From an uncultured Acidimicrobiia bacterium (lineage in GTDB: Bacteria; Actinomycetota; Acidimicrobiia; Acidimicrobiales; SZUA-35), in assembly GCA_937890445.1 (NCBI GenBank), contig CALACD010000469.1, positions 1 through 43,857 on the forward strand: DNA of 43,857 bases. Reading direction: 5' to 3'. How positions within the stretch are numbered: position 1 is the stretch's first letter; every line of letters starts with the position of its first letter. The notes beneath the pieces were generated by a model, which was not told the DNA's origin, ran no database searches, and worked only from the letters and a program-made list of their open reading frames with translations. The position numbers were made by a program, and so were the translations under genes. This document shows, piece by piece, positions 1 through 43,857 of this stretch.

Positions 1-1136
1 CGAGTCAGCAGTTCGCCATAGGTCTGCTCGGTGATGTCGCGACGGTAGATCCCTTCGTCAGGCGCGGGGCGCGAGGTCTCCAGATGACCTCGTCCGACGA
101 GGTCTTTCCGCAGCTCATCGGAACCGAGCGTCACATAGCCCCGGGAATCGGACATCGCCCGTGCCAGGGTGCTCTTGCCGGTACCCGGTGTCCCACCGAT
201 CAGTACGAGGTGTCGCACTGTGCCTTGCAGATGCCGCAGACACAACTGGTGGTAGGTCCGAACGAGATCTTCCTGCGACGTGTCGCCCTGGGCATAGCGA
301 ATGGCTGCGACCTTGGCCCGAACGCTGGCCCGGTAGGCGATGAAGTGGTGGGCCAGCGATGCCGGATGATGTTCGTTTCCGTACTCGCAGTACGCATCGA
401 TGAACGCCTGGGCCGCCTCGGAGTCGATCAGACGGTCCAAGTCCATGGCCAGGAAGGCGACGTCCAGGAGAACGTCTCCGATACGAAGCCTCGGATCGAA
501 GGCCAGGCAATCGAGGATCCGTGGCCCATCATCCATGCAGAAGATGTCTTCCGCGGTGAGGTCACCGTGACCATCGCGCACGAGACCATCGGCCAGACGC
601 TGATCGAACAACACCTGGCCATGGTCGAGGTAGTCGTCGGCCAGTTGGCGAACCAGCACGCTCTCCACTTCGGGTACCAGGCTGCCCACGACGGGTTGGA
701 TGTCGGTGAAATTGTCATGCCAGTTCTTGCGCATCGCATCGCGACTGGCGATCTGGCCCGCGGTCAGGTCCGGCTGTTGCCTGCTGTGGAACGCCGCCAT
801 CGCCCGGGCAATCGAACGGACGCACTCCGAGGTGTCCCGTCCCCGAGCAATCAGATTGCTGAGCCGACGATCCGAGGGAAGGCGACGCATGACCAACATG
901 CGATCCACCACGTCGCCGTCCTCGACGACATCCGCGGTACCGAGGTAGACGTCAGGGGCCAGACGTCGGTTGAGGGCCAACTCCTGATCGATGGCACGGA
1001 GGCGGGCGGCCGCTGTCGAGTGGTCGAGAAAGCTGGTCGCCAGTGGTTTGAGGATCTTGTAGGCGCGATCGTCGGAGAAGAAGACACGGGAAATGTGCGT
1101 CTCGGCCACCGTCGAGGTCGCTTCGCCATCGGCCAT
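1..1136 (-). CDS. Bifunctional aminoglycoside-phosphotransferase-like / P-loop (AAA) kinase protein; the 3' end runs off the window
   Basis: Absent from the ORF track because there is no stop codon inside the window. My own minus-strand translation from the ATG at 1136-1134 reads MADGEATSTVAETHISRVFFSDDRAYKILKP...LVRDGHGDLTAEDIFCMDDGPRILDCLAFD (kinase-type HGD...D catalytic region) ...RHLVLIGGTPGTGKSTLARAMS (Walker A). The + ORF 84..1154 is its antisense shadow. Confidence 0.75.
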   Translation of the reverse strand, partial: MADGEATSTVAETHISRVFFSDDRAYKILKPLATSFLDHSTAAARLRAIDQELALNRRLAPDVYLGTADVVEDGDVVDRMLVMRRLPSDRRLSNLIARGRDTSECVRSIARAMAAFHSRQQPDLTAGQIASRDAMRKNWHDNFTDIQPVVGSLVPEVESVLVRQLADDYLDHGQVLFDQRLADGLVRDGHGDLTAEDIFCMDDGPRILDCLAFDPRLRIGDVLLDVAFLAMDLDRLIDSEAAQAFIDAYCEYGNEHHPASLAHHFIAYRASVRAKVAAIRYAQGDTSQEDLVRTYHQLCLRHLQGTVRHLVLIGGTPGTGKSTLARAMSDSRGYVTLGSDELRKDLVGRGHLETSRPAPDEGIYRRDITEQTYGELLT

Positions 1137-1288
1137 CAGCTTCACGCCACCTGAGCTTCGAGTCGACCGAGCGCGACCGGAGTGCGGTTGTCCATATGCT
1201 GAGCAGACACCACACGGCGATCCGGAGGAAGGGTCCTTCGTCCTGTTCGTCACTCCTGTTCTTCGCCGACCCCTCCGCCGCGTCACCG

Positions 1289-2287
1289 TCAGCGATCCAT
1301 GAGCAGACGATGCATCCGTTCGAGGTCGGCCGGCCGGCACAGCTCCGAGCCCGGAGTGAGGACTGCAGCCGTGCCAGCGGCCACTCCCAGGGCCACCATC
1401 TCCATCGTGGACACTCCACGGTGAACGCCGATCGCCAATCCCGCCACCATCGAGTCGCCTGCCCCGACCGCGCTCTGCACGTCGACCGATGGGGCCCGCA
1501 TCCGTGTCGTCGTCCCATCGGCAGACTTGGCCAGGACTCCGTCCTCGCCGAGAGACACGACCAGATGTTCGATGGAGCCCAACGCCATCAGCTCGTCCGA
1601 TGCCGCAACGATGTCGATCTCGGTCTCGAGCTGGCGCCCCACCAGGCTCGCGAGCTCACGAACGTTCGGTTTGGCCAGATGACAGCCAGCTTCGATCGCC
1701 GCCCGCAAGGCCGGTCCCTGCGTGTCGACGATGACACTTACCGGTCGCAGGGAGCGAACGAGGTCGGCGATGATCCCCCCGTCGAGACCGGGCGGCATGC
1801 TGCCCGAGACGACAACGCAGCTGGCGGCAGCGGACACCGACACGACACGGTCGAAGCACTGCTCGATCTCGACCGGGGAGAGGGACGGCCCGGGCAGCAC
1901 GAACCGGTAGTGATCGCCCGAAACCTGTTCCAACACCGCAAGACTCTGACGAGTCTCGTCGTCGATCTCGACCAGGACCGTCGGCAGCGCCTCGTCCCGA
2001 AGTAGGTCGGCCAACCGACTTCCCGTGGTTCCGCCGGCGGTCGCCACGGCCAACGTTGGAATTCCCATTCGGTGACACACCCGGGCCACGTTGATGCCAC
2101 CACCGCCCGGTTCGATCGTGGGCGCGGTACAACGAAGCTTGTGGGTGGGCACGACCTGACCGACCGACGAGGAAACATCGAGGGCAGGATTGAGCGTCAA
2201 GGTGACGATGGACGCCCCCATCACCGGGTCTGCCCTCATCGCTGTCTCGGCACGCCGCACCGGGTCAGGGCGCTCAGCCTCGGCCAT
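1289..2287 (-). CDS. PfkB-family hexose-phosphate kinase (1-phosphofructokinase / tagatose-6-P kinase type)
   Basis: ORF 1289..2500. The conserved core is IVTLTLNPALD...GGGGINVARV...VVVSGSMPPG...SAVGAGDSMVAGL. The ATG at 2287 overlaps the ppsA stop codon (TGATG). An alternative start at 2221 (MGASIVTLTLNP) would match the canonical N-terminus. Confidence 0.85.
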   Translation of the reverse strand: MAEAERPDPVRRAETAMRADPVMGASIVTLTLNPALDVSSSVGQVVPTHKLRCTAPTIEPGGGGINVARVCHRMGIPTLAVATAGGTTGSRLADLLRDEALPTVLVEIDDETRQSLAVLEQVSGDHYRFVLPGPSLSPVEIEQCFDRVVSVSAAASCVVVSGSMPPGLDGGIIADLVRSLRPVSVIVDTQGPALRAAIEAGCHLAKPNVRELASLVGRQLETEIDIVAASDELMALGSIEHLVVSLGEDGVLAKSADGTTTRMRAPSVDVQSAVGAGDSMVAGLAIGVHRGVSTMEMVALGVAAGTAAVLTPGSELCRPADLERMHRLLMDR

Positions 2288-4632
2288 CAGCGACGACCGG
2301 CCTCCAACAACAGCCGTTGCTCTGCCGAGGCCAGGACGTGACGAGTCGTCACGACCGCGTCGGCCTCGACCGAGACCGAATCGATGCCGAGGCGCACCAA
2401 CCGCTCGGCGAACTCGGGGTCGTTGCTCACCGCCAATCCGCACAGAGAAGAGGTGAGACCGAGGGCTCGACAGCTGCTGATGATCTGCTCGATGGCCCAC
2501 ATCACCGCATCATCGGTCTCATCGAACAAGTCGCTCAGGATTGCCGAGTCTCGATCGACTCCCAGCATGAGCTGGGTGAGATCGTTGCTCCCGATCGAGA
2601 CGCCGTCGATACCGAGGCTCGCGTACTCGCCGAGACGAGGGATGATCGAGGGAACCTCCGCCATCACCCACCGCTTCATGCCGGTCTGTCGTCCGATCGG
2701 GCTGCGATCGATGGCCTCGAGGCAGGCTTCGAGTTCCCAACGGGTCCGCACGAACGGGATCATCAGATGGAGGTTCGGGTGGGCTTCTCGCGCTCGCGCC
2801 AAGGCCGAGAGCTCCAGGGCGAAGGTCTCGGGATCCTTCAGGTAGCGATAGCAGCCCCGATAGCCGATCATCGGGTTCTCTTCATGAGGCTCGTAGGCCT
2901 CACCCCCGACGAGTTGGCGGAACTCGTTGCTCCGGAAATCCATCGAACGGTAGATCACCGGTCGGGAGCCGAACGCGGCGGCAATGGTCGACAACGAAGC
3001 GCTCATGCGGGCGACGAATTCCTCCCCCTTTCCGTCGGCGATCAGCGCCCGTGGATGCCGTCCCCCGAGGGCATCGGTCACCATGAACTCACCGCGAAGC
3101 AGGCCCACCCCGTCAACGGCAAGCCCCGCAGCCTGGGCCGCCCGATCCGCCATCGCCAGATTGACGTAGAGCTTGGTCGCCAGCGGGACGAATGCCTCGG
3201 TGCCGCCCGGGGGAGACGATGCCGGGGCAGCGGGCACCAACGAGGTGCGGTTGCCGCGAAAGACCTGACCCGAGGACGGCTCGATGGTGACAACATCGCC
3301 ATCACGCAGTTCAGCGGTCGCTGTCCGGGTCCCGACGACGGCCGGAACCCCCAGCTCTCGGCTGACGATGGCGGCATGGCACGTACTTCCCCCGGCATCG
3401 GTGATGAGCCCGGCGGCACGTCGCATGATGGGCACCCAGTCGGGTGACGTCATTCGCGCCACCAGGACTTCGCCGGAAAGGAAGGTCGAGCCCTCCTTCG
3501 TCGAAGTGAGGACGCGAACGACACCGCTACTGCCCTTGGAGCCCACGCCGAGACCGTGCAGTATCGCGGCTCCGAGGTCGGCCTCGGTCGCTGTCGCGCC
3601 GTCGGCCGCGCCGTCGCCCATGAGCCCGATGGTGGTGATCGGCCGGGACTGGACGATGTACAGCTCGCCGTCGGCGAAGGCCCACTCGATGTCCTGCGGG
3701 GCCTGGTAGTGGTCCTCGATCTGCCTCCCGACTCTCGCCACCGAGGTGATCTCAACGTCGTCGAGTACTCGAGCCCAGGCCTCCGGTCCGGTCACGTCCG
3801 CGAGTTCGTCGCCTGCCGGCCCACTGTTGATCCTGAGGGTCTTGTGCCCGATCCGGATCTGGCGGATCGCAAGTGAGTCGCGGTCGATCAGGTAGCTGTC
3901 GGGCTCGACTCGACCCGACACTACGACCTCGCCCAACCCGAAGGCTCCCTCGATCACCAACTGATCCCGAGATGCAGGATCGACGGTGAACATCACACCC
4001 GAGCGGTCCGAGGCGATCATGCGCTGCACCACGACGGCGATGACCGGCTCGTCCACGAGTCGTTGCTCGGCCCGGTAGGCGATCACTCGATCGCCGTACA
4101 ACGACGTCCAACACTGCTTGACATGGTCCAGGAGTTCGTCGACTCCGGTCACATTCGTGAAGGTTTCGTTCATCCCGGCAAAGGAGGTTCCCGCCGTGTC
4201 CTCAGCAGTAGCCGACGAACGGACGGCAACGAACCCCTCACCCATCGCCCGATAGGCGTCCGAGGCAGCGCGGCGAACCTCGGAGGGTAGCGGCACCGCG
4301 TCGAGAATCGATCGGGCCTTGCTTCCAATGGCTTCGAGTTCGTCGGGACCTGCATCACCAGCTCGGCGCTCGAGCGCCATCAGTTCATCCCGGACACCGG
4401 CTTGATCGATCGCAGACAGGTAGGCAGCCGACGTCACCACGAAGCCAGGGGGGACCGGAAACCCAGCGCCGATCATCTCCCCCAGGTTGGCGCCCTTGCC
4501 GCCTGCGGTCCGTACGTCTCCTCGATCGATGTGGGTGAGATCGACGACCATTCGGGACGTGCGAAGTCGGTTTGCTCCGACATCATCGGTGCCGTCTTCG
4601 TCGGTGGGGTCGGTCGAAGCAGGTTCCGTCAT
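2287..4632 (-). CDS. ppsA: Phosphoenolpyruvate synthase (pyruvate, water dikinase)
   Basis: ORF 2287..4767. Three domains are present: an N-terminal ATP-grasp (GGKGANLGEM), a swivel phosphohistidine domain (GGSTCHAAIVSRELGVPAVVG) and a C-terminal PEP-utilizer TIM barrel (SIGSNDLTQLMLGVDRDS). I chose the internal ATG at 4632 (MTEPAST...), which gives about 781 aa; the exact start is uncertain. Confidence 0.9.
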   Translation of the reverse strand: MTEPASTDPTDEDGTDDVGANRLRTSRMVVDLTHIDRGDVRTAGGKGANLGEMIGAGFPVPPGFVVTSAAYLSAIDQAGVRDELMALERRAGDAGPDELEAIGSKARSILDAVPLPSEVRRAASDAYRAMGEGFVAVRSSATAEDTAGTSFAGMNETFTNVTGVDELLDHVKQCWTSLYGDRVIAYRAEQRLVDEPVIAVVVQRMIASDRSGVMFTVDPASRDQLVIEGAFGLGEVVVSGRVEPDSYLIDRDSLAIRQIRIGHKTLRINSGPAGDELADVTGPEAWARVLDDVEITSVARVGRQIEDHYQAPQDIEWAFADGELYIVQSRPITTIGLMGDGAADGATATEADLGAAILHGLGVGSKGSSGVVRVLTSTKEGSTFLSGEVLVARMTSPDWVPIMRRAAGLITDAGGSTCHAAIVSRELGVPAVVGTRTATAELRDGDVVTIEPSSGQVFRGNRTSLVPAAPASSPPGGTEAFVPLATKLYVNLAMADRAAQAAGLAVDGVGLLRGEFMVTDALGGRHPRALIADGKGEEFVARMSASLSTIAAAFGSRPVIYRSMDFRSNEFRQLVGGEAYEPHEENPMIGYRGCYRYLKDPETFALELSALARAREAHPNLHLMIPFVRTRWELEACLEAIDRSPIGRQTGMKRWVMAEVPSIIPRLGEYASLGIDGVSIGSNDLTQLMLGVDRDSAILSDLFDETDDAVMWAIEQIISSCRALGLTSSLCGLAVSNDPEFAERLVRLGIDSVSVEADAVVTTRHVLASAEQRLLLEAGRR

Positions 4633-4778
4633 GGCCTGAAGGTATGGATCGTCGAAGACTGCTCCCAGGGCCGTTGGTCCCGACGGCCCTGACCGCAATC
4701 GTGACCGTGTCGTGGTGCCGGGGTCCACCCGACGGGCTTCACCGCCCGCTAAGATCCTTGTCTTCACTACCGCGAGTG

Positions 4779-5984
4779 ATGGTCGTCCCTCGACTCGCCA
4801 CGTCGGATTTGAACACGTCGGGTTGGAAGAGGTGTCACCAGGTGCTGTTACGCGAGGCTTCTGTTGGCGTCACCTCGACGAAGGATGTCGGTCGGGACAC
4901 TGCCATCGACGTTCTTCGAGGCCTCTGTTTGACCTCGATGACCGTTGGGCACATCGCCATCTCGCTCGGGGGTGGCTCGGCCGTGAACACGATGGTTCAT
5001 CTGCCCCTGTTCATCGATGGGGCTCAGGGCTTCGTGTTCCTCTCCGGCGTCTCCGTCGCGCTTGCGGACACTGCTCGTCGGTCTCGTCGTCAGTCGACGT
5101 CAACCCGTAACGGCTGGCTCCTCGGTCGGGCCTTGTTCATCTATCTGCTTCACGTCATCCTGACCATCGGGGCCATTGCCGTCTTCCGAGTCGTCGGTTT
5201 TCCGTCCTTCGTTCCCGAGCGATCCTTGGATATGCGACTGCTCACGGACGTGATCTTGTTCCGGGAACTCGTCGGTCTGATGGACGTGCTCGCCCTCTAC
5301 GTCGTCTTTCTCGTCCTCACCCCGCTGGCGCTGCTCTCTCGAGCCCGGGCTGCCCAGTGGGCCGTCGCCGTGACCTCGATGGCCGTCTATCTCGTGAGTC
5401 AATGGCGGCCCGAGCTCTCGAGCCTGCATGCGGGCGAGGACGAGAAGGTGGTCTGGATCGTGGGCGCGTGGCAGTTGCTCTATTTCGGGGGTCTCCTGTG
5501 CGGCCTGAACTGGTGGCGATTTCGGGCAGGCCTGCGATCGAGGGTCGGACGACGGTTCGCCCTCGGTGCCGGTGCCACCGTGCTGCTCGGCATCCTCACG
5601 TTGCGGGCGACATTCGCGTTGACCGAGGTACTGGTGGCGGGGACCCCGGAATGGCGAGCAAGACTCGAGGACGAGCTCCTGTTCGACAAGGCATTCCTGC
5701 CACCGGAACAGCTCCTGCTCGTCGTGCCCTTCGGCTTGTCGCTCTATGTCGGCCTGAGCTTGCTCGAGTCTCGCTTCTCGCACTTGTTCGACCCGTTCCG
5801 CCGGATGGGCGCCCGGAGCCTCCGGGTCTATCTGATGTCGTGTGTGGCCGTGATGATCACGGCAACGTCCGTCGGCCAGGTCGGGCAGATCGGAAAGGAG
5901 GTCGTCATTCTGCTGGCTACCGCAGCGGTCCTTCTGCTGGGTTTGCCCCGCACCCGAGGAAAGGGTCGGCCCTGGTCGATTTGA
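4779..5984 (+). CDS. Polytopic membrane protein, OpgC / acyltransferase-3-like
   Basis: ORF 4572..5984. It has multiple hydrophobic helices, and the N-terminal motif DTAIDVLRGLCLTSMTVGHI resembles OpgC/acyltransferase_3 proteins. The start is placed at ATG 4779, outside the ppsA 5' region. The family assignment is tentative. Confidence 0.55.
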   Translation: MVVPRLATSDLNTSGWKRCHQVLLREASVGVTSTKDVGRDTAIDVLRGLCLTSMTVGHIAISLGGGSAVNTMVHLPLFIDGAQGFVFLSGVSVALADTARRSRRQSTSTRNGWLLGRALFIYLLHVILTIGAIAVFRVVGFPSFVPERSLDMRLLTDVILFRELVGLMDVLALYVVFLVLTPLALLSRARAAQWAVAVTSMAVYLVSQWRPELSSLHAGEDEKVVWIVGAWQLLYFGGLLCGLNWWRFRAGLRSRVGRRFALGAGATVLLGILTLRATFALTEVLVAGTPEWRARLEDELLFDKAFLPPEQLLLVVPFGLSLYVGLSLLESRFSHLFDPFRRMGARSLRVYLMSCVAVMITATSVGQVGQIGKEVVILLATAAVLLLGLPRTRGKGRPWSI

Positions 5985-6027
5985 CCAGACCTGGTCGATT
6001 TGACCAGACCTGGTCGATTTGACCAGA
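5971..6027. repeat. Three perfect tandem copies of a 19-bp unit, cctggtcgatttgaccaga, each containing the inverted repeat CTGGTC-gattt-GACCAG; a degenerate fourth unit follows to about 6039
   Basis: Read directly from the sequence: units at 5971-5989, 5990-6008 and 6009-6027, then cctgatgaccag. The first unit contains the stop codon (5982-5984) of the upstream + gene. The array fills most of the gap to the convergent minus-strand gene that ends at 6066. Confidence 0.95.
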
Positions 6028-6065
6028 CCTGATGACCAGTTCGTGCGGTGTCGTGTCGTGCGGTT

Positions 6066-7451
6066 CTACGAGACGGGTGCGTTGGCAAGTGCGACCCAGG
6101 CGCCATGCCCGCCGATGATGTCGGAAACGTCGCTGAACCCGTGGCGTCGAAGCAGACTGGCCCCGACCGACGAACGATAACCGCCGGCGCAGAAGACGAC
6201 GGTTGGTCGAGCGGGATCGAGTTCTCCGTGCCGCTGCGCCAACTGCCCGACCGGGATGGACTGGGCGGCGTCGATGGTTCCGAGGGCGAACTCGCCGGGG
6301 TTGCGGATATCGACCAGCTGCAATCCGTCGACGTCGTCACGACGACTCCGGAACTCGGTCACGGTCATGCGAGAAGCGCGTCGCACGCGAGCGGGATTGG
6401 CTGCCATGATCGCCAGCGGGTTCTCCAGGTATCCGACCACTCGATCGAAGCCGATGCGTCCGAGGCGATTCTTGGCTTCCAGCTCGGATCCTTCGTCGAC
6501 CACCAACACGATGTCAATGTCGTCGGGCACGATCGACCCTGCGAACTCGGCATACCGGCCGTTCAATCCCACGTTGACCGAGCCGTCGAGATGTCCGAGG
6601 GCGAACTCCTCTGGGGTTCGGCCGTCGATGATCATGGCCCCGAGGCCGACCAACTCGTCGACGCGGGCCAGATCGAGCGCAGTTGGCATCTCGGTCTCGT
6701 CCAGAAGCTCCCGGTCCTGACGGTTGAGGGCGGCATTGAACGCGAAATAGCCGGGTGCCGGAGGCTGGCCTTCGGTCACGAGACCGATGAACGTCGACTT
6801 GTCCGGTGCCAGGAGCGCATAGTTGTTGAGCCGCTGCTCGCCGATGGTGGACACGGTGTCGGTCGAGAGGTTCTTGCCACAAGCCGACCCGGCACCGTGC
6901 GCCGGGTACACCCGAGTCACGTCGGGCAGCGACAGGAGTTGGGTGTGCAGGCTGTCGTACAGTTGATCGGCCAGCTCGTCCCGACTCACTCCGACCGACG
7001 CCAGGAGGTCGGGCCGACCCACATCGCCGATGAAGAGGGTGTCGCCCGTCAAGACGCCATAGGGGGTGTCGTCGTCAGCATGTTCCCAGACCACGATGCT
7101 GATCGATTCGGGCGTGTGCCCGGGGGTGTGGCGGATCTCCAACTGCACCTCGCCCAACGAGATGCGTTCGCCGTCGGCCAGTTTACGCGACGGGAACTCG
7201 GTGCTGGCGACAGCCGAGTAGCCGATCTCGGCACCCGTCGCCGCCGCCATCTCGAGGTGACCCGACAGGAAGTCGGCGTGGAAGTGGGTCTCGAGCACGA
7301 GTTCGATGGTGAGCCCGGCCGCTTCGGCATCGCGCAGATACTCCTCCACATCGCGACGGGGGTCGACCACGACAGCCCGCCCCGTGGATTCGTCGCCGAT
7401 CAGGTACGACGCCTGCGAGAGGCAATCGAGGTAGTACTGGGTGAAAATCAT
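6066..7451 (-). CDS. Persulfide dioxygenase (MBL fold, ETHE1-like) fused to two rhodanese domains (CstB-like)
   Basis: ORF 6066..7466. The metallo-beta-lactamase motif is LETHFHADFLSGH, followed by two rhodanese-like domains; the last has the catalytic loop VVFCAGGYRSS. The start is placed at ATG 7451 (MIFTQYYLD...), preceded by GAAGGAAG as a ribosome-binding site. Confidence 0.85.
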   Translation of the reverse strand: MIFTQYYLDCLSQASYLIGDESTGRAVVVDPRRDVEEYLRDAEAAGLTIELVLETHFHADFLSGHLEMAAATGAEIGYSAVASTEFPSRKLADGERISLGEVQLEIRHTPGHTPESISIVVWEHADDDTPYGVLTGDTLFIGDVGRPDLLASVGVSRDELADQLYDSLHTQLLSLPDVTRVYPAHGAGSACGKNLSTDTVSTIGEQRLNNYALLAPDKSTFIGLVTEGQPPAPGYFAFNAALNRQDRELLDETEMPTALDLARVDELVGLGAMIIDGRTPEEFALGHLDGSVNVGLNGRYAEFAGSIVPDDIDIVLVVDEGSELEAKNRLGRIGFDRVVGYLENPLAIMAANPARVRRASRMTVTEFRSRRDDVDGLQLVDIRNPGEFALGTIDAAQSIPVGQLAQRHGELDPARPTVVFCAGGYRSSVGASLLRRHGFSDVSDIIGGHGAWVALANAPVS

Positions 7452-7554
7452 GTCTTCTTCCTTCACCTACCGGGAGCCGAGGTGTCGGCCAAACGTGGAC
7501 CTTTATACGAATATACGTACATTTGTCTCGAAAGGCAACCGTTTCCTCGTCGTC

Positions 7555-8757
7555 TCAGGCCCTGCCCTTCAGCATCAGGTTCCAATACATGAAGGGGAGC
7601 CCGTACTTCTTGAGGTACCACATGTCCCGCCGGGGCTTCTGGGCGTCGATGAACGCGGGAAACGACGGCGCCGGCCGCAGCGAGTAGTCGAATTCGGCCA
7701 GCAGCATGGCATGCCGGGACGTGGTGAGAGGGCACGACGCATAACCGTCGTACTCGGCGGAGGGAGCCCTCCCCGAAAGCTGTTGCATGACGTTGAACGC
7801 CACAACCGGAGCCTGCTTGCGGATGGCGGCCCCGGTCTTGGAATTCGGTGTCGATCCAGCATCGCCCAGAGCGAAGACGTTGGGGTGACGAACGTGTTGG
7901 TGAGTGTGCTTGTCGACGTCGACGTAACGGGCTGCGGTGTCGTTGGCCAACGGACTGGACTTCACCCAATCCGGGGCGGATTGGTGCGGGACCACGTGCA
8001 TCATGTCGTAGGACAATTCGAATCCCGGTCCGTCCTCGGCCATCGAGGTGAAACTTGCTGTCCGGGCATCCGGGTCGACGGACGAGAGTTCGGACGAGAA
8101 GTGGACCTGGATGCCGTAGTCGGCCACGACCTCGTCGAGGGCATCGGAGAACTCCTTCACGCCGAACATTCCCGGGGTCGGAAGAACGAGATGGACATCG
8201 ATGCTGTCCAGCACTCCCTGGGAGCGCCAGTAGTCGGCAGCCAGATAGGCGATCTTCTGCGGCGCGCCGGCGCATTTGATGGGGCCGCTCGGCATGGTGA
8301 AGACGGCCACGCCGGAACGAGTTCCCTGGATGAACTCCCACGTCTTGGGGGCGAGTTCGTAGGTGTAGTTCGACGAAACACCACCGATGCCCAAGGTGTC
8401 GCTGACTCCCGGGATCTTGTTCCAATCGAGTTGGATCCCCGGACAGACCACGAGCACGTCGTAGCCAATCGTGGCTCCACCCACGGTGACCACCTGGTTG
8501 TCGTCGGGAGCGAATTCGATGACGGCATCCTTGACCCAGGTGACACCCTTGGGGATCACCGACGACTCGGCCCGCTGACTGGTCTCACGTTTGGCGCAAC
8601 CGCCACCAACCAGGGTCCACAATGGCTGGTAGTAGTGCTTGTCCGACGGGTCGATGACGGCGACGTCGTCGACCTTGCCCTCGAGTCGAGCGGCGACCGA
8701 GATGCCGGCAGAGCCTCCGCCGACGATGACGACGTCGTGGTGTGCGGTCGTGGCCAT
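7555..8757 (-). CDS. sqr: Type II sulfide:quinone oxidoreductase (SQRDL-like flavoprotein)
   Basis: ORF 7555..8829. The FAD fingerprint is HHDVVIVGGGSAG, and the SQR type II redox-cysteine regions are GPIKCAGAPQKI and YDGYASCPLTT. The start is placed at ATG 8757 (MATTAHHDVV), preceded by AAGGGG. Confidence 0.85.
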   Translation of the reverse strand: MATTAHHDVVIVGGGSAGISVAARLEGKVDDVAVIDPSDKHYYQPLWTLVGGGCAKRETSQRAESSVIPKGVTWVKDAVIEFAPDDNQVVTVGGATIGYDVLVVCPGIQLDWNKIPGVSDTLGIGGVSSNYTYELAPKTWEFIQGTRSGVAVFTMPSGPIKCAGAPQKIAYLAADYWRSQGVLDSIDVHLVLPTPGMFGVKEFSDALDEVVADYGIQVHFSSELSSVDPDARTASFTSMAEDGPGFELSYDMMHVVPHQSAPDWVKSSPLANDTAARYVDVDKHTHQHVRHPNVFALGDAGSTPNSKTGAAIRKQAPVVAFNVMQQLSGRAPSAEYDGYASCPLTTSRHAMLLAEFDYSLRPAPSFPAFIDAQKPRRDMWYLKKYGLPFMYWNLMLKGRA

Positions 8758-8843
8758 GGAGAACCCCCTTGGTTCGGTGAGGTCGGTCTGTCGCAGATTC
8801 CGCACGAGATCGAGCGTGACCAACGACACCTCTAGATCTGCCT

Positions 8844-8872
8844 AATGTACGGTCTTTCGGATAATCGGTCAA
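8844..8872 (-). promoter_or_regulatory. Candidate sigma-70-type promoter for sqr: TTGACC - 17 nt - TACATT
   Basis: The minus strand reads gcTTGACCgattatccgaaagaccgTACATTaggcAGATCTAGAgg. The spacing was counted by hand. A TCTAGA-centred near-palindrome (8829-8840) lies just downstream of the -10 element. Confidence 0.45.
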
Positions 8873-8924
8873 GCACCCTGTCCGCTCGGCATCGGCGCAA
8901 CGACCGCAACCACGCCCGCCTCGA

Positions 8925-9683
8925 TCAGTCCGCCGTCGGCCGCAGTTCGCTACGAGTCCCGGCCGACCAGTCGGTCACGAACCGATACCGATCGCCCCGA
9001 ATGATCGTGGTCCGCCACTCGATGGGACGCTGATCCCGGCAACCGAGACGCTCGAGGAAGAACGCAGCGTCCGACTTCTGCAGACCGAGCATGGCTCGAT
9101 CCGCCGATGACGGAACGATGGGGGTCAAACGCTCCCAACCCTGATTGGGCACCGGTGCCCCGGCCTTGGCGAGTTCTGCGTAGAGCGCCGTGTGGGACCA
9201 ATCGACATCCAGCAGCGTCGAGGCGAACTCGTGGGGCAACCAGGCCCGGTCGACAGCCAGTGGCACGCCGCCCGCAAGACGAAGCCGCTCCACCAGAACC
9301 AGTTGCGCCTCTTCGGGAATGCCCAGCTGAGCAGCCGCAAGACGATCGGTCGTCACCTCGAGGCGCAGGATCTCGCTCGTCTGCTCGACCCCGGCCGACT
9401 CGACGGACTGGAACAAGCTGTAGAGCGTTCCCAGCGATTGCTCGAACTCCGCTCGGTTCACCACCGTACCCCGGCCCCGCTCCCGCTTGAGCACTCCGGT
9501 CTTGTTCAGATGCCGGACAGCCTCGCGCACCGTGTGTCGGCTGACCTTGTAGGCCTCGGTCAGTTCGAGATCGGTCGGAAAACTCTCGGCAAACTCGTTG
9601 GCCTCGAGCCGAGTCCTCAGATCGGCTTCGAGTTGTGCCCACAACGGCATGGGACTGTTGCGATCCAGGGGCGTCAACGCCAT
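8925..9683 (-). CDS. GntR-family transcriptional regulator, HutC subfamily (winged HTH plus UTRA domain)
   Basis: ORF 8925..9863. The region PLWAQLEADLRTRLEANEF...PTDLELTEAYKVSRHTVREAVRHLNKTGVLKRERGRGTVV is a typical GntR wHTH, and the C-terminus is UTRA-like. The start is placed at ATG 9683, preceded by AGGAG. Confidence 0.85.
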   Translation of the reverse strand: MALTPLDRNSPMPLWAQLEADLRTRLEANEFAESFPTDLELTEAYKVSRHTVREAVRHLNKTGVLKRERGRGTVVNRAEFEQSLGTLYSLFQSVESAGVEQTSEILRLEVTTDRLAAAQLGIPEEAQLVLVERLRLAGGVPLAVDRAWLPHEFASTLLDVDWSHTALYAELAKAGAPVPNQGWERLTPIVPSSADRAMLGLQKSDAAFFLERLGCRDQRPIEWRTTIIRGDRYRFVTDWSAGTRSELRPTAD

Positions 9684-9765
9684 GTACTCCTGCCGTTCTC
9701 CGCACGTTGCGTCGGGGCCCTTCGACCCTCGAAGCGCTCGATCGTAGCAGCACTGCGAACCGACG

Positions 9766-9798
9766 TTGTCGTTTCTCCGTTTGTCCGTACAATTGGAC
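9766..9798 (+). promoter_or_regulatory. Candidate promoter (TTGTCG - 16 nt - TACAAT) for the rhodanese lipoprotein operon, overlapped by the inverted repeat GTCC-N8-GGAC
   Basis: This is an AT-rich island in the divergent 9684-9893 intergenic region. The -10 element is at 9788-9793, and the GTCC/GGAC arms are at 9783-9786 and 9795-9798. Confidence 0.35.
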
Positions 9799-9893
9799 GA
9801 TGGGTCATCTCTACCTCTTCGCCCTGGCCAACCGAGCGCCGAACCAACCAACGACCAACCCACACAACCCGTAGCAAGGACCGAACCAAGACC

Positions 9894-10370
9894 ATGAAAC
9901 GACTCCTCCTCACCTTGACGGCCACGACGGCCTTCGTGATCGCCGGCTGTGGCAGCGACACTCGATCAGCCACGGCCCCCACCGCTGCTGCAACATCCGA
10001 CTCCCCACCGTCGGACACGAACGAGGGTTCGCAGACCGACACGGGAGTCCGCCTGGTCTCATCGACCGAAGCCGCCGCCATCGTGGCCTCGCCGCCCGAC
10101 GATCTGGTCATCCTGGATGTCCGGACTCCCGAGGAATTCGCCGAAGGACATCTCGACCGTGCTCAGCTGATCGACTTCTACCAGGCCGACTTCGCCCAAC
10201 AGCTCGCTGACCTCGACCCGTCCGTGCCCTACGTTCTCTACTGCCGGTCCGGCAACCGGAGCGGGCAAGCCGCCGACATGATGCGCGAACTCGGCTTCGT
10301 CGACGTCGTCGACGTCGACGGCGGCATTCTGGCCTGGAGCGACGCTGGCCTCCCGGTGGTGACACCGTGA
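9894..10370 (+). CDS. Rhodanese-domain lipoprotein (sulfurtransferase)
   Basis: This is the C-terminal part of ORF 9192..10370. The signal peptide with lipobox reads MKRLLLTLTATTAFVIAGC, and the rhodanese active-site loop is LYCRSGNRS. Confidence 0.8.
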   Translation: MKRLLLTLTATTAFVIAGCGSDTRSATAPTAAATSDSPPSDTNEGSQTDTGVRLVSSTEAAAIVASPPDDLVILDVRTPEEFAEGHLDRAQLIDFYQADFAQQLADLDPSVPYVLYCRSGNRSGQAADMMRELGFVDVVDVDGGILAWSDAGLPVVTP

Positions 10371-10993
10371 GCTCACAACAGCCAGCGCCGACTCCGGCCC
10401 AGGCATGGGAGGGTCGCTATGCAGACATCGACGACTATCTCTATGGCACCGAGCCGAACGACTTCCTCGTGACCGCCAGCGCCGACCTCCCCATCGGCGA
10501 TGCTCTCTGTCTGGCCGATGGCGAAGGCCGTAACGGCGTCTACCTGGCCCAACGGGGGCACCGCGTGACCTCGGTCGACCTCACGGTGTCGGGAATGGCC
10601 AAGGCCGATCGACTGGCCGAGCTCCGCGGCGTCGAGGTGACAACCGTCGTGGCAGACCTCTCCGACTACGACCTGGGGGAGAACCGATGGGACCTGATCG
10701 TGTCGATCTTCGCTCACACTCCACCCCCGATTCGCCGGCGCGTCCACGGATCGATCGCACGTGCACTTCGCCCCGGCGGCCGGTTCGTTCTCGAGGCCTA
10801 CACGCCCGATCAAATCGGTCGAGGCACCGGCGGACCACCGGTTCCGGAACTGACCATGACATTGTCCGGGCTACGAACCGAACTCACCGGGCTCTCGTTC
10901 GAATCGGGACTCGAGACCCTGCGAGCGGTCGTCGAGGGCAGGGGACACACCGGCGAGGGTGCCGTCGTCCAAGTCGTGGCCACCAAGCCCTGA
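10367..10993 (+). CDS. Class I SAM-dependent methyltransferase (TehB-like size and layout)
   Basis: ORF 10367..10993. The SAM-binding motif I region is ALCLADGEGRNGVYLAQRGHRVTSVDL. The GTG start overlaps the upstream stop codon (GTGA). Confidence 0.75.
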   Translation: MSSQQPAPTPAQAWEGRYADIDDYLYGTEPNDFLVTASADLPIGDALCLADGEGRNGVYLAQRGHRVTSVDLTVSGMAKADRLAELRGVEVTTVVADLSDYDLGENRWDLIVSIFAHTPPPIRRRVHGSIARALRPGGRFVLEAYTPDQIGRGTGGPPVPELTMTLSGLRTELTGLSFESGLETLRAVVEGRGHTGEGAVVQVVATKP

Positions 10994-11014
10994 CCACCGT
11001 TCGTCTCGCCACCG

Positions 11015-11467
11015 TCATCGGGCGGGACAGGACACCTCGATCGCATCGATCGGGCGGAACTCGTCGTCAGTCCGGCCGTCCTTCCACATCAGGACCGCGA
11101 ACCGGGCATCGTCGTCCAGCACCGTGAGGCCGTGGTGCCAGACGCCTCGGGCGATGGTCACCCCTCGGCCAGGTCCGACCTCGAAGGCCTTCACCCCCGT
11201 GGCATTGCACGTCAGCGAGACGATGACGATCCAGCGCCGCACCTCGAGAGGAAGGAAGGTCTGGCTGGAGTGGGGATGACGCTCCAGCTCCCGAACGACG
11301 ACCGGCTCTTCGACCCGCCGGGCATGTGTCGTCGACAACACCACCGGGCGGTTCGGATCGAACGACAGGCCCCCGGTCGGGGACCGGCCCCCGACCTCGT
11401 CGGGAGCAGTGATGAGCTGACCGAACGGCGCAAAGGCACTCGCCGTGATCGGAAGGGCCGTGACCAT
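11015..11467 (-). CDS. allA: Ureidoglycolate lyase
   Basis: This is the C-terminal 150 aa of ORF 11015..12067 (MVTALPITASAFAPFGQLI...HPHSSQTFLPL...WHHGL). The ATG at 11467 overlaps the puuE stop codon (TGATG). Confidence 0.8.
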   Translation of the reverse strand: MVTALPITASAFAPFGQLITAPDEVGGRSPTGGLSFDPNRPVVLSTTHARRVEEPVVVRELERHPHSSQTFLPLEVRRWIVIVSLTCNATGVKAFEVGPGRGVTIARGVWHHGLTVLDDDARFAVLMWKDGRTDDEFRPIDAIEVSCPAR

Positions 11468-12372
11468 CACGATGGTGCCGGGTGTTCCCGAGCCCAGTGC
11501 TCGGCGATGGCCAGCCGGGGTGCAACCCACACATCGTCCAGCGCCAGCACGTGGTCGAGCACCCGTGCCAGTCCCGGGAACCGAGCAGCCTGGCCGACGA
11601 TCCGACAATGCAGACCAATGGACATCATCACCGGGTTCTCGGCCCCCTCGGCTCGAAGTGCGTCGATGGCGTCGATCAGCGTCGCCGCCCACGATCGAGG
11701 AGACGCGTTGAACAACCCAGCATCGTTGGTGGTCAGCGAATAGGGAAGCACCAGGTGGGGAACCTCGCCAACCTTCGTCCAGTAGGGCAGGTCGTCGTTG
11801 TAGGCGTCGGAGTCGTAGAGCACGCCACCGTGTTCGACCAGGAGTCGACGGGTGTTCACCGACGGCCCGTAGCGGCAGTACCAACCGGAGGGAGCGAAAC
11901 CCAGCGTCTGTTCGAAACTCCGCATCGCCATCGAGATCTGCTCTCGCTCCGATGCTTCGTCGAGTTGGCGGTGGTTGACCCACCGGTAGCCGTGGCTGCA
12001 CACGTCGTAGCCCGCTTCGAGGATTGCGGCGACGACGGGCGGATTGCGTTCCAACGCCACTGCGCAAGCAAACGCAGTGAGGGGAAGTCGGCGAGATCGA
12101 AAAGCCCGGTGGATTCGCCAGAATCCCGAGCGACTTCCGTATTCGAACAACCCTTCGGCCGCCAGATCCCGCGTCGAACCCAGGTCGACGGACGAATCGG
12201 TCAATCGGTTCTCGGTGAAGCCATCACCATCGAGAACCGATGGCTCGGACCCCTCTTCGATGTTGAGCACGAAGTTGAGGGCCAACCGGGCGCCTCCGGG
12301 CCAGTTGGCAGACGGAGGCAGACCCCCGTAGCCGACGAAGTCGCGGTCCGGGCCCTGCGTTGCATCAGGCAT
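11467..12372 (-). CDS. puuE: Polysaccharide-deacetylase-fold allantoinase (PuuE type)
   Basis: ORF 11467..12372. The NodB-like fold motifs DRDFVGYGG...ALNFVLNIEEGSE...CSHGYRW match PuuE. It is translationally coupled to allA. Confidence 0.75.
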   Translation of the reverse strand: MPDATQGPDRDFVGYGGLPPSANWPGGARLALNFVLNIEEGSEPSVLDGDGFTENRLTDSSVDLGSTRDLAAEGLFEYGSRSGFWRIHRAFRSRRLPLTAFACAVALERNPPVVAAILEAGYDVCSHGYRWVNHRQLDEASEREQISMAMRSFEQTLGFAPSGWYCRYGPSVNTRRLLVEHGGVLYDSDAYNDDLPYWTKVGEVPHLVLPYSLTTNDAGLFNASPRSWAATLIDAIDALRAEGAENPVMMSIGLHCRIVGQAARFPGLARVLDHVLALDDVWVAPRLAIAEHWAREHPAPS

Positions 12373-12447
12373 GACTGGGCACCCGATCGATCGGGGCCGC
12401 CGGGTTCTCCGGCTGCCGGGTCGACGTCCTCACCGACGACTCATGAG

Positions 12448-13917
12448 CTACAGATCCCCCAATGGAGCCCAGGTGGCATGGGTACCGCTGCAGATCCGTT
12501 CCGGGAGACGGATGCGGGCAACCGGCTCGTCACCGGGCCGACCTGCGTCCAGGATGATGCACTCCGACCGGTCGTTGACGACGTCGGAACTGAAGGTGAT
12601 CAGGTAGCCATCATCCTCTGCCGTCGACCCGTCACGGGGCGCCATCACGGTCTCGCTGACAACGACACCATCGCCGAACCGAACCTCTTCCTCGTTGCCG
12701 GTATCCAGATCGTGCTTGACCAGACCGTCGAACACGAACAGGCCTTCGGCCCCCAGCGCGTTGTAGGAGTAGCGGTGCCGGCGACCGGCGTGCCGACCGT
12801 TGATCATGGGGAACTCTGCGTTGCGGTCGCTCATCTCCTCTTCGGTCGTCTCACCCGTGACCAGGTTGAAGCGCCACCGATGGGCGCGTGCATCGAGGAC
12901 GTTCAGGTCGAGCGTCTCGAATCCCTTCCACTCCGCCGGCAGCACCTGCTTGGCGCCCCGGCCGGTCGGGTTGTGCTGGAAGAACCCGTCGAGCACCACC
13001 TCGTCGCCATCCTCGTAGGCGTTGGTCCAGTGCAACACGAAGGTCGGGTCTGCTTCGAACCAGCGAATGTCCTCGGTCGTGCCGTGGCGCGGAATCAGCG
13101 CGAACCGGCTCGGCATGTCCCGATGGAAGCGGTTCGAATAGAACCCGTCGGCCAATGCAGCCGGGTCCCAGAACAGCGGGAGATCGTTCAGAATCGTCCA
13201 GTTCTCGGTGAAGGCCATGTCGTGCGGCAGTCGAGGGCCCGGCAGCGGAACGTCGACGTAGTCGGTCAACTCGCCGTCGCGGCTCACGACCCCATAGTGC
13301 ATGTAGGGCGCCTGCTGGCTGTAGTTGAAGAACAGCAGTTCACCGGTGTGCTCGTCGAGCTTTGGATGGGCCGACACTCCCTCGGCCGGGAATCGACCGT
13401 TCCAGGTCGTCTTGCCGCGATCCTCGAGGGTCACCGGATCGACGGCATAGAGCTCGCCGCACTGATAGAAGCTGGCCAGTGCCTTCCCACCGTGCACGAC
13501 CACATCGGTGCTGGCATTGTCCTTCATCATGGTTCTCACACCCCAGCCGTGATCGGCGATGGCGTTCGACGGATGCTCGGTGATGCCGGCCCACAGGCTA
13601 CGTCGCGCCTCCTGTTCGGCCAGGAAACCATCCGTGCGCACGAAACGATTGGCGTACCGGGCCTCACCATTGGAGAACGAGATCGAGTGCAGCATCGCAT
13701 CACCATCGAAGGGGTGGTAACGCTTGATCGGTTCGAACAGCGCGTTCTCGGTGTTGCGCAGATAGACCCCGCTCAGATCGTCGGGGATTCGCCCGACCAC
13801 GTCCATGTCCCAGGCGTCGTATTCCCGCTGCTGAGGACGCCACGGCCCCGAGCGGTACGGGTGCTGATCATCGGGCGGCAGACCCGACTCGACGGTGTTC
13901 CTGAGTTCGACCCTCAT
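12448..13917 (-). CDS. Carotenoid oxygenase family dioxygenase (carotenoid/stilbene cleavage type)
   Basis: ORF 12448..13917. The region YLRNTENALFEPIKRYHPFDGDAMLHSISF and the later conserved His contexts (VSAHPK, HWTNAYE, GTHATW) are typical of the RPE65/CCD family. Confidence 0.85.
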   Translation of the reverse strand: MRVELRNTVESGLPPDDQHPYRSGPWRPQQREYDAWDMDVVGRIPDDLSGVYLRNTENALFEPIKRYHPFDGDAMLHSISFSNGEARYANRFVRTDGFLAEQEARRSLWAGITEHPSNAIADHGWGVRTMMKDNASTDVVVHGGKALASFYQCGELYAVDPVTLEDRGKTTWNGRFPAEGVSAHPKLDEHTGELLFFNYSQQAPYMHYGVVSRDGELTDYVDVPLPGPRLPHDMAFTENWTILNDLPLFWDPAALADGFYSNRFHRDMPSRFALIPRHGTTEDIRWFEADPTFVLHWTNAYEDGDEVVLDGFFQHNPTGRGAKQVLPAEWKGFETLDLNVLDARAHRWRFNLVTGETTEEEMSDRNAEFPMINGRHAGRRHRYSYNALGAEGLFVFDGLVKHDLDTGNEEEVRFGDGVVVSETVMAPRDGSTAEDDGYLITFSSDVVNDRSECIILDAGRPGDEPVARIRLPERICSGTHATWAPLGDL

Positions 13918-14017
13918 GACAACGTTCTAGCCTCTCCGACTGCCGCCTGCCGACCTTGACTGCCAGAGCGACACGGAATGCCGCGTTCGCTCACGAAGAG
14001 GGGGCGAGCGACGGGTG

Positions 14018-14043
14018 TCGGGCCTGGAGGACGGGCCTGGAGG
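14018..14043. repeat. Tandem 13-bp direct repeat, cgggcctggagga x2
   Basis: Read directly from the sequence. It lies between the SDR stop codon (14051) and the oxygenase start (13917). Confidence 0.9.
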
Positions 14044-14050
14044 AAAGGTG

Positions 14051-14881
14051 TCAAGCCTGGGGAAGGGTCTGATCCTCGTTCATGGCGTCGAGCATGTTCT
14101 GGATGGCCTTGGTCCAACGAGGGTGGGTCAGGATCCAGAAGCGATCCGAGCCAATGGCTTCCAACACCATCCGTCCGACCTCATCGGGATCCATGCCCTT
14201 GTCGAGGATGGCCTGGATGTTGCTGGCCACCCGCCCCGTCGTGGCACCGTCCTCCTTGGGCTTGGTTTGACTCGGGCGGAACGCCACGGAGTGTCGGCTG
14301 ATGTTCGTGTTGATGGGACCGGGGCACAACACCGATGCCGTGATCGGCGAATTCCGACCGCGGAGATCCCGCTCGAGCGTCGCCATCAGGGCGACGACAC
14401 CGTGCTTGGCCACGTTGTAGGCGCCCATCATGTTGCCGGCGATGAGACCCGCCATGGACGACGTGGCATTGATGTGACCCTCGCCCTGTTCCTCGATCAG
14501 GGGAAGGAACACGTGCACGCCATAGATGGGCCCCCACAGATCGACATCGATGATCCACTTCCAGTCATCGAGCTTCAGCTTGTGGGTCGGTGTCGGAATG
14601 CCGATGCCGGCGTTGTTGCACAGGACATGGACGCCGCCGAAGGTGTCGACGGCCTGATCGGCCAGGGCCTCGATGTCGGACAATTGCGAGACGTCGCACC
14701 GACGGGTCACCACCTTGGCGCCGGCTCGGGTCAGTTCGTCGTCGACTGCGGCCAGTGCCAGGTCGTCCAGATCGCCGATGACGAGTTTCATCCCCGCCCC
14801 GGCAAACGCTCGGGCCATACCCAGACCGATGCCACTCGCTCCACCGGTGATGACGGCGACTCGTCCTTCGAAATGTTCCAT
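14051..14881 (-). CDS. Short-chain dehydrogenase/reductase (SDR)
   Basis: ORF 14051..14911. The start is placed at MEHFEGRVAVITGGASGIGLG (TGxxxGxG), and the catalytic YNVAKHG motif is present. Confidence 0.85.
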   Translation of the reverse strand: MEHFEGRVAVITGGASGIGLGMARAFAGAGMKLVIGDLDDLALAAVDDELTRAGAKVVTRRCDVSQLSDIEALADQAVDTFGGVHVLCNNAGIGIPTPTHKLKLDDWKWIIDVDLWGPIYGVHVFLPLIEEQGEGHINATSSMAGLIAGNMMGAYNVAKHGVVALMATLERDLRGRNSPITASVLCPGPINTNISRHSVAFRPSQTKPKEDGATTGRVASNIQAILDKGMDPDEVGRMVLEAIGSDRFWILTHPRWTKAIQNMLDAMNEDQTLPQA

Positions 14882-14915
14882 GGGCGTCGTGTTAGCCGAC
14901 CGGCAGAGCACACGT

Positions 14916-14956
14916 CGAGCGGAGGGGCTCCGGAAACTCCGAATCCCCTCCGCTCG
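14916..14956 (-). terminator. Strong stem-loop (12-bp perfect stem CGAGCGGAGGGG / CCCCTCCGCTCG, 17-nt loop) downstream of the substrate-binding-protein gene
   Basis: The inverted repeat was read directly from the sequence. A second, smaller hairpin (CCCGTC...GACGGG) lies at about 14972-14993. No U-tract follows, so calling it an intrinsic terminator is an inference. Confidence 0.5.
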
Positions 14957-14998
14957 ACTCCCCCTACTCTCCCCGTCGGTTCCCCCTGACGGGAAGAA

Positions 14999-16618
14999 TC
15001 AGGCGCAGCCCGTATCCGTCCAGGTGCAGTTGGGCGAGCTGCCGTTCAGGTCGACGATGCCGCCCTCTTGGATCCAGGTCTCGGCTTCGGCGTCGTACAC
15101 ACTGAAGTCCGACCCTTCGACGAAGTAGGAGTCCTCGTTGCCGTTCATCGCGAACGTCACCCCCTCGATCAGCTGTGGATGATTCACGTCCAGGCTGCGA
15201 ATGGCCAACATCACATTGGTCCGGGTCAGACCGCCGGGAAGCTCGTTGGCCACCCGGAACGACTCGACGAACGGCCAGGCATAGAAGAAGCCGGTGAAGT
15301 ACAAGCCGATGTTGATGTCCAGTTCGGCGTCGGTCAACAAGCCATTGGCGAACTGTACATAGGCATCATCGGCATACTGCGGGTCGGTGTTCACCTTCTG
15401 GCCACCACCGACGATGCGCCAACCATCGGCGGCTTCCCCGGCCGGGATCATGAACGAGTTCGGATCCTTGCAGGTCGAGGAGATGAACAACACGGCACCG
15501 GAGTCCTTCAGGCCGTTACGGCCCGCCTCTTCGACCATGAGCAGACACGGATTGCCGGCCATCATGCCGAGTGCGACGTCGGGCTGAGCAGCGGCGATGG
15601 TGGTCATCTCGTTCGTGACCGTCGGTGCCGCCGGATCGAACCGGACAGAGATGAACTCGCTGATGACGTCGGGGTTCTCCTCGGCGTACCGCTCCATGCC
15701 CTGCTCGTAGGCGAGGCCGAAGTCGTTGTCCATGACCAGGCCGGCCACCTTCACCGGCAACTGGTCCGCCATGTTCTCCTTGATCCAGGCACCCCACAGG
15801 ATCGACTCGGTCAGGTAGCCCAGCTGCGAGCCCGTCGTCCACGGATGCACCACCGGGTCACCCCAGGCCGGATGACCGGTCGCCACCAGCATCTGCGGGA
15901 CACATTGCTGGTTGAGGGTGTCGTACACCGCCAACGTGCTGGGCGATCCGAGCGTGTGGAAGGCGAACGGCTTCTCCGACTGCAACAACTCGTCGACCAA
16001 CTCGATCGTGACCGTGGCCACGTACTGATCGTCCTTGCGGATCAGCTCCAGAGGTAGACCCCCGATGCCTCCGGTCTCGTTGACGTAGTCGAAGTAGGTC
16101 TCCCAGCCGATGCCCATGTTGCCGTAGGCGGCCAGGTTGCCCGACTGCGGGCCGGGATGCCCGACCTTGATCGTCTCGGCGATGCCCTCGGTGTCCACCC
16201 AGTCGCTCGGGCAGTTGTTCAGATCGATCTCGAAACCTCCGGGACCACGCAGGATGTTGTCGTCGCCGATGCCGTACTCTCCGGATTCCATGCCGGCGGT
16301 CAGCATGTCGATCTGTGTCTGGCGGGTCGCGGCCCACTCTGCTTCCAACTCCTCGATGTTCGTGGCCGTGGAACCTGCGGCGTCCGAACCGGCTTCGCTG
16401 CTCGCGGCCTCGGCCACGGCGTCCTCGGCTTCATCGGTGTCGATGCTCCCGGCATCGCTCCCGGCGTCTTCGGCCTCACCCTCGGCCGCGGTGTCACCGC
16501 CACCATCACTGCCGCTGTCGGAGCTCGCACTGTCGCTCCCACCGCCACAGGCTGCAGCCAGCATGCCCAAACTGGTCAAGAGCGCGATGACCCTCGACCA
16601 ACGAAAATCGGTCCCCAT
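14999..16618 (-). CDS. ABC transporter substrate-binding lipoprotein (Leu/Ile/Val-binding, Peripla_BP_6-like); no permease or ATPase genes adjacent
   Basis: ORF 14999..16618. The lipobox is LGMLAAACGG, followed by a long Asp/Ser/Glu-rich linker and then a type-1 periplasmic binding fold. Confidence 0.8.
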   Translation of the reverse strand: MGTDFRWSRVIALLTSLGMLAAACGGGSDSASSDSGSDGGGDTAAEGEAEDAGSDAGSIDTDEAEDAVAEAASSEAGSDAAGSTATNIEELEAEWAATRQTQIDMLTAGMESGEYGIGDDNILRGPGGFEIDLNNCPSDWVDTEGIAETIKVGHPGPQSGNLAAYGNMGIGWETYFDYVNETGGIGGLPLELIRKDDQYVATVTIELVDELLQSEKPFAFHTLGSPSTLAVYDTLNQQCVPQMLVATGHPAWGDPVVHPWTTGSQLGYLTESILWGAWIKENMADQLPVKVAGLVMDNDFGLAYEQGMERYAEENPDVISEFISVRFDPAAPTVTNEMTTIAAAQPDVALGMMAGNPCLLMVEEAGRNGLKDSGAVLFISSTCKDPNSFMIPAGEAADGWRIVGGGQKVNTDPQYADDAYVQFANGLLTDAELDINIGLYFTGFFYAWPFVESFRVANELPGGLTRTNVMLAIRSLDVNHPQLIEGVTFAMNGNEDSYFVEGSDFSVYDAEAETWIQEGGIVDLNGSSPNCTWTDTGCA

Positions 16619-16691
16619 ATTCCGTTCCCCCTAAAGGTTTGCGTTTCGCTGCCACCCCCGTGGCAACGAGCACGAACCTAAACCGGATCTC

Positions 16692-16705
16692 GTGACCGAG
16701 GTCAC
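16692..16705. promoter_or_regulatory. Perfect palindrome GTGACC-GA-GGTCAC upstream of the substrate-binding-protein gene; candidate operator
   Basis: Read directly from the sequence. It lies 74-87 nt upstream of the start at 16618 and about 30 nt downstream of the hydrolase stop at 16737. The 2-nt spacer makes a hairpin unlikely. Confidence 0.3.
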
Positions 16706-16736
16706 TTACGTCAACGAACTGCAACAAACGACATGG

Positions 16737-17606
16737 TCACGGCATCCGACCCAGGAACTCGAGCACGGCAGTGGTGAAGGCATCGTTGTCGTCGCCGGCC
16801 ACCATGTGGCCGGTATTGGCGACGTCGAGATACTCCGCCGTCGGAACGCGGTCCAGGAACAACTGCACCGACTCGGCCGTGACCAGATCGGACCTGCCTC
16901 CCCGGACCAAGAGCACGGGGCGCCCCGCTCGGCGCGCTCCGTCGAGCATGATCTCGCTGACTCGCTCCATGCTCTGGCGCATCACCTCGTGGTCACCGGT
17001 CACGAATCCCGGTTTGGACGAGATGTAGTCGGGGTCCCACCGCCACCGCCATCGCCCGTCAGGACCTTCTCGCAGCACCTTGGTCAGACCACCCAGATCC
17101 TTGGGGCGAGGTCGATTCGGGTTGTAGGCCGCCATGGCATCGGATGCTTCCTCGAGGGTGGCGAAACCGTCGGGGTTCCCGGCCATCCAGGTCACGATTC
17201 TGGTCGCGCCCTCCACCGCGAAATTCGGCGCGATGTCGACCAGCACGACGGCCCGGTACAGCGGCACCTCGCTGGCGTACTGGGCCGCGAGCGCCGCCAT
17301 CCCACCCATCGACGCACCGATCACGACCGGCTCCTGATCGAACCGATCGAGCAGAGCCAGGACATCTGCACCCATGTGCTCGACATCATAGCGAGCCTCC
17401 TGCGACCAGTCGCTGTCACCGTGCCCGCGAGCGTCCACCGTCAGCACCGACCAGCCCTGCTCGGCCAACACCGCAGCGGTGGCCCGCCACGCGTGGCGGT
17501 TCTGGCCCGCGCCGTGCAGCATCAACACCGGCGGCCCGCCGGCTGGCCCCCACTCGTCGGCGATCAGGGTGAGGCCGTCGGTTCCGGGACACGAGATCGT
17601 CTGCAC
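16737..17606 (-). CDS. Alpha/beta-fold hydrolase (paralog of 18618..19499)
   Basis: ORF 16737..17606. It contains the HGxGQxRHAW region, DARGHGDSDW, the nucleophile elbow GASMGG, and a C-terminal His in TGHMVAGD. Confidence 0.85.
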   Translation of the reverse strand: MQTISCPGTDGLTLIADEWGPAGGPPVLMLHGAGQNRHAWRATAAVLAEQGWSVLTVDARGHGDSDWSQEARYDVEHMGADVLALLDRFDQEPVVIGASMGGMAALAAQYASEVPLYRAVVLVDIAPNFAVEGATRIVTWMAGNPDGFATLEEASDAMAAYNPNRPRPKDLGGLTKVLREGPDGRWRWRWDPDYISSKPGFVTGDHEVMRQSMERVSEIMLDGARRAGRPVLLVRGGRSDLVTAESVQLFLDRVPTAEYLDVANTGHMVAGDDNDAFTTAVLEFLGRMP

Positions 17607-17697
17607 CGAACCGATGGTAGGTGTCGAACGACGTCAACCCGAATCTGACCGCACCAGGCGAACCACGTACGCTCTGGCCATCCACGAGGAGACCAGC

Positions 17698-18615
17698 ATG
17701 ACCGAGACCAAGCGAACCCATCGCTCCCACGTGAGCTACATCGACAAGTCACGCGAGTTCTACGCCGCCCACGGCTACGAACAGCCCTACCACTGGGCGG
17801 CCCACGACGACGCACCGTTCACGGCGCTGCCCAAGCCGCTGTTCGAGTGCAAGGTAGGTGTTGTCACCACGTCCTACTTCTTGCCCGACGACTTCGTCTA
17901 CCGGGTTCCCTCCGATCTGCCTCGTCTGCCCTACGTCGCCTCCCGCCACGACACCGCCCGACTGGACAACCAGTACCTGTCCTGGGCGAAGGACGAGACC
18001 CACACCCGTGACCGGGAGAGCTATCTGCCCCTGGCCCGCCTCGACGAGTACGTGACCCAAGGCCGCATCGGCGCCGTGTCCGATCGCTTCTACGGCCTGC
18101 CGACCCAGTTCAGTCATCGCCAGACGCAACGGCGCGACACCCCGAGAGTCCTCGAATGGATGAAGGAGGACGAGGTCGATGTCGCCCTGCTGGTTCCGCT
18201 TTGACCCGTGTGTCACCAGTCCGTGAGCCTGGGAGCACGTCAGATCGAAGAAGCCGGCATCCCCACCGTGGTGATCGGCTCGGCCCGAGACATCGTCGAG
18301 GAGTGCGGGGTGCCGCGTTTCGTGTTCGTCGACTTCCCGCTCGGAAATCCGTGTGGCAAGCCCGACGAGGTCGCCATGCAACACTCGATCGTGGGCCTTG
18401 CCCTCGACTCCCTCGAGAAGGCGTTCGCACCCCGCACCACGGTGCAGGCACCGGTCCGATGGGACGACGTCGACCCCGACGGTTGGCGGGAACGATTCAT
18501 GCACGTCGGCGATGACAATCGACAGCTCCTGGCTGATGCCGGAGCCGAGCGGAAGCGTCTCCAGGAGGAGATCCGCCAGCGGGACACCTCCACCGAACCA
18601 GACCGGGAAGGCTGA
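17698..18615 (+). CDS. Glycine/betaine/sarcosine/D-proline reductase selenoprotein-B family (PrdB/GrdB-like) protein with an in-frame UGA (predicted Sec at codon 169)
   Basis: ORFs 17479..18204 and 18208..18615 are in the same frame and are separated only by TGA 18202-18204 plus one CCC codon. The joined translation reads ...EDEVDVALLVPL-U-PVCHQSVSLGARQIEEAGIPTVVIG..., which gives a U-x-x-C-H motif. The start is placed at ATG 17698, preceded by GAGGAG. Confidence 0.75.
18208..18240 (+). other. Candidate bacterial SECIS-like hairpin, starting 4 nt 3' of the UGA
   Basis: Hand-folded. The lower stem pairs 18208-18213 with 18235-18240 (G-U, U-G, G-C, U-A, G-C, U-G). A 2x2 internal loop follows. 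The upper stem pairs CCAG (18216-18219) with CUGG (18229-18232). The 9-nt apical loop is UCCGUGAGC and contains GU. No energy calculation was done. Confidence 0.4.
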
Positions 18616-18617
18616 GC

Positions 18618-19499
18618 ATGGCATCACGAGGCGAGCGACTCGAAGGAACACCCGAACCAGACCTGATGATCGAGGCCGCCGGGGGTGTGCGCGTCGCGGC
18701 CGATGTCTTCGGCCATGGCGGCCCGCTCGTCTTGCTCCAACATGGAGGCGGCCAGACCCGTCACGCCTGGAAGGGAGCCGGACAACAGCTGGCGAGCGCC
18801 GGCTACCGAGCCGTCAGCATCGACGCCCGGGGTCACGGCGACAGTGACTGGGCACCCGACGGCGACTACACGACCGAGGCCTTGGTTGCCGATCTGGTCG
18901 CCGTGGTCGACCATTTCGGTGAGATCCCGGTGTTGGTCGGGGCATCGATGGGCGGGGGCACCTCGCTGACCGCGGTCGGCGAGGGTGAGGTCGAGGCCGC
19001 TGCCCTGGTGCTGGTCGACACCGCGCCCCGGATCGAGGCCGGCGGTGTCCGCAAGATCCGGGACTTCATGAGCCAGGCTCCCGATGGGTTCGCAACCCTC
19101 GAAGAAGTGGCGGATGCCATCGCCAACTACCAGCCACATCGCGACCGACCCCGCAAGCTCGACGGACTGGCCAAGAACGTGCGCCTCTGGCCCGATGGCC
19201 GATATCGGTGGCATTGGGACCCTGCGTTCATGCAGCGCCCGAAGGCAGCACTGGCCGATCGGATCCCACGCCAGGAGGCAGCGGCCGCCAACCTGACGCT
19301 GCCGACGCTGCTGGTTCGCGGCGGTCTCAGCGATGTCCTGTCCGAGGAAGGGGCACGATCCTTCCTGGATCAGGTGCCGCACGCGGTCTACGCCAATGTC
19401 AGTGACGCGGCCCACATGGTGGCCGGGGATCGCAACGACATCTTCATCAACTCGGTCCTCGAGTTTCTCCAGGCGAATCACCCTGGCAAAGGGGCCTGA
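18618..19499 (+). CDS. Alpha/beta-fold hydrolase (paralog of 16737..17606)
   Basis: ORF 18618..19499. The ATG lies 2 nt after the stop codon of the PrdB-like gene. It shares these motifs with the paralog: HGGGQTRHAW, DARGHGDSDW, GASMGG, PDGFATLEE and AAHMVAGD. Confidence 0.85.
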   Translation: MASRGERLEGTPEPDLMIEAAGGVRVAADVFGHGGPLVLLQHGGGQTRHAWKGAGQQLASAGYRAVSIDARGHGDSDWAPDGDYTTEALVADLVAVVDHFGEIPVLVGASMGGGTSLTAVGEGEVEAAALVLVDTAPRIEAGGVRKIRDFMSQAPDGFATLEEVADAIANYQPHRDRPRKLDGLAKNVRLWPDGRYRWHWDPAFMQRPKAALADRIPRQEAAAANLTLPTLLVRGGLSDVLSEEGARSFLDQVPHAVYANVSDAAHMVAGDRNDIFINSVLEFLQANHPGKGA

Positions 19500-19558
19500 C
19501 GACCCGGTACCTTCGGTTTCGAGCGACGACTGCGGGGTCGTCCGGAGACGAGAAGAAG

Positions 19559-21679
19559 ATGATGTCCAGGCGGACCAAGACTGCGTTTTTGCTCGTTGTC
19601 GCCCTCTTGACGGCTCTCAACTCGACGAGCCCGGCCAGTGCGGAACTGTCGTCGACCCCCACCACCTCGTGGGGGGTCAGTGGACTGCTGACCGGCACCC
19701 AGACCGATGGCATCAAGGCCAACGTGTTCGCCATGGAGATCATCGGCAACACGCTGTACGTCGGGGGTCGATTCACCACGGTCACCAACGGCAACACGTC
19801 CCAGAGCAGACCGGCCATCGCTGCCTTCAACGCCACCACCGGCAGCTGGATCAGCAGCTTCGCGCCAACACTCGACGGCGCCGTCTATGCCCTCCAGGCC
19901 TCGCCCGACGGCACCCGACTGTTCGTCGGTGGCGACTTCACCACGACCAACGGCACCCCGACCGGACCGCTTGTCGCCTTGAATCCCACGACCGGGGCCA
20001 TCTCCAGCGGCTGGACGGGCGCCGTCGGCGGCTATCAGGTCGTTCGTGACTTCGATGTCGACGGCACCTACCTCTATGCCGGTGGCGGATTCACATCGAT
20101 GAGCAGCGCGGCCGGGGGAACGAGTGCGTTCCGCACCGCTCGATTCACCCTCGCCAACGGAACCCACGACGCCACATGGAAGCCCAACATCGCGGGCGGA
20201 ACCGTCTGGGGAATCGACGTCTCGGCGGCATCCGGTCGGGTCTACTTCGCCGGCAACTTCGACACCATCAACGGTGAGGCTCGACCGGGTGGCTTCGGCG
20301 CGGTCAGTGCCACCACCGCCACCAACGTCGCCGGCACCCTGTCGGTCAATACGACCAACGTGAGCCAACAGTTCGCCTACGACGTTCTCGAAGTGGGCAA
20401 CAAGGTCTTCGTCGCCGGCAGCCAGCATCACCTGCAGGTGTTGAACCAGAGCAACCTGTCACTCGAGGTGTTCCATCGTTCGAGCCCTCGCGGTGATTTC
20501 CAGACCGTGGCTCAGATCGGCAGTCGGGTGTATGCCGGTTCGCATTCCTATCAGGGCACCACCCTGGCCAGTGCCAGCGGTGTGCTCTGGGTCGGCCCGC
20601 CACCGGCCGGTCAATCCGACGCCCCGATCTTTGCCTCCAACCCGAGTTCCTGGGTCAGTGCCTTCAACGCATCGACCGGACTCCACGACACCGCCTTCTA
20701 CGCCAACCTGGCCACGGCCGGGGCCGGCATCTGGGCCGTCGAGGCCACCAGCAATGGTTGCGTCTGGTTCGGAGGCGCCATCACCGCTGCGGCCGGGGTC
20801 CCCCAGTTCGGGATCACCCGACTGTGCGATGGCCTGCCACCCGACACCGAGCGCCCGTCCGTGCCCAGCCGACCCCAGGTCGCCGCCCTGCGATCCGGCG
20901 AGGTCGACCTGACCTGGACGGCCTCCACCGACAACGTCGGCGTCGTCGGCTACCGGCTCTACAACCAGTCGAACGACACACTCGTCACCGACGTCAGCGG
21001 CACAGCAACCACCCTCAGCCTCCCCACCGGCCCCTACGAGATGTACCTCCGAGCCTACGACGCAGCCGGCAACGTCTCGTGGCGAACCGGACCCACCTCC
21101 TTCACCATCGGGGTGGTCGACACCGAGCGGCCGAGCTTTCCCAGCCGACCCCAGGTCGCCGCCCTGCGATCCGGCGAGGTCGACCTGACCTGGACGGCCT
21201 CCACCGACAACGTCGGCGTCGTCGGCTACCGGCTCTACAACCAGTCGAACGACACACTCGTCACCGACGTCAGCGGCACAGCAACCACCCTCAGCCTCCC
21301 CACCGGCCCCTACGAGATGTACCTCCGAGCCTACGACGCAGCCGGCAACGTCTCGTGGCGAACCGGACCCACCTCCTTCACCATCTCCGACAATGTCGAC
21401 ACCGAAGCTCCCACCACACCGACCGGGCTCAACGGATCGGTGTCGGGCTCGACCATCACCATGTGGTGGGGTGAGTCGACCGACAACATCGGGGTGGCCG
21501 GCTATCGCCTCTTCAACGCCAGCAACGACCTGCCCATCGCCGCTGGTACGGGCCGGTACACCCAACTCATGGGACTTGCTCCCGGCCCCTATAGTTACTA
21601 CGTCAAGGCCTTCGATGCCGCTGGCAACGAATCGTTCCGCACCGACATCCTCACCCTCACCGTGAACCAGCAGAACTGA
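19559..21679 (+). CDS. Secreted protein: signal peptide, beta-propeller-type repeats (DUF5122/delta-60-like LYVGGxFTxxNG units) and three C-terminal fibronectin type III domains
   Basis: ORF 19559..21679. The signal peptide is MMSRRTKTAFLLVVALLTALNSTSPASA. The motif (L/V)Y(V/A/F)(G/A)GxF(T/D)...G recurs roughly every 50-60 aa. The three FN3-like units have the form ...VDLTWTASTDNVGVVGYRLYN... Confidence 0.8.
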   Translation: MMSRRTKTAFLLVVALLTALNSTSPASAELSSTPTTSWGVSGLLTGTQTDGIKANVFAMEIIGNTLYVGGRFTTVTNGNTSQSRPAIAAFNATTGSWISSFAPTLDGAVYALQASPDGTRLFVGGDFTTTNGTPTGPLVALNPTTGAISSGWTGAVGGYQVVRDFDVDGTYLYAGGGFTSMSSAAGGTSAFRTARFTLANGTHDATWKPNIAGGTVWGIDVSAASGRVYFAGNFDTINGEARPGGFGAVSATTATNVAGTLSVNTTNVSQQFAYDVLEVGNKVFVAGSQHHLQVLNQSNLSLEVFHRSSPRGDFQTVAQIGSRVYAGSHSYQGTTLASASGVLWVGPPPAGQSDAPIFASNPSSWVSAFNASTGLHDTAFYANLATAGAGIWAVEATSNGCVWFGGAITAAAGVPQFGITRLCDGLPPDTERPSVPSRPQVAALRSGEVDLTWTASTDNVGVVGYRLYNQSNDTLVTDVSGTATTLSLPTGPYEMYLRAYDAAGNVSWRTGPTSFTIGVVDTERPSFPSRPQVAALRSGEVDLTWTASTDNVGVVGYRLYNQSNDTLVTDVSGTATTLSLPTGPYEMYLRAYDAAGNVSWRTGPTSFTISDNVDTEAPTTPTGLNGSVSGSTITMWWGESTDNIGVAGYRLFNASNDLPIAAGTGRYTQLMGLAPGPYSYYVKAFDAAGNESFRTDILTLTVNQQN
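20843..21394 (+). repeat. In-gene tandem duplication with a 276-bp (92-codon) period, encoding two FN3 domains; 20864-21109 and 21140-21385 are identical by eye (246 bp)
   Basis: Compared directly, base by base. The differences are confined to about 10 nt at 20854-20863 versus 21130-21139. The third FN3 unit (about 21386-21670) is diverged. Confidence 0.9.
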
Positions 21680-21725
21680 TCGGCGCTCATCGGCGCAACG
21701 ATGCCTGCGTTGTCCCGTCGGGCGG

Positions 21726-22934
21726 TCATGACGAGGGCCGAAGCAGGTGCACGGCGTTGCGGATGTCGAGGATCGAGCTCGGCAACTCGACTGCATCCAG
21801 CGGGAGGCCCGGATCATCGCCCGGCGTGAAGAAGTGCACCAGACGTGAACTCCCGTCTTCGTGATCGGACCAGAGGGCCAGCGTGTCGTCGGGCCCCCAC
21901 ACGAAGTCGCCGTTTCCCACGGCGGTCAGCTCGGCAACGACCGCACCGGTGGACAGATCGTGGATGGTGACAACGCCGCCTCCCACTTCGGCCAGATAGG
22001 TGTCGGACGGCGAGATCCTCAGCCGTTCGGGAACCCGCTCGCTGTCGATTCCGAGCTCGGCCAGACGGCCGTCGTCGGTCAACGACCGGGCCTCGACCCG
22101 GCAGACACCTTCGTCGCAGGTGAGCGACACGTAGCGTGTCCTTCCGATGTCGATGACACGCCCGGTCAACGCGTCCCCGAACCGTCGGGTCTCGGGGTCG
22201 AAACGGCGATCGATCTCGTCGAGCGAACGAACGATCAACCCGTCTGCGACCACGGCCTCCACCGTGAGCCCAGCGGCCAGTTCGAGGGGCTCGTCGATCT
22301 GCTGCCCATTCTCGTCAACGGTGATGAGGCGATTGGTGGCGAGGGTGTGCACGACGTAGCCGTCACCGTCGGCGGCCGGGAACACGACGGGGAGCTCCAT
22401 CTCGATGACGGGCATGGTGCGAACGACTCCGTCGGCCCTCACGAGGATGGTCTCGTTCAGATAGGCGCGGAATCCGGCGACACTTCGGTCCGAGGCCCGA
22501 CGAGCGATGAAGTGCTGTCCTGTCGTGGGGTCGAGTTCTCGGACGGCGCCATCGAACAGATCCACGGCCACGATCTGCCCCCGCTCGTTCTGGCCGACGA
22601 GGGTGAGTGGTCGCTGACTGGCCGGCGAGATGTCCACCGACTCGGGAACGGCCAGCGGAGGCGGTAGGCGAATGATCCGCTGATCGACCGAGGAAGACGA
22701 TGTGTCTTCGGTCGTGTCCGTCGGGAGGCCGGGTTCGGCCGGCCACACCAGTGGGATCGGAGACTCCGGGTCCTCCTCCACGGGGACCACCGCGTGCGAC
22801 GTCCTAAGGGAGGCAACGGCGAATCCCACCACCAGGACCGCAGCGACGGCGGTCCCGACCCGGCGGGTGGCCTCGCTGGGGCCGCGCCGGAGCTCGATCT
22901 CACTGGTCGCCGTCTCGTCGATCAACTCCACCAT
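21726..22934 (-). CDS. Hypothetical single-pass membrane-anchored protein with a large extracytoplasmic domain
   Basis: ORF 21726..22934. It has a short N-terminal tail, one TM helix (VGTAVAAVLVVGFAVASL), and no motif I recognise. Codon usage is consistent with coding sequence. Confidence 0.55.
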   Translation of the reverse strand: MVELIDETATSEIELRRGPSEATRRVGTAVAAVLVVGFAVASLRTSHAVVPVEEDPESPIPLVWPAEPGLPTDTTEDTSSSSVDQRIIRLPPPLAVPESVDISPASQRPLTLVGQNERGQIVAVDLFDGAVRELDPTTGQHFIARRASDRSVAGFRAYLNETILVRADGVVRTMPVIEMELPVVFPAADGDGYVVHTLATNRLITVDENGQQIDEPLELAAGLTVEAVVADGLIVRSLDEIDRRFDPETRRFGDALTGRVIDIGRTRYVSLTCDEGVCRVEARSLTDDGRLAELGIDSERVPERLRISPSDTYLAEVGGGVVTIHDLSTGAVVAELTAVGNGDFVWGPDDTLALWSDHEDGSSRLVHFFTPGDDPGLPLDAVELPSSILDIRNAVHLLRPSS

Positions 22935-22961
22935 GGTCGGCCCAGTCTGGTGGATGAGCCC

Positions 22962-23846
22962 TCAGGACGACAGACCGCACGCTTGCGCGTAACGAAGCAG
23001 GGTCGACTCGCAGCTCGACGCCGGAATCGGTGCCGCCAGCACCAGTTCGCCGACGCCCAGGTCCCGCGCTTGTTCGAACTTTGCCGATACCTCGTCGGGT
23101 GTTTCTGCTGCCAGTGGCAAACCGATCTTGAAGCTGAAGTCGTCGTCGTCGGGCGAACGACCATGATCGGCCATGATCTGTTGAAACGTCTCGACGTGCT
23201 CGGCCAGATCGACTTGGGCCCACCAGCCATACCAGCCGTCCCCGACCCGAGCAGCCCGTCGCATGGCCGGCTTCGAGTCGCCGCCGATGATGATCGGGGG
23301 TCCGCCCGGCCGCAGCGGCTTCGGATTGAGCACGGCGTTCTCGAACTGGACGAACTCGCCCCGATAGGTCGCCCGATCCTCGGTCCACGCCAACCGGATG
23401 GCCTCGATGTACTCGTCCATACGTTTCCCACGTTGTTCGAAAGGCACACCGAGCGCTCCGTATTCCTCCCACGACCAACCCGATCCGACGCCGAGCTCGA
23501 AACGCCCGTCGCTGAAGTGGTCGAGGGTCAGCACCTCCTTCGCCGTCAGAAGGGCCGGGCGTTGGGGCAGGATCAACACCCCGGTGACGAATCGCAGCCT
23601 CGTCGTCACGGTTGCCGCCACCTGACAGACGAACAACGGATCGTAGATCCCGGTGTCCGGTCCCCAGTTGGCCGAGCCATCTTCGCTGTAGGGGTACGAC
23701 GACTCGTACTGGCCGAAGAACACCACGTGTTCAGGGACCGAGAGGGCTCGGAAGCCGAGCTCTTCGGCCGCCTGGGCAAAGGCCCGCACGAACCCGACAT
23801 CCCGCTTTGGTGAGTTCCCGAACATTCCGGCGATGCTGATATCCAT
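22962..23846 (-). CDS. LLM-class (luciferase-like) F420-dependent oxidoreductase
   Basis: ORF 22962..23846. The regions SVPEHVVF..., LGVGSGWSWEEYGALGVPFEQRGKRMDEYIEAIR and IIIGGDSKPAMRRAARVGDGWYG are typical of the LLM family. Confidence 0.85.
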   Translation of the reverse strand: MDISIAGMFGNSPKRDVGFVRAFAQAAEELGFRALSVPEHVVFFGQYESSYPYSEDGSANWGPDTGIYDPLFVCQVAATVTTRLRFVTGVLILPQRPALLTAKEVLTLDHFSDGRFELGVGSGWSWEEYGALGVPFEQRGKRMDEYIEAIRLAWTEDRATYRGEFVQFENAVLNPKPLRPGGPPIIIGGDSKPAMRRAARVGDGWYGWWAQVDLAEHVETFQQIMADHGRSPDDDDFSFKIGLPLAAETPDEVSAKFEQARDLGVGELVLAAPIPASSCESTLLRYAQACGLSS

Positions 23847-23942
23847 GGAGACCGGTCTAGCTCCCTACCGCCGTGGGTTGAAACTTGGCGTTGTCGTTCG
23901 GTGCCGGGATCGTGGGCTCGGGCTGTTGCCCGGTCCGGTTCG

Positions 23943-24833
23943 TCACCACGCGATCTCGTCCCTCGTCGGTGGATCGGCACCGGCCCGGGAGACGGTCACC
24001 CCGGCCGCGGCCACGGCTCGCCTGGCCGCCAATGCCCACGATGCTTCGTCCACTGCGCCGAGCGGAAGCGAACCGTTGCCATCACCCAACTCCCACAGCG
24101 TCGCCAACACCGCTCCGACGATGGTGTCGCCGGCCCCGACCGTGTCGATGACGGTCACCTCGGGCGATGGCACCCGTTGTTCGCCTCGGGACGTGATGAC
24201 CGACAGACCATCGGCCCCTCGGGTGATCAGCACGGCAACGACCGAACCGGCGACGAGTTCTTCGGCTATCGAGTCCGGGGAACGTCCCGGCCAGATCCAT
24301 GCCAGATCCTCGTCCGACCCCTTGTAGATGCTGGTGTGGGTGAGCCAACGGTCATGGAAGTGTTCCCACTGGGCTCGATCCTCGATGATCTGGGGTCGGA
24401 TGTTGGGATCGAGCGAGACGATGCCGCAATGGGATTCGACCAGACGAGCCAGCGTCTCGGCCGTGTCCCCCCGGAACAGGCCGAGGGTACCGCCATGGAG
24501 AACATGGGGACCCGGCCCGAGAAGTGACAGATCGACCTGGCGGACCTGAGTGTCTGCAGTACTCGTACCTTCGAAACGGAAGACCAGATGTGGGACGTGA
24601 TCCACGATTGCCCGGGCCGTGGGGGCTGCGAAACGCTGGGCGGCCCGGAGATCGACGCCGTTGTCGACCAGGTGCTGCCAGATCATGTGCCCGTATTCGT
24701 CGTTCGACACGCCGCCGACGAAGGCCGAGGGCACGCCGAGACGGGCCGCGGCAACGGCAACGTTCATCGGGCCACCACCGGGAACGGCTTCGGGCACGAG
24801 GTCGACGAGAGCTTCTCCGCAGCTGACGATCAT
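23943..24833 (-). CDS. PfkB-family carbohydrate kinase (fructokinase-like)
   Basis: ORF 23943..24833. It has the N-terminus MIVSCGEALVDLVP...GGGPMNVAVAAARLG and the C-terminal motif DTVGAGDTIVGA. Confidence 0.85.
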   Translation of the reverse strand: MIVSCGEALVDLVPEAVPGGGPMNVAVAAARLGVPSAFVGGVSNDEYGHMIWQHLVDNGVDLRAAQRFAAPTARAIVDHVPHLVFRFEGTSTADTQVRQVDLSLLGPGPHVLHGGTLGLFRGDTAETLARLVESHCGIVSLDPNIRPQIIEDRAQWEHFHDRWLTHTSIYKGSDEDLAWIWPGRSPDSIAEELVAGSVVAVLITRGADGLSVITSRGEQRVPSPEVTVIDTVGAGDTIVGAVLATLWELGDGNGSLPLGAVDEASWALAARRAVAAAGVTVSRAGADPPTRDEIAW

Positions 24834-24885
24834 TGGCGATCAGGATACGGGCGATCAGCAGACGGGAGCCGACCCCGAGACGCAG

Positions 24886-24923
24886 AAAGGGTCCGAACGC
24901 CGGAGGGAGTGGCGTTCGGACCC
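24886..24923 (-). terminator. 13-bp perfect-stem hairpin (GGGTCCGAACGCC / GGCGTTCGGACCC, 9-nt loop), followed on the minus strand by TTTC
   Basis: Read directly from the sequence. It lies about 150 nt downstream of the hydantoinase stop codon (25072) and about 55 nt upstream of the kinase start (24833). Confidence 0.5.
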
Positions 24924-25071
24924 ATTGCGGCGGTTGCGAACTCTCGTTCGACGGCCGGTGTGACTGGGTCGCCCGACCAAGTCACGGATACTGAGACGCC
25001 GCGAGTTGCGAGAAGGTCGCGAGAATCTTCGGATATTTTCTCGACTCGTCGCGCAACCCCTGACGGAACGC

Positions 25072-28000
25072 TCAGGAAGCACGAAGTGCCGCGGTGGCGG
25101 CGTCGTCGATCGAGTTGCCCACGATCACCACCCCGTAGACGTCGGCCGCTGCGGTGACGCTGACGATCCCGTCCCGGACATCTCGCAAGACCCGTTCCGG
25201 TTCCCGCTGGCGGGGGTCTCCCCATCCGCCGCCGCCCGGCGTGTGGGCGATCATCCGGGCCGGTCCCTGCCGACGCACCCCGTACTTGGGCGGTACGAAG
25301 CGAGGACCATCGGCCTCGACATCGACGGGTTCGATCCATTCCTCCCCCACGATGCCGTCGCCTCCGCCCATCACGCCGTAGCCCGACGGGGTGTCGAGTC
25401 CCTCGGCCCGGAACGACCACGCAGCCGGCCGAAGGACATCAGCCTCGTACACCACACCGCTACCGCCACGACGAGCACCTGGACCCGCAGCATCGGTCCG
25501 GAACTCCCAGCGCTGGTAGCGCACCGGATAGTTCTGTTCGTGGAACTCCAGATTGGCGATGTCGAGGCCTCCGAGCGAAATGAGATGCCCCATCTGGTTG
25601 AAACCATCCCGCTCCGCGGTCGCGCCCGGCGTACCCATTGCATGCCAGTGGTACATCACCCAGGTTCGGCCGTCGTCGCCGGTGCCCGTCACATGACCGT
25701 GCATGGTCTTGGACCAACCGGCAAGCGCCCGGGACGGATCGGCCGCAGCCAGCGCCTTCCACGTGGCATGGACGATCTCATGGGCCACGAAGACGGTGTT
25801 CATCGTCATCGGCGCCGGGGGCAAGGCGTTCACGATCGTGCCCTCGGGGGCAATGATGCGACACCCCCGGTACGTACCTTCGTTGCGGGGAATGGCAGGA
25901 TCGAAGAACGCTGACAGCGCCAGATAGGCGGCCGAGTAGGTGTTGGCCAACGATGAGTTCTTGAAGCCCTTCATCTGCGGATCGGACTCGCTGAAGTCAA
26001 GGATCATCTCGTCACCGGCGACCGTCAATCGCACCCGGATCCAGGTATCGATCTTCTCGAAGCAATCGTTGTCGGAGAGGTCGGCCCCCTCGTACACCCC
26101 GTCGGGCAACGCCGCCACCGCCTCTCGCATGCGCCGATCGGCGTGGTCGAGGATGCCTCCGAGGTGGGCGAAGTACGAGTCGAGCCCCAGCTCGGTCGCC
26201 AAGGCCGACACTCGCTGGCCACCGATCTCGGTCGAACCGACCATGGCCAGCAGGTCACCGTCGAGCAGCTCCGGGGTGCGAGAGTTGATGAGCAGCATTT
26301 GCCAGACGTCGTCGCGGACCTGACCTCGGTCATACAACTTCATCACCGGCAACCGGATGCCCTCCTGCCAGATCTCGGTCGCTTCGGGGTTGTAGGTACC
26401 GGCCAGTCCCCCGCCGATATCGGACTGGTGGGCCCGATTGCAACAGAACCCGGCCAGTCGCCATCCGTTGTTCGGGTCGGCGGGATCGACCTCGACCCCA
26501 TCGGTCGGTGGAAGAAAGATCGGCCGGCTGATGACCCAGTCGGGCAGGTGATTTCCACCGGCCACGTAGGGGTCGGACAGGATGAAGACATCCTCGGGAT
26601 GGATCCGGCCAGCCCATCGGGCGACGATGGCGCGAGCCGCGAACCCACCACCGCTGGTGTGGATCGGGATCCCGTCGGCGTTGGCAATCAGCGTGCCGGC
26701 CGGGTCAGTGATGAAACACGAGAAGTCATGACTCTGACTGAAGATGGTCGAGCGGGCCGTACGTGTCATGACCCAACCCATGTGCCGGCTGATCTGATCC
26801 AGGCGGTGTTGCATCAGCGACAGCACGACCGGATCCAGCTCGCTGGTCTCGCTGGTCTCGTGCTCGGTGACGAGCGACGTGACGGGCATCGAGTCGCGGG
26901 CCCCGGTGTCGAGCACGAAATTGCCGGACGTGTCGACCGAGAGCAGGGTTCCCGGTCCGACCAGAACCGTGGTGGTCAGCTCCTCGACCAGCATCGGACC
27001 TTCGATCCGCATCCCTGTCTGCAGGCTCGCACCGCCGAACACCGGGGTGTCGAGCCAGCCGTGGGCTCCGTGCCACACCTTGCGACTCTCGATCGGGCGG
27101 GGAACCTCGGCCGACAACGCATGGTCGACCTCGGCCAACTCGCCCGGTGAAGCCAGGGCGACGACCCGGGCCGACGAGATCAGGATCGTGCCCTGCTCCT
27201 GCACGTGTCCGTACATCCGCTGGTACTCGAGTTCGAAGGCGGCGCGAATGGCCGCCGGGTCGAAGTCACCTGCGCTTCCGGGTACCTCGATCTTGATGGA
27301 CCACAGCTGCCCGGGATGGTGGAGATCGAGCTCGGTACGCAGGACCAGCTCGTCGGAACCGAATCCCTCGGCTTCCATGGCCGCGATGGCCTGACGTTCG
27401 AGATCGGCCAACGCGGCCTGCACGTCGGCTCCCGCCACTTCGTCGAGCGAACCCTTGAGGAACCGTTGGAAGTCCTGCCGGACGTCGGCATGGAGCATCC
27501 CGACTGCGCACAGCGCTCCAGCGTCTCGGGGGATGTAGACATTGGGACATCCCAGTCCCCGGGCAACGGTCTCGCCGTGCATTGGACCGGCGCCGCCCGC
27601 CGCCACCAAGGTGAATCGGTCCGGCGCGTGACCTCGCTCGATCGAAATGTACTCGACGGCGCCCAGGAGATTCTGTTCCAGGAGCGTGATGATGCCGGCC
27701 GCTGCATCCTCGATGGAGAGGCCGAGAGGCTCGGCGACACGAGATCGGATCGCTTCTCTCGCTGCCTCCAGATCCAGGTCGATGGAGCCACCGGCGTACG
27801 GGCCGGGCCGGAGTCGTCCGAGAACCAGTTGGGCATCGGTCACGGTGGGTTCGGTTCCACCCAGGCCGTAACAGGCCGGGCCCGGATCGGCCCCCGCCCC
27901 CTGTGGGCCGACGAACAGCAGGCCGGCGGAGTCGACACCGGCGATCGTTCCGCCACCGGCCCCAATGGTGTGGATGTCGATGGCCGGCGTCGAGACGTGA

Positions 28001-29022
28001 TAGCCGGCGATCTGGAGGTCGTCTCGGGTGGCGACCTGCCCCCCCGACATCAGCAGGACATCGCACGACGTCCCGCCGATCTCCATCGAGATCAGGTTGC
28101 CGTCGTTGTCGACGTTCGCGGCGTCACCGGGGTCTCCCGACGATGCCAGGGCCTGGACCCCGACTCGATACCGATTGAGCGCACCCACCGCGGCAGCCGG
28201 CCCGCTCAGCAGGAGATTGACGGGGCGGGGCCCGATGGTCTCGACCGAGGCCGCCCCGCCGTTGCTCTGCACCATCAGAAGAGGTCGGGCCAGGCCGAGC
28301 CGAGCCAGCTCGGCGTCGAGGGCTTGAAGGTAGTCGACGATCCGGGGTGACAGGGTGGCGTTCACCACTGCGGTCGACGTTCGCTCGTACTCCCCCATCG
28401 TCGGGCTGATGTGGGCCGAGCGGGTGATCCAGTCGCCGTCCCAGCGCTCGCGGACCCGCTCCTCGACGGCCACTTCGTGGTGATCGTCGAGAAAGCTGTT
28501 GAACAGGGCGATCGCGATCGCTTCGACTCCTTCGGTCTCGAACACCTCGAGGGCAGCGTCGATGTCGTCGGTCGACAGCGGTGCGATCTCGTGGCCCTCG
28601 GCATCGACGCGACCACCGACCCCCAGACGCAGATACCGCGGTACCAGGACGGGGGCATACGGCTCACGGTGGTTCCATTGATCTTGGCGCAGGCCCCGTC
28701 GGATCTCGAGCGCATCCCGGAATCCGGCCGTCGTCAGCAACCCGACCGTGGCCCCCTTTCCCTCGAGAATCGTGTTGGTGGCGACCGTGGAGCCGTGCAC
28801 GAAGAGCGCGCAGCCCTGCAGGATGTCGACCGAGGTCGAGTCCAGATCGCGAGCGAGCCGTTCGATGGCGGCCAGTACTCCGCGACTGGGGTCGCTGGGC
28901 ACCGAAGGCACCTTCGCCACCCAGGTCTCGCCATGCTGATCGGCCAGCACCAGATCGGTGAACGTTCCGCCGACATCGACGCCAATGCGCCAAGGGGCGA
29001 CGGGAAAGGTTGCGGTGGTCAT
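25072..29022 (-). CDS. Fused hydantoinase/oxoprolinase: A (HyuA-like) and B (HyuB-like) domains in one 1316-aa polypeptide
   Basis: ORF 25072..29022. The N-terminus RIGVDVGGTFTDLVL is the hydantoinase A ATPase fold. The C-terminal half contains DFSCFITD...GGNHLPD...GGGGWGDP, as in HyuB/oxoprolinase. Confidence 0.9.
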   Translation of the reverse strand: MTTATFPVAPWRIGVDVGGTFTDLVLADQHGETWVAKVPSVPSDPSRGVLAAIERLARDLDSTSVDILQGCALFVHGSTVATNTILEGKGATVGLLTTAGFRDALEIRRGLRQDQWNHREPYAPVLVPRYLRLGVGGRVDAEGHEIAPLSTDDIDAALEVFETEGVEAIAIALFNSFLDDHHEVAVEERVRERWDGDWITRSAHISPTMGEYERTSTAVVNATLSPRIVDYLQALDAELARLGLARPLLMVQSNGGAASVETIGPRPVNLLLSGPAAAVGALNRYRVGVQALASSGDPGDAANVDNDGNLISMEIGGTSCDVLLMSGGQVATRDDLQIAGYHVSTPAIDIHTIGAGGGTIAGVDSAGLLFVGPQGAGADPGPACYGLGGTEPTVTDAQLVLGRLRPGPYAGGSIDLDLEAAREAIRSRVAEPLGLSIEDAAAGIITLLEQNLLGAVEYISIERGHAPDRFTLVAAGGAGPMHGETVARGLGCPNVYIPRDAGALCAVGMLHADVRQDFQRFLKGSLDEVAGADVQAALADLERQAIAAMEAEGFGSDELVLRTELDLHHPGQLWSIKIEVPGSAGDFDPAAIRAAFELEYQRMYGHVQEQGTILISSARVVALASPGELAEVDHALSAEVPRPIESRKVWHGAHGWLDTPVFGGASLQTGMRIEGPMLVEELTTTVLVGPGTLLSVDTSGNFVLDTGARDSMPVTSLVTEHETSETSELDPVVLSLMQHRLDQISRHMGWVMTRTARSTIFSQSHDFSCFITDPAGTLIANADGIPIHTSGGGFAARAIVARWAGRIHPEDVFILSDPYVAGGNHLPDWVISRPIFLPPTDGVEVDPADPNNGWRLAGFCCNRAHQSDIGGGLAGTYNPEATEIWQEGIRLPVMKLYDRGQVRDDVWQMLLINSRTPELLDGDLLAMVGSTEIGGQRVSALATELGLDSYFAHLGGILDHADRRMREAVAALPDGVYEGADLSDNDCFEKIDTWIRVRLTVAGDEMILDFSESDPQMKGFKNSSLANTYSAAYLALSAFFDPAIPRNEGTYRGCRIIAPEGTIVNALPPAPMTMNTVFVAHEIVHATWKALAAADPSRALAGWSKTMHGHVTGTGDDGRTWVMYHWHAMGTPGATAERDGFNQMGHLISLGGLDIANLEFHEQNYPVRYQRWEFRTDAAGPGARRGGSGVVYEADVLRPAAWSFRAEGLDTPSGYGVMGGGDGIVGEEWIEPVDVEADGPRFVPPKYGVRRQGPARMIAHTPGGGGWGDPRQREPERVLRDVRDGIVSVTAAADVYGVVIVGNSIDDAATAALRAS

Positions 29023-29096
29023 GCCGTCCAGCTTGGCCGAATCGGTGAACCGCCGACAAGCGTGTCCTGCGGACCGACCTGTGTCAGGATGCGTCG

Positions 29097-29744
29097 ATGC
29101 CAGCCAGCGATCACCACGGACTCGTTGTCAACGTTGCCCGGGACCACGGTCAGCGGCTGCTCCTGCTCCTGCACGGCTACGGGGCCGACGAACACGATCT
29201 GGCCCCACTGGCCGACATGATCGACCCCGACGGGCACTTCCTCACGTTGTGTCCCCGCGGACCCTTCGACGTCGAATCCGGCACCGGAGCCGCGTGGTAT
29301 CACCGCGATGCCAACGGCGACATCGACCAGGCCAGCTTCTGCGGCGCACTGGTGCTGCTGGATCAACTGGTCGATGCCACGACCGCCCAGACCGGACTCG
29401 ACCCGGCCACGATGGTGGTCATCGGGTTCTCGCAGGGGGCAGCCATGACCTTCGCCCTCGGGTTACGAGACAGCACTCGTCCTCGACCTGCCGCCATCGC
29501 TGGGCTGTCGGGTTCGATTCCCGAACCTCCCTGGCTGGAATACGCCTGGACGGCGTCCGATCTTCCCCCCACCTACGTCCAACACGGTCTGGACGACCAC
29601 GTGGTGCCGATCGATCGGGCGCGCCACACCCGCCAGGTGCTCGAGCGCCACCACCTCGAACTCGAATATCACGAATACAACATGCAACACGAGATCAACG
29701 CACCTTCGTTGACCGATGTACGTCTCTGGCTGGAGCAGCACTGA
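29097..29744 (+). CDS. Phospholipase/carboxylesterase-family alpha/beta hydrolase
   Basis: ORF 29097..29744. It contains LLLLHGYGADEHDL, the nucleophile elbow GFSQGA, and a C-terminal HxI His. Confidence 0.75.
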   Translation: MPASDHHGLVVNVARDHGQRLLLLLHGYGADEHDLAPLADMIDPDGHFLTLCPRGPFDVESGTGAAWYHRDANGDIDQASFCGALVLLDQLVDATTAQTGLDPATMVVIGFSQGAAMTFALGLRDSTRPRPAAIAGLSGSIPEPPWLEYAWTASDLPPTYVQHGLDDHVVPIDRARHTRQVLERHHLELEYHEYNMQHEINAPSLTDVRLWLEQH

Positions 29745-31057
29745 TGGCACCGTATCCGAACCCCGATTCCCGATCTGCAGCCTTGTACGCCCGGGCTCGT
29801 CGTTCGATCCCCGACGGCGCCTCTCGGAGTCTGGCCCTGATTCGGCCCCACCCCATCTATGTGCATTCCGGTCAGGGAGCATGGGTCACCGATGTCGACG
29901 GCGGCCGCTACCTCGATGCCAACAACAACTTCACGTCGATCATTCTCGGCCACGCCGACCCGCTGGTGAACGAAGCCGTTGCTCGCCAGCTGTCCAACGG
30001 CACCGCCTTCGCCATGGGAACCGAACCCGAGATCGAACTGGCCGAGCTGATCTGTGCCCGAGTCCCCTCGATCGAACGGGTTCGGTTCTGCAACTCGGGA
30101 ACCGAAGCGGTCATGGGCGCCATCAAGGCGGCACGAGCCTTCACCGGTCGACCCATGATCGCCAAGGTCGAGGGCGCCTACCACGGCACCTACGATCACG
30201 TCGAGACGTCGTTGGGGGCGAGTCCCGAGGACTGGGGCGACGGTGAGGCCCCGGCCTCGGTCACCTACGCCACCGGCACGCCGAGTTCGGTGGTCGACGA
30301 AGTGGCGGTCCTTCCGTTCAACAATCCTTCGGCGGCCCGTTCGATCATCGATCGGTGTGGTGATCGTCTGGCCGCGGTGTTGATCGACACGCTGCCGAGC
30401 CGGGTCGGTCTTCCCATCGTCGATCACGAATTCCTGCAGTCCGTCTTCTCTGCCGCCCGCGCCGTCGGGGCCTTGGTCATCATGGACGAGGTCATCAGCT
30501 TCCGGTTGGGTATCGGAGGCAATCAGGGTCGGTTGGGACTCGAGCCCGACCTCACGGCGTTGGCCAAGATCATCGGCGGTGGTTTTCCGGTCGGGGCCAC
30601 CGGAGGTCGGGCCGATGTGATGGAGGTCTTCGCGTCGATCGATGGTCAACGAGCGGCCGTACCCTCGGGGGGAACGTTCTCGGCCAATCCGATCACCATG
30701 GTGGCGGGAACTGCCTGCATGGCCCAGCTCAGTGACGCCTCGTTCGCCCGTCTGGACGAGATCGGAGACTCGATTCGCGATGGACTACGGACTGTGTTCG
30801 CCCAGCAGGATCGACCGTGGCAGGTGACGGGGCGAGGCTCGCTGTTTCGGATCCATCCTCACGATCGACCCATTCGTTCGTACCGCGACGCCCATCTCTC
30901 CGATGCCGAGGAAGCAATCATGGACCGACTGCAGAAACGGCTCCTGGAACGAGAGGTCTACCTACCGGGATACGGGCTGGGATGCATGAACCTGGCCACC
31001 ACCGATCGGGATGTCGGCCACCTGGTGGAGGCGGTCGCAGCTGCGATCGCCACCTGA
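29744..31057 (+). CDS. Class-III (PLP-dependent) aminotransferase, glutamate-1-semialdehyde aminomutase-like
   Basis: This is the C-terminal 437 aa of ORF 28958..31057. The ATG at 29744 overlaps the esterase stop codon (ATGA). It contains FCNSGTEAVMGAIKAAR, MDEVISFR and the PLP-lysine region PDLTALAKIIGGGFP. Confidence 0.85.
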   Translation: MAPYPNPDSRSAALYARARRSIPDGASRSLALIRPHPIYVHSGQGAWVTDVDGGRYLDANNNFTSIILGHADPLVNEAVARQLSNGTAFAMGTEPEIELAELICARVPSIERVRFCNSGTEAVMGAIKAARAFTGRPMIAKVEGAYHGTYDHVETSLGASPEDWGDGEAPASVTYATGTPSSVVDEVAVLPFNNPSAARSIIDRCGDRLAAVLIDTLPSRVGLPIVDHEFLQSVFSAARAVGALVIMDEVISFRLGIGGNQGRLGLEPDLTALAKIIGGGFPVGATGGRADVMEVFASIDGQRAAVPSGGTFSANPITMVAGTACMAQLSDASFARLDEIGDSIRDGLRTVFAQQDRPWQVTGRGSLFRIHPHDRPIRSYRDAHLSDAEEAIMDRLQKRLLEREVYLPGYGLGCMNLATTDRDVGHLVEAVAAAIAT

Positions 31058-31305
31058 GGGCTCACCATCTGATCGGCCGATGGCTCGAGCAACACCCGGA
31101 GCAGGTCGACGGCTCCGAGGAGCGAGGCCGCCACGCCGCCCGCAGCGAGGGAGGGGGGAGTCGAGTCGGCGTGACGACCTCGGGAGTCGGTGCGCCAAGG
31201 AGAAGTGGCGGGACCAACACTGTGCGTCACACTAGATGGTACGACAAGCTTGTTGGTGGACATCGACGGGAACCGAGGGACCGCAATCGGGACGGTCTCG
31301 CACCG

Positions 31306-31311
31306 TAGACT
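31306..31311 (+). promoter_or_regulatory. Candidate -10 hexamer TAGACT, 7 nt upstream of the DUF389 ATG (possible leaderless transcript)
   Basis: Read directly from the sequence. I see no convincing -35 element and no Shine-Dalgarno sequence before ATG 31319. Confidence 0.25.
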
Positions 31312-31318
31312 CTGGCCG

Positions 31319-32872
31319 ATGGTCGACACGGCCCCAACCCAACCGGGTCGAACTCGACCGCAACGAGCCTGGTGGCATCGGCACCTCGAGCCCGAGGAGC
31401 GTCGACGGGTCATGGCCGATCTGGCCCTGACCCGAGTCGAGTCGTGGACCTTCCGGTTCACCACCATGCTCACGTTGTCGGTGGTGGTTGCCGTCATGGG
31501 CATGTCAGCCAACTCGGCCGCCGTCGTCATTGGCGCAATGTTGTTGGCCCCTCTGATGACACCGGTACTGGGTCTGGCCGCGGCACTGTCGATGGGCCTG
31601 GCCAACAAGTCGATCGTGTCGGTGGCCCGCGTCTCGGCCGCCACGGGGTGGTGTGTCGCGATCGCGACCGCCATCTCGGCCTTGATCCCCGACCAGCCAC
31701 TGTCCAACGAGGTCATCGCTCGTACCAGTCCGGACGTGCGCGACCTGGTGGTCGCCCTCGCTGCCGGATTCGCCGGTTCATACGCCACCGTGCGGCGGGA
31801 CGCGTCGTCGGCGCTTCCCGGCGTCGCCGTCGCCGTGGCTCTCGTGCCACCGCTCGCCGCGGTCGGCATCACACTCGAGGCGGGACGCCCCGAACTGGCG
31901 GCCGGCGCCCTGCTTCTCTACGGGGCCAACCTGGCAGCCATCATCCTGGCCGGGGTCTTCGTCTTCGTGGCGACCGGCTTCGTCCCGCCCCGCCGTCTGG
32001 CCAAGACGACCCCGGCCATCCTGAGCGGCGCCTTCTTGACCACGGCCGTCGTCGTCACCCTCGCCATTCCGCTCATCCAGCGAAGCGTCACGGTCGGCCA
32101 GTCGGCACAGTTGCTCCAGGAGGTGAACGTCGCCGTCATATCGTGGATCGATGGCCGCCGGCTCGACATCGCCGACATCAGCGTGGACGCCGAAGCGCGA
32201 CGGGTCTCGGTTGCCGTCACCGGTCTGGACCGGCCCTCCGAGCAGGCAGACCTCGAAGCGCTCTTGATCCCCATCCTCGGACCCGGGACGCTGGCAAGCG
32301 TGCAGTGGACGCGAACCGAGCAGGCGACCACCACCACGACGGTTCCCGATCTACCTCCGACGACGACCGATGAGCAACTCCGATACGAACGGGTGACGAG
32401 AACCGTCGAGGCCTGGCTGGCCGACGCCACCGTCGATTCGGTCAGATACGAGTTGGAGGCCGTCTTCCTGGACGGTCAGAGCCTGCGAGTCGACGTGGTC
32501 GGCGTCGGTGACCCTCCCTCGGTCGAGGATCTCGTCACTCGACTCGTCTCCGAACTCGATGAAGATCTCGGCGTGACGCTCACCTGGGTGCCGCGCTCGA
32601 TCGTGTCCCCGCGAACCAGCCTTCCGACACCGTTCGAGGTCCAGACCGATGCCCTCAGCCAGCAAGCCCAGTTCTTCGCAGTCGCCAACGATCTCGCCGT
32701 CCTCGACTTCGAACACACCGAGACGCGGGTGACCATCGAGTTCGCCGGTTCGATCGAACCGGACACGACTTTCCTGGTCGAGGCGCTGACCGAGATCGTC
32801 GGCGACAACGTGACCATCGACCTCTACTTCATCGAGCGGCGACGCCTCGAAACCACGACCACCACCAGTTGA
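31319..32872 (+). CDS. DUF389 / TIGR00341-family membrane protein with an acidic C-terminal soluble domain
   Basis: ORF 31190..32872. The region AVVIGAMLLAPLMTPVLG...ALAAGFAGSYA...GVAVAVALVPPLAAVG is typical of the DUF389 hydrophobic domain. The choice of start (ATG 31319) is uncertain. Confidence 0.7.
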   Translation: MVDTAPTQPGRTRPQRAWWHRHLEPEERRRVMADLALTRVESWTFRFTTMLTLSVVVAVMGMSANSAAVVIGAMLLAPLMTPVLGLAAALSMGLANKSIVSVARVSAATGWCVAIATAISALIPDQPLSNEVIARTSPDVRDLVVALAAGFAGSYATVRRDASSALPGVAVAVALVPPLAAVGITLEAGRPELAAGALLLYGANLAAIILAGVFVFVATGFVPPRRLAKTTPAILSGAFLTTAVVVTLAIPLIQRSVTVGQSAQLLQEVNVAVISWIDGRRLDIADISVDAEARRVSVAVTGLDRPSEQADLEALLIPILGPGTLASVQWTRTEQATTTTTVPDLPPTTTDEQLRYERVTRTVEAWLADATVDSVRYELEAVFLDGQSLRVDVVGVGDPPSVEDLVTRLVSELDEDLGVTLTWVPRSIVSPRTSLPTPFEVQTDALSQQAQFFAVANDLAVLDFEHTETRVTIEFAGSIEPDTTFLVEALTEIVGDNVTIDLYFIERRRLETTTTTS

Positions 32873-32894
32873 CTACGGCTCGATCACCCCGGGA

Positions 32895-32990
32895 TGGCTT
32901 GGGCCTCGAGCCCGACCTCAGGGCTTTGGCCAAGCTCAGGGCTTTGGCCAAGCTCACCGGCGGCGCAACTACGCCGGCTGGCCGACCTTA
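32895..32990 (+). pseudogene. Short relic of a class-III aminotransferase gene (PLP-lysine region) with an internal 18-bp tandem duplication
   Basis: Positions 32905-32934 (ctcgagcccgacctcagggctttggccaag) match 30539-30568 of the intact gene at 28 of 30 positions. The reading frame gives GLEPDLRALAK(LRALAK)LTGGG, compared with GLEPDLTALAKIIGGG in the intact gene. Confidence 0.45.
32917..32952. repeat. Tandem 18-bp direct repeat, ctcagggctttggccaag x2
   Basis: Read directly from the sequence. It lies inside the aminotransferase-like relic. Confidence 0.95.
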
Positions 32991-33033
32991 GATCTCGCGA
33001 GCCGCGTGAAACCACCTGTACGCCCGTTCCGGC

Positions 33034-33942
33034 TCAGCCGAACCGGCCAGTCACATAGCTCTCGGTCCGCGGGTCGGCAGGGTTCGAGAAAATTCGATCG
33101 GTGTGGTCGTACTCGACCAGGACACCCGTGCGCGTATCGCTGTCGGGATTGACCTCGACGGAGAAGAAGGCGGTGCGGTCGCTGACCCGCGCCGCCTGCT
33201 GCATGTTGTGAGTCACGATGACAATCGAGTACTCGGACTTGATCTGCTGCATCAGGTCCTCGATGTGCGCAGTTGCGATCGGGTCGAGCGCAGAGCACGG
33301 CTCGTCCATGAGGAGGACGTCGGGGTTGGTGGCGATGGCGCGAGCAATGCAGAGGCGTTGCTGCTGGCCGCCCGACATACCGAGCGCAGAGCTGTCGAGA
33401 CGATCCTTCGCCTCGTCCCAGATCGCCGCCTTGCGAAGTGCGTTCTCCACGATGTCGTCGAGGTCGCCACCCTTCTTCTTCTTGACCATACCGGTGATGC
33501 GAGGGCCGTAGGCCACGTTGTCGTAGATCGACTTGGGGAACGGGTTGGGCTTCTGGAAGACCATCCCGATGCGTCGACGAACTTCGACGGCGTCGACACC
33601 GTTGGCGTAGAGGTCCATCCCGTGATAGCGCAGATCACCCTCGACGCGAGCGATTGCGATCAGGTCGTTCATACGGTTCAGACAGCGAAGAACCGTGGTC
33701 TTTCCGCAGCCCGACGGGCCGATGAACGCCGTGATCTCCTGCTCGTGGATCTGCAGATTCACATCTCGTACGGCGCGGAAGGCACCGTAGAAGACGTTGA
33801 CGTTCGACAGTGCGAAGACCACATCGCCCTCGACCTTGGGTCCCTCGGCACGTCTGGTATCGGTGCCGGTATCGGGCGACTTGGATTGCTGTTCGCTCAC
33901 CACGTTCTCCATTGTCTCATTTCCTGTCGTGTTCATCGTCAT
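33034..33942 (-). CDS. pstB: Phosphate ABC transporter ATP-binding protein
   Basis: This is the C-terminal 302 aa of ORF 33034..34755. It contains Walker A (GPSGCGKTT), the signature motif ([14 protein letters not shown] variant [10 protein letters not shown]) and Walker B (LLMDEP). The ATG at 33942 overlaps the pstA stop codon (ATGA). Confidence 0.9.
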
Positions 33943-34919
33943 CCACGTTTCTTCTCGAACCGGTTTCGCAGCAGGATCGCTGTCATGTTCAGCAACAAGA
34001 CCACCACCAGCAGCACCACGATCGCAGCTGCTGCGGCGGTCGCAAATCCCTCGTCGCGACCACGCTGGCTGACCCAGGTCACGATGAGGATCGGCAGTGC
34101 CGTGAACCGATCCTGTAGCGCCGTCACATCGACGAAACTGGGGTTCGCCGTGAGTCCGCCGCTGATGGCGCCGATGAGGATGAGCGGTGCGGCCTCGCCG
34201 ATGGCCCGAGACATGGACAACAGGGTTCCGGTCAGGATGCCTGGCGCTGCATAGGGCAACACCTGGGTTCGAATCATCTCGGACTTGGTGGCACCGACGC
34301 CGTAGGCACCCTCCTTCAGACCGGATGGCACGGCCCGGATCGCCTCCTGCGACGTGATGATCACGATCGGCAGTACCAGGATCGCCAAGGTCAACCCAGC
34401 CGAGATCGGCGTCGGGCCCCCGGTGAGATCGACCAGCCAGCCGAGGCCGATGAAGCCGAGAATCGTGTTCTTCTCGACGAACAAGAACAGCCCCAGGAGC
34501 CCGTATACGACCGACGGGACGCCTGAAAGGTTCCTGATCGCCAACTCGATGAAGCGGGTCGTGCGGTTTTGGTTCGCGTATTCTTCCAGGTAGATCGCGG
34601 CGGCGATCCCGGTCGGGAAGGCGATGATCGCCACGAATGCGGCGATCCAGAACGAGCCGTAGAGACCCTGGTGAACACCGAGTTTGTCGTCGATCGAGCG
34701 GGAGCGAAGTGTTCCCGACAGGAATCCGCCGAGCCGGGTCGACAGCTGATCCCAACCGTCGAACAACACGTCGAAGATGAGCACACCGATGATGAGTAGC
34801 GAGACATAGAGCGTTCCTGCCACGGCGATGCGGAAAATCGTTCCGCCTACGTCGCGGCCCGCACCCTGGAGCGTCTGAGCGTTCTTGCGGGCGACGTCGC
34901 CCACGGTGACGATTGCCAT
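33939..34919 (-). CDS. pstA: Phosphate ABC transporter permease PstA
   Basis: ORF 33939..34919. The permease EAA-loop region is [22 protein letters not shown], and it occupies the expected position in the pstSCAB gene order. Confidence 0.9.
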
Positions 34920-34928
34920 CGGAGTCTC

Positions 34929-35873
34929 CTAGTACTGCTCGCGAATTCGGCGGACGAAGAAGTTTGCGAGCATGTTCAGTGCAAGAGTGATCAAGAACAG
35001 CAACAGCCCGACGAAGAAGAGACTCTGGAAGGTCAATCCCTCGCCGACGACATTGTCGGTACCGCTCGCTAGCGAGGCCATGGCTGCGGTCATGGTGAGG
35101 CTCCCGTCGTAGGGCGAGCTGGTGAAGATCGCTGCATCGGCAGCGCCGCCGGCCATGAACACGACCATGGTCTCACCCATCGCTCGGGACACCGCGACGA
35201 TCATCGCAGCGGCAAGTCCGGAGATGGCCGCCGGCAGCACGACCCGCAGCACCGTGGTGACCTTGCGGGCACCCATACCCGCAGAGGCCTCCCGCAGGGC
35301 GTCGGGTACCGCCTTCATGGCGTCCTCCGAGATCGACGCGATCAATGGGATGGTCAGAATGCCGACACCGATGCCAGCGGCCAGGATCGAGCCCCGGCCA
35401 CCTTCGCCACCGAGATTGGCGACGACGTTCGGCGCGATCCACAGGAGAGCGAAGAAGCCGAGCACGACGCTCGGGATGCCGGCCAGGATCTCGAGGATCG
35501 GCTTGAGGATCTTGCGGACGCCCGGGCGGGCGTACTCGGCAAGATAGACGGCGGCACCGAGCCCGAGGGGGGTTGCGACCACCATGGCGACGATCGTGAC
35601 CCAGAAGGTTGCGACGAGCAGAGTGGGTACGTCATAGATACCTCGGCGAGGGAACCACCCGATCTGGCCCCACGTGGTGCTCCAGTCGATGTCGCGCATG
35701 AAGATCCACGCCTCGGACAGCAAGGCATACACGATCAGGAACGAGACGACGACCGAGAAGATCGCGGCGCCGAAGAGCACCTGCTTGATGATGGCTTCTC
35801 GCCGTAGCCGGCGGGGAGATCCCGACAACGATCCGAGTTCGGCGTCGCTGTGGGGCATGTGCGTCACGGTCAT
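34929..35873 (-). CDS. pstC: Phosphate ABC transporter permease PstC
   Basis: ORF 34929..35873. The EAA-loop region is [23 protein letters not shown], and it occupies the expected position in the gene order. Confidence 0.9.
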
Positions 35874-35939
35874 GATCTCACGCAGTCTGTCGAATGGGTT
35901 GGGAGGCTGGTTGCTCGTTCACGATGGGCGGCGACCTGT

Positions 35940-35978
35940 CGATGGGTGGGCCGAGCTCTGCACCCGGCCCACCCATCG
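35940..35978 (-). other. 14-bp perfect-stem hairpin between pstS and pstC (CGATGGGTGGGCCG / CGGCCCACCCATCG, 11-nt loop); a second, small hairpin lies at 35983-35997
   Basis: Read directly from the sequence. Its intercistronic position fits a partial terminator or mRNA-stabilising element that would uncouple pstS levels from pstCAB levels; that role is an inference. Confidence 0.5.
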
Positions 35979-36005
35979 ATCAAGGCCCTTTCGGCCTGGC
36001 CGGGA

Positions 36006-37103
36006 TCAGCCCCGGCCGTCCCATGCGGCCTTGGTTTCGGCCTGGAGTGCGTCGGGAAGCTCGACGTAGCCGACCTCGGCCACTGCGGTGGCGAGACCTT
36101 CGGTCACGTAGAAGTCGACGAAGGCGGACGCCGCCGGGTTGGCGTCGATGCGGGCGTTGTTCGCGTAGAAGTAGAGCGGCCGAGAGATCGGGTACTCACC
36201 ACTCGCCACGGTTTCGGAGGTGGGCGCCACACAACCGTCGCCGCCGTCGACCTCGAGGATCTTGACGTCGGCATTGACGGCAAAGGCGTACCCGACCCAA
36301 CCGAAGCTGGTGTCGCTGCCCTGCACGCCCTGGAGGATGACATTGTCGTCAGCCGACGGGCTGTAGTCCGGACGGGTGATGGCTTCCTGACCCCGTTCCT
36401 CGGCGCTGCCTTCCATCACGATCTCGATGAACGCATCGAAGGTTCCCGACTCTTCACCGGGACCGAAGATGTCCAGCGGCGCGTCCGGCATGTCGCCCGC
36501 ACCACCGAGCTCGGCGGAGATCTCGTTTCCGTCGGACCAGCTCGTGAAGCCGGTCGACTCCGGGCCGACCAGGGCGTAGATGTCGGCGAAACTCACACAC
36601 GAGACCGGGTTGTTGTTGCTGGTCATGACGGCCAGACCGTCGATGCCCACCAACAGTTCGGTGAACTCGATGCCGTTCTCTTCGCAGATCGCAGCTTCTT
36701 CTTCCTTGATTGCACGAGAAGCGCCGGTCATGTCGGCCTCACCGTCGCAGAAGATCGCCATGCCGTCACCGGTACCGGGACCATCCACGGCGATGTTCAC
36801 GTTGGGGTTGATGTCGTTGAACAACTCTTGGGTACGAACCGAGACCGGCTCCACCGTCGACGAACCCGTCACGAACACCTCACCCGTCAGTTCACCTCCG
36901 GACGCTGCTTCGTCATCGGTCTCTTCTTCCATGGCTTCCTCTGTCTCTTCCTCCGGAGCAGTGGTCACGGCACCCTCGGCGCCATCGTCGGTGGTGGCCT
37001 CGGTGCCGCCGTCGCTGCCACACGCGGCGACGATCATCGCCAATGCGGCGAGAAGAGACGTGAGTTTGATGAGGCGCCCTCGCTGGGCACCAGTGCTGTT
37101 CAT
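36006..37103 (-). CDS. pstS: Phosphate-binding lipoprotein PstS
   Basis: ORF 36006..37148. The start is placed at ATG 37103, preceded by AGGAGAGG. It has the lipobox MIVAACGS, an acidic linker, and the phosphate-binding motifs GSSTV...GPGTGDG. Confidence 0.9.
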   Translation of the reverse strand: MNSTGAQRGRLIKLTSLLAALAMIVAACGSDGGTEATTDDGAEGAVTTAPEEETEEAMEEETDDEAASGGELTGEVFVTGSSTVEPVSVRTQELFNDINPNVNIAVDGPGTGDGMAIFCDGEADMTGASRAIKEEEAAICEENGIEFTELLVGIDGLAVMTSNNNPVSCVSFADIYALVGPESTGFTSWSDGNEISAELGGAGDMPDAPLDIFGPGEESGTFDAFIEIVMEGSAEERGQEAITRPDYSPSADDNVILQGVQGSDTSFGWVGYAFAVNADVKILEVDGGDGCVAPTSETVASGEYPISRPLYFYANNARIDANPAASAFVDFYVTEGLATAVAEVGYVELPDALQAETKAAWDGRG

Positions 37104-37168
37104 GATGTTGACCTCTCCTGGATCACGGTTTGCAAATGCTGTGTGCATTCGCGGAGGACCGTATCCAT

Positions 37169-37201
37169 CGAAGGTGAACCGTTTGGATACAAAAGGTGAA
37201 C
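37169..37201 (-). promoter_or_regulatory. PHO box: three 11-nt direct-repeat units, GTTCACCTTTT-GTATCCAAACG-GTTCACCTTCG, upstream of pstS
   Basis: On the minus strand the GTTCACC cores are at 37201-37195 and 37179-37173, exactly 22 nt apart. This matches the actinobacterial PhoP direct-repeat consensus GTTCACC. It lies 66-98 nt upstream of the pstS ATG. Confidence 0.55.
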
Positions 37202-37231
37202 ATTGCGTGCTTCCAAGGAGACGTTCAGATG

Positions 37232-37251
37232 GCGCCGTGAACGCACGGCGC
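37232..37251 (-). terminator. Hairpin GCGCCGTG-aacg-CACGGCGC downstream of the DoxX gene
   Basis: An 8-bp perfect stem read directly from the sequence, about 40 nt past the stop codon at 37292. There is no clear U-tract. Confidence 0.35.
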
Positions 37252-37291
37252 TCGGGGTCGCGATCCAGTCGAGGTGCCGACTACGCCTTGA

Positions 37292-37798
37292 TCACTCCGG
37301 GGGACGATAGAACGTGGCCAGCTGGGCAATGCCGGCAACAACCCCCACACCTATCGCCACCGCGACCCCGACGAAACCATTGAAGCCATCGGCCAGCCCG
37401 AGGGCTTCGTCCAGCGACCAATCGCCGGGACCGACCCCGGCGATGAACACCGCGGTGATCGCCACCATGAAGGTGTACTCCCAGCCGTCCTTCACGATGA
37501 AGAAGCCGTTCTTGCGGTGACTGGTGTAGCCGGCCACCACCATCACCCCGACGACGGCGGCGGCCGCGAACGAGGTCAGGAAGCCCAGCGCAAGCAGCAG
37601 ACCGGCCCCGATCTCGGTCAACGATGCGGCCTGGGCATGGAGCCGACCCGGCTTCATGCCGATGCTGTCGAACCAGGCGGCGGTGCCGTCGATGCCGTTC
37701 TTGCGCTTGGCCCACCCGTGGGCTGCGAACACCAGTCCGAACACCACCCGGAACACCAGGGCGATCAGTGCGAACTCCGTATCGGTGAGTGAAGTCAT
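37292..37798 (-). CDS. DoxX-family membrane protein
   Basis: ORF 37292..37882. The start is placed at ATG 37798 (MTSLTDTEFALIALVFRVVFGLVFAAHGWAK). It has four hydrophobic helices typical of DoxX. Confidence 0.8.
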   Translation of the reverse strand: MTSLTDTEFALIALVFRVVFGLVFAAHGWAKRKNGIDGTAAWFDSIGMKPGRLHAQAASLTEIGAGLLLALGFLTSFAAAAVVGVMVVAGYTSHRKNGFFIVKDGWEYTFMVAITAVFIAGVGPGDWSLDEALGLADGFNGFVGVAVAIGVGVVAGIAQLATFYRPPE

Positions 37799-37803
37799 CT
37801 GCT

Positions 37804-38220
37804 CTATCTCCCGTAATCGACCGAATACCAACGCTCTGGGCGCATCGTCATCACGATGCTCTCGGTGGTCGAGTCCTCGCAATAGCGATCACCCATTTTC
37901 GCACCGAGATAGCGATGCGCCATCGGACGCTCGTCGGCTTCGAGCTCGGCCGGCCGGCGATCGGTGACCGGTCCCTCGACCATGACGTACCGGTAGGGCA
38001 GCGACTCCTGTTGCACACAGAGACTGAAGCGCATCGCTTCGGCGATCAACGTCGCCTTTCGAGATCCCGGTCCGGTCAGAATCTTCACCTCACCCCCCGG
38101 TTCGTACGCATACCAGATCGGGACGGTCAGTGGTCCGTGCCCGGGATCGTCCACGCCGAGGACACCGACATGGGGTCGGGCCAGAAACGCCTCTCGCTCT
38201 TGTTGTGACATCGATGCCAT
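37804..38220 (-). CDS. Pyridoxamine 5'-phosphate oxidase-family (FMN/F420-binding split-barrel) protein
   Basis: ORF 37804..38220. The region EREAFLARPHVGVLGVDDPGHGPLTVPIWYAYEPGG is typical of PPOX-class proteins. Confidence 0.75.
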   Translation of the reverse strand: MASMSQQEREAFLARPHVGVLGVDDPGHGPLTVPIWYAYEPGGEVKILTGPGSRKATLIAEAMRFSLCVQQESLPYRYVMVEGPVTDRRPAELEADERPMAHRYLGAKMGDRYCEDSTTESIVMTMRPERWYSVDYGR

Positions 38221-38256
38221 GTCCCATCATGGCTCGCATCGGCGCCGAGCACCGCA

Positions 38257-38979
38257 GTGAGTACCGTGATCGACATGGCCGACCGATTCCTGGCGATAGC
38301 TGCCCACCCCGACGACCTCGACTTCGGGGCGGCCGGAACCACCGCTGCCTTGACCGAGGCCGGCCACCAGGTCATCTATTGCCTCGTCACCAACGGCGAC
38401 GCCGGTGGCTTCGACGACTCGATCTCACGGGCCCGAATGGCCGAGATCCGTCAGGCCGAACAAACAGCTGCCGCCAAGGCGGTCGGGGTCGACGAACTCC
38501 ACTTCCTCGGCTTCCCCGACGGCGCCGTCGTGGCCGACCTGGCGCTGCGCAGAGCGATCAGCCGGGTGATTCGCCAGGTGAAGCCCGACAAGGTTCTGGC
38601 CCAGTCGCCGGAACGCAACTGGGACCGAATCTACGCCAGCCATCCCGACCATCTCGCCACCGGTGAAGCGACTGCAGCGGCCGTCTACCCCGACAGCCGT
38701 AACCCGTTCGCGTTTCCCGACCTGCTGGCAATCGAACAACTCGAGCCCCACACCGTGACCGAGATGTGGCTGATGGGCGGAAACGACGCGAACCACTTCG
38801 TCGACATCACCGACACCATCGACCGGAAGGTCGAGGCGCTGCTCTGTCACCGCAGCCAGATTCGCGACGTCACCGAACTCCCGCAGATGCTGCGCCAATG
38901 GGCATCGGACACCGCTGCCGCCGCCGGCCTCGCCGAGGGGCGACTGGCCGAATCGTTCCGCATCGTGAACACGGCCTGA
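38257..38979 (+). CDS. PIG-L / LmbE-family deacetylase
   Basis: ORF 38257..38979, with a GTG start. It contains AHPDDLDFGAAG...NGDAGG...HPDH motifs. An alternative start is ATG 38275. Confidence 0.8.
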   Translation: MSTVIDMADRFLAIAAHPDDLDFGAAGTTAALTEAGHQVIYCLVTNGDAGGFDDSISRARMAEIRQAEQTAAAKAVGVDELHFLGFPDGAVVADLALRRAISRVIRQVKPDKVLAQSPERNWDRIYASHPDHLATGEATAAAVYPDSRNPFAFPDLLAIEQLEPHTVTEMWLMGGNDANHFVDITDTIDRKVEALLCHRSQIRDVTELPQMLRQWASDTAAAAGLAEGRLAESFRIVNTA

Positions 38980-39008
38980 CCGGCGCCACGCGGTGTCGCT
39001 GCCGTCGG

Positions 39009-39851
39009 CTACTCGTTGACGAAGCGATTCTCGAGCCAGCCGATGTTCTCGACCTCGATTCGACACACGTCGCCGTCCTTGAGGAACTTCGGCGGATCGA
39101 AATAGGCAGCCACCCCGCTACTCGTCCCGGTGGCGATCACATCACCGACCTCGAGGGTGCAGACCGTGCTGAGAGTCTCGATCTGGTCCCAACAGTCGAA
39201 CAACATCAGATCGGTCGTGGTGTCCTGACGGAGCTCGCCGTTCACGAAGGTCTGCATCCGCAGTCCATGCGGATCCGGCATCTCGTCGGTGGTGACGAGC
39301 CAGGGGCCACAGGGCCCGTGGCCATCCCAGGACTTCCCGAGCGTCATGGTCTGGGCTCGCCGCTGCCAATCACGCACCGATACGTCGTTGATCACGGTGT
39401 AGCCGGCGACGACCGAGGCCGCATCGGCCTTCGACACCGCTCGACACTCCACACCGATGACCATCCCGAGCTCGCCTTCATAGTCGACGCAATCGGGAGC
39501 TGCAGCCGGAATGGGCACATCGGCATTCGGGTCGTTGACACAGGTCGACTGTTTGTTGAAGAACATCGGATACTCGGGGGCGGGGCGCCCACCCTCTTCG
39601 ATGTGATCGGTGTAGTTCAGTCCAATGGCAAGGAACTTGGGTGGTCGAGCGACCGGGGCCAGAAGCGTGACATCGCTCAGCGCCCACGTCTCGGCGCCGT
39701 CGAGCGCCGCCTGGCGGGCTGCCGGTTCGAGCATGGCCGCAGCGACGACGTCGTCTCCCAGGTCCAACGCGGCCAGCGACACGACATCACCACCCGCCAC
39801 CGCGCCCAGCTGAGCAGGACCGTTCCCCACCTTGAACCTGGCAATCTTCAT
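39009..39851 (-). CDS. Fumarylacetoacetate hydrolase (FAH) family protein
   Basis: ORF 39009..39938. The start is placed at ATG 39851 (MKIARF...), preceded by GAGGAG. It contains the YEGELGMVIG and GDVIATGTSSGV motifs. Confidence 0.85.
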   Translation of the reverse strand: MKIARFKVGNGPAQLGAVAGGDVVSLAALDLGDDVVAAAMLEPAARQAALDGAETWALSDVTLLAPVARPPKFLAIGLNYTDHIEEGGRPAPEYPMFFNKQSTCVNDPNADVPIPAAAPDCVDYEGELGMVIGVECRAVSKADAASVVAGYTVINDVSVRDWQRRAQTMTLGKSWDGHGPCGPWLVTTDEMPDPHGLRMQTFVNGELRQDTTTDLMLFDCWDQIETLSTVCTLEVGDVIATGTSSGVAAYFDPPKFLKDGDVCRIEVENIGWLENRFVNE

Positions 39852-39918
39852 CTCTGGCTCCTCACCCTGTTGGTTGTCTCGTGACGGTTGTGTTGCTGCC
39901 TCGGGCAGGGGTGTCGCG

Positions 39919-41244
39919 CTAGCTGCCGTCGCCGGCACCAGCGAACTCGAAGGCGATTCGACGATTGGCGGCCCGGCCCTCTTCGGTTGCGTTGTCGGCC
40001 ACCGGCTCGTCCTCCCCTGCCCCCCGAGCCGTCAGTCGCTCGGCGTCGACGCCCAACTCGACCAAGCGGTCGAGCACCGCGGCGGCTCGCTCCTCCGAAA
40101 GCACCTGGTTGACCTCGGCACCGCCCTGATCGTCGGTGTGACCAACGATCTCCACCGCGATGTCGGGAGCGGCATTGATGGCATCGGCGGCCTGTTGAAG
40201 GATCTCGTCCGATACCGGATCGATGTCAGCACTCCCCGTGGCGAACAGAATCGGATTGGCGGCCAGCTGTTCGCGAAGTCGGGTCTCGAGTCGGCCCAGA
40301 GCCTCAGCGCTCGTATCGACTTCGACGGCATTGTCGACCGTGACACCAAAGGCAGTTGCTGCCGTGTTGGCGAACGCCGCCAGGCGGGCATCGCCAGCAT
40401 CGACGCTTCCGGTCAGCCGTACCTGGCCACCGGCCAAGGTGGTCAGCGCATCGACCGACAGACCGGATCCATCGACGTTGGTGGCGCCCCACAGATCGCT
40501 GGCGGTCCCGACCATCCCATCGACGGTGTCCTGATCAGGCACCACGCCTCGCAGTGTCACCTGCTCAGCTGCCACTGCGACCTCGACATCGATGGGCGTC
40601 AGGTCGACCTCCTCGAACGTCACATCGAAGGCACCGGCATCCAAACCCAAGGCAGCGGCGACATCGGCTTGGAGTCCCTCTGGCGATTCGTCGCCTTCGG
40701 ACGTGGTCCCGAGGATCGACAGGCTTCCACCGACGAGCGTGGTGCCGGCGTCGACGGTCAGCTCATCGATGACGTTGCCTTCGCCGTAACGGGCCTCGGC
40801 CAAGGTGATCAGCTGCGTGCGAGCACCTTCGTCGGGTACCGCCCCACGAAGGGTGACCTGATCACCGTCGACAGCGAACTCGAGCGCCACCGGGCGCAGC
40901 TCGGCATCGATGGCTTCCGTCGTCGATGACGAGACCGCATTGCTGGTCGAGGTCGACGAATCGGAGTCGTCACAGGAGTACGCGACCAGGGCCAGGCCCA
41001 GGAACAATGCAAACAGGAATGCCAGGTAGGCCCACCCTGCGTAGACGGGTCCCCGTTGGTCGTGGTCGTCATCCACGACAGGTGCGTGGCCATCACTCGT
41101 TCCGGAACCGGCTTCACCACCGACAGCACCGGCACCATCACCGGCAACATCACCGGCAACGGCCTCGGGCGACATCGCCTCTTGCGCTGCGGCATCATCC
41201 GACGACGGAACAGCAGCAAGATCGTCGGTCTCGTTGTCACTCAT
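39919..41244 (-). CDS. OmpA/MotB-domain protein with an acidic N-terminal tail, one TM helix and BON-like repeats
   Basis: ORF 39919..41244. The C-terminus ILFATGSADI...VGHTDDQGGAEVNQVLSEERAAAV...NRRIAFEF is an OmpA peptidoglycan-binding domain. Units resembling VTLRG(A/V)VPD recur. Confidence 0.8.
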   Translation of the reverse strand: MSDNETDDLAAVPSSDDAAAQEAMSPEAVAGDVAGDGAGAVGGEAGSGTSDGHAPVVDDDHDQRGPVYAGWAYLAFLFALFLGLALVAYSCDDSDSSTSTSNAVSSSTTEAIDAELRPVALEFAVDGDQVTLRGAVPDEGARTQLITLAEARYGEGNVIDELTVDAGTTLVGGSLSILGTTSEGDESPEGLQADVAAALGLDAGAFDVTFEEVDLTPIDVEVAVAAEQVTLRGVVPDQDTVDGMVGTASDLWGATNVDGSGLSVDALTTLAGGQVRLTGSVDAGDARLAAFANTAATAFGVTVDNAVEVDTSAEALGRLETRLREQLAANPILFATGSADIDPVSDEILQQAADAINAAPDIAVEIVGHTDDQGGAEVNQVLSEERAAAVLDRLVELGVDAERLTARGAGEDEPVADNATEEGRAANRRIAFEFAGAGDGS

Positions 41245-41349
41245 GCAGTATCACCCAATCGATTCGATCAACTCTGCAGCAGGTTAGTTGCGAGCTGTCT
41301 GGATCACTGCAATCCACAGCAGGGGCGCCGAGGGCGCGGACACTTGCCG

Positions 41350-42285
41350 TCAGACGGGGCGTTCGCCACGGTTCGCCACGAGCATCCGTTTCACCTCGGC
41401 CATCGTGGCCACCTCGGTCTCCCGATCCGGGCCCCGCGGAGTGAGGTTGAACACCGTCGCTCCTTGTTCGGCGTAGGGGGCCAGGAATTCGGCGATGTCC
41501 TCGGCCGTGCCGCACGGGGTGTACTTCTCGAAGGATTCGAACGCAATGCGGTAGAAGGACTCCATACCTTGCGACACATGGCGCCGGGCGTCGTCGCGGT
41601 CGGTGCCGACACCAACCCAGATCTGGAGGCCGTGCTGCCACTGCGGCCTACGTCCGAGCTCTGCTGCGGTGGTCTCGACCCGCTCGACACCTTCACCGAA
41701 ACGTCGCGCCGAACACCAGCTCGCCAACCAACCGTCGCCGTACCGTCCCGCCCTCGTCAACGCGGCATCGCTCCGGCCCCCGATCGTGATCGGAACGGCC
41801 GGGGAGACCGTGGGACGAATGGTGGCGTCGGCAAGGTGAAAGAACTCGTCGTCCCACGTGACCGTTTCCCCGTCCAGGAGCGCCCGAACGATTTGCAGCT
41901 GGGCGTCGGTTCGACGCCCGCGGGTCCGGGGGTCGATGCCGCAGACCTCGAACTCGTGCCGGTCCTCACCACCGACTCCGACGCCGAGCGTGAATCGTCC
42001 CGGCGCAGCCTGCGCCACCTGGGTGACCTGGCGGGCCGCCACCATTGGATGACGAAGCGCCAGCAACATCACACCCAGATAGAGGTCCAAACGCGGTTCG
42101 ATGCCCGACAGGGCAGCCAGGTACGTGAGCCCGTCGATGCCACTACCGCCACGGAAGCTGACGTGATCGGCGATCAGCACATGATCGAGGCCCAGATCCG
42201 CGATCAACTTCAGATCGCCGCTCCGTTGCTCCGGTGAACGATCGAAGATGTCGAGTGGAGGTGAGATGCCGACCCGAAGATGCAT
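41350..42285 (-). CDS. LLM-class F420-dependent oxidoreductase
   Basis: ORF 41350..42285. It contains DHVLIADH..., FTLGVGVGGEDRHEF and ITIGGRSDAALTRAGRYGDGW. Confidence 0.85.
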   Translation of the reverse strand: MHLRVGISPPLDIFDRSPEQRSGDLKLIADLGLDHVLIADHVSFRGGSGIDGLTYLAALSGIEPRLDLYLGVMLLALRHPMVAARQVTQVAQAAPGRFTLGVGVGGEDRHEFEVCGIDPRTRGRRTDAQLQIVRALLDGETVTWDDEFFHLADATIRPTVSPAVPITIGGRSDAALTRAGRYGDGWLASWCSARRFGEGVERVETTAAELGRRPQWQHGLQIWVGVGTDRDDARRHVSQGMESFYRIAFESFEKYTPCGTAEDIAEFLAPYAEQGATVFNLTPRGPDRETEVATMAEVKRMLVANRGERPV

Positions 42286-42335
42286 CGTCTCACTCTTGCA
42301 GACCGGATCCGATCACACGAACACCTCAGCCGAGG

Positions 42336-42638
42336 TCAGGGCGCCAATGCTGGCGCTTCGGCGTCTTCTTCGATCTCGATGAAGATGCACTCACCGGGGC
42401 ATTCGGCGGCCGACGCGATGACCGAGCCTTCCGAAGCCCTCGGCACGACGGCCATCTCCGCCGAACCGCCCGGGTCGTTGAAGACTTTCGTCCCTTCCAG
42501 GCAGTAGGCGATGCCGTCCTCGAGGATGCGGAACACCTCGGGCGCATGGTCGGTGCACAGGCCGTCACCGGTGCAGAGATCCTGATCGATCCACACCTTC
42601 AACCGAGCAGCGCCCGCGACACTCCTGCCTTCCATCAC
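42336..42638 (-). CDS. Single-cluster [3Fe-4S]/[4Fe-4S] ferredoxin
   Basis: ORF 42336..42638. It has [11 protein letters not shown]...AECPGECI cysteine spacing. It lies 50 nt upstream of, and on the same strand as, the LLM gene. Confidence 0.75.
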
Positions 42639-42757
42639 TTCCTGCCTTCCATCACCCCGAGGGTACGCGTTGGTCTCGTCCTTCCCCCAGTCAGGCGACG
42701 AACCGGCCGAACGATCGAGTCGGGAGAGCCAAGGTCCAGCCAGTAACCTCGGAAGCC

Positions 42758-43840
42758 GTGACCAGCTCCTTCGGCCAGCTCTTTCGTGTGACCAGCTTCG
42801 GGGAGTCCCATGGTCCGGCCGTCGGCGTCATCGTCGACGGCTGCCCACCCAGACTCGAGATCTCCGAAGCCGACGTGCAGCGGGACCTCGATCGCCGACG
42901 ACCGGGTCAGAGCCGCCTGGTCACCCAGCGAGACGAAGGCGATCGGATCGAGTTCCTCTCCGGTGTGTTCGACGGCCAGACCACCGGCACCGCCATGGCC
43001 ATGATGGTGCGGAACAAAGACCAGAATTCCGGTGCCTACGACCATCTGAAGAACGTGTATCGCCCCAGTCATGCCGACTGGACCTACGAAGCCAAGTACG
43101 GCATTCGAGATCATCGTGGCGGCGGCCGGGCATCGGCCCGGGAGACCATCGCTCGGGTCGCGGCGGGCGCCGTGGCCCGCAAGCTCCTGCACGAGGCAGC
43201 CGGCATCGAAGTGTTGGCGTGGGTCAGCCAGGTGCACGACATCTCCATCGAGACCGATCCGACCCAGGTCACCCTCGAGATGGTCGAGGCCGACCCGACA
43301 CGCTGCCCCGATCCTGCCGCCGCGAACCGAATGACCGCGGCCATCGAGCAGGCACGCTGTAACGGCGACAGTCTGGGTGGCGTGGTCACCTTCATGGCCA
43401 GGAACGTCCCCGCCGGACTGGGTGAACCCGTCTTCGACAAGATCGATGCCGATCTGGCCAAGGCCATGATCTCTCTTCCCGCCGCGAAGGGTTTCGAGAT
43501 CGGAAGCGGATTCGCCGGGACCCGGTTGACCGGACTGGGCCACAACGACCCGTTCGAGCCCGGTAGCGACGGTCGGCCTCGGTTGGTCACGAACAACTCG
43601 GGAGGAATACAAGGCGGCATGACCTCGGGGAGCGACATCGTGGGCAGGGTGGCCTTCAAGCCCACGGCCACCATCGCCTCGGAACAACAGACCGTCACCA
43701 CCGAGGGCGAATCGACGGTCCTGGCCGCCAAGGGACGCCACGACCCGTGCGTTCTGCCCCGGGCAGTCCCGATGGTGGAGGCCATGGCCCTGCTGGTCCT
43801 GGCTGATCACTGGCTGCGCCAGCGAGCCATCGCCCCCTAG
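42758..43840 (+). CDS. aroC: Chorismate synthase
   Basis: ORF 42758..43840, with a GTG start. It contains [41 protein letters not shown] and GRHDPCV motifs. Confidence 0.9.
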
Positions 43841-43857
43841 CTCGGATTCGACTCGCC

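Follow-up and report, generated by a model that had tools for sequence, protein, structure and literature searches.

Which reaction could a PrdB-like selenoprotein carry out on its own, and do the hydrolases encoded beside it belong to its function? These questions are raised by a 43,857 nt stretch of DNA from an uncultured Acidimicrobiia bacterium (order Acidimicrobiales; contig CALACD010000469.1; hereafter, the window), in which the gene for such a protein (PB) is positioned between two alpha/beta-hydrolase genes (H1 and H2). The name 'PrdB' implies an anaerobic Stickland enzyme, which would be inoperative without PrdA. The 'PrdB' selenoprotein has ranked among the most abundant in oxic oceans since 2005.

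Gene organisation and selenocysteine decoding

The locus belongs to a MAG of 4.5 Mb (619 contigs, 93.6% complete), and its features are listed in Table 1. The layout given in a preliminary description of this DNA was reproduced, including all coordinates: H1 and PB are divergently transcribed, and the ATG of H2 begins 2 nt beyond the terminal stop codon of PB (TGA, nt 18613–18615). A Shine-Dalgarno-like sequence (GAGGAG) lies 8 nt upstream of the PB start codon (ATG, nt 17698), and a consensus scan for promoters and terminators, uninformative in DNA with a GC content of 65%, found no sigma-70-like promoter in the H1/PB intergenic region.

Table 1. Features of the PB locus, in window coordinates.
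Feature	Coordinates	Strand	Basis
SDR oxidoreductase; recurrent PB neighbour, place in functional unit uncertain	14051..14911	-	adh_short E = 1e-44
H1, alpha/beta-hydrolase, 289 aa, GTG start	16737..17606	-	Abhydrolase_1 E = 7e-21, Abhydrolase_6 E = 1e-19
H1/PB divergent intergenic region, 91 bp	17607..17697		direct sequence reading
PB, PrdB-like selenoprotein, stand-alone, 305 aa	17698..18615	+	translation with TGA = U
Sec codon (in-frame TGA, U169) of PB	18202..18204	+	stop kept in 25/26 orthologous loci
SECIS-like hairpin in PB	18211..18237	+	consensus fold, 21 distinct ortholog sequences
H2, alpha/beta-hydrolase, 293 aa, ATG start	18618..19499	+	Abhydrolase_1 E = 9e-20
Luciferase-like (LLM) oxidoreductase; recurrent PB neighbour, place in functional unit uncertain	22962..23846	-	Bac_luciferase E = 7e-51

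Reading the in-frame TGA of PB as Sec gives the redox motif U169-P-V-C172 within VPL-U-PVC-HQS, a UxxC arrangement. The survey of PB neighbourhoods covered 26 orthologous loci besides the window; 25 of these have TGA at the Sec position and one (L043) has Cys, and the alignment shows conserved residues on both sides of the TGA. All seven PB paralogs of the genome carry one TGA each, at the same position. A SECIS-like hairpin with stems of 3 and 4 bp plus one closing pair, and an apical loop CGUGA, is located 9–35 nt past the start of the UGA. In an RNAalifold consensus of 21 distinct ortholog sequences all eight of its pairs were maintained, with one-sided changes only. No compensatory covariation was seen in these 21 sequences, as is expected for a hairpin sitting inside a conserved coding region, and the hairpin is backed by conservation alone; the z-score of the single-sequence fold (0.16) was uninformative. 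The genome also carries selA (410 bits), selB (266.4 bits, the gene being cut by a contig end), selD (365.6 bits, itself with one TGA) and a tRNA-SeC(tca) gene (on C393).

With a conserved UGA, a SECIS-like hairpin and the decoding machinery all present, the TGA of PB is a genuine Sec codon. Public gene callers end the protein at 168 aa, as would be appropriate if the TGA were a true stop and PB represented two small ORFs or a pseudogene. That reading is extremely improbable, given the strong conservation flanking the TGA in 25 loci and the Cys ortholog in the 26th, the conserved hairpin 3′ of the TGA, the complete Sec machinery, and the widespread occurrence of full-length Cys homologs of ~295 aa. 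In public annotation, PB-type genes are cut at the Sec codon and misnamed; the database names of PB relatives are 'D-proline reductase (dithiol) PrdB', 'glycine reductase' and 'GRDB family protein'.

PB and the known selenoprotein B systems

PB matched the PrdB model TIGR04483 over positions 18–221 of 238 (90.7 bits, E = 9e-26), below its curated (equivalog) cut-off of 300 bits. Matches to the GrdH, GrdF and GrdB models were weaker and confined to their C-terminal part (34.7 bits against TIGR01918, cut-off 65.45; 26.5 bits against GrdB, cut-off 602). A Pfam scan of PB returned nothing even at E ≤ 10, including PF07355 (GRDB; threshold 22 bits), a model that is reached by remoter members of the PB family, P0243 and P0201 among them. 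No meaningful match to PB came from searching the PDB by sequence and by profile, and Foldseek of its AF2 model (pLDDT 89, pTM 0.88) against the PDB found no structural relative (best E = 9e-3, TM < 0.3). In this model, U169 follows a strand (residues 162–166) and is placed at the N-terminus of a helix (170–185). By its sequence matches, PB is a distant relative of PrdB and a stand-alone member of the selenoprotein-B superfamily.

PrdB of Acetoanaerobium sticklandii and Clostridioides difficile (TIGR04483) and PB are homologous over nearly the full model and have the Sec of the UxxC at the equivalent place, but PB is longer by about 38 residues at the N-terminus and 60 at the C-terminus. Its neighbours are hydrolases and oxidoreductases, whereas those of PrdB are prd genes, and its genome lacks the PrdA proprotein and, therefore, a pyruvoyl group. 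The similarity to GrdB, GrdF and GrdH (PF07355, TIGR01917/01918) is limited to their C-terminal third (of 430 aa), which aligns to PB residues 104–245. The UxxC selenol/thiol chemistry is presumably common to these proteins and PB, but PB has no counterpart of the first (N-terminal) two thirds of GrdB, and GrdA and GrdE are missing from its genome.

A search of the 93.6%-complete genome found no GrdE/PrdA (PF09338) above cut-off, and the best match to GrdA (PF04723) scored 14.2 bits (E = 0.087), under the 22-bit cut-off. PF09338 was likewise absent from 16 related, PB-bearing genomes, one of them a 6.3-Mb chromosome-level assembly, in a search that included no positive-control genome. PB is thus without the PrdA partner of PrdB, and without the GrdA and GrdE partners of GrdB, GrdF and GrdH. 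Its earlier description as an orphan holds for the locus and for the rest of the genome, and the lack of GrdE/PrdA extends to the 16 relatives. A canonical PrdB or GrdB subunit, with PrdA/GrdE, GrdA and protein-C partners encoded elsewhere in the genome or in the missing 6%, could be accommodated by a MAG in 619 contigs and by a PF09338 search with no true positive control. It is nonetheless very unlikely, because of the absence of these domains, of scores far under the equivalog cut-offs, and of seven paralogs in differing contexts, which are a poor fit to one complex.

PB is a member of an already catalogued family and does not represent a new one: a 'PrdB' UxxC selenoprotein was listed in the Sargasso Sea and GOS surveys, from 2005 on (Zhang, Fomenko & Gladyshev 2005, PMC1088965; Zhang & Gladyshev 2008, PMC2398784). 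Features in common are PrdB homology, Sec in a UxxC motif, the absence of prd/grd genes, and the existence of both Sec and Cys forms with a predominance of the former (Sec:Cys 42:1 in the Sargasso and 235:110 in the GOS data; PMC1088965, PMC2398784). The survey family is found in bacteria of oxic environments without Stickland metabolism, as is PB, whose host lineage is actinobacterial and probably aerobic. Nothing essential differs between them, and PB alone is an ordinary member. The surveys give no more than counts for the family, under a name taken from proline reductase; the absence of PrdA, the expansion of paralogs and the gene contexts were not addressed (PMC1088965, PMC2398784). A full-text literature search on stand-alone PrdB-like or GrdB-like forms found no paper, and an Actinomarina preprint that reports Sec use in Acidimicrobiia does not mention the PB family.

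The family is present in 50 of 151 Acidimicrobiales genomes, nearly all copies sampled here having TGA, and the PB profile matched 3,790 clusters (50% identity level) at E ≤ 0.001. Five polar residues outside the UxxC motif (D105, D161, E184, R207 and Q228) are invariant. Together with the seven Sec paralogs of this genome (PB included), these observations argue for a diversified enzyme family and not one housekeeping protein.

The flanking hydrolases and conservation of the neighbourhood

Both H1 and H2 match the Abhydrolase_1 and Abhydrolase_6 Pfam models. In an alignment of 11 H1/H2-type sequences, Ser110 of the GASMGG nucleophile elbow, Asp239, His266 and the H42-G43 motif are invariant, and both proteins are of the alpha/beta-hydrolase fold. 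They are paralogs, as had been claimed (45.8% identity over 275 aa, E = 2e-78), and their divergence is older than the split of the genomes compared. The best fold matches to the AF2 model of H2 (pLDDT 89.4) were 3kxp (E-2-(acetamidomethylene)succinate hydrolase), the M. tuberculosis esterase Rv0045c (3p2m/6wym; sequence match E = 7e-15) and PcaD (2xua, 3-oxoadipate enol-lactonase), with TM values of 0.66–0.77. The triad and the HG oxyanion motif of these enzymes are present in H2, but all scores are far under equivalog cut-offs; for the PcaD model TIGR02427 (cut-off 255.85 bits), H1 scored 74 and H2 68 bits. The substrate of H2 cannot be inferred from these relatives, as its identity to any solved structure is ≤25%.

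There are 48 Abhydrolase_6 genes in the 4.5 Mb genome, of which four belong to the H1/H2 subfamily and two flank PB. Because such genes are few, and half of the subfamily is found at this locus, a chance origin of the arrangement is unlikely.

H2 is adjacent to PB in 8 of the 26 other loci, and H1 in 2. The H2 orthologs (63–84% identity) are directly 3′ of PB in seven cases (L028, L033, L034, L035, L038, L041 and L042); in the eighth, L036, the distance is 1.7 kb. H1 orthologs (65–67% identity) occupy the same divergent position only in L027 and L028. In seven loci, counting the window, the distance from the PB stop to the H2 start is between −4 and +6 nt. By these gaps the two genes look like a translationally coupled operon, with H2 probably co-transcribed with PB. 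The search for H2 orthologs of ≥74% identity located them in no position other than immediately 3′ of PB (G164–G166), and a second, independent set of genomes from the order agreed, those of G089 and G144 also adjoining PB. Elsewhere in genomes without the adjacency, only a C473-type paralog was found (50–68% identity).

H2 adjacency was also considered as a single-clade trait and rejected as such, 135 of 500 label shuffles on the ortholog tree giving as few changes as observed.

The preliminary description saw in the three genes a distinct reductase-plus-hydrolase module, and suggested that homolog neighbourhoods be examined for hydrolase pairs. What recurs is the PB-H2 pair, in about a third of orthologs; H1 seldom accompanies it, the contexts differ, and the complete H1-PB-H2 layout was seen at only one other locus (L028). 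L028 also shares its flanking SDR and LLM genes with the window. This, and the early separation of H1 and H2, would be expected if all three genes formed a distinct, conserved module. Such a strong version is highly improbable, and largely refuted by the survey, when just 1 of 26 loci has the three genes, H1 and H2 are linked to so few copies of PB, the linkage label requires seven changes on the tree, and genomes without the adjacency hold no close match to H2. H2 accompanies PB as a lineage-specific accessory and is not an obligatory partner, the link to hydrolases being limited to a minority of lineages.

More broadly, some hydrolase (alpha/beta, amidase or amidohydrolase) occurs within about two genes of PB in 14 of 27 loci. 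Proteins of the SDR cluster are encoded in the vicinity of PB in 7 of 27 loci, L027 and L028 among them, and those of the LLM cluster in 6 of 27; LLM genes also adjoin two Cys homologs, P0088 and P0089, and lie near paralog C418.

Paralogs, fusions and the predicted reaction

The gene contexts of the six other PB paralogs, and of Cys homologs of ~50% identity, differ, and include CoA-transferases, acyl-CoA ligases, luciferase-like oxidoreductases, rhodanese with glutaredoxin, and a TrxR-like flavoprotein. The neighbourhoods of the orthologs are heterogeneous too, and do not imply a single pathway. Paralog C403 is followed by an overlapping CGPC glutaredoxin gene and then a rhodanese gene, and C387 abuts a gene for the TrxR-like flavoprotein, an arrangement that points to dithiol recycling and supplies a clue to the electron donor of this orphan branch. 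AMP-binding and CoA_transf_3 genes recur beside PB paralogs and Cys homologs. Actinomycetota are rich in acyl-CoA genes, so that this recurrence counts as weak evidence, and the real weight lies with natural fusions, in which an AMP-binding, acyl-CoA-ligase-like enzyme is joined to a complete PB domain in two divergent clusters (P0126 and P0128). Fusions and neighbourhoods together point to acyl-CoA or carboxylate substrates, a thioester being one candidate. A further handle on this branch is offered by the locus itself, in the coupled, esterase-like H2 found only beside PB. Other fusions are of HTH-PB and kinase-PB type (P0201, P0136).

The reading we favour, with a probability of roughly 0.55, is that PB is a PrdA/GrdE-independent member of its superfamily, from the 'marine PrdB-like' branch, that would perform selenol/thiol chemistry on a carboxylate-derived substrate, with H2 as a lineage-specific accessory. 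Gene structure, Sec decoding, the missing partner subunits, and the coupling of PB to H2 with its spread over the phylogeny are demonstrated here; chemistry, substrate class and electron donor are inferred. The catalytic centre would be the selenol/thiol pair U169-x-x-C172 at the helix N-terminus and, by analogy to PrdB and GrdB, the selenolate of U169 may attack a small substrate derived from a carboxylate, at an electrophilic position that is most plausibly the carbon alpha to a carbonyl or thioester. The adduct would then be resolved by Cys172, with formation of a Se-S bond and release of the reduced product, and PB would be re-reduced by a dithiol donor of thioredoxin or glutaredoxin type. 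H2, encoded in the putative PB operon, is predicted from its intact Ser-Asp-His triad to be an esterase, amidase or thioesterase-type hydrolase, and H1 would be an older paralog with a divergent promoter region in common with PB. Both most likely act on the compound handled by PB, either setting it free from a masked form (ester, amide or lactone) or freeing the product from a thioester.

Alternatively, PB could be a general thiol/selenol-disulfide oxidoreductase, an antioxidant or redox sensor, as many selenoproteins of UxxC type are, with the hydrolase neighbours functionally unconnected. A UxxC at the N-terminus of a helix after a beta-strand in the AF2 model would suit this role, as would the glutaredoxin, rhodanese and TrxR-like genes beside paralogs, the highly variable genomic contexts, and the HTH and kinase fusions. 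It would not readily explain the tight, conserved coupling of PB with H2, whose orthologs are found only beside it, or the AMP-binding fusions; PB is, moreover, homologous to a substrate-cleaving reductase subunit, has invariant polar residues beyond its redox motif, and is one of seven divergent paralogs in one genome, which suggest diversified substrates. We regard a purely redox function as somewhat unlikely.

A wider extension of the favoured reading can be put forward only tentatively. Stand-alone PrdB-like proteins may be subunits of neither a proline nor a glycine reductase, and may instead form a large, PrdA-independent selenol/thiol family for reductive cleavage of C-X bonds (X being N, S, O or halogen) at an alpha-carbon, in which the carbonyl would be provided by the substrate (CoA thioester, adenylate, ester or amide) and not by a pyruvoyl cofactor. 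PB-H2 would then be one specialised pathway, with the hydrolase feeding or unloading the reductase, and the seven paralogs would represent seven specificities.

Several observations fit less easily with the favoured reading of PB as a reductase. Two thirds of the orthologs are without H2, and 24 of 26 without H1; there is no solved structure related by sequence or fold. Paralog C352 has U-P-L-D in place of UxxC, and so is without the resolving Cys, and the HTH-PB and kinase-PB fusions would suit a sensor or redox switch.

The locus and its selenocysteine codon

The selenoprotein-B-like gene (PB) lies between two alpha/beta-hydrolase genes, H1 and H2 (see table), in a window with a GC content of 63-66%. 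The layout proposed in the preliminary description, with a divergent H1, an H2 beginning 2 nt downstream and paralogy of the two hydrolases, proved accurate in its coordinates; H1 and H2 share 45.8% identity over 275 aligned aa (E = 2e-78), and the catalytic Ser (GASMGG), Asp (GGxSD) and His (HMVAGD), with the HG oxyanion motif, are invariant in an alignment of both with nine orthologs. The closest folds to H2 are small-molecule amide/ester hydrolases and thioesterases (best match 3kxp, TM 0.77), with further matches to Rv0045c, enol-lactonase, curacin TE and N-formylmaleamate deformylase.

Other genes of the window include a Peripla_BP_6 solute-binding protein immediately downstream of H1 (14999-16618, - strand), a carotenoid oxygenase (RPE65; 12448-13917, -) and, a few kb from the PB locus, a 1,315-aa fused hydantoinase A/B (5-oxoprolinase-like; 25072-29022, -). 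Gene 19559..21679 (+) encodes a 706-aa secreted repeat protein, one fibronectin-III-like domain of which is doubled by a 276-bp unit in exactly two tandem copies (20842-21385, 98% identity); the cause is either recent duplication or an error of assembly.

Features of the PB locus and of PB paralogs on other contigs of the same genome
Feature	Position	Strand	Remarks
H1 alpha/beta-hydrolase	16737..17606	-	Abhydrolase_1/6 match
Spacer H1-PB	between H1 and PB start at 17698	divergent	91 bp
PB frame	17698..18615	+	ATG start, preceded by GAGGAG; in-frame TGA 18202-18204; terminal TGA 18613-18615
H2 alpha/beta-hydrolase	18618..19499	+	ATG 2 nt past PB stop; Abhydrolase_1/6 match
PB paralog	C312:4611-5477	-	one in-frame TGA
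PB paralog	C403:4514-5293	-	one in-frame TGA
PB paralog	C352:4774-5469	-	one in-frame TGA
PB paralog	C418:2768-3556	+	one in-frame TGA
PB paralog	C17:7345-7938	-	one in-frame TGA
PB paralog	C387:2306-2935	-	one in-frame TGA
C403 apparent operon	C403:3225-8497	-	two-domain family III CoA-transferase, PrdB-like selenoprotein, 84-aa CGPC glutaredoxin, rhodanese

The in-frame TGA of PB is a selenocysteine (Sec) codon. Read through, the gene encodes 305 aa with the motif LLVPL-U169-PVC172-HQS; public gene callers cut it to 168 aa. When one genome per species was scanned, 26 loci with PB relatives of 52-78% identity were found (25 in Acidimicrobiales/Actinomycetota MAGs, one in a Chloroflexota MAG). 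A stop codon is aligned with U169 in 25 of these, in the unchanged context VPL-*-PVCHQ, and the Chloroflexota ortholog has Cys at this position. Conservation is equally strong before and after the TGA. Downstream of the UGA, 21 distinct sequences preserve a hairpin (18211-18237) made of two short stems with the apical loop CGUGA; its substitutions are one-sided only, as expected within a constrained coding region. The genome (4.5 Mb, 93.6% complete) carries selD, selA, selB and tRNA-Sec(UCA). Its SelD gene (C565:4829-5746, +) has an in-frame TGA of its own, the Sec form of SelD.

Family placement and partner subunits

PB has no match whatever in Pfam. It matches the PrdB equivalog model TIGR04483 (NCBIfam) over positions 18-221 of 238 with 90.7 bits, against a cut-off of 300 bits, and the C-terminal third of the GrdH, GrdF and GrdB models with 26-44 bits, far under their cut-offs; PB thus belongs to the selenoprotein-B superfamily as a distant member of PrdB size, and compared with PrdB it has about 38 more residues at the N-terminus and 60 more at the C-terminus. 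The AlphaFold2 model (23 homologs) is confident (pLDDT 89, pTM 0.88); in it U169 follows directly on strand 162-166 and sits at the N-terminal end of helix 170-185. Sequence, profile and Foldseek searches gave no solved relatives (Foldseek best E = 9e-3, TM < 0.3).

At least one family member occurs in 50 of 151 sampled genomes of the order, nearly all copies with one TGA; a homolog in another genome (G098:C24:91205-91954) has two. Among 1.84 billion cluster representatives, 3,790 clusters matched the profile at E <= 0.001, and a word-indexed search gave 1,314 homologs, which are named 'D-proline reductase (dithiol) PrdB', 'glycine reductase', 'glycine/sarcosine/betaine reductase selenoprotein B family protein' or 'hypothetical protein'. 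In the Sargasso Sea survey, 'proline reductase PrdB' (UxxC) ranked third in selenoprotein-family abundance, and 42 of its forms had Sec against 1 with Cys (PMC1088965); the counts in the GOS survey were 235 for Sec and 110 for Cys (PMC2398784). D-proline reductase was still the sole entry under TIGR04483 in a 2026 review (PMC13188914), and our literature search found no paper addressing stand-alone PrdB-like forms. PB is a new member of a catalogued, uncharacterised selenoprotein family.

The reported lack of Grd/Prd partners was borne out genome-wide: PF09338 (GrdE/PrdA) had no match, in a search lacking a positive control as the family is missing from the control genomes, and PF04723 (GrdA) gave only a sub-threshold match of 14 bits. 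PF09338 was likewise unmatched in 16 related PB-bearing genomes, one at chromosome level, again with no positive-control genome.

Linkage of PB to hydrolases

An H2-type gene lies directly 3′ of PB in 7 of the 26 loci (L028, L033, L034, L035, L038, L041 and L042) and 1.7 kb away in L036; a divergent H1-type gene lies upstream in two (L027, L028). The complete order is found in L028 only, which also shares the window's flanking SDR and luciferase-like genes. From PB stop to H2 start the distance is -4 to +6 nt in seven loci, window included, which argues for translational coupling. On the well-supported ortholog clade, H2 adjacency is scattered (7 changes) and no more clustered than shuffled labels.

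Whole-genome searches of three genomes with H2 adjacency found an H2 of 80-82% identity at the PB locus; in thirteen genomes without it the best match was of 50-68% identity, or there was none. These weaker matches are of the same type as a third paralog in the window's genome (C473:1337-2200, -; 60% identity to H2), which adjoins no PB gene and is flanked by genes for an acyl-CoA dehydrogenase and a MaoC-like hydratase. In an independent sample drawn from the order, only two other genomes (G144, G089) had an H2 match with 74% identity or more, in each immediately 3′ of the PB ortholog. As the window's genome has just 48 Abhydrolase_6 matches among roughly 4,300 genes (estimated from genome size), and four members of the H1/H2 subfamily, the layout in the window is not credibly due to chance. 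One Abhydrolase_6 match (C157:2787-3521, -) contains one in-frame TGA, which could be a Sec codon or mark a pseudogene.

Since true H2 is found only beside PB and most PB orthologs are without it, H2 is an accessory of particular lineages rather than one half of an obligatory module. The association of PB and H2 in a putative operon is real but restricted by lineage; it offers a useful handle for experiments and does not amount to a new kind of system. Of the preliminary description, the observations (gene layout, Sec, no partners) stand; its three-gene reductase-plus-hydrolase module is retained for the PB-H2 coupling but not for H1 or as a conserved unit.

Orthologs without an alpha/beta-hydrolase often have other hydrolases or catabolic genes close by, and a hydrolase of any type lies within about two genes of PB in 14 of 27 loci. 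Amidase genes are found upstream in L040 and L041 (two each) and L042 (one), and L021-L023 have an upstream amidohydrolase and MFS transporter and a downstream TetR. SDR (7 loci) and luciferase-like oxidoreductase genes (6 loci) recur, and rhodanese and beta-carbonic anhydrase genes occur in L030-L032. Cys homologs (about 50% identity) adjoin genes for luciferase-like, TPP-enzyme, TauD, CoA_transf_3, FAD-linked oxidase, dienelactone hydrolase, carboxyl transferase, ferredoxin with ferredoxin reductase, and Abhydrolase_6 proteins.

Paralogs and possible chemistry

PB is one of seven paralogs in the window's genome, the highest copy number among the 151 genomes; all seven have a single TGA, at one and the same position. 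Those on C17 and C387 belong to a subfamily that is extended by about 150 aa at the C-terminus and has the motif U-P-(L/F)-C-T-R. In the C352 paralog (VPA-U-P-L-D-HQT), Asp stands where UxxC has its resolving Cys; the catalytic cycle of this protein must therefore be different or employ another thiol. On C403 the CoA-transferase gene, with tandem domains in a DddD/CaiB-like architecture, is upstream of the selenoprotein gene, which the glutaredoxin gene overlaps downstream; this gene set points to a dithiol donor of its own and to a substrate linked to sulfur or CoA. The C418 paralog lies between acyl-CoA ligase and enoyl-CoA hydratase genes, with a luciferase-like gene further out, that on C387 adjoins a TrxR-like flavoprotein, and that on C17 is near a molybdopterin oxidoreductase and a dehalogenase-like alpha/beta-hydrolase.

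In PrdB and GrdB the selenolate attacks the alpha-carbon of the substrate, and the selenoether is resolved by the neighbouring Cys to an Se-S bond that a dithiol system re-reduces. PB shares the U-x-x-C pair but is missing the pyruvoyl partner that activates their amino-acid substrates, from which we infer that the activating carbonyl would be the substrate's own (thioester, adenylate, ester or amide). This fits the CoA-enzyme neighbours and two mutually divergent cluster representatives, P0126 (805 aa) and P0128 (514 aa), in which an AMP-binding (acyl-CoA-ligase-like) enzyme is fused to a complete Cys-form PB domain. Re-reduction may proceed by dithiol recycling, consistent with the glutaredoxin and TrxR-like neighbours of paralogs, and H2 would probably unmask the substrate or release the product.

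PB is very probably a stand-alone Sec enzyme with H2 as its putative operon partner; a specific reductive cleavage is proposed as its chemistry only tentatively, and the combined statement is given a probability of about 0.55. The main rival, a general thiol-redox or sensor function, is considered less likely; beside the ligase fusions stand two Cys forms of other architecture, P0201 (495 aa), with an XRE-type HTH domain fused to the PB domain, and P0136 (480 aa), with a Ser/Thr protein kinase fused to a partial one.

Follow-up and report, generated by a model that had tools for sequence, protein, structure and literature searches.

The closest described relatives of the gene considered here are the reductase selenoproteins PrdB and GrdB. 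In real prd loci, prdA and prdB are neighbors and prdC, prdD and prdE lie a short distance away; the annotated genuine prdB genes that were retrieved by tblastn of plasmid records translate as ...TAG-U-GTCHRS...EE[AS]GIPT..., the same clostridial motif that an initial annotation of the present sequence had quoted. A 21.7-kb circular record of Terrisporobacter petrolearius annotated as a plasmid, pTPHSE2 (NZ_CP154621.1; L175 1-2925, L176 314-11544), carries prdA, prdB, prdC, prdD, a prdE-like gene, selD-selA-selB and a selenium-associated LysR regulator, and therefore unites the selenocysteine (Sec) machinery and one client enzyme on a single small replicon; eight Terrisporobacter records resemble one another.

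PrdB-like proteins have also been recorded in environmental sequence surveys. 'Proline reductase PrdB, UxxC' ranked third in abundance among the selenoprotein families of the Sargasso Sea survey (42 Sec forms, 1 Cys form; Zhang, Fomenko and Gladyshev 2005, PMC1088965), and the GOS survey again has it among the top families, its Sec forms numbering 235 and its Cys forms 110 (Zhang and Gladyshev 2008, PMC2398784); 'proline reductase' selenoproteins are also listed in non-Stickland Deltaproteobacteria (PMC1794560). Regarding the host lineage, Ilumatobacter coccineus, I. nonamiensis and Ca. Microthrix parvicella are listed as SelD+/SelA+/SelB+, with 15, 10 and 7 selenoproteins, respectively (Peng et al. 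2016, PMC5029168, Tables S1 and S2), and selA/B/C/D are reported in all 84 complete Actinomarina genomes (2026 preprint, bioRxiv 10.64898/2026.04.03.716425). The remark of the initial annotation that selenoproteins are uncommon in such genomes does not apply, since Acidimicrobiales such as Ilumatobacter are recorded with 10-15 of them (PMC5029168).

The gene analysed here lies on a contig of an uncultured Acidimicrobiia bacterium (GCA_937890445.1, CALACD010000469.1:1-43857), the whole 43,857-nucleotide stretch being referred to as the window. With a probability of about 0.92, positions 17698-18615 are a single gene, the product of which is a 305-residue selenoprotein belonging to the PrdB/GrdB superfamily, and the UGA is decoded as Sec by way of a downstream hairpin; that the in-frame TGA truly encodes selenocysteine is almost certain, and the gene is a distant relative of prdB.

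The gene and its relation to PrdB and GrdB

Read from the sequence, the frame runs on the plus strand from ATG 17698 to the terminal TGA at 18613-18615, and its sole interruption is the TGA at 18202-18204. The ORFs 17479..18204 and 18208..18615, which the initial annotation had joined, are both listed in the same frame, and the read-through peptide (...LLVPL-*-PVCHQSVSLGARQIEEAGIPTVVIGSARD...) matches its quotation exactly. ATG 17698, and not GTG 17479, is the start: a Shine-Dalgarno sequence lies 5' of the ATG, the orthologs align from that Met, and a database stub (P0001) is 168 aa long. The G+C richness of third codon positions, described earlier as continuing unchanged across the TGA, was computed as 0.84 before and 0.78 after it, in keeping with that description. 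The features are collected in Table 1. A 300-codon antisense ORF, at 17749-18651 on the minus strand, overlaps the gene and has an equivalent in 62 related loci; it is an artefact of the high G+C and the conserved sense frame, which naive ORF lists will report. Other same-frame ORF pairs of the window (14051/14999, 21726/22962 and 33939/34929), considered as further selenoprotein candidates, turned out to be ordinary adjacent genes.

Table 1. Positions of the features in the window, with the evidence for each.
Feature	Position	Strand	Evidence or remark
Shine-Dalgarno-like GAGGAG	17686..17691	+	6 nt 5' of the ATG; apparent in the sequence itself
Complete gene, predicted PrdB-like selenoprotein	17698..18615	+	305 codons (168 + Sec + 136) plus terminal TGA
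UGA, almost certainly read as selenocysteine, residue 169	18202..18204	+	Aligned to the invariant Cys of homologs and the Sec of genuine PrdB
Cys172 codon, likely the resolving Cys of U-x-x-C, followed by invariant His173	18211..18213	+	Invariant in alignments A4 and A6
Core SECIS-like hairpin	18216..18232	+	Pair counts with controls, suppressed synonymous variation, specificity to TGA forms
Possible extended SECIS, with extra 3-bp lower stem	18211..18237	+	MFE fold; weaker than the core
Alpha/beta-hydrolase gene	18618..19499	+	Pfam Abhydrolase_1, E=9e-20; starts 2 nt past the stop of the selenoprotein gene
Alpha/beta-hydrolase gene, divergent, upstream	16737..17606	-	Pfam Abhydrolase_1, E=7e-21; context only
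Metallo-beta-lactamase-fold and rhodanese fusion	6066-7466	-	Sulfur-handling cluster
Pyr_redox_2 flavoprotein	7555-8841	-	Sulfur-handling cluster
GntR/UTRA regulator	8925-9965	-	Sulfur-handling cluster

Among 5.8 billion proteins searched, 1314 proved to be relatives; the best 120 of these are described here. Among these 120, 66 are stubs of 167-172 aa, 67-83% identical to the window protein, which end exactly at the position of the TGA; the other 54, which are 46-60% identical, comprise 53 proteins of about 280-311 aa and one 241-aa fragment, and several members of the family have been named PrdB by JGI. Automatic annotation thus splits the gene, as had been foreseen, the callers giving ORFs of 168 aa and of 120-135 aa. 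This systematic halving means that an abundant protein family is mis-annotated in Acidimicrobiia metagenome-assembled genomes, and, given the 66 stubs among the best 120 matches, that the sizes of Acidimicrobiia selenoproteomes are underestimated.

The column occupied by the TGA is the one in which the homologs carry their redox residue. Cys stands there in 16/16 full-length homologs aligned, within an invariant C-P-V-C-H-Q, and in a joint alignment the TGA of the window shares its column with the annotated Sec of the PrdB proteins of P. acidaminophilum and Terrisporobacter, so that the U-P-V-C-H of the window aligns with the U-G-T-C-H of genuine PrdB and the catalytic U-x-x-C is retained. Residues C172, H173, R181, E184, G187, I188, T190, P206 and R207 are invariant between the window family and PrdB. 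The placement of the TGA on the Sec/Cys column of a U-x-x-C-H motif by the initial annotation is therefore confirmed, with Cys in 16 homologs and Sec in two genuine PrdB; a column that was neither Cys nor Sec, which it had named as contrary evidence, was not encountered, nor were relatives with two truly separate genes. A Cys-form homolog with N-C-P-V-C-H-Q was also observed on plasmid p546-2 of Roseomonas haemaphysalidis (L174 4965-7350), tail-to-tail with a gene annotated as protein adenylyltransferase SelO.

For the profile searches, C was substituted for U in the joined product. The family that matches best is NCBIfam TIGR04483 (D-proline reductase PrdB), at E=9e-26, residues 39-242 being aligned to positions 18-221 of the 238-position profile; at 90.7 bits, the match falls far short of the equivalog cutoff of 300, which makes this a distant PrdB-like protein and not PrdB or GrdB. 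The GrdH, GrdB and TIGR01918 models matched more weakly (E=1e-11 to 3e-6) and only over their C-terminal 140 or so positions; TIGR01918, in particular, gave 34.7 bits, below its cutoff of 65.45, and only profile positions 281-424 aligned. PF07355, the Pfam model to which the initial annotation had pointed, gave no match to the joined protein at E<=0.01, and the Pfam scan was empty. Of the earlier assignment to the PrdB/GrdB family, the homology to PrdB stands, with the active-site segment included, and membership does not, the score being below the cutoff and only the C-terminal third of GrdB being alignable.

One rival reading is that of a genuine selenoprotein subunit of D-proline (or glycine/betaine) reductase, with its PrdA or GrdE partner encoded elsewhere in the genome. 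In addition to the best family match, the catalytic U-x-x-C-H and many core residues shared with PrdB, together with the JGI names, speak for this reading, but the low TIGR04483 score and the gene neighborhoods speak against it. With real Terrisporobacter queries, tblastn detected no PrdA, PrdC, PrdD or PrdE in the window or in 173 loci, PrdB itself being the only match, and prdA, prdC, prdD and prdE were absent from the 6-10 kb around each of some 170 family members, although they are adjacent in real prd loci. No Gly_reductase-type partner was present in the Pfam-annotated neighborhoods of eight family members, and neither grdA nor grdE was found near the gene in its Pfam-annotated context. 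The family has, moreover, segments of its own, namely a conserved N-terminal V-S-Y-I-D-K-S-R-E (SYIDKSRE), a C-terminal helix, and RFYG.P..YS.R.T in place of the GFMGGGG of PrdB. Finally, natural Cys forms are common, whereas U151C abolishes the Prd activity of C. difficile (PMC11229817). Because of the low scores, the missing Prd partners, the segments of its own and the common natural Cys forms, the protein is considered PrdB-like but outside both PrdB and GrdB; with no PrdA encoded nearby, it is probably not a D-proline reductase, and a genuine reductase subunit is an unlikely reading.

Decoding of the UGA and the downstream hairpin

The candidate recoding signal is a short hairpin of 17 nt, CCAGUC-CGUGA-GCCUGG, with a stem of six pairs and a loop of 5 nt, which begins 11 nt after the UGA; in the window copy, a U.C mismatch occupies the fifth pair, and 5/6 pairs form. 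A lower stem would join 18211-18213 with 18235-18237, with 2-nt internal loops between it and the core, and its pairs (10-36, 11-35 and 12-34) are mostly kept in the ortholog alignment. The single-sequence fold after the UGA is no better than shuffles in the window (z=+1.04); the hairpin came to light only through comparative analysis. Across 67 distinct sequences, pairing holds in 92.7% of cells, compared with 46% at most in slid-partner controls; at three pairs, both partners have changed (CAG...CUG to CAA...UUG, CAC...G to CAU...A, and A-U to U-A), and the covariation score was matched by 0/500 shuffles. Synonymous variation is suppressed as well: the six codons of the hairpin have a third-position entropy of 0.07-0.86 bits, those flanking it 1.44-1.89 bits, and the AGU codon for Ser, a rare one, is close to fixation at the site of its pairing with A.

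The hairpin is, in addition, a property of the TGA forms. All six pairs form in 86/118 distinct TGA forms versus 0/12 distinct Cys forms (Fisher p=7e-7, the Cys set being small), the Cys-encoding homologs specifying nearly the same peptide with other codons, and the mean hairpin energy is -6.7 kcal/mol in the former and -3.6 in the latter. Every TGA form has a G within the first two loop positions, and the genuine prdB genes carry a hairpin 12-14 nt after their own UGA, over homologous codons. RNAalifold recovered only part of the hairpin, at a weak energy of -1.54 kcal/mol, and Rfam gave no match at gathering thresholds over the whole window or at permissive thresholds around the UGA. The 11-nt spacer, the 17-nt stem-loop and the G in the first two loop positions are the geometry of a bacterial SECIS, according to the E. 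coli fdhF minimal SECIS and the bSECISearch criteria. The hairpin may be regarded as a SECIS-like element, to which SelB would bind as in the established bacterial Sec pathway.

Read-through of the UGA otherwise than as Sec, whether by near-cognate insertion of Trp or Cys stimulated by the hairpin or under a reassigned code, is very unlikely. Generic read-through might, in principle, be stimulated by a hairpin lying downstream, and the Sec machinery was not found in the sequence searched: the window contains no selA, selB, selD or tRNA-Sec, the related loci (2.06 Mb) gave no tblastn match to real Terrisporobacter SelA, SelB or SelD, no tRNA-Sec was detected by ARAGORN in the window or the first 80 loci, and tblastn with E. 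coli SelA and SelD queries gave no match in the flanks. Against this stand the hairpin geometry itself and the identity of the column, which is Sec in characterised PrdB and Cys in the homologs. Most genes of the window, that at 17698-18615 included, end in TGA, from which it follows that the code is standard. Related cultured Acidimicrobiales, in turn, have SelA, SelB and SelD (PMC5029168).

The conservation of the codon was followed in 80 loci from species-representative genomes, 54-78% identical to the window protein, which comprise Acidimicrobiales, Ca. Poriferisodalis, Microthrix-labelled bins, MedAcidi-G3 and a small number of bins with the label Alphaproteobacteria or Syntrophaceae. In 80/80 of these, the codon preceding PVCHQ is TGA; in metagenome loci, from a scan seeded with Cys forms, it is TGA in 73/79 and Cys in 6/79. 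The in-frame TGA is far beyond chance, because the same codon stands in the same column in all these genome and TGA-bearing metagenome loci. Chromosomes, complete or nearly so, that carry orthologs include OZ244139.1, OZ220497.1, NZ_OZ241975.1, JAWKIO010000005.1 (5.08 Mb) and CBDHHN010000004.1. In the 80 genome loci, moreover, the true terminators may be TGA, TAG or TAA, but neither TAA nor TAG ever takes the place of the internal TGA. The frame after the TGA stays open for 122-146 codons in 79 of them and for 309 codons in L008. In this last locus (10493-11425), a close ortholog, homology after the UGA stops at about 118 residues and the rest is Arg/Ser/Pro-rich, so that its long frame probably reflects a lost terminator running into non-coding high-GC sequence. 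Identity of the orthologs to the window is 69% after the UGA versus 59% before it, and substitutions at the three codon positions number 372/175/1183, the third being dominant; such a pattern is the signature of a translated frame, and the comparison shows the post-UGA part to be translated and under purifying selection.

These data weigh on the reading of the TGA as a real stop, which would leave either two separate genes or a nonsense-disrupted pseudogene. Gene callers and public databases treat it in this way, and GTG 18208 could in principle start a second ORF. Nevertheless, the reading is highly improbable: over 150 loci, which span a protein divergence of about 50%, have the same TGA in the same column, the downstream part is the more conserved and has third-position-biased substitutions, the homologs have Cys there in one continuous protein, and, according to the structural model, the stop would split a single domain between a strand and the next helix. 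That the TGA is an erroneous reading of TGC, TGT or TGG through sequencing or assembly, for which nothing specific speaks beyond the window being a metagenome-type contig, is effectively excluded because the identical 918-nt gene lies on three other contigs, assembled independently from different samples, which show TGA and not the sense codon that the initial annotation had envisaged as an objection, as do 80/80 species-level orthologs.

TGA forms with the same hairpin were also observed in bins labelled Alphaproteobacteria, Asaia, Reyranella, Syntrophaceae and Smithella (L059, L071, L073, L075 and L078-L080); either the family and its SECIS have moved between phyla or these contigs are mis-binned.

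Structure, possible mechanism and gene context

The closest full-length Cys homolog (P0002, 55% identical) was modelled with AlphaFold2 at a pLDDT of 89 and a pTM of 0.89. In this model the U/C residue lies between a beta-strand and the N-terminus of a helix, and the second Cys follows one turn later in the helix, a predicted placement such as redox-active UxxC pairs usually have. A sequence search of the PDB found no relative, and Foldseek with the same model returned nothing at E<=1e-3, the best TM being 0.29.

By the established bacterial Sec pathway, the complex SelB.GTP.Sec-tRNA(Sec) would bind the mRNA hairpin while the ribosome stands at the UGA, and Sec would be inserted without termination. 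On the precedent of PrdB and from the structural model, Sec169, at the helix N-terminus right after the beta-strand, would act as the nucleophile; Cys172 would then resolve the adduct as a selenenylsulfide, and an external thiol or electron donor would re-reduce the latter and regenerate the enzyme. Most members of the family prefer Sec to Cys, and the established picture of Sec decoding is left unchanged by the findings.

A PrdA-independent reductase, often co-transcribed with an alpha/beta hydrolase, is a more likely identity for the protein than D-proline reductase. In the window, the hydrolase gene that follows is probably co-transcribed with the selenoprotein gene. A downstream alpha/beta hydrolase, at a gap of 1-100 nt, occurs in about 34-44 related loci and is absent from most of the closest relatives of the window; neighborhoods differ between clades, this hydrolase being the only recurrent, though not universal, partner, and in the marine clade the flanking genes are of acyl-CoA-metabolism types. 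As a clue to function, the gene neighborhood is suggestive at most. A broader proposal is put forward tentatively, at somewhat less than even odds: the protein would be no proline reductase subunit but would found a family of stand-alone selenoenzymes independent of PrdA, very widespread both in Acidimicrobiia and in metagenomes from the sea and from soil, which would perform reductive bond cleavage or redox chemistry, possibly together with the hydrolase, and whose fold has no solved representative.

Elsewhere in the window, the sulfur-handling gene cluster at 6066-10370 (Table 1), which also includes a small rhodanese, looks like a persulfide/sulfide detoxification unit. A single 1351-residue ORF at 25072-29127 on the minus strand fuses hydantoinase/oxoprolinase A and B domains. 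On the plus strand, 19559-21679 encodes a 706-residue protein with fn3, Ig-like and beta-propeller matches, the C-terminal part of which resembles the repeat region of the exoglucanase CbhB; this protein is probably secreted or surface-located.

Comparison with known systems

The hairpin shares with the fdhF-type SECIS of E. coli its position in the coding sequence just 3' of the UGA, the 11-nt spacer, the 17-nt element and the G/U of the apical loop; it differs in being unrelated in sequence, in lacking the bulged U and, in the window copy, in having an internal mismatch.

With the PrdB proteins of Clostridioides difficile, Acetoanaerobium sticklandii and Terrisporobacter, the window protein has in common a homologous region of about 200 residues, the same Sec column, the U-x-x-C-H motif and the EE[AS]GIPT helix, as well as an mRNA hairpin at the homologous position after the UGA. 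It is, however, only 27-29% identical to them, far below the family cutoff, and its family has, in addition, a conserved segment of some 38 aa at the N-terminus and a helix of some 55 aa at the C-terminus; its hosts are Acidimicrobiia whereas those of PrdB are Stickland-fermenting Clostridia, and natural Cys forms are frequent in the window family. The relation to GrdB/GrdF/GrdH (TIGR01918, PF07355) is that of the same superfamily, with about 140 C-terminal residues around the Sec alignable, whereas the N-terminal two thirds of GrdB, a protein of about 435 aa, have no counterpart in the window protein, and the GrdB motif is UxxCxxC (review PMC13188914) in contrast to the U-P-V-C-H-Q-S of the window.

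The PrdB family of the marine surveys resembles that of the window in its UxxC, its PrdB homology and the excess of Sec over Cys forms, and the window family itself has marine members, such as L045 (MedAcidi-G3) and L157 (a TARA contig); the window subfamily would thus correspond to the PrdB UxxC subfamily of those surveys. The initial annotation was a correct catch, though not that of a new kind of selenoprotein: a catalogue of this kind from ocean metagenomes dates from 2005, and Sec use is on record for the lineage. Where the two descriptions differ is in the name: the available text of the surveys (PMC1088965, PMC2398784) files these proteins simply as PrdB, without discussing the missing PrdA. 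As far as that text goes, a family among the commonest marine selenoproteins is labelled 'proline reductase' by homology alone, and, given the consistent absence of PrdA, this label is probably wrong.
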